From Octopus sinensis (Eukaryota), in NCBI RefSeq assembly GCF_006345805.1, contig NC_043007.1, positions 62,434,001 through 62,498,000 on the forward strand: DNA of 64,000 nucleotides, read 5' to 3'. A program made the translations under genes and the position numbers. Shown in pieces: positions 1 through 64,000 of the stretch. A model generated the notes under the pieces. It did no database searches and was not told where the DNA came from. It saw nothing but the letters and a program-made list of their open reading frames with translations. How positions within the stretch are numbered: the stretch's first letter is position 1; each line of letters begins with the position of its first letter.

Positions 1-1129
1 TAAATTTTATTACATTTACATTACATGTTAAAACGCTTCATTTCCAAATGTTAAACCATTTTATACCATTTGTAAAAGGTGTGATCATTACTTCATTTTA
101 GTTTCTTTCACTTATTTTTATGAATCTTTGTATTTATACAAGAAATGAGTATTGGAAGAGAAACAAGTGGGGGAGTTGATAGAATCTGTAGTGTACTGAA
201 CTACATGTTTGTAGCCTCTTGTTACAGGGTTCGAATCTTGCTGGGGCTTGTTTTACCTTTTATCCCAAATAGTCATCAAACAAAGAATGGATTAACAAGG
301 GAGCTTCTATGCAATTATTTGACTTACTAGAAATAATAACCAAGTATCCCTAAAATGATAAAAGTATCCCTACCCTCTTGAAAGAAAAAGATTGGATGGT
401 CATGATTGGAATGCCTTTGATCATAGGTCTGTTCAGCAGGGTTGACTTGGGGCTAAACCGCATCAACAACCTTTAATATACTGGTTGGTTTCTTTTAGCA
501 ATATACATCTTTAGCAATTGACTTTCTGCTTAGTCAAAAGAAATTCTTATCTGTATGGTATGCAATGAGTAAAAGAATGTTGTAAATATTTGCAGTTTTG
601 AAGAGAAATGATTGGGTTAAAATATCTTATATGAGAACTAGGAAATAAGGCAGTATTTATTGTAGGAAATGAAGCCATTATGTTGAAATGGTTGTAGCAT
701 TTATGCAAGTAGTATTGTGAGTGAAGAATGGATACAACTCAACTGTCTATCAACGATTAAAAGTAATTTATGTTAAAGTTGGCATTAGTTATATAGAGGT
801 AGCAGGTTAAATATATGGAAGAAACCCTCGAGCGTGTACTATGTTTTAATTCTATCTGAGATCCACACTAGATAAATGTTTTACAGTTAGTTATTATCGA
901 CTCTGACCAGATAAACTATATCATGCAGGTCAAATTTCTAAGTACAATCCACAGAACAATTGTGTCTACACCTTGTGATGGAGCATCCTTTCAATTGCCA
1001 GCATTTTGTTGTTTCTAGAGAGAAGCTGATTGTAGAGCTTAACACAGTCTTCTGACTTGCCAGCTCCTGCCAAACCATCCAACCCATAGAAAGAGGATGT
1101 TAAACACTGATGATATTAGTGTATAGCAA

Positions 1130-2040
1130 AGAGTAGAGTCAAATGTTCTGCTGAAGTCAATTATAATTAGATTGGTGCACATAGGTAGTTTGCCGTTTTA
1201 TCAAAGCTGTCATGAATTTTGTCTGTAAGGTTTGTGAGGACTGTGGTGGCTGATTGTAGTCATTTGAAAATGTTGGAACTAAGAATGCAGAAGCTGATGA
1301 TGTCACAGATGAATCTTTCCATTGTTATTATTTTTTTAAGGTGTACATAGGATGTTAAATGATCTGTATGATTGTGCTTTGGCTGAGTTTTTGTTGGGTT
1401 TTGAAACTTAATCCAGTTTCCAAATTCTGTGAATTTATCCATATTGGTACAAATAATTTGTTGATGAGTACAGCAACCTTTCTGGGCCTTATGTGTTTTA
1501 AGTTTCTGAAGCCTTTGTACTTTTTGACTTCACTGGTTTTGGGAAAATTTTTGTTAAGTTTATAAAATGAACTTATTGTATACAGGGCTCTGGTGCACTA
1601 CAGCTCATAGAAAAGGGTAAAAGAAGGGACAGAAACAGCAATAAGTCAAGTAAAGAAAGGAAGCAATGAAATCCAAAATTGCATGCACAGTACACGGAAT
1701 AAAACACAAAAAGTGAATGATAAGGAGTCATAAAGAGTGAAAGGTACCCAGCATGTCAGAAGTGCTAGCAAATTTTGAGAAGCATAGAATTTTTGAAGGA
1801 TACAGTGTCTCGACACCTAACAACTGATGTGTTTATTCCATGCTTTGACAATTCTGGGTATGAAAACATGTTTCTTAAAATCATTGGCACTGTGCTGTTT
1901 CTTGATTTTATAAGCATGTCTGCAGGTGGTAGAGGTATTGAATTTAAAACAGTGGCCAAAATTGTTGTTGGAAAGATGGTGGCTAATCTTTTGGGCTTCT
2001 ACCAAGGCAACTGTTAGATATCTGTTTACTGCTGGAGTGT
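1130..2040 (-). mobile_element. Decayed non-LTR retrotransposon RT region (CR1/L2-like)
   Basis: Frameshifted minus-strand translation gives IISFCILSSNIFK (cf. YRPISLLSxLSKIFE), LTNLTDKIHDSFDK and IIDFSRTFDS (cf. IDFSKAFD), in the expected order. Confidence 0.5.
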
Positions 2041-2664
2041 AGGTATTTTATCTGAAATTGTTATAAGAATGTTTTGTATAGTGTTTTATGGCTGTTTGTG
2101 TATGTGTTTTCTACTTTGTGTGTGTGTTTTCTACATGTGTATGTGTTTTCTACTTTGGTTTACTTTCTTTATGATCACAATCAGAATACTCATTGAACAA
2201 TGCAGTTTTCCATGGTGTGGGAAGTAGTGTGGCAGTTGTGATTTGTTGATTCTGTTCATTTACATAATAAACAATTCTGGTGAGTCGCAACAGAGAGAGC
2301 TTATTTTTCAGTAGATGATATCTTTCTAAGGTGGTAATTATAAATTTTGATGACATTTGATATCAGGATCAATCCTCCATCACTAGATGAATCTAGCTTT
2401 TTTCAACATTATTGTCATCAATTCATGCCCATCATTCAAATGTCCACCTTCCCATGAATTTTTTTCTGTGGCTAAACCCTCACCTATTTCCAAGTTAGGT
2501 AATATTTCTTCTAGCCCTTCAAACTTGAACAGCACAGTGACCAGACATGCTTTCATGGAAAATTGCAAAGAAATGACATCACTTGTAGGTTGGTGACATT
2601 TGTTGACAAATTTTCATGTGATGTTAAGACAGATATGAACATACACAAACATTTATATATTTAT

Positions 2665-2825
2665 GATGTTTTCTTTTTGGCTTCTATCTACCAAATCCAT
2701 TCACAAGGCTTTAGTTGGGCCAGAGTTATTGTAGAAAGTATTTGCCCAAATTGCCAAGCAGAGGGACTGAACCCAAAACTGAATGGTTAGGAGTGACCTT
2801 AACCACACAGCAATGCTTGTGCCTA
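2665..2825 (-). mobile_element. tRNA-derived SINE fragment (same family as 26904-27327)
   Basis: Diverged reverse-complement match to the SINE body (atctaccaaatccattcacaaggcttt...ggactgaaccc). Confidence 0.6.
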
Positions 2826-3271
2826 AGTCAGTCAGAGCTTTGTAAGTCAAAAGTATCTGATACCGACTAAAGTACATTTAAACTCTAAAAGGCAAGGTCA
2901 GACTCTCATTGAAGTTTTCAACTTGTAGGTGAGATTGCTTGATAGAGATATACTGAACATTTATAGGGACTTGAATTCACATATGTTTAGCATATGTTAA
3001 GAATGTATTGTTTTTTAGTCACAGAACATTTTGTAGTAAAGGATTGATGCAGTTCTGATTCCTGGTTATGAGAAATACCTGTGTTTCTAATTACACTACA
3101 TTTCAAGTATCTCATTTCAGTACAAGCTGCAGGTGGGTTTTTTAAGCTATGGAGAAGCTGTTAGCATAACAATTGGATACTACTGAGAATAAGTTGTAGA
3201 TAAATGTACTGTGATATCATTAGCAGACAAATACATGTAAATGACTGACCGATTGAAGGAAAAAGAGACAG

Positions 3272-3318
<47 letters not shown>

Positions 3319-4120
3319 TGTTTATTGTCATATAGGGAGGAGAGTATGTAAATTTGAGCGGGTGTGGTGGAGTGGGGGTTGGCAGTCATTTGGGTTGATG
3401 GAATGAGAACCAGAGGGAGTTCCAGTTCAAAAACAACCATTGAAGAAATCACAAGTTCAAATAATCATTATGTGGAGGTGTTAGAAAAACAAGGTGGAGA
3501 ACCTTTGTTCTTTTTGCATGTGTATATGAGTGTGCGTATGTATGTATGTGTGTGTGTGTGTGTATCATGTGTATGTGTGTGTGTATGTGTATCATATGTG
3601 TATGTATGTATGTATAGATAGATACTTAGACAGACAGAGAGACAGAAAGAAATGTAGACATGGCTGTATAGTTAAGAAGTTCAGTTCTCAACCACTTAGT
3701 TTCAAGTTCAGTTCCATTGCACTGCATCTTGGAAATTTCCTACTATAGCCATGGGCTGCCCAAAACCTTGTAAGTGGATTTGTATACAAAAACTGTAAGA
3801 AGCCTGTCACTCACTACCATTTGCATTTATATATGTATAAAATATGTGTGTGAGTTTACATTTGTGCTTTTTCAAAAGCCACTGAGCTGCTGGCTTTGCA
3901 CATTTGAAAACATGTGGACAAAGGACCTTACTTGAAAAGTGAGCAACAGTTGATGACAAGAAGGGCATCTGGTTGTAAAATAATGCTTCAATAATATGAT
4001 TAAAAATAATTAATATATTCATCTCATCCTTGCTGGTATGGAAAAATGGACATTAAAAAAAGGACAAATGGATATCAATCAAGAATTTTGATAATCTCTG
4101 ATTCATTGTTTTCAGGAAAG

Positions 4121-5533
4121 TGCTGGGCAACAAAAAAAATTTATTGTCTGCTACCCAGACAAGTGGTGCTGTGCTAAACTAAATCAAGTATACTGATTCT
4201 GAATCAGAACTGATAATTGCTGTAGCACCTCAGGATTTTGAATTTTGCACATAATTATATGGGAATAGTTAACTTCAAGGTAAATAATTATTATAATAGT
4301 ATATTAGTACTGTACATAGTATATTTATGTTCAAGGCAAATAGTATTATAATATGATGGTATATATTTATGTTAAGAGAATACTCACTTCATTTTTGATA
4401 TGCTTGGCTCAGAAATGTTTGAGACACTTGCTCTTGCACTTATGCGTTGTGCTAGTCTCCCGTTATAGGAACCAGCAGTAGTCACCTATCATGTGTGGAT
4501 TGATCCGGCCTTGATACCTCATTTCCATTTCAAATATGTCCTGGTGGAACTTCTCACCATGCTCATCACTAACGGCACCAAGATTCATTGGAAAAAAATT
4601 GAGATGAGAATGCCAGAAGTGCATTTTAAGGGACATTTAGCATCCCATTCTTTCATTTTCAGCTCTATAATTGCCAGGGAAGGTACTGGAAGCCATAAAT
4701 AGTCTACTTATGAACTAAGTAATTAACTCCTTGCAGAATGAGTTCCATCGATTTATAAGTTTCTTCCATACCGACAACATGACCCACAGGAATGGAAGGT
4801 TTTTAATAACCATTATGTAACAACACAGCTTTGAGGCTAACCTTACTTGAGTCTATAAATAATCTCCATTCTTTAGCCACATGAATGTGTCCTAGTTTTT
4901 GCCTGAGTGCATTAACAGCAGTACAGAAACAAGCGTTATTTTCTTGCTTGAAAAAGACAGATAAGTCTTCATGGCAAGAAAAGAAAATGGAAATCGTTGT
5001 ACCTTGCTGTAGGAGATTCTGTTGCTGTTGTCTGGATCCCAAAACTTCTGCCTTCTCCTTTGACAATGCAAATTTTCCACAGACATAAAAGTTTTCTGGG
5101 TGATTCACACAACCTCTCCTATTCATGATCTAACACAATGAACATAGTTAAAACAGTAATCACTCAGTGCGAGAGAAACGCATACCACATGTGGTGGCAG
5201 CACAAATGACACTGAGAGTTACCAAGAAAAAACTGATGCATTTGGTGTTTGCGCACAATACATCGGTGCCATCTATTGCTAAACTAAATAATGAACTCAT
5301 CATTTATTTTATTGCTGTTATTTCTTTAATTTTGAATTAAGACCACTTTCATTTTAGCAAATTTTATAATACAACCTATATCTAGTTGAAAGTATAGTTA
5401 TAATCTTGTACATGCACATAACTCAAAATCCTGATGTGCTAGAACAATTCTGAGGGCAGATTCAGAAACAACATCCTCAATTTAGTCCATAACACATGCT
5501 TTTATCCCAGTAGCAAAATCTTTGTTGACTATT
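4121..5533 (-). mobile_element. Internally deleted Chapaev3-like (CMC superfamily) DNA transposon
   Basis: Transposase motifs GCVNHPENFYVCG, EWRLFIDSSKVSLKAVLLHNG (ORF 4803-5126) and VSDEHGEKFHQDIFEMEMRYQG...MIGDYCW (about 4465-4575). Imperfect inverted termini share tagcacctcaggattttg (about 4223) and caaaatcctgatgtgcta (about 5424). The family name comes from recall of these motifs. Confidence 0.7.
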
Positions 5534-5554
5534 TTGCTCTTCTGTATATTCAAG

Positions 5555-5950
5555 AACTCTGTTCATTATTTAGATTATTTACAATTGACGGATATTTGAC
5601 CTCATCTTGTTTGTTGTTAACACAACGTTTTGGCTTCATCGGATACCTGATGAAGGTATCTTGGGAAAATTTCAAACCTGGGTTCTCATTCCTAAGGTGT
5701 TTTTCGATGTTATCATTATCATCATTATTATTATTCAGGCCACTGCCTGGAATCGAACTTGGATTCTTGGGGTTAGTAGCCCACACTCTTAACCACTACG
5801 CCATATGCCCATGGGTAATCATGGAGTGAATTTTAGGGCTTATAAATCTAATATTTTTTAATCCTTCCTTAATACCTGTTCCCATATGCTATTCATATCT
5901 GCACTTGGTCTGCTTAGGAAGTTGTTGTGTCCTAGCATATGTTGTCTAAT
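5555..5950 (-). mobile_element. Interspersed repeat with tRNA-like head and decayed hammerhead-like motif
   Basis: Minus strand 5738-5808 reads ggcatatggcgtagtggttaagag...gttcgattccaggc (A/B boxes). CTGATGA/CCGATGA remnants occur at 5620-5660. Confidence 0.5.
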
Positions 5951-6999
5951 GAACTTTTTTTTAACACAGTTGGATAAGATATGAAAGAGATTTGGCTGTT
6001 ATTTTTTTAGCAAAGTGAGTGACCACATAGAGATGGTCTCTTAAAATTGCTTATGACAGTAGGTCTTTACTCATGGTGTTGTGTTGTAAGATATGGCTAT
6101 TTTGATGTACTGAATTCTTTAGTTTCCATGGTGTGTTCACAGCCAAGAGATTGCTTGACACTTAAACCAACACCCAATTACCAATGGAAGCAAAATGACA
6201 TCTTTTTATATTAAGCTACATTACTTGTAGAATGTCATGGTTCTGACACCTCCTAACAGCTTAGAAATCATTAAACTTCTAAAAGCTAATCCATTTTTGT
6301 CAGCAATTTGGATTGTATCCCTGAGATTTATTCCAGTGCAAGACTTCAGTTTAAACACTAAAGATGTACCTATGCATACTGAATTTGTTGATTGCTATCA
6401 TCATCATCATCATTGTTGTAATGTCTACTTTTCCATGCTTGAATGGATCATGCAAGACTATGTTTGAGCAGAATTTTCTATTGTCAGATAACCTTTCTGA
6501 TGCCAAGCTTCACCTATTTTCAAGCACCCAGACTGTCGAATGAATGAACAGTCTGAACTTTCTTTCATAGAGAACTGGAAACAAATGACACCATTTGAAT
6601 GAACCTTTTGTTTACAATCAACATATGCATGTTGACAAGGGGAAATATGAACTCACCGAAGCACACACATACATACATGTGTGTGTGTTTGTGTCTGCAT
6701 GTATGGTAGGTTGAACTATATGGAAGCACCCACATTGGTTCAAGGCAGAGACAATCTTACACTTAGGTGATAAAAATGACTAGCTTCAGAGCATATGATT
6801 GATGACCGATGACAGCTAGAACACCAACAAACTCAATTGGTTTGTTTGAACTGAGAGTAGATGACAGTACTCTGATAAAACAAATAAAATTAAAACAAAT
6901 CTGAAGTATTTGAAGGTGAGATATTAAAAGAAAATTTATGTAATTTAAGCTTGGAAATAATTTTGTAAATTCATTTCTTCACTTATATCATAACTCTTT

Positions 7000-7227
7000 T
7001 TAAACCTTTAGCATTCAGATTACTTTGTTAAATGTAATACTTATTTATTCACTTTATTTTGAATTAATCATGTGTTGTCTCGTAGCTTTAAGATTTCAAT
7101 AATCTGATTGTTTATTTTTAGAATGACATTGTAGGCTAGATGTGAGAAGCTGGATCTGACTGGTTTGAACATAAAACAGGTAGAATATTTGGGCCATACA
7201 TGGTCGATTTAAATGCTAAAGGGTTAA
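7000..7227. mobile_element. piggyBac-like MITE (TTAA ends)
   Basis: Termini ttaaacctttagcatt / aatgctaaagggttaa. Related copies at 8456-8676, 31647-31824 and about 37135-37290. Confidence 0.7.
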
Positions 7228-7839
7228 TATTTTGTATGGAAGGTTATCTGCAAAATACTCTCTGTTAGTGTACGTGTGTATGGAAGAAAGAGAGAGAGAG
7301 GAATACATATATAGACATTATGTATCTGCATGATTTACCTATAACTATAAAAAACCATTATTAACTCCTTTTCGATGCTTCACTTCGTTCAGATATTCAT
7401 GTTGCTAAGACATCAAGCTTTTTTTCATTTTCATCTTACTATTTTGATATTCATTCAAAAAGGTTTTATTCACACACTTATTCTGAGACTATCCTTAACC
7501 AGGCAGGTGCTTACATCAATTACTTCAACATAAACTACATGTGTGTGTTTCCTGTTAGTTACATAGTTTCCTTATAAGCCAAGCTTCTCAATGCTTAGAT
7601 GTCATAACCTGACAGCGTTTTATTATTTTTTGTGTTTAGCTATTCACTGACTATAACATTAAAGAACAGCAATAAATTTTGTATAAAGGACGTATATAAT
7701 ATATATTGCAAACATGTGTTTACATATAGTTTTCATTTCATATTTAATGGTCAAGTTGTTTTTTCATTTATTTTTTGGTGGAGAGAAATAGCTTAAAGAA
7801 TTTTTGTAATGAAGTTGTCATGATAATGATGACACTGTG

Positions 7840-7876
<37 letters not shown>

Positions 7877-7965
7877 ATATGTGTGTGTATGTATCTGCAT
7901 ATATGTATGTATATATGTGTATGTGTATAGCTATATAAGTATGTATATATATATATATATAATAT

Positions 7966-8012
<47 letters not shown>

Positions 8013-8297
8013 ATGTGTGTGTATACATGTATGTATGTATATTTTTCCTTTGAGTTTTATTTAAGTTCTTGAGAGTTCAAGTTGGTCACTAACAAAATGA
8101 CAAGGCTTAAGAAAGTCCTAGCGTATGTATAATGGAATATGTATGATGCAATATGTATGTATATGTACTTACATTTTCTTTGTATTTTCCTACTCTTCTT
8201 CTGCTACTACTCTTTACCTATGTTTGAAATTGTGTCAAATAGTTGAAAGTTATATTAAATTTCATAGGCTAAAAAGTGATTAAATCTAGAAACTTGA

Positions 8298-8739
8298 TTA
8301 CCCTTTTGTTACCATATTTTTATTGAAATGCACTGCATTTGTGTCAATCATTATTGAAAATCATGAAAAATTTAGTAAAATTACTTTGTCATTATTAAGC
8401 TGGTATTTGGAACCTAAAATGAAAGTTTGATCGATAGTTTTTAATTTAGGTCACTTTAACTCTTTAGCATGTAAACAGACATATTGACAAAAATATTCTA
8501 TCTATTTTATGTTCAAAGCAGTCAGATCCTGCCTCACATGCCTACCCTATAATATCATTCTAAAATAAACAATTACATTGAAATCTCTTAGCTTCATAAT
8601 AATGCATGATTAATTTAAAATAATGGGAATAAATAATCATTACATCTGACAGAGCAATCTGAATGGTAAACATTAAAACATGAGATTCTATGTCATAAAT
8701 CCAGAACAGTTTCAGGTAGGTTGGTATTAAAATGGTCAA
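8298..8739. mobile_element. piggyBac-like MITE containing a nested second MITE (8456-8676)
   Basis: Outer termini ttacccttttgttacc / ggtattaaaatggtcaa. The inner copy is bounded by TTAA on both sides. An uninterrupted inverse copy of the outer element lies at 20317-20543. Confidence 0.6.
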
Positions 8740-9779
8740 ATTAAATAGGGATTTTTAATTTTATTGTTCGAAATTAATGATTTTTTTTATTCAATTTATT
8801 AGACTTTTTCTCTTTTACTTTTACATGTTTCAGTCATTACACTGAGGCCATGTTGGGGCACTGCCTTTATTGGTTTCTTTTTTCTTTCTTTGGTTAGATT
8901 GAACCCCAGATCAGCCCCACTGAAGTTAGAATGATCAAAGCCATTCTAGCTATTGCCAGCCCTTTCTTTTCTCACTATTTTCTCTTTTGTTTAGGCACAA
9001 TATGTCCGTCCCTTTTTTAAGATTAACATGAGGAAGATTTGGGTCCTATTTTTAGCAGTGTGAGTGACTATGTGGAAACCCCCTTATTGCTTTGTTAATG
9101 TTTTCTTTTTGTGAATGATGTGTGTTTGATACAACAGTAAATTTATGTTGGAAATACTTTGTGCTGCAGTTTTTATCTTTTGGTTAAAACAGTTTTACTT
9201 ACTGCAATAAAATCTTCAGTAAAAAGTATAAATGTAAGGCAGTGCTTTCAGCATGGCCACAGTCAAGTGACTGAAACAAGTAATAGCTTTGAGGGGTGGG
9301 AATAACTCGATACTAACTCCATATTATCAGGCCTAGTACTTGACTGATACCTTATATTATTGACCCTGAAATGATGAAAGGCAAGTTGACTTTAGCAGGA
9401 TTTGATATCATCTCAGACTTTTATTTAATCCTTCTTCGACAGAAATACATCCCACTGAAACTTCATTTCACTTCATTTCTTTCTCTAACAACTAAATTAC
9501 ACTTCAAACTGGACACTAAGCACACTAACCTCTCTCTCTTTCTCTCATCTTTATGTTCCAATTTATGAGAATAGGCTTTGGTCATTACTTCTCTTTTTTT
9601 CCTCCATGCATTTACAAATGTTTAGAAAACAAAACGAGTCAACTCTATGGTTTCATTAAGAAATCATTATTCTTATCTTTTCTGTTTAATAAATGGCATT
9701 TCTGTTAGTACAATCTCCCAATAGAAATCTCAAAGTTTTGGAAGACACTTCTCATTTGTTTGCATAATGTGGCTGTGTA

Positions 9780-9780
9780 T

Positions 9781-9826
<46 letters not shown>

Positions 9827-9970
9827 ATATATATATATATGTATGTATATATATATATATAATATATATATATATATTATATATATATATATATATGTAT
9901 ATATTTATATATATATATATATGTATATATATATGTATATATATATGTATATATATATGTATATATATAG

Positions 9971-10020
<50 letters not shown>

Positions 10021-10096
10021 TATGTATGTATATATATATATATATGTATGTAATATATATATATATGTATGTATATATATATTATATATATGTATG

Positions 10097-10155
<59 letters not shown>

Positions 10156-10304
10156 TATGTATGTATATATATATATATGTATGATATATATATGTATGTA
10201 TATATATTATATATATGTATGTATATATATATATGTATGTATATATATATGTATGTATATATAATATATATGTATGTATTATATATATGTATGTATATTA
10301 TATG

Positions 10305-10336
<32 letters not shown>

Positions 10337-10370
10337 TGTATATGTATATATATGTATGTATATATATATG

Positions 10371-10402
<32 letters not shown>

Positions 10403-10520
10403 TGTATGTATGTATATATATGTATATATATATATGTATGTATATATATATATATATATGTATATGTATGTATGTATGTATATATGTATGTGTATATATA
10501 CATACATACGTTTGCATGCA
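9780..10520. repeat. Degenerate (TA)n/(TATG)n microsatellite array
   Basis: Directly visible. It is the source of the spurious YI-rich ORFs. Confidence 0.95.
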
Positions 10521-12732
10521 ATATGTGTATGCATGTATGCTTATGCATGAATGTATGTATCTGTGTGTATATGTTTGTGCTTTGTGTATGAAGCAATTTT
10601 TTAATGCAAGAAAGAGAATGAGAAACTTGGAAGATTATTTCAGAGATTGAAGTGTTGCATAAAAGAATAAATACATTGATAGTCATCTGTAAATAACGAA
10701 TATAAACTACTATGCAATAGGAACAAGTAGTAGTAATAGTGGAAGCAGCAGTAGTAGTAGTAATACAAGGCTTTAGTTAGTTATGAACTTTTCGTTATGC
10801 AGAGTTTTGAACATTTGCTGGAATGTTTTTCAGATATTTCTAGCTAATATATCATTTTATTGATTTCCTTCTTATCAGTTTGCTAAGGATTTGGGGTAAC
10901 AAAAATAAGGAAAATAAAGTAGAAATAAATTGTTTTATCATTATCATCATCATTATCACCATCATTGTTGTCGTGTTAATGAAGCCCATGCTTGAGTAGA
11001 AAATTGGTTTTGACTACAATGCCATGGATGTGTTAAAAGAGTAAACCTTGCTGGATAGCATTAGTACTATCTCTGATAGAATCTTTCTCTGGAAGTTGGA
11101 AAAAACTATCTGTCCCTATGAGCAAGCTATTAATTTTGAAAGAATAATTCTGATGAGCTTCCAGCAAACCATGCCTATGACCAAGTTTTAAATTTTGCTT
11201 AAGACACATCTCTTTAGGTTTGACTCAGACTTATAAAATGCAGTCATTGTCAAATTTTGAGAGTAAGTAACCCACTTGTAAGTTGGAAGTCTCCAGTGGG
11301 CCTCTAAGAGTTACAGGCCATATTTATTTCATAGTAACCATACAGTTGCAGCTGAGTAAATTATTTGTTTGCTGTCACCAACACTGCACTCTGTCCCTGC
11401 CAAAGATATATAACTTCTTAACATCATAGTCCACTTCCAATAAATAAGACGACTTCATATAAGAAAATAGTTCACTGCAGTAAACAACAAGATTTCAGTA
11501 TGTCATATTTATTCATGTATATTCATGTTTAGTATGTACTTGTGTATAATGCACAGATCTAATTGCAGGCAATGAACTCCCAGAAAAAAATCTCTCATGT
11601 ATAATATACATTGACTTATTCTTTAGTATTATGGTTTATGGAAAAAAGGAGAATTTTTGTCTAGATTTGTTATAATTACTGTACATAATACATTGAAGAA
11701 GTTGACACATACTAAGCAAACTTTGCCAGAAAAATCACTACAGGGTTTATGGTATCACAACAACAGTGATGCCTGTGTGGTTATAGCAGTCACGACCAAT
11801 GGATGATGATGACAAAAACAATGACGACGACAGCACAGCTTAAACCACCTAGCTTCTGTAATCACACAATAGCAACTGTTATTCTTGACCACAACATCTC
11901 ATACAAACTGTTGAATTATTTTATTGTAAATATTTCTTTTCTATTGTTGGTTGTAAGAACAATACATTGTTCTATTTTACCATAAATAAATATTTTTGTT
12001 TTTAAAACAACTTTCAGATAGAATTATTGTTCTTACATTCATCAATACCAACTTAACCAAATCAATACACTGGTGTCAACCAAAATCCAGAAATATTATT
12101 TACATTTAACCCTCCCTCAAAATTGTTATTTTCTGTGTATGTATAGGCATCAAAGATTCCTTTAGGTTGATTAATCTTCAGATATTTCCTGGTCTTTGGT
12201 GGTTTTGTTTTTGTTTTTTTCTCTGTTTTTATATGCTTTTTTTACAATTCACTGGATAAGAATTTGAATGTTAGTGGTTTTGTATATTCTAAATGAATTA
12301 GGGTGACAGGTCAAGTTGAAAGGATGCCAGATGAACAGCCAAGTGGTCAGCTTTGTGCATTCTATCAACAGTGCTGTGTGTATGGCCAAGATATTAAAAT
12401 TACCAATGGCCCAATATACCTAGTTGTAAATAGGCACTATGGATTAGGAACAATTCTCAAATAAAGGATTCATTAACTTCCATTGCTGTGTTCAGCTATT
12501 CCTGTGAAAATAACATGGAAAGAAATGGATTGTAGAAAATAAATTATCACTAGATCTATACTACTTGGAGTCTTGTATTGTTTGGGACATGTATTCTACT
12601 TTTATCCCTGTACAGGTGGGAAACTTCATTATGTCAATCACTCTTATAAGAAACAGGATGGAACTATTATCTGTCTAGTTTAATGCAAATGAAATAAAGA
12701 GTTTTGTCAGAAGGTCCTGATAATCTTCATTA

Positions 12733-13822
12733 TCATCATCATCATTTAACATCTGTTTTCCACGCTGGCATGAGTTGGATGGGTTGACTGAAAACTGGTA
12801 AGCTGGGGAGCTGCACCAGGTTCCAATCTGATTTGGCATAATTTCTACAGCTGGATACCCTTCCTAACACCAACCACTCCAAGAGTGTAATAGGTGCTTT
12901 TTATGTGCCACCATCATGGGCGCCAGTTATGAAACACCAGCATTGGCCACAACTACAATCTCACGTGGCTTCACAGGTCTTCTCAAGCATGGTATATTGT
13001 CAAAGGTCTTGGTTACTTGTCCCTGCCTCCATGAGGCCCAAAGTTCGAAGGGTGCTTTTTACATTCCACCATTATGGGTGCCAGTTACATGACACTGGCA
13101 TTGGCCATGACTACAATTTCACTTGGCTTCTCAGGTCTTCTCAAGTACAACATATCGTTCATCATTTGAAGGCTCTTTTTATGTACCAGTTACACGATGC
13201 TGGCATCAGCCACAACTGCGATTTCACTTGGCTTGATGGGTCTTCTCATGCACTGCATATCACCAAAGGTCTCTGTCCTTGACATTGCCTCCATGAGGCC
13301 CAACATTCAAAGATCAGGCTTCACCACTTTGTCCTATGTCTTGCTGGGTCTACCTCTTCCACAGGTTCCCTCCACAGTTAGAGATCAGCTCTTCTTCACA
13401 CAGCTGTCCTCGACCATATGCATCACATGACCATACCAGTGCAGTCATCTCTCTTGCACATTACATCTGATGCCTCTTATGCCCAACTTTTCTCTCAAGA
13501 TGCTTATACTTTGTCATACATGCACACTGACATTGCACATTCAGCAAAGCATGCTAGCTTCATTTCTTTCAAGCCTTTGCATGTCCTTGGTGGCCACAAC
13601 CTATGTTTCACTAATGTGTAACATGGCTGTTTACACACAGGCATCGTACAATCTGCCTTTCACTCTGAGGGAGAGGCCCTTTGTTAGCAACAGAGGTAGG
13701 AGCTCTCTGAACTTTGCCCAACCTATTCTTATTCTAGTAGCTACCCTCTCGGAGCACCACTTCTGCTACTGACTTGGTCACCTATGTAACAGAAGCTATC
13801 AACTATTTCTAGTTTTCTCCCT
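12733..13822 (-). mobile_element. RTE-clade LINE 3' fragment with (GAT)n tail
   Basis: Minus strand encodes RLHWYGHVMHMVEDSCVKK (RTE RT C-terminal WxGHV motif), followed by the conserved 3' tail ending in (gat)n. Confidence 0.75.
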
Positions 13823-13903
13823 ATTTTATTGTGAAGAATGATTCATCTTTGTTTCTTTTTGTTATTAATTTTATTTCTGATTTTTTTCTGTTTTATTTTT
13901 CAG

Positions 13904-14122
13904 AGCACATCCAAAAGAATTTCTCTGGTTAATGCTGAAATTTCTGAAAGCCACATGGACAAAAAAAGTTATGCTTTCCGAATTAAACCGAGAAATCATC
14001 GCCGTGCCTTTTATATACATGCTGAAAATGAATTAGAGCAGAACAATTGGATGCAAGCAATCTGCTTTGCCAAGGCAGCCGGTCGACTTGGTGACAACTC
14101 TCAGGCATGTGTTCTCCAATGA
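13904..14122 (+). CDS. Terminal coding exon of a pleckstrin-homology (PH) domain protein ending in a CaaX motif
   Basis: Polypyrimidine tract plus CAG acceptor at 13901-13903, phase 0. Translation STSKRISLVNAEISESHMDKKSYAFRIKPRNHRRAFYIHAENELEQNNWMQAICFAKAAGRLGDNSQACVLQ* matches the PH C-terminal half (IxL...FxI...RxFYxxAxxxxExxxWxxAI). Confidence 0.88.
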   Translation, partial: STSKRISLVNAEISESHMDKKSYAFRIKPRNHRRAFYIHAENELEQNNWMQAICFAKAAGRLGDNSQACVLQ

Positions 14123-15741
14123 TAATGGCCTCTGTGTTTATCTAGTTACTATAAGGGAGGGTGGGGTGACAGAACAGACAGAAAGGTTCACAGTGGTACA
14201 AAGCAGTACACATATGTGACTAAGGTACTAAAAACAGTACCTCCGAAATCATCACCATCATCATCATCACCATCATCATCATAAACATATAGAATATTCC
14301 AATGATGAAAAGAAAATGAACATATACAATGTCATAATTCTGGAAAAATCGAAAATTTTGCAGAGGACAGAATCCCTTTTCAAACTGACCAAGCAATAAG
14401 GCAGCTTTAAGATAGCTCTCAAAATCATGAATTCAAAATCGATTTTGTTAAACTGGAAAAACAAAAAAAAAAGTTTTTATTTTCAAAAGTTTTCTTTCAT
14501 TTAAAAAAAAGTTTCTTGTTTTCGATACTTTTTATTTTATTATTTTTTCAAATCAGTTTTTTCCCCCTTTCTTTTAAAATAGTGTTTAAAATTTTATTTA
14601 TCTTTTACTGCTCTTTTTTTTTTCAAAATTTATATTTGTTTTTATATTTGTCCTGTTTATATTTTTTTAAAAAGGCTTATGTTAATTCCAGCCATTTTTA
14701 AATGTATACATTTCTTTAATTTATTCAACAATGTATGTATGTGTGTAATATATGTAAAAACACTCAATCATAAATTCACACTTGTGTTTTCAAGTGTTCA
14801 GTTGCTAGAGAATGGGTGTGTTGTGTATACATAGTTCATATGTACATATATGTATACACCTTAAGTATGGTTGTGTGTGTGGTTGGCTATGGATACATGT
14901 GGACACACTCAGCTATTCTGCTCATCTCTGTGACCCTATTATACATGTTAATTTCAACTTATTTATTTTAAAAGGCGCTGAAACAGCTAAAGTGAGGAGC
15001 AAATGCACCTCGGACTGATCTAAAACCTGATACATAATACTGTTTATAAGATTACCTTTTCTATGTTCTTTTCCCCTTTATTTATTCATTTTTCTTTTTC
15101 CTTCTCTTTTTTCTTTTTTGCCAAATTGATTTTCTTCTCTTTATTTTTTTGTTGCCAAATTGATCATCCGGTAGTTTCTGTTTTGTTGTTTACTCCATGT
15201 GATTATTTTCCCTTTGTTTTTTTTTTTCATGGCTTTTTTACAACACCAAATTGTTGTATTGGTGATGTAGTGAAAAAAATTAATAACATAGAATCCTGTC
15301 AGTTACCTGTAGAACCATAATAATGGCCCTCTACACTAATTTATTCGTAATATACACAGTAGCAACAACAAATGTTAGTTATTTAATACCAAGTATACAC
15401 ACTTCCACTTACTTATTTCATCATGCAAATTTAAAAGTATTAAAGTTGTGTGGAGGAAGGACAATTGAGGGGTTTTTTTAATATTTTTTTTCTTCATCGC
15501 TTAACTCCAATTTGACTTTTCCTACATGAAATGGAATGAACCTTCTTTGGCAAGATACAGCTAGAATAAATTATTAAATGAAAAATACAAGAGTAAATCA
15601 GAATAAAAGAAGTTTTTCAAGGAACTCATTTATAAAAAAAGTAAAAGGCTAGATGCCCTTTTTTCATGTTGTTCTTGTTTGCTTGTCTTTTTCCCTTTTT
15701 TTTTCAATACCAATATGTTGTCGTTGTTGTTATAATAATTA

Positions 15742-15789
<48 letters not shown>

Positions 15790-15798
15790 ATTATTATT

Positions 15799-16250
15799 AA
15801 GGCAGCAAGCTAGCAGATTCACTAGCATGCCACGCAAAATGCTTAACAGCATTTCATCTGTCTTCATGTTCTTAGTTCAAATTCCACCAAGGTTGACTTT
15901 GCCTTTCATCTTTTTGGGATCGATAAAATAGTACCAGTTGGTAACTGGAGGGTCAATGTAATCAACTTAACCCCTCCCTCGAATTTGCTGGCCTTGTACC
16001 CAAATTTGAAACCATTATTATTATTACGACAAAGCTGACAGAATCATTGGAGTGTTGGAAAAATGTTCTTTTAGGACATTTGTTCCAACTCTTTACATTC
16101 TGAGTTCAAATCCTGCCAAGGTCAACTTCACCTTTCATCCTTTTGAGGTCAATAAAATAAAGTACCAGTAAAGCACTGGGGCTAGCCAATATATATTCTG
16201 CTCATTCCCTCTCCTCAAAATTGCTGGCCTTGTACCTAAATTACAAACCA
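15799..16250 (+). mobile_element. Two tandem tRNA-derived SINEs in an (ATT)n tract
   Basis: Body aaggcagcaagctagcag...gttcaaattcc...gactttgcctttcatc...agtacc occurs twice. Confidence 0.75.
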
Positions 16251-16980
16251 TTATTATTATCATTATTATTAATTAATTAATTAATAATGATGCCATTTTT
16301 TTAAGGTTATACTCCAGCATGCCTTAGCTATGATACTTAACATAAACTAGAGAACTTCTTAAGTTTTTTGTTTCAATCATTCAATGTGATAGAGTGGAAG
16401 TGATGGCTTTGTATCTAAATAACTTTCAATTAACAGTTTTTAACTGGCAGCTCCAACATATTCGGATTGGTCTAAATGGAGAAGTTTCTTAATTAATTGG
16501 TATTATTCTTTCTTTTTTTTTCTTTCTTGTTTTTGTTCTATTTTTGTTGTTGATATTAATGCAAATCATTCCAGCAGATTCCCATTTTCATATTTTTAAT
16601 TGTGTTACTATTGAGAGGAAAATAACAATAAAGTGTTGTTGTTATCATCATCATCATCATCATCATTATTATTATTATTATTGCCATTATTGTCGTCATG
16701 ATCATCATCATTGTCATGAATCAGTAAGGATGATGGACAGTAGAATGTGGAAATAAATACAGCATTTAGATTTCTCATTCTTGGTCCAAAGTTCAAATCC
16801 TGTCAGAGATTTGATAAAATAAGTAGCGATAATTTAATTGGGTTCATTCAATTAGGCATACTCCTGACTTTGATGATTGGCTTTGTGCCTAATCAAAATA
16901 TAACATCACCACCACCATTACTACGATCACCACCACAACCATCATAATCATTATTGTCATCAGCATCAGCATCATCATCA

Positions 16981-17020
<40 letters not shown>

Positions 17021-17166
17021 TTAAAAATTGCAAGCAATTTCATTTTTTTTTTACATTAATTTAAACTTTTTGCAATAAATCCATGGAAGCTCCTTTTTGT
17101 ACTATTTTTTCTCCTTTACATATTTTCAAATGGATATATATATATATATATATATCCATTTATATA

Positions 17167-17203
<37 letters not shown>

Positions 17204-19033
17204 ATATATATATATCCATTTATATATATATATATATGTATATATATACAGACATACATACTAACATACACACATACACATTATATATATAATGTATACA
17301 TATAAAAATCATTTCTATTTTTATGCTTATATTAAAAGAAAAGAAGGTAAAAAGGAAGTTTATAGTTTATATTACTTCCTGTGTACATTTTGTTTAAAAT
17401 GCTAAAAATAAAATGGGATTCTACTTTTTAATTTAATTTTTAAAAAGTTGCTAATGTTAGCAAATGTCACATTGTCACAATTCAATTCAATGTTTTGTTG
17501 CTTTTAAATTTTTTTTCCGTTTTCTTTTGTTTTTTTCTCTATGTATTTCGCAAATCAAATGTCATGTTGTAATAGAACTTTCACACTGAGAGGAGTTATG
17601 TAACAGCTAAGCAAATCAGGCAATACGATAACAATATACAATATAGTTAACAGTTCTTATTAATTGTTATATATTTTGTGTTGTTAAATTTATACCCTTT
17701 CATTAAATTGAAATGAATGAAAAGTAATCCAAGCATTATTGACAACATATGTATAAAAACGTGTGTGTGTGTGGTGTTGTAACTAGAATTATAAATTTAT
17801 ACCCAGAGGTTTTGTTTACCCATCCTCATTTGAGTGCAGCAGTAGGGTATCTTTAGGTATAAGTTTGTAATTCTATGTGCAGTTTATGTACACACACCTG
17901 CATACTTCAGATTCTATGCACTACCGCCATAAGCATGTATCAAGCACTCTTATGTTTTTTCACAAAAAAAAAAGGCATAACTCATACACACATGTGTGTA
18001 TGTGTGTGTATGTATGTTCACATATAATACTTGTACACACAAAATATTGTTTTAGGGTCATCAATGTGGCCTTGTCACTTAAGTGTTCAACTCCGGAACA
18101 GAAAGCTGGTTCAGTTCCAGTTTACAAACTGAGATTTAATTTTAATCTTTTCTCCAGTATCTGTTACAACAACTGGTCTACTGTTCCAATCAAAGCATTC
18201 TGCTGAGAAAATGACTCAACCCTTGGCTCTCTGATTTGAATGTCATGTGACCACTATGGTGGGGTGGAGTCTGTATAATGTTAAATAGCTTTTAATTTGT
18301 TAATCACTATATATAAAGAATGACACCAATTTAATGATTTTCTTGTTAAATTTTTATCATTTTCCAAGTTAACATTTAATTTGAAAAATTTCCTCTCTAA
18401 ATATCATTTAAAACTTTATGCAATGTTCATAAGTTTTCTTTGTTCTGGCAAATATATCTATTGAATATAGCCAACTATTTAATGTTTAAAGGCTATGACC
18501 AACAAAGAAACTCTTTTGTAAATCATTCAGCCTGCTAAAACTGCATCATTATCTTCACTTATTTCAAACCAATTCCATTTGAAATGCTGAGATCTTATAT
18601 TCCATATCTTAGTCTTTTCTGTCAAAAATAGTCAACACAGCACATGACAAACTATAGCTGTAGTCTTTAACAGAGTAACATCACATAACCATGTCTAACT
18701 CCTCAGCTTTAAAGGTGCATATAGCAAAGGATTCAGTGTTAGAGTATTAGTTTTGACTATGTAAATTAACAAACTGCTTATTAGCTTATAGATATGTTTT
18801 TTCAAATTTGGCTGTTGGGAACAATTCAATTTTTTTGTACTTCTAGTAAATTCCATTTGAATTGTTTGGATTTTGTATTTAAAAAGTTGACTATATAGTT
18901 TTTCAAACTTTAGGCAACTCATTTCATTGATTAATCAGTTTAGCAACAACGATGTCATGAACATATTACATAGCTGTTTTCACTCAAGAAATCAGTTATA
19001 GAATATGAAGTTTTAAATGTAAAACTAAGAATC

Positions 19034-19252
19034 TATTGTTACATTCGAGGATGTTTTTTTTGTTGTGTTTTTTTTTTGCCAATTAACCACTGTATACTTG
19101 TCCTTCACTTTAGGTTTATTACTCTTCTTATTTTAGTGTCTTTTGTCTGAAATTTTTCATCATACACCCTCTGACCTCTTCAATAAAGTATATAGTGCAT
19201 GTAGTTAATTGGCAAAAAAAAAAGTAAATTACCATCCCCAAATATAACAATA
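19034..19252. repeat. Imperfect inverted repeat (old MITE?)
   Basis: tattgttacattcgaggatg...tttttgccaattaaccac pairs with gtagttaattggcaaaaa...catccccaaatataacaata. Confidence 0.6.
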
Positions 19253-20316
19253 TCTGTTTCCACACATGATTTCACATCAAGAATCTTGCAAAACAGATAC
19301 ATAAACATTAGAATTTATTATTATATTTATTGCATTATAAGTTTTATATATATTACAGCAGTTTTTCTAACAATAAAGGCACATTGTCTGTGAAGTTAAA
19401 ATTGTAGATTACTGACCCCCATATTCATGAGTTCAAACTTTGCTACAGACTGTGTTCTGCTATCTTGCCTTGACAAATTAATCTGCTTACTTCAGACTAA
19501 CTAAAACTAAACATCTGTAAGAAAGAGTATCTGACTGTAAAGATACTTGTAATTATTTGCGTATTTTTAAAAGTTCTCCTCCGCCTCTTGCTGGCATGGA
19601 AAATTTGATGGAATCTATAGGAAAAGATAAATTTCAAACTTGCTTTACATGACAAAAGAATTGGATGTGATAAATAAAACTTTGTTATTTAAACATTATG
19701 CTGTCAACTCAATATCTAGTTTGGCTTTGAAATAAATCATCATCATCATCATCATCATTATCATCATCATCATCGTTATTATTATTATTGTCATCATCAT
19801 CATTATTAATATTTGCATTACATTAAAAGATGTAGAACAATTTTGTAATTTCCTGTGCAAAAGCAAGAATGTAACATAATTAGTAGTGATGTCTTCTTGT
19901 AAGTACTGTGGCTAGAGGCACAATATCAGGTCGAGATATTGTAACAAGATGAAACAAGCTATTGATCTTCATTTCTGTACTGGAAGTCAAGAATGTGAGA
20001 CAAGGTGGATAGATGTATAAAATAGAGTTATTGATGACTAAATTAAACTAAATCGAAAAACAGTGAAAAATTGTTGTTGTTGTTGTTGTTAAGAGCCTAA
20101 TCACCATTGCTTCAATGAATTTATAGCATGAAGGTGGTTGATCAAATGCTTAAAAGAAATCCATAGGTACTATATTTCAGGTATGCTGATACAAGTTGTC
20201 CAACTCATTGGCTTGGATTGAACTTCATCCTGTTATCAGTATTCTAGACATACTATCATTCTGTCTATAAATGGGTCATGTTACCAAATATTTAGATCTT
20301 AAACACAATCCTCATT

Positions 20317-20543
20317 TTAACCCTTTTGATACCAACCTGCCCAAGATTGCCTCTGGTTCTATGACACAAACTTCCTGTTTTAAAGTAATCTAAATTTGAA
20401 CCTGCCACCAGAATTTTGTTAATTTATGTTCCAAATAACACCTTCATAATGACAAAGCTATTTTACTAAATTCACAATTATTTTCAAAATAAATTGAAAC
20501 AAGTCAGTGTATTTCATCAGAAATATAGTAACAAAATGGTTAC
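20317..20543. mobile_element. piggyBac-like MITE
   Basis: Starts ttaacccttttgatacc and is the inverse copy of the outer element at 8298-8739. Confidence 0.6.
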
Positions 20544-21372
20544 AGATACAGAGAGGTTAATGAATGGAAATTGGACTTACTACATTGTGCAGTTTCAGCA
20601 ACTACATACTAGCTCTTATGGCTTAATTACAAAATGTAACTTTTTTCTTATACTACAACAAAGTAAAAATAGGAGACTGGGGGTGTATTGACATACAGGA
20701 TTCAAAACCTTATGCTAATATCAAAGATTAGACTAAAAGTATCAGCTAATGTTGGTTAGGTAGAAGGGCATCCACAAGAAATGTGGGATCTTTCAGAATT
20801 AAGAGAGACTAAGGGTTGTGTAAACAAGTGCCCTGATGAAACAATAAATCACCAAATTCCTTTAGTGGAGTGGGACTTGTATTTTCCCTGTCAGCTGAAA
20901 AGTATCTTTCTTAGATAATGACAACCATTAGACATGTATTTGATAGAAATTAACAAAATCTCTAAAAATTTTACCTCTGTTTTACATAGAATATAACAGC
21001 ACATACAGACCCATATAAACACAACATATATAATGTATTTGTGCATGTGTATACATATATGAATATACATATGTATGTATGCCTATATATGTATATATAT
21101 ATATGTTATGTATATAATATATATATATGCACATTCATATATATATGCACATACATATATATTTACACATGTGTGTGTATATATATATGTATGTATGTAT
21201 ATATATATATATATATTATATATATATATATGCACATACATATATATTTACACATGTGTGTGTATATATATATGTTTGTATAAATCTATGTATATATTTA
21301 TATACATGTATATGAATATACATATGTATGTATGCCTATATATGTATATATATATATGTATGTATGTATGTA

Positions 21373-21408
<36 letters not shown>

Positions 21409-21413
21409 TGTAT

Positions 21414-21451
<38 letters not shown>

Positions 21452-21477
21452 GTATGTATGTATGTATATATAATATA

Positions 21478-21515
<38 letters not shown>

Positions 21516-21929
21516 TATATAGGTATATATATATATATAGGTATAATTTTTATAGAAGTGCATTATCAAACATGAGCCCTACTAGTGGTTGTGACCATAG
21601 TTCAGGTATGTTTAATAGGCTGCTGTTGAACTCTCAGGTTGTGCTTCTCAAAGAGGTATGCAGTCTCACAATTTTTCAAGTATTTTTAACATTCAATTTT
21701 TAGGCATCCACTTTCAGTGAAAAGTTGCTGGAGCCTGCATTAAATCAAAGTTTTCCTGTATTCTGCTTTTGCTTTTGTATGAGGCTGTACATGTGTGTTT
21801 GTGTGTGTGTGTGTGTTTGCGTGTGTGGAGGTATATGTCTAGTTATATGTGCATATCTATGTATAATTGTATATGTTTATGTGCATATGTATACACTCAT
21901 ATATACACATGAATATTGGTAAATAGATC

Positions 21930-21969
<40 letters not shown>

Positions 21970-22097
21970 CATGCATATATATACATATATAATTATACAA
22001 AATATTTTATAATTATATACATGATTATAACAAGGGATTGGCTTTATGCCTCATGCAAATAATATGTGTGTGTGTATATATATGTATATATATATAT

Positions 22098-22827
22098 TTA
22101 GAATGTTGTTTGTTATGGCCAGTCAGAGAGTGACCATTGGTTTTGCACAGATAAAGTGTTTAGCTGTATAGGTAACTAATCAGACTCTAATGGTCAGAGG
22201 CACATAACCTCTCTACAACTGGAGGGAGGAAAACATAATAGTTAACTTAAAACACGAAAAATTCTGGAAAAACCTTGGTTGACACTTTCCAGTAATGCAG
22301 AAGATGGCTGATGTTGGAAGCATTTCCCTAATCAGCAAAAGGAGAATTCCATGTTTCCAATACAGATTTCCTCTGATGAGGACACTGGCTAAACATCACT
22401 ATTTTTGAGTTTAAAAAGATCAAGTTACGTAAAAAAGTAACTTGACCTAGGTACCTTTTTAAACTCTGAAAATGAAGTGTTTAGCCAGCACCCTAATCAA
22501 AGAAAATTCATGTTGGAAACTTGTAATTTCCTGTTTGTCAACTAAGGGGATGTTGCCACTATCAACTATCTTCAACATAACTGGAACCAATCTAAGGGGA
22601 ACAACTTCACTTCACCCAAGGTTTTGTCATTACAGTTTTGATTCGGATTTTTTTTGGGGGGGGGCGGGGGTTACAGAATTAATTGACCATGTTATTTTCT
22701 TCGCTCCAGTTGCAGAGAGGTTATGTAGCTCTGACCATTTCCATCTGATGGGTCACCTGTATAGCTAAGCAATTTATAGGTGTGAAACCAATGGTTGCTC
22801 TCTAACAAGCCATAACAACTGTTCTAA
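22098..22827. mobile_element. Foldback element: imperfect palindrome of about 730 bp
   Basis: Arms pair throughout: ttagaatgttgtt/aacaactgttctaa, cataacctctctacaactggag/ctccagttgcagagaggttatg, ctggctaaaca/tgtttagccag. Centre is tcaagttac-gtaaaaaa-gtaacttga. Confidence 0.8.
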
Positions 22828-23070
22828 TGTTTTAGAGTATACTTCTTTTCAGATTTATGAACTACAAACTGATAAAATATATAAATGTATATATGTGTAT
22901 ATATATATGTGTGTGTGTTTATATATATATGTATATATATATACATATATATGTATATATATATGTATGTATATATATATATATTATATATATGTATGTA
23001 TATATATATGTATGTATATATATATATGTATGTGTATATATATATATATGTATGTATATATATATGTATG

Positions 23071-23103
<33 letters not shown>

Positions 23104-23176
23104 GTATGTATGTATATATATATATATTATATATATATGTATGTATATATATATTATATGATATGTTTATGGAATA

Positions 23177-23226
23177 TTAGACAATAGCTGCAGGATTTTT
23201 ATCATCAACCACCATGGCGCAGTCTT
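23177..23226 (-). CDS. Candidate terminal coding exon of a convergent gene: (E)[15 protein letters not shown]
   Basis: Minus-strand acceptor tttacag with a ctaa branch-like motif upstream. Phase 1 is open to TAA. No homology recognised. Confidence 0.35.
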
Positions 23227-23410
23227 CTGTAAATTGGGTTTTTTAGATTTCCTTTGTCATCTCTTTTACTATTGTCAAAATAAAACATTTGTATTTGTGA
23301 TTTAAAAACCTTTTTTTTTTCTTTTTGTTTAATTTCCTTTCTAAATTTTATCAGTACAATCAATATTGAAGGTGAAAAATATAAAAATGGAATGCACTTT
23401 TCTAACTCAC

Positions 23411-23434
23411 CCACATTGTCTGATAACCAGTTAA
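23411..23434 (-). CDS. Candidate 24-nt microexon (xNWLSDNV)
   Basis: Flanked by tttccag and GTGAGT. It splices in frame across a 184-nt intron to 23177-23226. Confidence 0.35.
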
Positions 23435-23508
23435 CTGGAAATTTACAAATATATATATATATATATATACATACATGTACAGGTACATATGTATATATTG
23501 GCATATAT

Positions 23509-23544
<36 letters not shown>

Positions 23545-23724
23545 CAATATGTATATATATATATATATATTATATACATTATGTATAATATATGTATATA
23601 ATATATATATATATATATTATACATATATGTATACATATATGTATATATAGATATATAATATATATATATATTAGTATATATCTATATGTATATATATAT
23701 TATATATATATATATACATATATG

Positions 23725-23763
<39 letters not shown>

Positions 23764-24159
23764 TGATCTTATAATATATATATATTATATATATATATAG
23801 ATATATATATAGTATATATATATATATATTATATATACATTATATAATATATATACATATTATAATATATATTATGTGTATATATATATATACATATATG
23901 TGTATATATATATATACATATATACATAGATATAACATATATGTGTATATATATATATACATATATTATATATGATATACATATATATAATTTATATTTA
24001 TACATATATATATATATATACATATATATAGATATATATATAGATTATGATATATATATATATATATATATATTATACATATATGTTATACATATATATA
24101 TATATTATACATATATATATATATATTATACATATATATAATATACATATATGTATACA

Positions 24160-24197
<38 letters not shown>

Positions 24198-24307
24198 CAT
24201 ATATGTAACATATAGATATTAATATATACCTATATGTATAACATATATATAATATATACTATATATATATATATATACATATATGTATACATATATATAT
24301 ATATATA

Positions 24308-24350
<43 letters not shown>

Positions 24351-24355
24351 TGTAT

Positions 24356-24394
<39 letters not shown>

Positions 24395-24434
24395 ATATTA
24401 TATATATATATATATAGATATTATATACATATAT

Positions 24435-24498
<64 letters not shown>

Positions 24499-24505
24499 TA
24501 ATATA

Positions 24506-24567
<62 letters not shown>

Positions 24568-24603
24568 TATACAATATATATATATATATATTATATATAT
24601 ACA

Positions 24604-24678
<75 letters not shown>

Positions 24679-24707
24679 GCGAGAAAGAAGCAACAGAATG
24701 GATAGGT

Positions 24708-24798
24708 TTTTAGTACGATCGTTTCATACAAGGACAGGTTTTATTAAAAGTTGCAAAGATTACAGCATATAAACGAGTCCCGTACTCATCAGCTAAAA
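24708..24798 (-). ncRNA. Type I hammerhead ribozyme, mirror copy
   Basis: Reverse complement of 25023-25113. Confidence 0.82.
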
Positions 24799-25022
24799 TA
24801 CATGTGAGTTCTCTAGACATCCTAGTGTTTGAGGCTATACTCATGAAGTAATGTAGATAATTAATTAACATAAACAGATTTCTAAAGTTCATTAAAGTAA
24901 GACTGTACATCATCTTTAAAGAACTTTAATGAACTTTAGAAATCTGTTTATGTTAATTAATTATCTACATTACTTCATGAGTATAGCCTCAAACACTAGG
25001 ATGTCTAGAGAACTCACATGTA

Positions 25023-25113
25023 TTTTAGCTGATGAGTACGGGACTCGTTTATATGCTGTAATCTTTGCAACTTTTAATAAAACCTGTCCTTGTATGAAAC
25101 GATCGTACTAAAA
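25023..25113 (+). ncRNA. Type I hammerhead ribozyme, apparently intact
   Basis: Stem I TTTTAG/CTAAAA; core CTGATGA (25029-25035); stem II GTACGGGAC/GTCCTTGTAT; GAAA (25096-25099); stem III AC-GATC-GT; cleavage triplet GTA (25105-25107). Confidence 0.85.
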
Positions 25114-25833
25114 ACCTATCCATTCTTGTTGCTTCTTTCTCGCTTGCTTATAATCACCCCACATTACTGTATTGTTAAATCAGTATAGTTTTTTTTTTGG
25201 TGCATCTAAGTTAGGTACCATATTCAAGTAAATTCATTTAAATTAACTTGAATCTTTATTGCTCTTTGTATATATATATATATACTATAGACATATATGT
25301 ATATATATTATATATAGATATATATATATATATGTATATATATACATATATGTATATATATATATATTACTATATGTATATATATGTATATATATACATA
25401 TATGTATATATATATATATACATATATGTGTATATATATATATATACATATATGATATATTATATATACATATTCTATACATATGGATATATATATATAT
25501 ACATATATGGATATATAAATATATATATACATATATGTATAGGATATACATATCATTATATATATATATACATATATATATATATAGATATATACATATA
25601 TATATGTATATATATATATACATGATATGTATATATATATATGGATACATATAGGTATATATATATATATATACATATATGTATATATATAATAGACATA
25701 TAGGTATATAGTATATAGAGATATCCCATATGTGTATATATATATATATATATAGAATATAGGTATATATATATATATTACTATATATATATATACATAT
25801 ATGTATATATATAGTATATATATATAATACACA

Positions 25834-25873
<40 letters not shown>

Positions 25874-26202
25874 TGTATATATTATATATACTATATGTAT
25901 ATATATATATATACATAGAATATGTGTAATATATATAGCAATATGTATATATATATAGATATATATATATTACATTAGTATATATATATATATACATATA
26001 TGTATATATATATAATAGTATATACATATATGGATATATATATATATATACATATATGTATATATATATATACATATATGTATTATAATATATATATTAC
26101 ATATATGTATATATATTATATATATATATATATATATACATTTATATATATATATATATTATATATATAATATATGTATATAATATATATAACATATATG
26201 GT

Positions 26203-26246
<44 letters not shown>

Positions 26247-26335
26247 TGTATGTATATATACATATATGTATGTATATATATATATATATATGTATAATAT
26301 ATATATATATATATGTATGTATGTATACATGTATG

Positions 26336-26388
<53 letters not shown>

Positions 26389-26903
26389 ATACAAACAGAA
26401 GTCTCTTTTTCTCATGACTCATGTTATACCACTGTAGTTTGAAGATTTGAATGGCATGAACCTCAAGCCATGGAAAAAAAAGAATTTAGTTTAAATAGAC
26501 AATATACTCTACACCTTACATTGAGTACTTTCCTCTTTTGTTGACAAACTTTAACATTTGAATGTATATAACCATTTATACATATATACACATAACATAA
26601 TTGTTAATGTACATCATATTTATTTAAAAGTTGACCATAACAGGCCAATACACAGGACCTTGAGTTTCATTCATACATTGATATTGTTTTGAAAGCTGAG
26701 AACATACTGCTAATTTTATATTCTACACAGACTATATACCAAAATTTCACATGTACAAAATAAAATAATAAATAAACAAACTGGCTTTTTATTCGTGTTT
26801 CATAAAATGACTTTTTTGCCTTTTTTTTATCACTTATTTCAAAGTTATCTATTTATCATATTTGATTAATAATTAAACATCTCTTGTGTAAGTTTATGTA
26901 TAA

Positions 26904-27099
26904 GCAGGAGTGGCTGTGTGGTAAGTAGCTTGTTTAGGCGCAGGAGTGGCTGTGTGGTAAGTAGTTTGTTTACCGACCACATGGTTCCGGGTTCAGTCCC
27001 ACTGCGTGGCACCTTGGGCAAGTGTCTTCTACTATAGCCTTGGGCCGACCAAAGCCTTGTGAGTGGATTTGGTAGACGGAAACTGAAAGAAGCCTGTCG

Positions 27100-27134
<35 letters not shown>

Positions 27135-27327
27135 GTTTGTCCCCCTAGCATTGCTTGACAACCGATGCTGGTGTGTTTATGTCCCCGTTACTTAGCGGTT
27201 CGGCAAAAGAGACCGATAGAATAAGTACTGGGCTTACAAAAGAATAAGTCCCGGGGTCGAGTTGCTCGATTAAAGGCGGTGCTCCAGCATGGCCGCAGTC
27301 AAATGACTGAAACAAGTAAAAGAGTAA
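26904..27327 (+). mobile_element. Near full-length tRNA-derived SINE with duplicated 5' head
   Basis: A/B-box head ggctgtgtggtaag...ggttcagtccc, internal (TA)n and tail tgactgaaacaagtaaaagag. Highly similar to 41232-41647. Confidence 0.85.
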
Positions 27328-27879
27328 GCAACTTACAAATCAGCTGGGGCAATTTAAAATTTTTTCGAGAAAGCTGGTATCAAATGTCTTCCTAATGTGA
27401 GAACATAGTTTTGACTCCGAGGAGAAACTGAGTGAAAATCTGATTTCTTATAATACAAAACAATATACTCCACTGTTTGCAGTTTCTTTACCTGCATGTT
27501 ACAGTTTTGCGCATGTGTGTGTGTGCTTTATTCTGTGTCTTGTGCATGTACTTTTGGTTATCATTGCTGTCTTCATTTATTTGACTTATTGCTGTTTACT
27601 CTACCTTCTTTTACTTGTTTCTAATGAGTCAAAGTGCATCTGAGCTCTATATTCAATAAGCACATTATCATTATTATTGGTGAGCTAACTGAATCATTTG
27701 AACACTGGAAAAATTAGTTTGTTATACTTTCTGTGGCTCTTTATATTCTGAGTTCAAGTCTTGCTGAAGTCAACTTTTTCTTTCATACTTTGAGGGTGGG
27801 GGTCAGCAAAATAAAGTACTACTAAAGTATTGGGATTGATGTAATTGACTAAACCTGCATGCATAGCAGGCTTGCTACC

Positions 27880-28253
27880 TGCAGCCTATAGTATCATGCT
27901 ATCTGTTCTTTTCAACTATCTAATATTTTTCTGATTATTCTGGCATTTCCAAGGAGGCAAACTTTTTGTAACAGTTCTACTGGGCACTCTATTCCGATTT
28001 CCTTTATATTCCTCTTGATACCTTCTGATACTGTCCCTAAGACCCAACAAGGATTGGAACTATCTTCATCTTCATTTTCCATAGCCAGGATTGAATATAT
28101 TCACTTTTTCAACTTCTTGACTATTCGATGGTCAAAGGGGCATGCAACATCAACTATATGTTGATGTGGTGCATCTTGTCAACCACCACTAGGTCCAGTC
28201 TGTTATGTTCTAACACCTGATCTGTTTGGATTGGGAAATTCCAGAGGATTTTA
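27880..28253 (-). mobile_element. R4/Dong-clade LINE, restriction-like endonuclease (3') fragment
   Basis: KILWNFPIQTDQVLEHNRLDLVVVDK...VDVACPFDHRI (cf. RPDxV...D/ExxxPxD of RLE domains). Confidence 0.7.
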
Positions 28254-28575
28254 TTATTATATGAAGAGTGCAATGTGATTGTAATAGATATTTTATTGGT
28301 TGAATGATATTTTGACAGCTAGTGTGTATTTGTTAAGTTCAAAATGAAAAGTGATAAAAATTCAAAATCATAGAAATTCAAATCCAAAATATAGATGAGA
28401 GCAACCAGCATCCCCACACTGATGAAATAACATCATCAGTCTTAAAATTTCAAGTTGACAACTGGCAAAAAGAAAATATTTAATCAATCAGTTTTGTGTA
28501 AATATGAAATTCTCCTGTCAGTTTATTCATTCCTCCAGGGCATGATGTTAATAATCTGCAAACATATTTCTCCTC

Positions 28576-28980
28576 ATGCGTTTTTTGGGACAAATGTTAT
28601 CTGACAAACTTATTGACACTGGGTTGAAAATCATAGCAGAAAATTTTCCTGAAATTCTAATACAATCAACCATTTTTTTCTCACATGGAATTTCTAACAT
28701 ACAGTTCATACCACACACCGTTCATTCATCATATCAGGAACAGTCATTTTGTTTGTCAACCAATTTTTTTGGAGATGTTTATATTTATGACAGTTTGAAC
28801 TTACCAGTACCACAGACACTAACAGCACAAATAGTAACTCTGTACTCACCACAAACATAATTCCTTCAGTTCAAGAAATTCATATTATTAATCCCCAAGT
28901 TGGCTCATATGATTGTGGGCATTTTGCCCTAGTGTATGCATTTGAACTGGTCAGAAATGGATTACTTCTAGAAAAATGAC
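28576..28980 (+). pseudogene. Frameshifted Ulp1/SENP-like (C48) cysteine protease domain of mobile-element origin
   Basis: MLSDKLID, IHHIRNSHFV (His), VYIYDSL (Asp) and PQVGSYDCGHFALVYA (Gln, Cys) appear in the correct order across frameshifts. Confidence 0.65.
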
Positions 28981-29139
28981 TTCATACATGAACATTCAGA
29001 GCAATTTTTATCACCCAATTGATTCCATATTTTAAGTGAAAATTTCAAGCAAAGCTCAAAAGGTAGTCAGGAATCTAATGAAAGCAAGACTGTGAAAACC
29101 ACTTGCTCAAGAAAATTCATCACACTAGGGAATAAGTAG

Positions 29140-29298
29140 GTCATAAATTTATCTAAACTAAAACTTTCACCTGACAATGTCTCTATCTTGGAGCTTGGAC
29201 TGAGTTTCTGCCCAAGCACAAAGAATTTCAGTAAGAATAAATTAGCTCAAGGGCTATTTCAGTTTGTCCACCATCATAAACTGAAGAAATATTTTTTT
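29140..29298 (+). mobile_element. Penelope-like element ORF, N-terminal domain fragment
   Basis: VINLSKLKLSPDNVSILELGLSFCPSTK...LAQGLFQFVHHHKLKKYFF matches the PLE pattern VxNLSxxxLsxxExxxLxxGLxFxP...F.R.LrLk.yF. Confidence 0.65.
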
Positions 29299-29369
29299 TT
29301 AATAAAATGGTAATGAGAAGTCAGAAAACCTTTTGCTTACTGAAAATAAAAAAGGTGTTGTCTCATTAG

Positions 29370-30240
29370 ATCTTTGCATTTCTATTTTCAACGCTGCCTT
29401 CAAGATTGTGGTCATACCAATTTTTTGCTGTCAAGAACATACTTGTTGCAGAGTTTCCAATGGACAAGCCTGACTATATTGTCGTGCCATCTCTTATATT
29501 CCTTCTGGGCTAGTAGCATACATTGGCTGGTAATATGCCATACGGTTTCACCGTTTTGTCCACAGATTCTGCACTTAACACTTTCTGCTATGTTGTCTAT
29601 TCTGTATTTTATGTAGTTTGTTCTTAGTGTTTGCTCTTGGGCAGCACAGGTTATAGCCTCTGTTTCCGGTTTTAAATCTCTTTTAGTCATCCACAGCTAT
29701 CTTTTTTCTCTGTCTGTCTTATCTTCAAGCATCCCTATGAAATTGACCATGCATTCTTTTCTTTACCCACCTATTTTCAGTTTCCTTCGTTTTCAATTTC
29801 TTGTATAGTGCTTCATCTTTGCAATCTTTCATCCTACAAAAGCCTGACCTTCTTACTTCTAATAATAGCAGTTCTGTGGCATTTTTCACACACCATGCTA
29901 TGTTGTTTTCTTCTGCACTAATGCTGTGTTTGCATTGAATAAGTTCTCTTCCCCATCTTTTTTGTGGTACATACAGTCTGTCTGTGTCACTTTTTGGATG
30001 GAGTGACCCATACCTAGTTAGCAACTTCCTTGCCTTTCTGTCTAAGCTGTTTAGTTCGTCTACTGTCCATGCAATAACCCCTGCTCCATATCTAAGGAGT
30101 GAAACCGCCCAGGTGTTGATAGCTTCAATCTTATTCCATCCATTTAATTTTGACTTAAGGATCAGTTTCAGTCTGTGCAAGTACTCCACCTTAAATTTTT
30201 CTGTCATTTCTTTCTCCATCAATTTATCCATTTATCTATC
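29370..30240 (-). mobile_element. R4/Dong-clade LINE: RT C-terminus and CCHC zinc knuckle
   Basis: LKSKLNGWNKIEAINTWAVSLLRY...LDRKARKLLT...LHPKSDTDRLY and ETEAITCAAQEQ...KCRICGQNGETVWHITSQC. Confidence 0.85.
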
Positions 30241-30247
30241 ATTATCA

Positions 30248-31220
30248 TTACCTCCACCTTAGCGAAGGCGGAGGTATTGTTTTCAGTCGTGTTTGTTTGT
30301 TTGTTTACCCATGGACAAGATATCAAGAACCGCTGGATGGATTCAGATGAAACTATCAGATGTTTGGCCTCGTGGCTGGCATGAACTGATTAGATTTTGA
30401 GACAAAGATTCTGGATTATTTGTTATATTTACTTTACATGAATTATTACGATCTTATGTTGACTTTCAAGTCTTTCTCTGATTATCTCCCTTGAAAGCAC
30501 ACTCATGATTTCCACGTAAGTTATGGCAGCATTGCTGTTTCCAAAGTTTTATTTTCGTTCCTCTATTATTAATTTTACTTGCATCTCTATTTTAGTAAAA
30601 ACTGATGGATAAAGAAATCAAACTACATAAAGAAATGGCAGCAAAACCGTTAAGAAATTAAATAACACTAACATATTCAGTAACAATAATATATTTGATT
30701 TATACTTGATAATTTTTAGTTTTACCAATTTTTAATATATCGCTCCTATTTAAAACCTCTTACCTACTTGATAATTGCATTTCTAGAACTGCCTTGAGAG
30801 CAGTTTTACTTCTTGGACTCAAGTTTTTGTGTGCAATGTTGTTAAACCTCCGTTAATGGCATTGTATGCAGGTCCTTTCCATTTTCTTTCATGCACGGAT
30901 ATATTTTTCACTATAGACCTTAATGATCATAAAGACACTATATCCGTGGATAGACTAAAAAAGGCCCTCATAGAGAAAACTGTCCCTGTTTCCACTGCAG
31001 ATGACACACAGCATTACAAACATGGCCCATACACCCACCTTCACATTTCATGACTACCATTGGGATTTTGGATTATTTTCCTAGTTCTTTTGTTTAATTT
31101 TTGAGAGTGGTTGGGTTCATTTTTAGTATTCTCATTTGTGAGAGCAGTTGAGTTTATTTCGGATATTCTCATTTTAAAAATCATCTCTGGCGGAGGTTTG
31201 CACTCTCTGAGTGCTCTTGT
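30248..31220 (+). mobile_element. Helentron-associated non-autonomous element (HINE/DINE-1-like)
   Basis: 5' palindromic subterminal repeat tacctccacc-ttagcgaa-ggcggaggta, (GTTT)n microsatellite, and a 3' ggcggaggt followed by hairpin gcactc-tct-gagtgc. Confidence 0.75.
30820..30970 (+). mobile_element. Ty3/Gypsy integrase C-terminal (GPY/F) fragment inside the HINE
   Basis: VVKPPLMALYAGPFHFL...FTIDLNDHKDTISVDRLKKA (cf. PPLQPPYxGPYxV...DTVSIDRLKPA). Confidence 0.7.
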
Positions 31221-31230
31221 TATTATTATT

Positions 31231-31443
31231 AAGGCGGTGAGCTGGCAGAATTGTTAGCACACCTGGCAAAATGCTTAGTGGCATTTCATCCGTCCTTACG
31301 TTCTGAGTTCAAATTCTGCTGAGGTCAACTTTGCTTTTCATCCTTTCAGGATTGATAAATTAAGTACCAGTGAAACACTGGGTTCGATGTAATTGACTTA
31401 ATCCCCTCCCACAAGCTGCCCTTGTGGCAAAAATTTGAAATCG
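31231..31443 (+). mobile_element. tRNA-derived SINE (family of 15799)
   Basis: aaggcggtgagctggcagaa...gagttcaaattc...ttcatcctttc...agtacc, with an (ATT)n tail. Confidence 0.8.
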
Positions 31444-31489
31444 TTATTATTATTATTATTATTATTATTATTTGATAGTGATGAACTCA

Positions 31490-33110
31490 TCTTCACTGAC
31501 ACTGAGAAGAAAAAGTCATAAAAATAATACTATGGGTGGTTGCTGAATGAGGAAAAAGTATGTCATAAAAAGAGTGCTTAGCCCATGTGGGTCCAACAAA
31601 GAGAACTTCTGTTGAGGGTTGGTTGCTTAATTGGTAAAAAGAACCATTGACCCTTTAGTGTTTAAATCAGTCATATCCAGCCAAAATATTCTACTTGTCA
31701 TTCTAGAAATATACAACCATGTCATTGAAATTTCAAATCTATGAGCTAATACATGATTAATTCAAAACAATGTGAATAAATAAGTGTTGCATTTGATAGA
31801 GTAATGTGAATGCTAAAGGGTTAAATATATAGAGGCAAAGAAAGCAGCTGAACCACAGCTGTGAAGTTGACCATGTACTTCTTATGTAGTTAATCAAATA
31901 AACAGTGCAGAGTTATCCAATGCTTGATATAGCAGCAGCTTGTGAACTGCTACAAGGGTAAAGGAGATGCTTTGACAGAAGCATTAAACTGACTAAATCA
32001 TGGCAGTAGGAGAGGAAAGCTAATCAAGGAGAGAACTCTGTCAGCTGAATTACAGTTTGGATTTGTGCTTCAGGATATGAATCATCTTTATGAATCATCT
32101 GCAATAGTAGCTCTTAGCCAAGAACAACTCATTGTATGTAGCACTTGTTGGTTTAGAAACGGTTTTTTGATGCAGCACCATGGTCAGTAGTCTAGTGGAC
32201 ACTTGGAAAACTGTAGGAGTAGATAAATTGTTTTTAAGAGCCTTGCAAGGCTTCTGTAAATGTGTTGTTACAAAAGTGGGAGTTAGCAATGAGTTAGTAT
32301 ACTGGTAGATGTCTGTCAGGGTTTGGTTCTAAACCCTCTCTTGTTTATTATACTGTGAATAATAACAGTGAAGTTAAAGACAGACAATCGATAATAACCA
32401 CTGTATGCCCATGACCTGTCTCATAGCCAAATGAGCTGAATATGGATAAAGTTCATCAGAGCAGTGTCTGTAATGAAATAGCCAAATAAAAATTGATTTA
32501 ATGAACAATAAAGTCCAAGCAAAACAGAAAGTAAAATCTTACTACCAAATGGGAAATGGCTGTGCTTGATATGAAGAAAGATAAAAAGGTAGAAACTTTA
32601 TATTGTTATACTCTATGAAAACAATGGATACATTAAAAAGTGTTGTGACAACCCAAGCTGGCTGTGCAGGAGGGGTGAGTGCATCAAAGAAATGAACCCT
32701 TTACCAGAAGGCTTAACAGTGGGGAAAGTTCAAGGAGCTATTGCTTCTGTTGACAACAAAGTCTTTAAGTGAATGGCAGGCTAGATGATGTTCATGTACA
32801 AATAGTGATATTATATGTTAGAAGAGGATGTGCTAAAGCTGGGTAGAAATGAGGCAAGCATGTGCAATTTCATCAAGTGTGCTATGAGGAAAGTTTGGTG
32901 TCTGAATAACCTGCTATAATGTACAAGAGAGAAGACAGGAATGTTTGGACATGTGTACTTGAAGAATACAATTTAAGTGAAAAGGTCTTGAATGATGTAA
33001 GCAGGAGGAGACTACAGAAGAAGAAACTCAAGAAAGTCAGGCAGAAATGGTGATGGCTGACTTTGTTATACGAAGGAGACTGTGTCAAGTCGAGAGATAC
33101 TGTGTGTAAT
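31490..33110 (+). mobile_element. Highly decayed RTE-type LINE RT region, interrupted by a piggyBac-like MITE (31647-31824)
   Basis: Remnants QFGFV, LYVALVGLETVF (cf. AFVDLEKAFD), QGLVLNPLLF, LYAHD (cf. YADD) and FGHV appear in order. Confidence 0.6.
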
Positions 33111-34308
33111 CTAACCCACTTAACTCATACATCATCATCATCATCATTGTCTATTTTCTGTGCTGGCATGGGTTGGGTGAGGCATCAAGGATTGAGTCAC
33201 CTTCCATTAGGAGTCACAACTCCTAAATACTAGGTGCTTATATATGTTAACTAGCTTGGTTTCTATAGCTGGATGCCCTTCCTAATGCTAACCCCTTTGC
33301 TTTTATCAAGGCAGCATTGCTAGAGAGGCTGAATGAAGAAGTGGACATAAATATGATAATGGTGCCATGAGATTTTCTCTAAATGAACTAAGATGAGTGT
33401 GTATCTTTGTATAACTAGTTGTTTTCCATTTCCTTGTGAAACAAATGTCTTTACACCTTTTATGAGGTTAGAGCTTTCTTATAAGAACAAGCTGTTGGCA
33501 CCATGCCTAATTAGGATAAACTTCATCTGAGTGTCTTTGTGTGATCTGCTTTCTACAACATGCTAAATGATACGGCTCAACTATTATTTTATTCTTTTTC
33601 CTGTGCTAGATATTTACAAAATGTGCCTTATTAATTCCTTATGGAACACACTCTTTTATAATGAATCACTTTCTTTTTTACATATTTCTGCTTCAGCATT
33701 GTCACTGTTTCCATCGCGCATGTGTGTGTGTGTGTGTGCGTGTGCGCATGCGTGTATGTGTGTGCATGTGCACATGCACACATTTTCCTTACAATAACCA
33801 ACTTGAACCTCACATGGACAGCCTGTCATTGTTTATCCAATTGTTTCAGAGTAAATATTACTATCATTACTGCTGCAGTTGCTGCTGTTGCTGCTATTAT
33901 TGGATTTTTTCTTTCTGGTTTGTTACATGCACTTGAATGCATATGCATGAGAGTAAACTAAGTATATATTTCTTTTTTGTGTACATTTTTACTAGTTCAT
34001 ATGCATATTTGCATGTGTGTGTGTGTGTCTCTGTGTATATTTGCATATTTATGTTTGTAGCAAGTTAGACATAAGTAATAAATAGTAATAAAAAAATTGT
34101 GATTTAAGAAGATCATAAACAGATACTAGTTTGGCACTGACAGGTTGAAATGACATGACCTTTTATAGCAGAATTTGGTAAGTTTCTCATCACCTATCAA
34201 AATTGTTTATAATAGAATCTTACACACATTTTAAGTATGAAGTACCAACAACAGTATGTTCACATTGAATTATTATTATTACTGTTGTTGTTGCTGTTAT
34301 TATTATTG

Positions 34309-34374
<66 letters not shown>

Positions 34375-34378
<4 letters not shown>

Positions 34379-34770
34379 GAGTGAGAGAGCAGTGCATGCC
34401 ATCAAAGTGACACTGGGGTAAAATATACAAAGCTTAGTCTACCCATCATGACTACCTGTCTGATAAGGGTACACTAGGCACATGCATCACAACCATGTGT
34501 GTGCGACATGGCGATCTCATATCAAGATAAACAGTGCATGACTTTGCAGGTGGAGCCCAGTTAGAATTTCCTTCAGGTCAAGTAGCCCATCCCACTCAAA
34601 TGGTCCCTGAATAAGGGTTGTATGAAAGATCCATGTTTCCAAAGGTGAATTATCCAAACCCCAAAGAATTCCTCTCAACACATGGCTGTGATGCTTCCTC
34701 ACTATGTCTGCTTGTGATCAGAGATACACATATTGACAGCCACCAAGGGACATGCTCAACTGATTAAGGT
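34375..34770. repeat. Unclassified interspersed repeat next to an (ATT)n tract
   Basis: GC-richer block starting gagtgagagagcagtgcatgccatc. It resembles a common octopus repeat by recall only. Confidence 0.4.
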
Positions 34771-35182
34771 TCAACTTTGCCTTTCATTCTTCTACAATCA
34801 ATAAAATTAAGTACCTGTGAAATACTGGGTTTGATGGTATTGACTTACCTTCTCCCGTCTGTAAATGTGATTATAAGTTTTAGTATTGGTTTAAAGGTTT
34901 TGCTAAATTTATGTTGTCATTTCTGGGTATTAGTAGTCTATGCAGGAATAAATCAGTGAAGCATAACATCTCTAGTTGTAGTTCATATTTTATATAGAAT
35001 ATGAACATCTTATATTGTGCTATTATAAATCACTTTCAGGGCACCTTCATGTCATCTTGTCTTTCATATTATTGTTACTGCCAATGCAATAAACTTTATC
35101 TGTCGAGTTGCAGTATTTGTTTTGCAGCATTTCTAAACAGATCACACACTATGATTAACTGGCCCCTCACATACACACATGT

Positions 35183-35223
<41 letters not shown>

Positions 35224-35974
35224 ACACACACACACACACACATACATACACACACACAATCAAAATACTTTGTAATATTCTGTATTAGATACATTTATCA
35301 CTTTGATATTACTTTTTTTGTCTTATAAAATTTGAAGTAAACCTGCAATAGTGTTTTTAAATAATCTAATTTTTTTTATTTAAGTGTATGTTTGAAGATA
35401 ATAAATTTAACTTCAAAGTTTTAGAATTTTGATTTTTCCATTCATCTAAGATAGTTTCTCCTTGATTCAGAGTTGGTCAGTAATAAAGCTGTATTTTACT
35501 ATAATTTAAAAATGCTTCTTTCCTCTGCTCAAGTCATCAGCCTTTCACCTTAAGGTAATTCATTTTGATATCTTAAGATGTTTCTTGTATTTGGTATTTA
35601 ATGGTTTGATATAAAATACTCATTGTACAGTCACAGCTTCTGCTTAAGTGATGAGAGTGACTTCCCAAAAGCTAGGTTCCATTGCTAATTACAGATATCA
35701 ATAACTGTTGATTATGTATTTTTTTCACTAATCTGTTTTGAACAGACTCTTTTTTCCTTAAGATGTAGCTTTAAATTCTTTCTATGTAATCACTACAAGT
35801 CAATATATTTATATAACCTTTGCTTAGGATTTTTAAAAGAGTGAAGTCAGTTTTTAAAGGATCTCATTTGCATAAATGAAAGCTATATGTTTTATTAGTT
35901 TTGGTAGCTTTAAATGATCACTAGCAGCCTCATTTAACTTGTCCCAATATCATTGCAAACATATTATATATATA

Positions 35975-37061
35975 TCTCTATATATAAAACTCAACTTGTG
36001 TGTCTGTGTGTGTATCTGTGTGTGTGTCTGTGTGTTTAACTTCTCGGCACATCTCCTCCTAGCCAACAAATCGTAGAACCACCAAAAATGGGTCACTTAA
36101 AGTTTAGGCAAATGAAAATTGAACTGTGCTATTTCTGTTCCGAAATTCATCTCGCAAGTGCAAAAATCGATAATGTGTTTGTTTAGGCCTTATCCCATGC
36201 ATTAAATAGTGAACTTTACTCAGTCAGCTGTTTGACGTGAACTGTGTTCACCATGCGTAAATTGCATGAAAAATAAAAAATCAAGATATAAAAACGAATC
36301 GCCATAAACATTGTAGAAATTCGGCAAAGAAATGAATTTTCGGGATGTAGCCTGGAGGGTTTTTTCGTATTAATCGTTTGGACTTTGTGAACACATACCA
36401 ATTGTTTTCATAACATTTTTAACGCTTTGAATTAAATGTGACCATTTTGCGTTGAGTCTGCAGTTTGAATCACTTTAACCAAATTTTAGCAGGCCGGATT
36501 TTTGATCATCACAATACATCGCCAGCGACTCCCTGAAACTCTCCCCTGAAATCCCCATTGAGAAATCTATATATATAAAACTCAACTTGTGTGTCTGTGT
36601 GTGTGTCTGTGTGTTTAACTTTTGGATCTACCAAGTTTCATTATTAAGGATGGAAAGTAGTGTGTAGCAAATCTATATATATAAAGCTGAAGTTGTCTGT
36701 GTGTGGCAGGTTTGGTAGCCTTCAACTAACACTATCTCCTTCGAGACCCTGCAGCGCAAGTTGACCAAAATTGAGAGTATGATAGAAGAAAGCTTGCTCT
36801 TCATTCTGTAGAAGATAAAATTCAAATTGGACCATGTTAACACCAAAAATTATTTACATCAAAAAGGTGCTTTTTTTCTATGAAAATCCCTATTTTTTTA
36901 CGATTTTTGACTGCTGTGTCACCATTTTTCGGCGTATTTCAACTGGAAAAATGTTCACTTGAAGAGAATAACAAGTTGCATAATGCAAAATTTTTACTTC
37001 TCAAAAATTCCAATTCTAAAGGGTCGAAACAAACCCAAGCAACACTGGGTGATACTGCTAG
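35975..37061 (+). mobile_element. Composite non-autonomous Helitron (three stacked 5' ends, one 3' end)
   Basis: TCTATATAT(AT)AAA starts at about 35977, 36566 and 36672. The 3' hairpin accca...tgggt is followed by CTAG (37058-37061) and then T. Confidence 0.7.
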
Positions 37062-37093
<32 letters not shown>

Positions 37094-37737
37094 TGCAACA
37101 TGCATGTATATAAAAAGCAATCTGTATATACCATTTAACCCTTTAGCATTTAAACTGATCATATCATGCCCAAATATTCTACCTTGTTCTGCGTTCAAAC
37201 TGGCTAGATTCAGCCTCTCACGCTACAGGGTACTACAATGTCATTCTAAAGACAAACAAGCACAACATCAAAATCTGTACATTTTCATAAATGTTTGTTT
37301 GAGTAGAATTCTAAGAAAGTGTGAAACATCGGATGAAATGATACATTAGAAGCAAATCAAAATATTGTCTGAAAATGAACTCAAAATTGTGCAACCCAAT
37401 GTAGTTGTTGGGGTTATTTTAGTTGTAAAGAGTTGTTGAGTCAAAAACAGTTTATTTGGTTGATAGATAATAAGCAGTTTTCATTATTATAATACTCATG
37501 TGACTAATTCGGAGAACCATTACTTTCATTATTCACACATCGTCACTCTCATAATGCAACACTTTGTAATTTTGGTTCAAATTGAAAGCGTGAAACTATT
37601 TTCATTTTGTAATGAAACCTGGTCGTTGTAGAGAAGAGAATTTGAAATAACTATAGCTGGTTAATTGAGATAACGTAGAAAATATGTAAATGAAAATAAA
37701 GTTTAATTAATGTATGTAATTGATTTGATTGTTCTGG

Positions 37738-37940
37738 AAGGTGGCGAGCTAGCAGAATCATTAGCATGCCGAGCAAAATGCTTGAGTGGTATTTTGCTTG
37801 TTTAAATGCTTTCGGGGTCAAGTTTGGCTTTCATTCTTTCAGGGTCGATAAATTAAGTACTGGTGAGACACTGGGGCTGATGTCATCAACTGGTTCCCTC
37901 CACTGAAATTTCAGGCCTCGTGCCTATAGTAGAAAGGATT
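37738..37940 (+). mobile_element. tRNA-derived SINE (family of 15799)
   Basis: aaggtggcgagctagcagaatc...gggtcgataaattaagtac. Confidence 0.75.
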
Positions 37941-39062
37941 TGATTGTTCTGGTCTTAACATCAGTTGGTAAGAACAGAAGTCATTTGACGACACCCTTTT
38001 GTTTGTAATTGGCTATCCTGTTGCGGGCTCAACCCGAAGAATATTGAAATAATATCAATCTTGTCCATTCTACAGAATAAGAGTATACTGGAGAGAATCA
38101 TAAGAGGAACGAGTCTGTGAAACACGTTTAAGGTTGTTATCTTGAACACAAATGAGAATATCATGATTTTCAATGGGATCACCAACCATAAGGATGGCTA
38201 CTTCATTAGATGTGGGCTCATTAAAACAGCATAAAATGTTCTTTACTACAGTTTATTATAGACGTAACGAATGCAGAAACACACACATACACACTCATAG
38301 AATTGATGATATTGAAAACAGCAAAATATACACACATGAAGTTCAAGAGAAACGAAATGTAGTCAATATAGGTGCAAAACATACTTTCTGTAGCATAGTT
38401 ATGCTCTAAAAAAATGGAAAGTCACCAATTTAGCAAAGTTAGTATGCATCACCAATGTAAGAAAGTACATAAAGTCAACATTTATTTGGAACATGTACTA
38501 AATGTTATAAAATTCACAATTGAATGAATGTCACAGTGAAGAAGGTGAAAGTCCAAGAAAATTCAGAAGGCATAATTCAATTTCTCATACAAAAATAATT
38601 TATTTTACAATTTTGAAACGAATGCTGAACCAAGTGTATAAAAAGGAAGATGTTGTTTTTGAACTGTGTAACATTATAGGCTGTAGAATAAATACGGAGT
38701 AACGCAGAAAAAAGGTTGTGTGACGTTGATACAGTGATGAAGAATACAAGGACTGTTAAAAAACATTATCTTGAAGCTAGTTAGAAGAAGTGGAATAACA
38801 TTTTTGTAATTATATTGAAAGAGCTGCTAAGGCTGTCTGCTTCGCCAAGTTTCCAAATTTGTTATAATAACCAGAATAATATTTTTTTCAGATATATTTG
38901 CAAGTATTGTGAGTGGTGTTAAATCAGCCAAATCTTCATATTGGTAGTACTTGAAAGTGAACATTGTTGTTTGTTTGAAGTCCAGGCTGCAAGTAAAGTT
39001 TCGATATCGGCACGTTTCACTGTTGGAGGTGGGGGGGAAGAAGTTATTATGTGCATAAAGTA

Positions 39063-39094
<32 letters not shown>

Positions 39095-39413
39095 ACGTAT
39101 ATTAATGCATATGTGAGGCCTATCTCTATCCCTGTGTGTGTTTACCTCTGTCTTTAGATGTGTGTGTGTGTGTGTGTGCGGGCGTGTGTGTGTGTGTGTG
39201 TCAGTCATCACAAAAATGTCTGTATATTGACAGACAGAAACACCGGCACACACATACTTGTCAGTCAGCAGCCTAACACATATAGAAAATGTGATGTCAT
39301 CGTCATTGTGGTGGTGGCGAAAGAGGTCATTTACAATAGGTAACTAAAAGAAAAATGATAATCTTAAATTTTTTTAATGCAAATAAGTGAATGAAAATAT
39401 AGTTTAGTTGGTA

Positions 39414-40157
39414 GGATCTTTTCCTTTTGAACAGCAGTTTTCAACACAATTTCTAGTTAACTAAACACTTTTAAACTTCATATACTGGTAAAATGTGTCA
39501 AAATAAAACATTTTTTTCTCTTGGCTTTCTTGAGAAAATTGTAATTTGTAAGTTTAACGTAGTTTAATTTTTCGAATTTTAACCAATCGATGGCCTCTAT
39601 TGAGCTAAAATCATTTGCTGTGTCTAAAACTGAGACAACATCCTGTCACTAACCCTAACCCTAACACTAACCCTAACCCTATTCCTAACCCTAACACTAA
39701 CCCTAACCCTAAATTTTAGCTTTCGTTTTTTTTTCTTAATTGTTAAATTAATTTAATTGTTACGCGTGTCTAAAATTATTCGTTTTGTTTTTGTTTTGAG
39801 ATACACGTGTATTGTTTAAACTATTTTCCATTGCTTAAGAAAAAAAAACGAAAGCAATGGAAAATAATTTAAACAATTAACAAACAAAATAATTCTATAA
39901 TTTTATACACACGCTTTCCGTACGTAAACATAAAAGTGACAGGATGTTGTCTCAGTTTTAGACACAGCAAATGATTTTAGCTCAATAGAGACCATTGATT
40001 GATTAAAATTTGAAAAATTAAACTACTTTAAACTTACAAATTACAATTTTCTCAAGAAAGCCAAGAGAAAAAATGTTTTATTTTGACACATTCTACCAGT
40101 ATACGAAGTTTAAAAGTGTTTAGTTAACTAGAAATTGTGTTGAAAAGGAAAAGATCC
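39414..40157. mobile_element. Merlin-like non-autonomous DNA transposon with long TIRs and internal telomeric repeat
   Basis: TIRs 39414-39650 and 39935-40157 begin GGATC. An 8-bp TSD AGTTGGTA/AGTTGATA has one mismatch. (CCCTAA)n lies at 39649-39712. The superfamily is inferred from the GG termini plus 8-bp TSD. Confidence 0.7.
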
Positions 40158-41231
40158 AGTTGATAGCCAAAAGCTTACTGAATCTTTTGATACCCCATAC
40201 GTCAAAAATGGCAACTCAGTTTTGGAATGCAGGAGAAAAATATACACACACACACACACACATACAAACTCTCTTTTATTTATATATGATATAAAATCAC
40301 TTTGGTGGTCAGTTCAAGCCACAAGATTTATTTGAAATGAAACTATAATTGCATTAAGTGATGCCAATCCATGTAGAGGTAGGCAAGGATATATTTAAAC
40401 TTGTATACAGGTTTGTTACACCCATTAGAACATGTATTTAGTAATGAAAATGAAACTTTAAAAACATTGGGAAACAAAAATTAAGCTGTTCAAAGCAGTG
40501 CTTTGAAATTTTTTCTTTTACAACTGCTGTATATCTCAGATCTTTTTTGTTTCTGATCGCTTTAGTTTTGATTTTACTGATTTTAGTACTTATTGCATAT
40601 ATTTTCAGCCTTACTTGGCTTCTATTTTAAGTCCTTTTGCCACTTCAATGCTCACAGCAATTTCAGTGTTTTCATTTTAATTATTGTTCTCTTAAGTCAT
40701 TCATGAACAGAAACTTATAACTCTTGAAACATGTCTATTCGTGATTTTCACATTGTCTAATTGTTACTATACTTTTCCTTCTCCTGTTCAGTGACTTTAT
40801 AAATCTTGATTATTAACTTCTGTTTAATTAGGTTGCTGTCTCCTCTGGTGTCTGTCACTTCTTGCCTCTTCTATCAGCTGTTTCTCCATACTTTTTTTTA
40901 TTTAATATATTTATAATAACTTAGAACAAACTAAACATTTAATTATTTAATTTCTTATCTTTCTTTTCTTTTTGTAGTATAACGTTGATTACGATATTTA
41001 TGACAATTAATTTTGTTTTAATCATATCTTATCATTAGCTATTTTCATTTGCTTTTGAAACTTAGTTTTCATGATATGATAAGCTTTAAAAAAGCTGTTC
41101 ATGAGTTTGTCAAATGATATTTACTTTGATAAGGCATAAGAAATAATGTGATTTTTGAAGATTTTTTACTCAACTATAAAGACTATAAACGGTATGAATA
41201 GTATAAGAGATGATATCAAAAAGTTCCCATA

Positions 41232-41647
41232 GGCGCAGGAGTGGCTGTGTGGTAAGTAGCTTGCTAACCAACCACATGGTTCCGGGTTCAGTCCCACTGC
41301 GTGGCATCTTGGGCAAGTGTCTTCTGCTATAGCCCCGGGCCGACCAATGCCTTGTGAGTGGATTTGGTAGACGGAAACTGAAAGAAGCCTGTCGTATATA
41401 TGTATATATATGTATGTGTGTATATGTTTGAGTGTGTGTGTTTGTCCCACCAGCATCACTTGACAACCGATGCTGGTGTGTTTACATCCCCGTCACTTAG
41501 CGGTTCGGCAGAAGAGACCGATAGAATAAGTACTGGGCTTACAAAGAATAAATCCCGGGGTCGATTTGCTCGACTAAAGGCGGTGCTCCAGCATGGCCGC
41601 AATCAAATGACTGAAACAAGTAAAAGAGTAAAAGAGAGTAAAAGAGT
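41232..41647 (+). mobile_element. Full-length tRNA-derived SINE
   Basis: Highly similar to 26937-27327. Confidence 0.85.
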
Positions 41648-41649
41648 AT

Positions 41650-42520
41650 ACTAGTTCTGTAGCACACCAACAGATGGCAGCTCACAGTTGTGTGCACAGT
41701 GAGAGCTAGCAGTGACCTTCACGAGGCAGTGTGCTGAGCAACATTGCTGTGTTTACTTCACACGTGAAATTTGTGTTTTTGTGATCACATATATGCTGTA
41801 GTCTGCAACTTTGTCATGGATAGGAACAAAGAGCCAACACGAAACTTTGTGTTAAACTTGGAAAGCCTGCTACAGAGGCATTGAGCATACTTTGGCAAGC
41901 TTACAGAAATGAGGCAATGGGTCATGCACAATGTTTCGAGAGACATGGGTGCTTCAAAAGCAGAAGAACGTCCCTGGAAGATAAGCAATCTGAATGGCCT
42001 GACATGAGTGTCACCCCTGGAAATGTGGTATTGTGCACCAAGAATTCATCCCCAAGGCCAGGCTATCAATTGAAAGTCCTACTGCAACGTTTTGAAGTGT
42101 TGGAGGGAGTGACCAGATCTGTAGTGTGTGAAGAATTGGATTCTTCATGATGACAATGCACCCTGTCACCAAGCTCTCCTCACTGATGAGTTTCTCACCA
42201 AAAACAACATGATATCACTTTCACATCCACTCTATTCACCAGATTTAGCACCTGAAGACTTCCATCTCTTCTCCAAGGAGAAAATGCAACTCAAAGGTCA
42301 TCATTTCAACACCTTTGTCGATATTCAGAGCAAATTGCAGAAGGTCTTCAACTTGCTTATGGAAAAAGACTTCCAGACCAGATTCCAAAAAGAATGCTGG
42401 GACTAGTGCATTGTTGTGCAAGGTGGCTATTTCAAAGGAGATGATCTTAAAACTGAGATAAACAAGTTATTTTTTATTAAACATAACCAGTCCTGGAACT
42501 TTTTGACACCACTCATAAAT
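41650..42520 (+). mobile_element. Decayed mariner transposon
   Basis: WILHDDNAPCH...HPLYSPDLAPEDFHLF (mariner HDNA and YSPDLAPxD motifs) in ORF 42128-42406. Confidence 0.85.
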
Positions 42521-44278
42521 AGTATAAAGGATGAGATTGGAAAAGGTTAGGCAAGCAAAGTTTACATTACTAAAAAGATATTAATTCCTGAAACTGTATG
42601 ATAGACAACATGCAATATACATCAGAATTCTTAGAGATGGCTTTTTTATTACAGTTTACAGCTGAAAAAGTGGAATATCAAGAAAAAAAGAAGGAAAAAA
42701 TTATTAGCAAAAATATATGTACTAAACATTTCCTTGACTCACATAGCAAAGACTTCTCTTTCATTCAACTATAAATACCTGCAAGTTAAGATATATACAA
42801 TTACTTCCATTTTATTTCATTGTTCAAGTTGAAAAAGAGCCCCAAAGATAACTGTTTTAATAGCAAATTATTATTCTTTCAGGTTCTTTTCAGAAATATA
42901 GCAGTGTCCTGTCTGTTTGAATATTTGATTTTAATTTTTTAAATGTGTTTCAGTCCTGCACTACATACAGATTTATTATCTTGTTAGATGTCTAAAAGGT
43001 TGTAAGCAAGTTGCCAAATTTGGAATAATCAGACAATATAGTTATTTAGTGGAAAATTTTCTGGCAAAAACTGCAAGATATAATAATTTATATACCATTT
43101 ATTATAATAGATGTCTAAATTAAATCACACTAGCTGCAAAAGTAGAGACCTTTATTATTATTTGTGGAGAAAATGGGAAGATATCAGCAATAGTGTAATC
43201 TTTCCTCTGCCCTTTAACTATATAGGTTAAATATCTAGTACTTTCAAATAATTTCTTATCTTCTCTGAATATATTGAATATATCTTGCACAATATCAAAA
43301 AAGACAAGAATTCATCTTCTATGAAATACAGCCTAAACATTTAATCAATATAGTTCAAATATTACATCTTAATGTATCTTGCAGGATAATTTCAAAATCT
43401 AATAATTTTGTATTGGAATACTGAAAGACTAACATTAAAACCATACCATATTGTTCACTGACCCAGCTTGAGATAATATCATAAGCAAGTACAAGATTCT
43501 TTGAAAATATTTCATGTTGGACGATTTTCAATTGAGGTTAAACTTTATAGTGGCTGCCTTACCAAGAAAACTCACTATCCGTGGACATTTGAGAATTTAC
43601 AAGGACAAGTTCATCGAGATATTTTTGTTACAGATCAGTATGGCAAATGACCTTGGTTGTAAGCTCAGGCATAGGTGTGTGGTTAGAAAGTTTGTCTCTT
43701 GGAGACAGCTGAGCACAGACAACAGAAAGGGCACCCTACTGTAGGAAATCTACCTCAACAATTCCACCTGACCCATACAAGCGTGGAAAAATGGATACTA
43801 AAAGATGATGATTTTTTTTCTTTTCTTTTGTACCCCTTGCAAATAGTAATAATGGGTTTTGTTTGAACTGTTAAGACAGCAATCAAATCACATTGTCTTT
43901 CACCTTAATATTGTTCATGTTGTTCCTGCAATCAGTTCACTCACAATTATTTATTTCTCTGGTCATTCAAATTCTTTTTATGAAAATTATGCTAGGTTAG
44001 CCATCCCTAATGACACTAGGTAAAGCTCCTATAAATAACTTGTAGGTAATTAATATGATTGACGATTATAGAGGCAACAAATCTGAAGAGATTGGAAAAA
44101 AAAAGGAAGAGGTAAAAGCTTACGTATTTCTTTGATAATAATATCAGCAATATCTTCTTTGTTGATATGGCTTATCATTTGCAAGAATGCACCCAACATT
44201 TCAATAACTAATGCCTCCACTTCCACTACTACTACCACCACCACCACCACCACCACCACCACCACTACCAACATCACC

Positions 44279-44310
<32 letters not shown>

Positions 44311-45066
44311 CATCACCACCACCACCACCACCTCTACCATCACTGCTGCTTCACCCTTTGCTTCACCTGATGTCATTCTGTAACTATAAATTACTTAACC
44401 AATAAGCAGGGAGGAGTAGCAGCTGTTGCCTTCAGACTAAGTTCACCTAACTCACTTCTGATATGACCATCACTAAAGTGTCAAATAATCAGTTAAACCA
44501 ACAAAGAAGCCTGTACATGGGAACACAATCTGCTAGAAACAGCAACCAAAACTGTCTCAAATCATGCCATACTGTCTTTAACAAAATGTAGAACACATTG
44601 GAAGAGGTAGTTTAGGATACATTGCTTGAATAATAAACAGAATAGTTATGGCTGTATCATACCACATATAATTACCCACTACATGTCAGAAAAGGAAGTG
44701 TAGATGTATGTATAGTATATCTGGAGCAATGGATCTGTGGATATCACATAAAATGTTTGGCAAACTCCCCTCATACTGTTTTGATCAGAGTTGATGTATT
44801 CTACACAGTAACAAGTGAATGACTAAGGATCAACAAAATAGTTAGCATAGCACTATCTCAGGTAGAATTCTTTGAGGCAGCATAAAAGAGGAATGCTAAC
44901 ATGTTTCATTCAAAAGCAATGCTTATTACAATAAATTGAAAGATGGGGTTATCAGCTTGTAGGTTGTGTTGTGCACCACTTTCACTTGGTTCCATTGTAG
45001 TTTTATATATCAACATGTATCCCTTCATTTACATAACGTTCTTTGAATCACTGTATGTATATATGA

Positions 45067-45108
<42 letters not shown>

Positions 45109-45186
45109 CACAGACACACACACATGCACAGACACACACATGCACACACACACATACATATATATGCAATATATTTTTGGCACTCT

Positions 45187-45560
45187 GTTGGTTACGACGA
45201 CGAGGGTTCCAGTTGATCTGATCAACGAAACACCCTGCTCGTGAAATTAACGTGCAAGTGCCTGAGCACTCCACAGATCCGTGTACCCTTAATGTAGCTT
45301 TCAGGGAGATTCAGCATGACACAGAGTGTGGTGGCAAGGCTGGCCCTTTGAAATACAGGTACAACAGAAACAGGAAGGAAGAGTGAGAGACTGTTGTGGT
45401 GAAGGAGTACAGCAGGGTTCACCCCAGCCCCGCCAGAGCCTTGTAGAGCTTTAGGTGTTTTTGCTCAATAAACACTCACAACACCCAGTCTGGGAATTGA
45501 AACCAGGATCCTATGACCGTGAGTTCACTGCCCTAACCACTGGATCATTGTGCCTACACA
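45187..45560 (-). mobile_element. tRNA-derived SINE (third family)
   Basis: Minus-strand head cagtggttagggcag...ggtttcaattccc. Related pieces at about 57660-57810 and 58070-58230. Confidence 0.65.
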
Positions 45561-45564
45561 TGCA

Positions 45565-45653
<89 letters not shown>

Positions 45654-45817
45654 CGTATAAATATGACATGGGCAATTCTTGTATATTTTCTTGTCTTGGG
45701 GTTCACGCTCAAACGACTGGGTGGAATTGCATGCAAAAATTACACAGATGTGTAGAATGATCCGGTGGTGTTGCTGAGCTTTGTATTTTTGCATAGCTCC
45801 CATGGTTACCGAGATAA

Positions 45818-46525
45818 TCTACTATAATAATACTCTTGTGTTTATGAATGAGAAAGGAAGGGGTGATAGATGAATAAGGAAGGAAGGAAGGAGTGATGTC
45901 ATACTTGGTAGTGGGATGATGAAAATTGTATGCTGAAAAAAATAAATCAAACAGCATTTCAACTCTGTGTGAATATATGTGAGTGTATGTAAAAGGGGTG
46001 GGTGGATACGTGAATGCATGTGTATGTTGCATGTGTACGTGTGCGCAATCAATGGAAGCGGGATGGTTAACATTCAACGCTGAAAAGAAAAATCAAACAG
46101 CATTTCAACTCTATGTATTTGGTATTTATTTACCACGTCTTGTATTTAGTCACAACCAGCTTTATGTGGCCTTAAGTAGGACAACAAGGAAGGAAAACTT
46201 TAAAATATTTTTGAAGGAAACAAGCGACCAAAGGATGTTAGTTGCCAATAGATTTTTCACAAGTTTGGTAGTAAAAGAATTATTAAACTAAAAATTTGGT
46301 TTTGTACCTTATCTACTATAGTAATACTCTTGTGCTTTTCTCTGTCACAACATATGAATGAGAAAGGAAGGAGTGATAGATGAATAAAGAAGGAAGGAGT
46401 GATGGCAAACTTCATAGTGGAATGATGGAAACTGTACAGTGGAAAAGATAAATCAAACAGCGTTTCAACACTATGTGAGTTTGTGTGTGTATGTAAAAGG
46501 GGGGGGGTCTGTGAATGTTTGTGTG

Positions 46526-46562
<37 letters not shown>

Positions 46563-46880
46563 ACAATGGAAGCGGGATGGTGAACATTCAATGCTGAAGA
46601 GAAAAATCAGTGTTTCAACTCTGCGTATTTGGTATTTACTTGCCAGCTCCAGTATTTTGTCACGGCCAGCTTTATGTGGCCTTAAATCAGAAAGAAGGAA
46701 GGAAAACTTGAAAATTCTTTTGAAGGAAACAAGCAATCAAAGGATGTTAGTTGCGGATAGATTTTTCAAAAAAAATTTAGTAATAAAAGAATTATTAAAT
46801 CAAAATCTTGGTTTTGTACCTTATTTACATATAAAATACTACAATTTGCCGTAATTTTTTATGGCATGGGGCCCAGCTGG
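45818..46880 (+). mobile_element. Tandem dimer of a Helitron derivative retaining the PIF1-like helicase C-terminus
   Basis: Units start TCTACTATA at 45818 and 46312. GIYLPRLVFSHNQLYVALSR (cf. PVFSHGQLYVALSR). The 3' hairpin tgccgtaa/ttatggca is followed by CTGG. Confidence 0.75.
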
Positions 46881-47035
46881 TGTATATATATATATACATA
46901 CACACACACACACACACACACACTTACACACTCTCTCACACACACATGCATATATATATATATAAATCAAATCAAATCAAATCAAATCAAATCAAATCAA
47001 ACCAAAATAGATGAACATCAATGGAATTTGTATCC

Positions 47036-47500
47036 TTGTGGTACCAGTGCCGGTGGCACATAAGAAAACCATTCAAACGTGACCGTAGCCAGTACCGCAT
47101 CGACTGGCCTCCGTGCTGAGGGCACGTAACAAACACCATCCGAGCGTGGCCGTTCGCCAGCCTCGTCTGGCACCTGTGTCGGTGACACATAAGAAAACAC
47201 CATTCGAGCGTGGCCGTCTGCCAGCCTTATCTGGCACCTGTGTCGGTGGCACATAAAAAAAAAACACCATCCGAGCATGGCCGTCTGCCACCCTCGTCTG
47301 GCACCTGTGTTGGTGGCACATAAAATCACCCACTACACTCTCGGAGTGGTTGGCGTTAGGAAGGGCATCCAGCTGTAGAAACACTGCCAGATCTGACTGG
47401 CCTGGTGCAGACTTCGGGCTTGCCAGACCCCAGTTGAACCGTCCAACCCATGCTAGCATGGAAAGCGGACGTTAAACGATGATGATGATGATGATGATGA
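47036..47500 (+). mobile_element. RTE-tail repeat with internal tandem units of about 70 bp
   Basis: Repeated ggtggcacataa...cgagcgtggccgt...ctggcacctgtgt units, then the RTE-type tail ending (gat)n. Confidence 0.7.
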
Positions 47501-47528
47501 TATTTATATATGCAATACATATATATAT

Positions 47529-48206
47529 ACACATGGTGGGGTGAATAAACTGTTGTCAAAATAACACTGAAATCTCATTTTAACAGATATATTTACCAAA
47601 ATTACATTAAAATATTTTGAAATACTAGGGAGTAAATTTATTCGATAAAATCGCCATTGGCTTTAACCATGGCTTCTAGACCACTTCGGAATCTCCTGCA
47701 GCTCTTCTGGACAGTTTCCTTGTTTAAGTTGGTGAATGCTGTAATCCTTGCCTTCAGTTCATCTTTGGTGCTACAAGGAGTTTTGATCTCTCACTCAACT
47801 GCACCCCACACATAATAATCATGGGGGTTGCAGTTTAGAGAGTTAGGTGTCCAGATGTTAGGGGTGATGTCACAGAAATTGTCTGACAGCCATGACTGGG
47901 TTCTCCTGCTTGTGTGGCATGGTGCAGAGTCCTGTTGCCAGACATAGAGTCTTTCAGCAGCCACTCTTTTGACCCAAGGCAGCACTACCTCCTCTAGGTA
48001 CTTGTTGTAGGCCTCCATGTTGAGTTTGAGACAGTGTGAGAAGATGAATGGAGGCATAACATGAATTGCGTCATAGTGCTGTTTTATTCACCGAGGGTGC
48101 CCAACTAATCCTACTATACTGTGTAGTCAACAAGACCAAAAACAAACATTGCCCATGCACAAAATTAAAAATATAAAATGGCAACAATTTATCCATTGCA
48201 CCCTGT
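47529..48206 (-). mobile_element. Internally deleted Tc1/mariner (maT/rosa-like) element
   Basis: YVWQQDSAPCHTS...WTPNSLNCNPHDYYVW (cf. QQDxAPxH...WPPxSPDLNPLDY). Imperfect TIRs resemble tacagggtg...ataaattgtt. Confidence 0.75.
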
Positions 48207-48232
48207 ATGTATGTGTGTGTGTGTGTGTGTAT

Positions 48233-48974
48233 ATATATAAAAACCAGCTTAGAGAAGAAGAAGAAACGAAACGAAACGAATCGAATCGAATCGACGCGAG
48301 GGCGCTCAGTCATACAATAGTGTAATAAATAAAATATATGCATACATACAAACATATATGTACGTACCTACATCTACATGTATATATACATGCATATATA
48401 AATATATATACGTGTGTACAGGACACCACAAATAGACGTAGAACTCAATGAGAAACGAAAAGGTAAAAACAGCATGGAACGGACCATTTTTTTAACAACG
48501 AAAAAACAGAGTACAAGACAACTACACAAGGAAAAATCCCCTTCATCAGCTGTCCCTAGTTCAACTCCAGCATGTTTCAAAGGTGAGGACAGAACACGTC
48601 TCGTCGAACTAGTCCTTCCTGCGAAAGAAAGTTCGTCGACCCGGCTGTGAGAGAGATGAGGAGGAGTGAGAGAGAGAGAGATAGAGAGGAAGGAAGCCAA
48701 AGAGGGTGAAAGAAAGAGAGAAGAAGGAGTTATAGAGTTTCGCGTCATAATTATATATAAAAACCAGCTTGGAGAAGAAGAAGAAACGAAACGAAACAAA
48801 ACGAATCGACGCAAGGGCGCTCAGTCATACAATAGTGTAATAAATAAAATATATGCATACATACAAATATATATGTACGTACCTACAACTACATGTATAT
48901 ATACATGCATATATAAATATATATACGTGTGTACAGGACACCACAAATAGACGTAGAACTCAACAAGAAACGAA
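48233..48974 (-). mobile_element. Partial-tandem repeat unit (period about 520 bp), probable pseudo-LTR family, related to 63340-63915
   Basis: 48233-48455 is repeated at 48752-48974. It shares gtcctgtac...atatatgcatgt and GAAAC...GGACAR-CTGATGAAGGG with the 63-kb copy. Confidence 0.6.
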
Positions 48975-49220
48975 TATATATATATATTCAATATAGGGAA
49001 AAAAATCATTTCCTTCAAAGGGATATAAAACATCCAATTTTCACTGATTCTTCAGTTAGATACCACAATATAGTAGTGAAAAATCTGAACTTAAAATGAT
49101 ATAATTTCAATATATGAATATCAAAGTAAATAGAGAAATACAATTGACATATTAAAGATTTATTTACATTATAAAAATATTTGCTTTTTGTTCTCTAGGC
49201 TCTTCTTTTTTATTTATTCT

Positions 49221-49327
49221 TCACTCTGATAAAGCTCCGTGTTTCAGATCAGTTATGATAAATATTTTTTAGTATATCAATGGCAATACCATAAAACATG
49301 GGAAGCAGAAACAGCTGTTAGATGGGA
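49221..49327 (+). ncRNA. Decayed type I hammerhead with long stem II
   Basis: CTGATAA core variant, gctccgtgttt...aaacatgggaagc stem II, GAAA-CAGCTG-TT. Stem I is weak. Confidence 0.45.
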
Positions 49328-49589
49328 TGCAGTCTATTTGTATTGAATTGATAAATAATAATTGATGTCAGTCAATTCTTGTTCATCAATATTTCTCAAT
49401 TTTCTATTTTCTTGAAATTACAGGTATATATATATATATATACACACATATACATACACACACACACACGCACACACATTTCCATTTTCATTTTTTCCAG
49501 TGCCATTTTTTCCCTGAGGTGTCTTTGTTTCAGGTTCATCTGTAATGGCTTTGATCTGGAATTTACATGGGAGAATTAATGGTGCCCGA

Positions 49590-49660
49590 TTGAGACAACG
49601 TTTCACATGAAAAGCAACTTCACATGTGCTTCAGAGAACCTGATATACGCACTAACATTC
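49590..49660 (+). mobile_element. Penelope-like GIY-YIG endonuclease N-terminal fragment
   Basis: KSNFTCASENLIYALT (cf. FTCxSxNxIY of PLE endonucleases). Confidence 0.6.
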
Positions 49661-50279
49661 CTTCTTATTCTCCCTTCTCTTTCTTCTTCTTCTTTGTCTT
49701 CTTCCTCTCCACCACCTCCTTCCTAACTTTACCACTATTGCTGTTTAGAATAACACCTACACAAATTTTATAAACAAAACATTCAAAAGAGATATTTCAG
49801 GAATTCAATAACTACTACCATCCACTGCGGGTCACTTTCAGGGCAGTTGACCAATCAACATAATACTGTCATAGCACTTCCACATTCTCCTCCTCCTCCT
49901 CTCCTTTTTCTTCTTCTTCTTCTTCTTCTTCTTCTTCTTCTTCTTCTTCTTCTTCTTTTCTTCTTCTTCTTCTTCTTCTTCTTCTTCTCTACCAAGAATT
50001 CACAACGACCTCAAACCCACAAGAGTAAATGAGAGAGAGAAACAGGCTCAAACAAGGAAAATGCCACTTGTATTTGAACACTATGCAAATATTCTTTTAA
50101 AAAACTTTTCTTTTAATTTTTCCAAAATTTAATTGTTTTCCATCATTATGTATGAAATCTCACCTGTTTAAAATTCTTGAAAAAGTCTTAATGACTGAAA
50201 CCGGTGCTGAAATGTTTTTTATAAAATCATTTTAGCATTTTCTATCTTGACCTTTTTTTCCATATGTATATATATGCAT

Positions 50280-50682
50280 GTAATCTCTTTTATAGAGACT
50301 TAGTAATTTTAATATTTCTATTATTGAAAACAAGTGGATGTATTCCACTGAAACTAGGTAAATAGAAACCTTCGAACAGAGACGTCAGTGGCGACACCTG
50401 CAGGTCTGACTGCGCTATATTGACAAGGGGCAATACCCCGAAACGCGTCTGTAGCTGTCGGACTGGGAGTGTGAAGCGGCTGACCTCCCTTGTTTGAAGG
50501 TTATAATGGATACAGATCGTGTATCAATAGCTATCTTGATGGCGGTGGCCTCATGGAGCTGACCAGCGGCAGCGATTATTCTTATATCTATAAGAATGCC
50601 ATATTAATATGGCGATAACAATTAATTTCCAGTAAACGCTGCCGTAATCTCTTTTATAGAGACTTAGTAATTTTAATATTTC

Positions 50683-50688
<6 letters not shown>
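50280..50688 (+). mobile_element. Retrozyme/pLTR-like unit: 364-bp period bounded by identical 45-bp direct repeats
   Basis: gtaatctcttttatagagacttagtaattttaatatttctattat occurs at 50280-50324 and 50644-50688. The unit contains the hammerhead at 50414-50455 and is followed by (TA)n. Confidence 0.7.
50414..50455 (+). ncRNA. Minimal type I hammerhead with mutated core
   Basis: GCTATA-TTGACAA-GGGG caata CCCC-GAAA-CGC-GTC-TGTAGC. All helices are present, and the core differs from CTGACGA at two positions. Confidence 0.7.
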
Positions 50689-50747
<59 letters not shown>

Positions 50748-50756
50748 GTATGCATA

Positions 50757-50794
<38 letters not shown>

Positions 50795-50943
50795 CACATA
50801 CACATATGTATATATACGTATATATATGTATATGTATATATATATATTATTTTTTAAACCAGACCTAATTTTCTTAATTATATGGAAAGCACCACTAATC
50901 CAACAACACTGGACTTGTCCGGGCTTATGTATGAAATCTCACC

Positions 50944-51037
50944 TGTTTAAAATTTAACCTGAAGATGGTGTTATGATGTAATCCATGAATACATTACAAA
51001 ATTTTTTTTCCAAAACAGCTGTCATAAATTTTAAACA
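50944..51037 (+). ncRNA. Decayed type I hammerhead with long stem II
   Basis: 13-bp perfect helix TGTTTAAAATTTA/TAAATTTTAAACA, core CTGAAGA (50959-50965), tgg...cca stem II, (G)AAA-CAGCT-GTC. The G of GAAA is lost. Confidence 0.6.
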
Positions 51038-51292
51038 TCATTTGTGTTTTATAACCTACACCACACCAAGGGCTAACCCCAGAGTTGGAACTATGGTTTA
51101 AATTGGATCTGGTACCTGCATATATATATTATCCTTCCGACATCTGATGCCTTCGAAGTTGTTTACCTCACTGTGAGCTCTATGTTACCATACCTAGCCG
51201 TTTCTGGCATCCAATGCATTAATGTACTTAGATTTTATTGAATCCTTAAAAGTAATAAACATATAGAGATAGATATATAGGTAGATAGATAA

Positions 51293-51367
<75 letters not shown>

Positions 51368-51690
51368 GCCAGAGACAGACAGACAGACAAACATATTGAG
51401 TGGTTCCCAATTTAAATTGCAAAACAGTAACCATTATTTATAATTCCATATGCATTCCCATTTGTATTATTTTCCTTGTATCATTTGGTATGAATCTGGA
51501 GTTGGATATGTCACAGAGTACATATTGAAAACAAAATTTAATATGAAAGATTGTTTATAACTAAATATTTGATAGACAATCTCTCTTGTTTAGTTTTCTT
51601 TTATACATACATACATAAATACATACATACATACATACATACATACATACATACATAAATACATACATACATATATGTGTGTGTGTATAC

Positions 51691-51747
<57 letters not shown>

Positions 51748-51804
51748 ATGCATAAACACATATACACATATCCATATACATACCTATGTATATATATATA
51801 TTAT

Positions 51805-51866
<62 letters not shown>

Positions 51867-52260
51867 AACATCCACATACATGTACATACACGTACAGTGT
51901 GTAACATACTACTTAGATATTGATATCTAACCATTGGCACAGGGCCACACATTTTTGGAGAGGAGGTTGCAGTAGATTAAGTCACCCTCCCCATTGGACA
52001 TGAATGCTACTATGTTTTATGAACCATCCTCCTCATCCTCCTACAAGTATGTATGTAGATATACATGTTTAGGCATATAAGCATGTATATGTATGTGCAA
52101 CTGTATGTGTATATAGCTGTGCAGTTGAATGACCTTGAGTATGTATGCATATGTGCATGTGTGTTGTTTGTTTTTTTATGTCCAGTTATTGTAAAACCAC
52201 TTTTACATTAATCTGATGGGTTACTCTATACTTTTGTAGAGTAAAAATTTACTATTCACA

Positions 52261-52794
52261 AACAAGAATATTGTTGACTGTGACTTCAAAGTTTCAGCCA
52301 GTCAAGTTGATCTTGGCTTTATATAGTCCGTGTTGAGTTAAAATCTTCTTAGTGTATGAGGGTTCAAGTGAAGTGATAATTAGGTTTTAGAGTGAGTTGT
52401 TATGACAAGGTGTTTTGAAGAAATTTTTATTGATTAAATTTGGGGTTATGTTATTGTTTAGAATTTGTTCATTTATGTAGAACTTTGTAAGGGGTGTGAA
52501 TATTTAGCTGTGTTCCTTTTGGTAGTTTTACTTTATTTATTTTTTGTTTTTATTGGATTTAATCCTTCTCTTTGACAATGTAAAGGTATTTAATCAATAA
52601 AAATTTCTCCAAAACACCTCTCCATAACAACTCACCTTGAAATCTAATTACCACTCCACTCAAACCCACATATCCAAGAAAGATTTTTAACTCAACAGAA
52701 ACTATATAAAGCCAAGATCAACTTCAGTGCATTGCAGTCCAACAATGGCTTAACTGGCTAAAACTTTGAAGTCAATGTCAATAATATACTTGTT
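52261..52794. mobile_element. Old inverted pLTR-like pair with decayed hammerheads
   Basis: Arms about 52261-52440 and 52588-52794 (ttgatcttggctttatatagt/actatataaagccaagatcaa). The outer parts carry RAAAC-TTTGAA-GTC motifs. Confidence 0.6.
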
Positions 52795-52915
52795 ATGGCT
52801 GCACCAGATTGGAGCCTGGTGCAGCCATCTGGTTCGCCAGTCCTCAGTCAAATTGTCCAACCCATGCTAGCATGGAAAGCGGATGTTAAACGATGATGGT
52901 GATGATGATGATGAT

Positions 52916-52949
<34 letters not shown>

Positions 52950-52958
52950 ACACACACA

Positions 52959-53001
<43 letters not shown>

Positions 53002-53004
53002 ACA

Positions 53005-53063
<59 letters not shown>

Positions 53064-53377
53064 CACACAGATATGATAGTATGAAATATTGGGTTCAGAA
53101 ACACTTGTGGATGGAAAAAGTCAAAGGCTACCTGTGGAACATGAATCCACATATCCTTTAGACATGACAAGCATTGTACTGTTGGCAGCCTTTGGCTTTC
53201 TCTATCCAAAAGGGATTTTCAACCCAATATTTATAGCTTTATGTGCTTAGAGACCTGCTGTTCCAAAAAAGAATTATTTCATATTCTCTCAAAAGTTTAT
53301 AAGATTCTTATACGGTCATCAGTGTGAGTGTGTGTGTGTGTGTGCATGCATGCGTACATGTGTGTGTATGTGAGTGT

Positions 53378-53975
53378 GAGGGTAAGTAAAAAATTATACG
53401 TCCTTTTGTTTCTGTAATTTATTAAAACAAAAGTAGGAGTTGAACAGTTACATCATGTTTTGAAATAGTCTCCTTACTTTTCAGTATACTTCTTCCAGTG
53501 GTCCACAAGCTTGTTTATTCCATCAAAGAAGGAATTTTTTGTCTGGTAACACAGCCTCTTATACACTACCTCTATGCTTCTATGTCCATATCAAATCAAC
53601 AACCTTATAGAAAATGTTTGAGTGGCCCAAAGACATTATAGTTGAAAGGGGCAAGATCTGGACTGTATGCTGGGTATTCCAGCAACTCAAAACCCAATTT
53701 TCAATGGTTTCAATGGTGTGGACAGCTGTATGTGAGCATGCATTGTCGTACAACAATGTTTGCTTTGATAATGGTCCTTGGCATTTTAGTGTGGATTACT
53801 AATATCAGTTTGTTGGTCAGCATTTCATTGTAGTCAACACTAGTGGCTGTAGGCCCCTTTTGTAGTAAAGGCCCTTCTGCATCCCCCAAAATAGTTAGTA
53901 TCACATTTTCTGTCAAAGGCTGAATCTTGAATTTCTTTACTGCTGGTGAATCCAGGCATTTCTACTCATACTCTG
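53378..53975 (-). mobile_element. Decayed mariner transposon
   Basis: Minus strand gives LYDNACSH and PAYSPDLAPFNY. TIR-like start gagggtaagtaaaaaattat. Confidence 0.75.
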
Positions 53976-54469
53976 ACAATGATGAGGATGATGATATAAA
54001 TGCAGTGTACACATTGACAAACCTTCACAGTTTTAAAGTAAGATCTATATCAAACCAAACTGCAATGTCAACAATTTTTCGTAAATATTAAAACATATTT
54101 TTATCCATTTGTTTTCTTTTGTTTGCCTTGGCAAAGATCATATGTTATTTTTGTTCAAAATTACAATAAAGGGCAAATTTAAGCAGTTCACAGATTACTG
54201 CTTGAAAAAAATAACAGATAAAATAAAAGAAAGTTTGAATATAGATGGCATTTCGGGAATGGCGTTGAGCCATGTTTCCTTTTTCTTTTACTGATATTCT
54301 CTCAGAAAATTATTTACTGCTATATTAACTGTGAATATAACATACTGCTAATTTCGAATGATATCATTTGACAGAAATAATAACAGTAAATGATAAATAA
54401 ACAAAAATTTTTTAAATAAACTTTAACAACAATAACAAAATAATGATGATAAGAGTAATTACTATTATT

Positions 54470-55140
54470 TATTATATAAAATCTGTTCTGTCTGTCTGTC
54501 TGTGTGTCTTCTAGAATTTCAGGCATCCTCCATCCGATTGTGCTCAAATTTGATATGTAGATACCAACGGTATCAGGGCGTGTATAAGTCTTCAAAAAAT
54601 TACAAAAATCGATTCCAGGTGAGAATGCGATCGATAAAGCCGTGGGAATGTGCATTTGTACGTGCAAGTACATCAGCTGTTGCAATCAATACTGTGTGTA
54701 CACAAGAAAAATGCACGTGCAGTTTGCACAAAAAAAGCCAGCTGGCTTGAAATAATGCCACAAAATGTAGTATAATTAAGAGACCAAAAAAGTAAGATGC
54801 AAAAGAGATATTTTCTTCAAACTTGGCATGAAGGAAGGAAAGACTATTTGGTTTCTCAAGAAGTTTTTTCTTGCCTTAACTTCGTTTAACAAAAACAAAA
54901 ATTTCATTGAAATAAAGGCATGCTTAATTATTTTTTAATGAAAAGAAAACACTGATTGCTTTTTATTCAGCAGATATGATTCAGCACCGTCCATTGGATG
55001 GGGGGCGTTTTGCTTGTTATTAATACAAACATTATAATAAATAAATAAATATCCACAAAATGACTTAATAGTTCTTATCAAGATAACTGAAATATTGTTA
55101 AAAGGTGTCGGTAGTAAAAATATAAACTGAAACAAACATT
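54470..55140 (+). mobile_element. Probable non-autonomous Helitron-type repeat
   Basis: tatataaaatc...(ctgt)n followed by ccgatt...aaatttg, the layout typical of these elements. The 3' end is unclear. Confidence 0.4.
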
Positions 55141-55245
55141 GCTTAAAAACATTTCTGTGAAAAGTGCCAAGTATTTTGGAATGCTGTTGACTATTTCTTC
55201 ATTTGGGTGGGTTGGTATGTGTGTTTCTGAGGTCAGATATATATA

Positions 55246-56090
55246 GGTGCAGGCATGGATGTATGGTAAGAAGCTTGCTTCCCAACCACATGATACCAGG
55301 TTCAATCTCACTGCATGGCACCATGGGTGAATGTCTTCTACTATAGCCTCAGGCCAACCAAAGCCACTTGAGTGGATTTGGTAGATGGAAACTGAAAGAA
55401 CCCATTGTGTGTGTATGTATGTATGTATGTGTGTGTGTGCGTATGTCTGAGTTTATCTCCCCACCATCACTTGACAACCGATGCTGGTATGTTTATGTTC
55501 CTGTAACTTAGGGGTTCAGCCAAAGAGACTGATAGAATAAGTACTAGCCTTATAAAGAATAAGTCCTGGGGTTGAATTCTTCGATTAAAACCATTTAAGG
55601 TGTTACTCCATAGACAAATGACTGAAGCAAGTAAAAGAATAAAAGTATCTTTTATCTTTTATCATTTGTTTCAGTCAATAGACTGTGACTATGCTAGGAC
55701 ACTATCTTGAACAATGAATCGACCCCAGTACTTTTTTTAAACTTTGGTACTTTTTCTATCAATCTTTTTTACTGAGCCACTATGGGGATGTAAACAAACC
55801 AGCACTGGTTGTCAAGTGGTGTAGAGGAGGACAAACACAGGCACAAAGACATACACACACATATATGATCAGATTTTTTCAGTTACTGTCTACCAAATCC
55901 ACTCACAAGACTTTAGTTGTCCAAAGCGTGAATAGATTTGATTGAAGGAAACTGAAAGAAGTCTATCATGTGTGTGTGTGTGTGTGTTTGTCCCTGCTCC
56001 ACAACTTGACAACTGGTGTTGGTGTGTTCATATCCCTGTAGCTTATCACTCCAACAAATGTGAGAGAATAAGTACCAGGCTTTAAAATAA
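55246..56090. mobile_element. Cluster of SINE copies: 55246-55645 (+), about 55650-55915 (-), about 55930-56090 (+)
   Basis: Diverged matches to the 26904/41232 family in alternating orientation. Confidence 0.75.
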
Positions 56091-56772
56091 GAATAAGAGG
56101 TGAGGAGGAGGAAGGAAGGAGGGGGGCTGAGAGGTACATGCCCCTTCCCCCTCAAGAAAAGAAGTGCACCCTTCTACATAATGTTATTACACCCTTTTCT
56201 CCTGGTATTGTATTCCCTTCTGACTTTGTGCCCTCTCTTCAAAAAATTCCTGGGACTGCAGCTGGCTAAATCCCATGAATTCTGAGGCCATTGAAAAACC
56301 CTTAATTAATGTAAAGTACCGATTCAATTCAATTCAGTTCAATTCAAAAACATGTAAAGTATCAATTCAGACCAATTTAATTCATGTAAAGTATCAAGGG
56401 CCAGTCACTTTGACAGAGTTCATCCCTCTTCAGGAATTGAACTTAGCATGGCAAATTAACATAACACACATTAGTTTTACAATGATTCAATTGGTTATGG
56501 TAGCAAGTTGTTGCCTGTCAGTGCTATCTATTTATAGTGACACTCAACTGGAACATTTCCGGAACAAGTATCATCTCTGTAGACACAAGCACAGTGTTTG
56601 TAGCTAGATAGAAAGTGCTGATTTCTTGGTTGATTTCCAATAACCTTTCAACTTAACCATCCATGTTCTTAGCATATATTCCTTCAATGTAAGATGACTT
56701 AAAGTAACAATCAGAATCATATCATTGTGATATTTAAACTGAGGTTTGCAGCTGGCCATCATCAGACAGTTG

Positions 56773-56990
56773 AAGGCAGTGAACAGACAGAATTTTTAGC
56801 ATGCCGGGTAAAATGTTTAGTGGCATTTCAACTGTCTTCATGTTCTGAGTTCAAATTCCACCATGGTTGACTTTGCCTAGCATCCTTTCAGGATCAATAA
56901 CAAAAGTACCAGCTGAACACTGGGGTCAATCTAATAGACATCCCCCCTCCCCTGAAATGGCTGACCTTGTGACAAAATTTGAAACCAATA
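56773..56990 (+). mobile_element. tRNA-derived SINE (family of 15799)
   Basis: gagttcaaattcc...gactttgcc...catcctttc...agtacc. Confidence 0.7.
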
Positions 56991-59900
56991 TCTAAACTGA
57001 GAGTTACAGCTGGCCAGCATTGGACAATCAATCTGCTGACTAAAAGTTTAAAAGTTCAGACACCATCACTAGCTATATGTTTTATACATAGATAACCAAC
57101 TTCCATTATCTCAGTCCAGCTAGTAGTAAATGGATTCCATGGGGTAGTGTAAGATCACTGCTGTTAGCAGCTAGAGCACTACATTACTAATGAGTGTTTC
57201 CTCAACTAAAGTCATTTAAAAGTGCATTAAGGGGGAAAAAAGGTTATAACAGTTGATTTCGACCCCACTTTCTGCCACCTGTAAATCACAAGTTTATCAT
57301 GCATCTAGACCCCATTTTAGTTAATTAGCACTCTTTGTTCATGTGATAGCCTGTCAACAATCATTAGAATTTTCTGTGAGTAGAGGCTACAAATACAGTT
57401 GGTTTTAGTGCGAAAAAGCTAAAGTGAATTCTAAACCATGAGTGAATTCAGTCCTTGGTGAATTTCTCTTTCTAATAACTGATTTCATAGTTACATACTG
57501 AACATAGTGTGACTATCCTTAATAGCTGTTCTCACATTTGATACTCAACCTTGTGCGATAGATGAAGAATTATCTGAATTATATGAATATGCATTATCTG
57601 AAAAAACACACATAATAACGAATTTCTGATGAAGATCTCCTGCTTCTGCATATAAAATGGAGGTGCATCACTTAGTGGTTAGGGTGTTGGATTCACGACC
57701 GTAAGATTGTGGTTTTGATCCTTGGACCAGGCAGTGTGTTGTGTTCTTGAGCAAAACACTTCATTTCATGTTGCTCCAGTCTAGTCAGCTGTAGAAATGA
57801 GTTTAGCCTGGAGAGGGATGGACTCTGCCAGGCTTTCTCACCCTAGATACATTATATGGCAGCAGTGCTCCAGTGGCCTCCAAGGGGTTAAGGGACTTGT
57901 TAATTGTCAATAAAATTAACTCCTCTTGTATTACATGAACACCTATATTAATATAGCAATAAATGATGTATGTAAACTGACAAGTCTCTCATTATAACCA
58001 TGCTACAAGGTAATTAAATATATTCCCTATTGAATTGTATGTTAAAAAGTAGATGGATCTCTGAGTTTCTATGATGCGTATCAGTTGTTCAATCGACTGA
58101 ACTATATGCTCATTGAATTAGTGTGTAAGTGGCTGAGTATTCCACAGGCAGATGTATCTTTAATGTAATCCTTGGGCAGAATCAGAATGATAGCATGACA
58201 AGGCTGAACCTTTGAACTGCAGGTACAAACCATCCAACAGGCTTTCACACAATTTCCATCTACGCATTCACATTCACAAGGCTTGGGAAGCCCTGAGACA
58301 ATAGTAAAAGATTCTTATCCAATATGCCATACATTGGGATTGCACTCAAGGAACTTGTGATTGCAAGCAAAACTCCTTAGCCATTCAGACATGCTGCATG
58401 AACTGATATATGTATGTGTTGTAATGTGGCACAGAGGTTTTGGCAAAATGAATTTACAACTTGAGGTTTAGTCACTTCTTCAGCTATTTTATATCACATC
58501 ACTAATGCCCTTGAAAAGTGCTTCAACTCCATTGTATCCTCCTGGGGAACATACTGGATCATAACAAGTTTAATCTGGAAATAGCCAATATTTTAAGAAA
58601 AAGGGGAAAAAAATGTTTATACAGTATTCATTCAGGATTTGTAAATTATTACCATAGGATTGATCTAGAAAAGTTACAGTTGGATAACATTTCTATTTTA
58701 ACATGACAAGGTAAAGTATTTTGCTGTATCAAGGTTATTGCAAATCAGATGCTGATGTAAGTAGATTCTTAGTACATTAGTTCTATACTAAAAGTGTTGG
58801 TCTGTGGTGAAAGCAAACAAAACATGGGACTTCTTTAATTTTGCAGTGAAGACTTTAAATAGCTTAATTCCAAGATACTTTCTGTAGTAGGTTGTAGTGT
58901 TACTACTTTCTTTAGACGCTATCAGAGTAAAGGGTAATTTGGCTCTTTATACTGGACACTTGGCATTGGTTCAATAGTGTGAGATCAATAGAAATTGATT
59001 TCTGAGATATTTTGGGGAATGAAATCTATTTGTAATTTTTAGATTTACAAACACTAGTCTTCTAATTTTTTTTTTCCTATAATAAACTTGAGGTAGGGTT
59101 TATTTCTCTTGCTAGAGTGCAATAAAATGAAATGGTAAATTTATCTCAATCAATAGTTGATTTCAGAATTTAAAATCAAATTGAATTTCTGGAAGAAAGA
59201 ATTGTCTATAATTGCAGCTATTTGTTCCCTTTCCAATATATGAAAATAAAAATAAATATTATTTAAATATTTCTCCCATATGTTAGTGATATAAATAGAG
59301 CTTAACATTTTGTTGATTACAGGGATCAGTAGCATAAATAAAATAGCTACAATCAGGATTTAAAATTAGGTTGCAGGCTTACTTTCCTAGAAGCTTATCT
59401 CATATTCTATGGTACTCATTTTGTAATGTATGTATTTCTGTTGTGTCTGTGTGTGTATGTACATATGGGTGGTTGAATATTTGCGTGTATGTGAATACAC
59501 ATATACATATGTATGTGTATATGTCCATACATATGCACATACATACATACATACATACATACATACATACATACATACATACATACATACATACATACAT
59601 ACATGCATATATACATACATACAAACATATTACAGACAGATAAGTTCAAAAATGCATATATATATATACACACACACATACATACACATTATACTTATGT
59701 ATAGCTGAAATAAAATGTGTGGCACATATTTGCTGCACTGTTTATACAAGTTCATAGCATTAAGGAAGCGGTATAATATAGTTTTTACAATTTATATCAC
59801 TCACTCTCCATAATTAATTATTTGTATGGCTTATAGCTGATAATTTCAATACAAAGCTTGAGAAAAAATAATATATAACAGGACTTTTGATATTCTTAGA

Positions 59901-61164
59901 ATTTCACCCTGTTGCTAAAGTCCGAGCTTAACTATCATTACTTCATTTAGTAAACCTTCCTGTTATCAAAATCTCTAAACAAGTTTCTATTTAGAAATTC
60001 TGCTGGCTAAAGAGCAATCACCTCACTGGAATCTCAAATCATTCTGATATAATGTAGGACTCTTCTAATATTTCTTCCTCTTGCTGCTACTCCTCTGGCT
60101 AAATGAATCTCTTTTATTTTTATTATGTTTCAGTCACTGGACTGCAGCCATGCAAGGGTATTGTCTTCAAGAGTTTAGTCAAGCGAATCAACCCCAGTAC
60201 TTACTTTTTGAGCCTGGTACTTATTTTGCCAGTCTCTTTTGCTGGACTGTTAAGTTACAGGAATGTGAGCATACCAATAATTACCAAGTAGTGGTAATGG
60301 ATAAATACACTACACACACACACACAATATTCATATATTAAGATTTCGCTTAGGCATAGCAGTACAAATAACTAGGTGTTAGAACACAATATACCTATGC
60401 TTCAGAATAAAGAATTAGGTGAGTACAAAGCATAACATGAAATCAAATAAATGACATGGAAACAGGAATTACATGATCAACTTCCGTTCTGAGTGCGCTG
60501 CATGCTATAGCAGAAACATCTGTCAGCTAATGAAGTTGAGTATATATTCCTGTACCTCTGTCATTTATTTAATTTCAAATTATGCTCTCTCTCTCCACAC
60601 ACACACACACACATATTCTTTTATTCTTTTACTTGTTTCAGGAATTTGACTGCAGCCCCTTCTTTCTCTTTTCTCTCGTTATTTACACATGACTATCATC
60701 CATTTTTCTCTTCCTCATGTGACCATCTTTCTTTTCCTGCACAACATCCTAATGACTAGACGTCTTCTATCCCTCTCATCTATTTTCAAAGAAAATATTT
60801 CTCCCAGGATTCACTATCCCCCCCCCTCATTCTGGTCTAATGATCCTCCATGTTTGTTTTCATTTGGTTTCCTTCTATGTCTCCACTGTTCTGTTTTTGT
60901 TCCCAACTTTGACCCTCCATGGGTCCAAAATTTCATTTTGGAATTTATGGGAACAGTTGTCTTCAAAGACTTATATTGCCATTGAGTGGTTGGGGTGAGG
61001 AGTGGATAGACACCTGACAACTGATGGGGGGGGGGGGCGTTCTTTGTGTTACTTGTCTTATTTTCCATTAATTTTCTCTCGTTTGCGTTTCATGTTGTTT
61101 ACAGTTGGTAACGTCCTGTACCCATATACGCATATATATATATTATTTATATTATCATATATAT

Positions 61165-61323
61165 ACAACGGGCTTCTTTCAGTTTCTGTATACCAAATCC
61201 ACTCACAAGGCTTTGGATGGCCCAAGGCTATAGTAGAAGATACTTTCCCAAGGTGCCATGCAGTGGAACTGAACTCATGTAGTTGGGAAGCAAGCTTCTT
61301 ATCACACAGCCACTCCTGCACCT
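61165..61323 (-). mobile_element. SINE 5' half
   Basis: Reverse complement of the 26937 SINE head and body. Confidence 0.75.
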
Positions 61324-61335
61324 ATATATATACAG

Positions 61336-61375
<40 letters not shown>

Positions 61376-61766
61376 TTAAGTATTCTCGCTCTCTCTCCCC
61401 CCATATATATACAGGATTGGGGAGCAAGAGATAAGCATATGCTTATCTTTTATTCCCCAATTCTGTCCTCACTGCCCTACTCACTGTATCATTGCTACCC
61501 TGTGGTCCCCCACCTCCACTATATATCCATGTTTCACCAGTCACTGCATTTCCTACCCCCACACCCTTTGCATACATCTAAAGTCCCTACTCCCTGCTCG
61601 TGTACTCTTAGCAATACTCTACCATCTCATTTATATTCTGATGCCTGTACCTTGAAGGTATACCATGGCACTTCACCACCATCTCTCTTCTGTTCTCTCA
61701 TGCACTCTCACATTCTTGCTTTCTTCTGCTTTCTCTCTCATTCTTGATCACTCACTCACTCACTCA

Positions 61767-61803
<37 letters not shown>

Positions 61804-62250
61804 ATATATATATATATCTTTCTCTCTCTTTCTCTTACTATCTCCCTCTGACTGGATAACCATGTATCTCCTCTACAGCAAGATACCTGCTTTTATTCCT
61901 CTCCTCACCTGCACAAGGCCACCTCCTCTAATGTCTTGCAAGTTACTTGATGACCTCCACCTGTGCTGGTAACACATAAAAAGCATTCAGTCCACACTGT
62001 AAAGTGGTTGATGTTTTGGAGGACATCCAGCTGTAAAAACCATTCCAAAACATACGTCGCCAGTGCTGGTACCACAAAGAAAGCACTCAGTCTACTTTGC
62101 AAGGTGATTGGTGTTAGAAAGGGCATCTGGCCAAAAAAACTCTGCCAAAACAGACACTGGAGCGTGGTGCAGTCTTCTGGCTAGCCATTTCCTGTCAAAC
62201 CATCCAACCCATGCAACATGGAAAGCAGATGTTGAATGATGATGATGATA

Positions 62251-62312
62251 TGGCCAAATAAGCCATCTGATGATGATGGCTTAGCTGGCCAAAACTTCAA
62301 AGTCACTGTCAA
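62251..62312 (+). ncRNA. Decayed hammerhead (family of the 52.7-kb copy) with short 5' inverted duplication
   Basis: CTGATGA-tga-tggc...ggcc-AAAAC-TTCAAA-GTC-actgtcaa. tggccaaataagccatc is nearly the reverse complement of gatggcttagctggcca. Confidence 0.45.
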
Positions 62313-63175
62313 CAACATATATAATTAAGATTCCTTTGAATTAGGTACTTAAATTGAGGCACCAAGCCAGTGATTGTGAAAGGTGTGTAGTAAATGGAGG
62401 AGGGGACATCTGTTTATACTTAGATTAGTTGGGTGATTTAGCTGATAAAGATATTTTAAACAATCATTTTAAAAAATTTAGTGGAACATTTTTAAGCCTT
62501 AGGAAATTATAAGGCCAATCTATAAAGCTGAAAAGTCATATTACGAAGAATCCTGTATTAATTCAGTCAATTCCCAACAAGAATATATACAGTTTTACAT
62601 AATGTAAAGTAATTACTTTATTTTTTATAATATCTTTTCAAAAATAAGTGCATGCCCTCTGTAGGGCTTGTGAAAAGGGCTCTGTCTTCTTGAGACTGAA
62701 ACTCCAAATGAGGCTCAGTCTCCAAAGAGTTAAAGGTTCAGTCAATTTGCTTTTAAGAATCTGCTTACTTTCCATTTGTTATCTTGTAAAACATGGAGAC
62801 AAACACATGAGTATTATGTGATACTTCTTCTGGAGAACAGGTTAAATGCTTTACTGGTAAATGTTATTTTGACTCAATTAGGCAAATAGATAATATTGGT
62901 TATGCTAACTGTAAATCAAGCAACCGGTAAGAGATAGAGTAAATCAAATTAAAAGAGATGATTTATATGAAACAAATTATACTGACTATTTTATCAGATA
63001 CACAAATCTATTTGGATGAATGTTCTACGAGATAAGGCAAGCAAATGGTTGGATACACTCATCAAGTGAAATCCGGTTGTCTCAACACAATAGTGAGTCA
63101 GATCTAATTGGATCATTTCTCTCAGGTGACAACAACTTGTAGGATACCAATACTATGATACAGTTATTACACCAG

Positions 63176-63206
<31 letters not shown>

Positions 63207-63339
63207 CACGCACACACATGTGTGTAATACTATGATGTGGTTACTATACTAGATGTCTGTGCATATGTATATATGTGTGTGTGTTTTCTGTCTATCTCCC
63301 TCCCTCTCTTCTTCTTCCTTTCTGTTTTTCTCTCCTACC

Positions 63340-63908
63340 CTTTCCCTATTCTTCTCCTCTCCCCTTCACCGTTCCCTCTTCCTCTCCCTCTCTTCCTCCT
63401 TGACTCTCTCATTGATCACACGTGATTAACGGCCATTCTCTCTTTCTTCCACTTCCTTCCTAAAGACAAGACATGCTTTTATCTGTCTCTTCTCAAAGCT
63501 CGTTTTTCCAGCAGTCAGCACTTCACATCGTCTTGGCTAACAGCCCTCACCATTTGTTTTTACTGTTTTGTTTTCACTGTCCTGTCTTTGGTACCACTTT
63601 CACTCTCCACAAAAAATCCCAAACTTTATTTAATTTGCTTTGTGGGAAGGACTATTTTAATGAAGTTGCATCTCGTCCTTACCTTCGAAACACGGAGTAG
63701 ATAAAACAGGGGACAACTGATGAAGGGAATGTTCTTTTTGTTGCATGTCACATCTCTCTGTTTGTTTGTTTTTCTGTTGTTCAAAAATAGTTTGTTTTCT
63801 ATGTTTTTGTTTTTTATGTTCTCATTTCTCATTCTGTCCACGTTTTTTTGATATCCTGTACCCATATATGCATGTGTATATACATGTATATGTAGGTATG
63901 TACATATA

Positions 63909-63915
<7 letters not shown>
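63340..63915 (+). mobile_element. Interspersed repeat related to 48233-48974
   Basis: Shared GAAAC...GGACAA-CTGATGAAGGG and tcctgtacccatatatgcatg segments. Confidence 0.55.
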
Positions 63916-63943
<28 letters not shown>

Positions 63944-64000
63944 ATTATCTGCAATGAATATATGCCATATGTATGTATGTGTATATATATATATATATAT

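Follow-up and report, generated by a model that had tools for sequence, protein, structure and literature searches.

How does an octopus chromosome come to hold two complete hammerhead ribozymes facing one another in a near-perfect palindrome within a (TA)n array, and what sort of element left them there? The locus lies in 64,000 nucleotides of Octopus sinensis DNA, analysed whole and called the window here. The palindrome almost certainly belongs to a young Penelope-like retrotransposon of Hydra type that encodes protein, and represents its truncated 3' end within (TA)n, and the explanation that serves best overall, itself very probable, is that of a truncated Hydra-type insertion whose arms likely stem from priming at two sites, A or B.

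The mirrored stretches (220 and 221 nt, inverted on either side of a 24-nt spacer; Table 1) form an alignment of 221 columns free of substitutions, with the single indel and the spacer length that had been noted in the original prediction. The mirror arms of that picture stand; its symmetry overlooked the spacer and 25144-25269 as element sequence, and because both belong to the element the insertion is an asymmetric unit. The spacer is restricted to arm B because this arm extends further 5', and the two arms meet with a 1-nt overlap. One additional C (G in the element sense) lies beside arm A and is missing from tail-bearing copies, and the tail, 126 nt at the window locus, is about 119 nt in other copies. 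The whole insertion is predicted to fold as a single hairpin of -408 kcal/mol. Elsewhere in the window (30231-29728, minus strand) there is an open stretch of 168 aa, which we take to resemble a C-terminal fragment of a LINE RT.

Table 1. Coordinates of the insertion, its ribozymes and the element (window positions unless a locus or unit U is named)
Feature	Coordinates	Strand	Remarks
(TA)n array, degenerate	23449..26391	.	target containing the insertion
Additional C	24678		beside arm A
Arm A	24679..24898	-	inverted 5'-truncated copy of element 3' end; halts at fixed site A, abuts (TA)n
Arm B	24899..25269	+	forward 5'-truncated copy, pLTR / end of 3' UTR, U4229-4582; fixed site B, then (TA)n
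Spacer	24899..24922	+	element sequence unique to arm B
Mirrored part of arm B	24923..25143	+	221 nt
Tail	25144..25269	+	element stretch between end sites A and B
Site A	25143		
Site B	25269		
Type I hammerhead	25023..25113	+	three helices, complete core; descriptor scan and relatives' alignment
Stem I	25023-25028/25108-25113	+	6 bp
Core CUGAUGA	25029-25035	+	
Stem II region	25036-25095	+	60 nt, inner hairpin, G-U closing pair
Core GAA	25096-25098	+	
Stem III	25099-25106	+	self-complementary ACGAUCGU
Predicted cut	after 25107	+	GUA cleavage site
Type I hammerhead motif in arm A	24708..24798	-	exact mirror of + copy; predicted cut after 24714
Unit U	L108:2538-7119		natural unit, 4582 nt
Unit U landmarks	ATG U55; stop at about U2896; hammerhead core U4350		1.7-kb 3' UTR
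Open frame	L099:1279-4119		947 aa, RT and C-terminal GIY-YIG
A-to-G contigs	L109:6497-6650 region		runs X1 and X2

A descriptor scan recovers, in each arm, the full type I hammerhead that had been proposed, with its G-U-closed stem II, self-complementary stem III and GUA site, and predicts the same cut after 25107; two hammerheads are found in the 64-kb window and none in each of 30 shuffles of it. The Rfam check suggested at the outset succeeded in part, in that Hammerhead_1 (RF00163) matches 25023-25113 when 141 nt are scanned (E 0.0023), at 22 bits and so below the gathering score of 34, and when 2 kb are scanned the hammerhead is unlisted and just miRNA-like hairpin noise appears; the window motif has 91 nt against the 45 positions of the model. 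Relatives were sought downstream of diverged endonuclease copies, about 76-90% identical in aa, and in 17 of the 20 stretches examined the descriptor finds 18 homologous hammerheads. Aligned with the window copy (19 rows, 15 of them distinct) they keep the core of CUGANGA, GAAA and NUH invariant, 95.2% of 375 stem cells pair as against 32-52% in slid controls, and both partners are exchanged in three pairs, two of stem I and one of stem III, which is the covariation that had been looked for. Such covariation supports the hammerhead structure and is not proof of it, because the structure was drawn from the same sequences and the rows are related. Across the diverged relatives and the family itself stem III is self-complementary in three forms, ACAAUUGU, ACGAUUGU and ACGAUCGU, and this lasting self-complementarity is in line with the dimer model for such hammerheads given, together with low in vitro activity, in the sections of PMC4209133 that are drawn on here.

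Within the young family the core is intact in 83 of 88 arms, and conservation is just slightly higher there (0.9% differences) than in the flanks (1.4%), a margin that is not taken to indicate selection. Stems I and II are predicted to form in only about 25% of the monomer ensemble. Both ribozymes of the window are predicted to be silent, since transcription from either direction reaches the antisense arm ahead of the sense arm, and in this model the masking of a sense ribozyme by its antisense arm would be as first supposed. The hammerhead may be a passenger of the pLTR, and in full tandem units the palindromic stem III could let two sense hammerheads, 4.6 kb from each other, pair up for cleavage. 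A different type I hammerhead-like motif, with a CUGAAGA core, a long stem II and a longer stem III, was seen in each of two 99%-identical repeats 492 nt apart (L185:2531-3362, minus strand) adjoining a diverged copy of the element; these are possibly another hammerhead family, either a retrozyme or a pLTR tandem.

The 2.72-Gb genome searched with 24900-25269 gives 1061 first-look candidates, 40 of which were scored and are 95-99% identical to the query, and the window arm differs from 44 other arms by 0-2.9% substitutions; on these sequence distances the family is young, as anticipated. Exact hammerhead 22-mers occur 745 times (controls 0), a query from the 5' RT stretch finds 137 candidates, and the family comprises about a thousand copies. 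All 30 loci fetched end at, or at most 3 nt from, the window's site B and pass into (TA)n; 17 of the 30 have an inverted arm within 1.5 kb. Several loci of the family show a single arm only over that distance. Most copies are short and non-coding and carry the type I hammerhead, their 5' ends being staggered across the whole 4.58-kb unit and running unbroken into shared upstream sequence and the RT/endonuclease frame. The longer copies are 4.58-kb units with that frame, many homopolymer frameshifts are found among the copies, and where units stand in tandem the 3' end passes directly into a 54-nt leader (5' UTR) and the start codon. An intron in the 5' UTR, spanning the unit junction, was suspected; contigs of 4 runs compared with one permuted unit show no splice joint for it. 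The view of a non-coding family therefore does not survive: because the same sequence ends a coding 4.58-kb unit, the window copy is a truncated element of the autonomous Hydra-clade type and not a retrozyme.

The search for a linked RT/GIY-YIG frame, as had been advised, leads to the 947-aa frame of locus L099, which begins at an inversion junction; among 14 copies read, those with the native start are frameshifted. It has RWK (RIRWK), DKT (PADKT) and YRDD motifs, a CxCx5C linker (CKCRIKSKC), and a GIY-YIG-like VIY..YIG with neither a CCHH motif nor a cysteine pair between VIY and YIG, and its endonuclease reads CQLC..E..LLN..CVH (CxxC / CxH around E and N). Of 32 homologues returned by a protein search, 31 are 32-39% identical and either unnamed or domain-tagged, and the remaining one is a partial 68% match labelled Octopus sinensis; aligned with 8 of the 32 the motifs are conserved, and two Asn-rich inserts, roughly 70 and 150 aa long, lie in frame in the stretch from RT to endonuclease and are absent from all 8. 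No meaningful RT or GIY-YIG match came from Pfam when three frame pieces, two homologues and the 947-aa frame were scanned, and a PDB sequence search with the element protein gave 0 matches, so the domain assignment rests on motifs and homologue alignment. A stretch of P0013, a 674-aa protein named 'ankyrin repeat protein', is 68% identical to the RT region of the element, and P0013 may be a gene-model chimera or an exonised element.

Judged by its motifs and homologue alignment the element belongs, with little room for doubt, to the Hydra clade of Penelope-like elements defined by Craig et al. (2021, PMC8557442), which bears out the Penelope-like link first drawn from the ribozymes. The sections of that paper used here describe the same single RT with a C-terminal GIY-YIG, RWK, DKT and CxCx5C motifs, no CCHH, and CxxC/CxH around E and N, along with a canonical 3' hammerhead, insertion into (TA)n, partial (pLTR) tandems and an inverted 5'-truncated copy, all of which are found in the octopus family; in its supplement Penelope-13_HM has an inverted 5' copy and hammerheads on both strands. 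By the same sections, the unit of 4582 nt departs from the 'generally <3 kb' of the clade (1.4-3.0 kb in the table), a descriptive length and not a diagnostic one, and the excess is due to the Asn-rich inserts (947 aa as against about 710 aa in homologues) and the long 3' UTR of 1.7 kb, itself unlike the clade. The 60-nt stem II region with its inner hairpin differs from loops of 3-9 nt, and the tail of about 119 nt from one of 30-40. Hydra-1_Obim of Octopus bimaculoides shares the clade, an octopus host, the (TA)n target and a hammerhead; its supplement entry gives 2507 bp, about 709 aa, another N-terminal sequence and hammerhead, few copies and no reported pLTR, and comparison by eye of length, protein start and hammerhead rejects it as the same family. 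The window element is a new Hydra-type family, as far as the part of the supplement compared extends, and closer relatives may exist.

The (TA)n targeting proposed earlier is seen as 989 exact matches in the genome to the site A/(TA)n junction and 340 to the site B/(TA)n junction, controls giving 0 for both, and the two patterns differ in length and variability, so the counts do not make a ratio. Contigs from all four public runs carry loose ends at both A and B followed by (TA)n, an independent run contains an opposite-strand joint of the element, diverged subfamilies end at places matching A and B, and a short TA-like word follows both sites within the element. An extra G (element sense) is present at 56 of 76 terminal site A junctions. 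Since it occurs across all haplotypes and in none of 94 tail-bearing copies it was likely added at initiation, and looks like a non-templated or slipped first nucleotide.

How the two ends are distributed between arms was asked with a collection of 75 head-to-head junction rows from loci L001-L142, a sample biased toward close and short copies, in which two different loci sharing coordinates were merged into one row and in 23 rows an outer end was broken or coincided with the edge of the locus. All 52 insertions with both outer ends resolved pair one A with one B, whether the locus was fetched via its A end or its B end, and the mirror pair is the family's normal insertion form. With one compound junction dropped, truncation could be compared in 51: arm A reaches more than 30 nt further 5' in 13 (by up to 4.3 kb) and arm B in 14, and one arm is longer than a unit in 5. 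The truncation points coincide within 3, 10 and 30 nt in 13, 18 and 24 of the 51, where permutation means are 0.7, 1.8 and 4.0 (0 of 20000 permutations). Within an insertion, 20 of 508 diagnostic cells differ from arm to arm, or 9 of 459 once two homopolymer-edge columns are left out, as against 31% between insertions, and at a site split 50:50 both arms are alike in 33 of 34 insertions (17.1 expected). Loci L128 and L140, on different contigs, are truncated at U4359 in each of their arms, where the hammerhead contains a short imperfect palindrome; this may be a junction hot spot or a duplicated locus.

These constant A and B ends likely show how such elements prime their copying, and the reading preferred here, with moderate confidence, is that each head-to-head arm is a separate cDNA, started by one cut end of the (TA)n target at a fixed internal site of its own. 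The element protein would cut both strands in (TA)n, one 3'-OH priming at A, roughly 36 nt 3' of the hammerhead cut, and the other at B, roughly 155 nt 3' of it; both cDNAs would copy RNA of one source, often stopping at the same point, and would then be joined end to end through short overlaps or filler. Poseidon of Anolis carolinensis (Frangieh et al. 2024), in the portions of PMC11167929 relied on here, offers a precedent by analogy, since its protein cuts and extends both strands at an AT-rich target and its RT starts at two internal sites, between which lies a tail that closely follows the hammerhead; the hammerhead is protein-assisted and not needed in vitro. It differs in belonging to another clade, in a tail of 30-40 nt and in a hammerhead overlapping the ORF start. 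The octopus data fit this anole chemistry plus the rule that one target end takes A and the other B, a strict one-of-each use per insertion that those portions do not report; in vitro the start sites of the anole protein do not differ between strands, a result that does not by itself predict strict A+B pairing.

Could the palindrome come from the assembly or the sequencing instead, as a fold-back artefact? Near-identical arms and the homopolymer frameshifts of many copies might suggest so; an artefact, though, would not halt at one fixed site in 989 places, put the tail on a single arm or match an A end with a B end in 52 of 52, nor would an opposite-strand joint of the element be expected in an independent run and both ends in all four, and it is the least credible of the explanations. 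Hardly more credible is a non-coding retrozyme-like family mobilised in trans, to which the prevalence of short, non-coding, hammerhead-bearing copies lends some colour. Against it stand the staggered 5' ends continuous into the RT/endonuclease frame, and neither a fixed short unit nor a short tandem array is found among the loci read. Non-LTR retrozymes proper (bioRxiv 10.64898/2026.07.22.740005), which in the parts of that preprint considered are short non-coding head-to-tail tandems with a type I hammerhead related to PLE pLTRs, share the ribozyme type with the octopus family and are rejected as its class, the element being coding, 4.58 kb long and staggered at its 5' ends, and its short copies head-to-head truncations.

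The closer contest concerns templates. If a single B-primed cDNA of the same element folded back and copied itself until site A, identical arms and the excess of coinciding truncation points (the 24 of 51 within 30 nt) would follow, as would the overlap of at least 2 nt at 24 of 52 junctions, several at short palindromes; the window copy, with arm B 24 nt longer, fits as well. Fold-back cannot yield the 13 insertions in which arm A reaches further 5', nor full-length elements ending at A (L102, L103, L111, L112), and it is unlikely as the general route, though it may account for part of the symmetric class. Two RNA molecules in a dimeric particle, held perhaps by the palindromic stem III, with like arms reflecting a single expressed source locus, seem slightly less improbable: stem III is self-complementary throughout its three forms, in L107 and L111 each arm is close to a unit in length or longer, and the anole protein is a predicted dimer in the portions of PMC11167929 cited above. 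From independent templates one would not predict that in 18 of 51 the stops lie no more than 10 nt apart. A single RNA copied by two RTs accounts both for the longer A arms and for the coinciding stops, and with it the two-cDNA reading is kept here, bearing in mind that parts of the pattern could be mimicked: arm concordance by gene conversion from one arm to the other, by polishing of the assembly or by the activity of a single source locus in each cell, and coinciding truncation points by hairpin trimming. Because either arm can exceed one unit the template may be a circle; a hammerhead-cut circle of the kind proposed in the cited sections of PMC4209133 would explain such arms, and a multimeric transcript would too.

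Inverted 5'-truncated copies, hammerheads, (TA)n targeting, a one-sided tail and a mirror hammerhead pair are already published for the class. The mostly open-access literature searched describes neither the hammerhead of this family nor strict A+B pairing, and PMC13282606, where recently active Penelope families are counted in an octopus, leaves ribozymes unmentioned in the part used.

Octopuses belong to an animal group known for heavy RNA editing, and there is a hint that transcripts of the family are edited. None of the runs containing the element is recorded as RNA and 15 of 20 are guessed to be; in two contigs, from the guessed RNA runs X1 and X2, 3'-UTR stretches differ from genomic copies solely by A-to-G when compared by eye. 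One contig, at depth 8, shows 8 such differences over 29 nt, the other, at depth 2.5, shows 7 over 35 nt, one of them a genomic variant, and a third contig has mixed changes, not A-to-G alone. These clusters, from two contigs without matched DNA, would suit hyper-editing of hairpin transcripts. In its boldest form, which is put forward tentatively, the proposal is that every complete insertion arises by obligate twin priming from two target ends, two fixed sites and one RNA molecule, possibly a hammerhead-cut ligated circle, and that every insertion becomes the origin of an almost perfect RNA hairpin, with hundreds of them per genome, which the host hyper-edits from A to I.

The insertion itself is an expected product of a known class, and its value is as a test bed for the priming model. 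How Penelope-like elements form their inverted copies and tails is given as open in sections 6 and 15 of PMC8557442, and by the portions of PMC11167929 cited just one element, of another clade, has been reconstituted so far. With a young family of about a thousand copies, an open frame, two exact ends and a long tail, the model is directly testable here. The family is a potential source of long hairpin RNA in a heavily RNA-editing animal group, and twin priming, if true, would give a common explanation for the pLTR of Penelope-like elements, their inverted copy and the tail found on one side.
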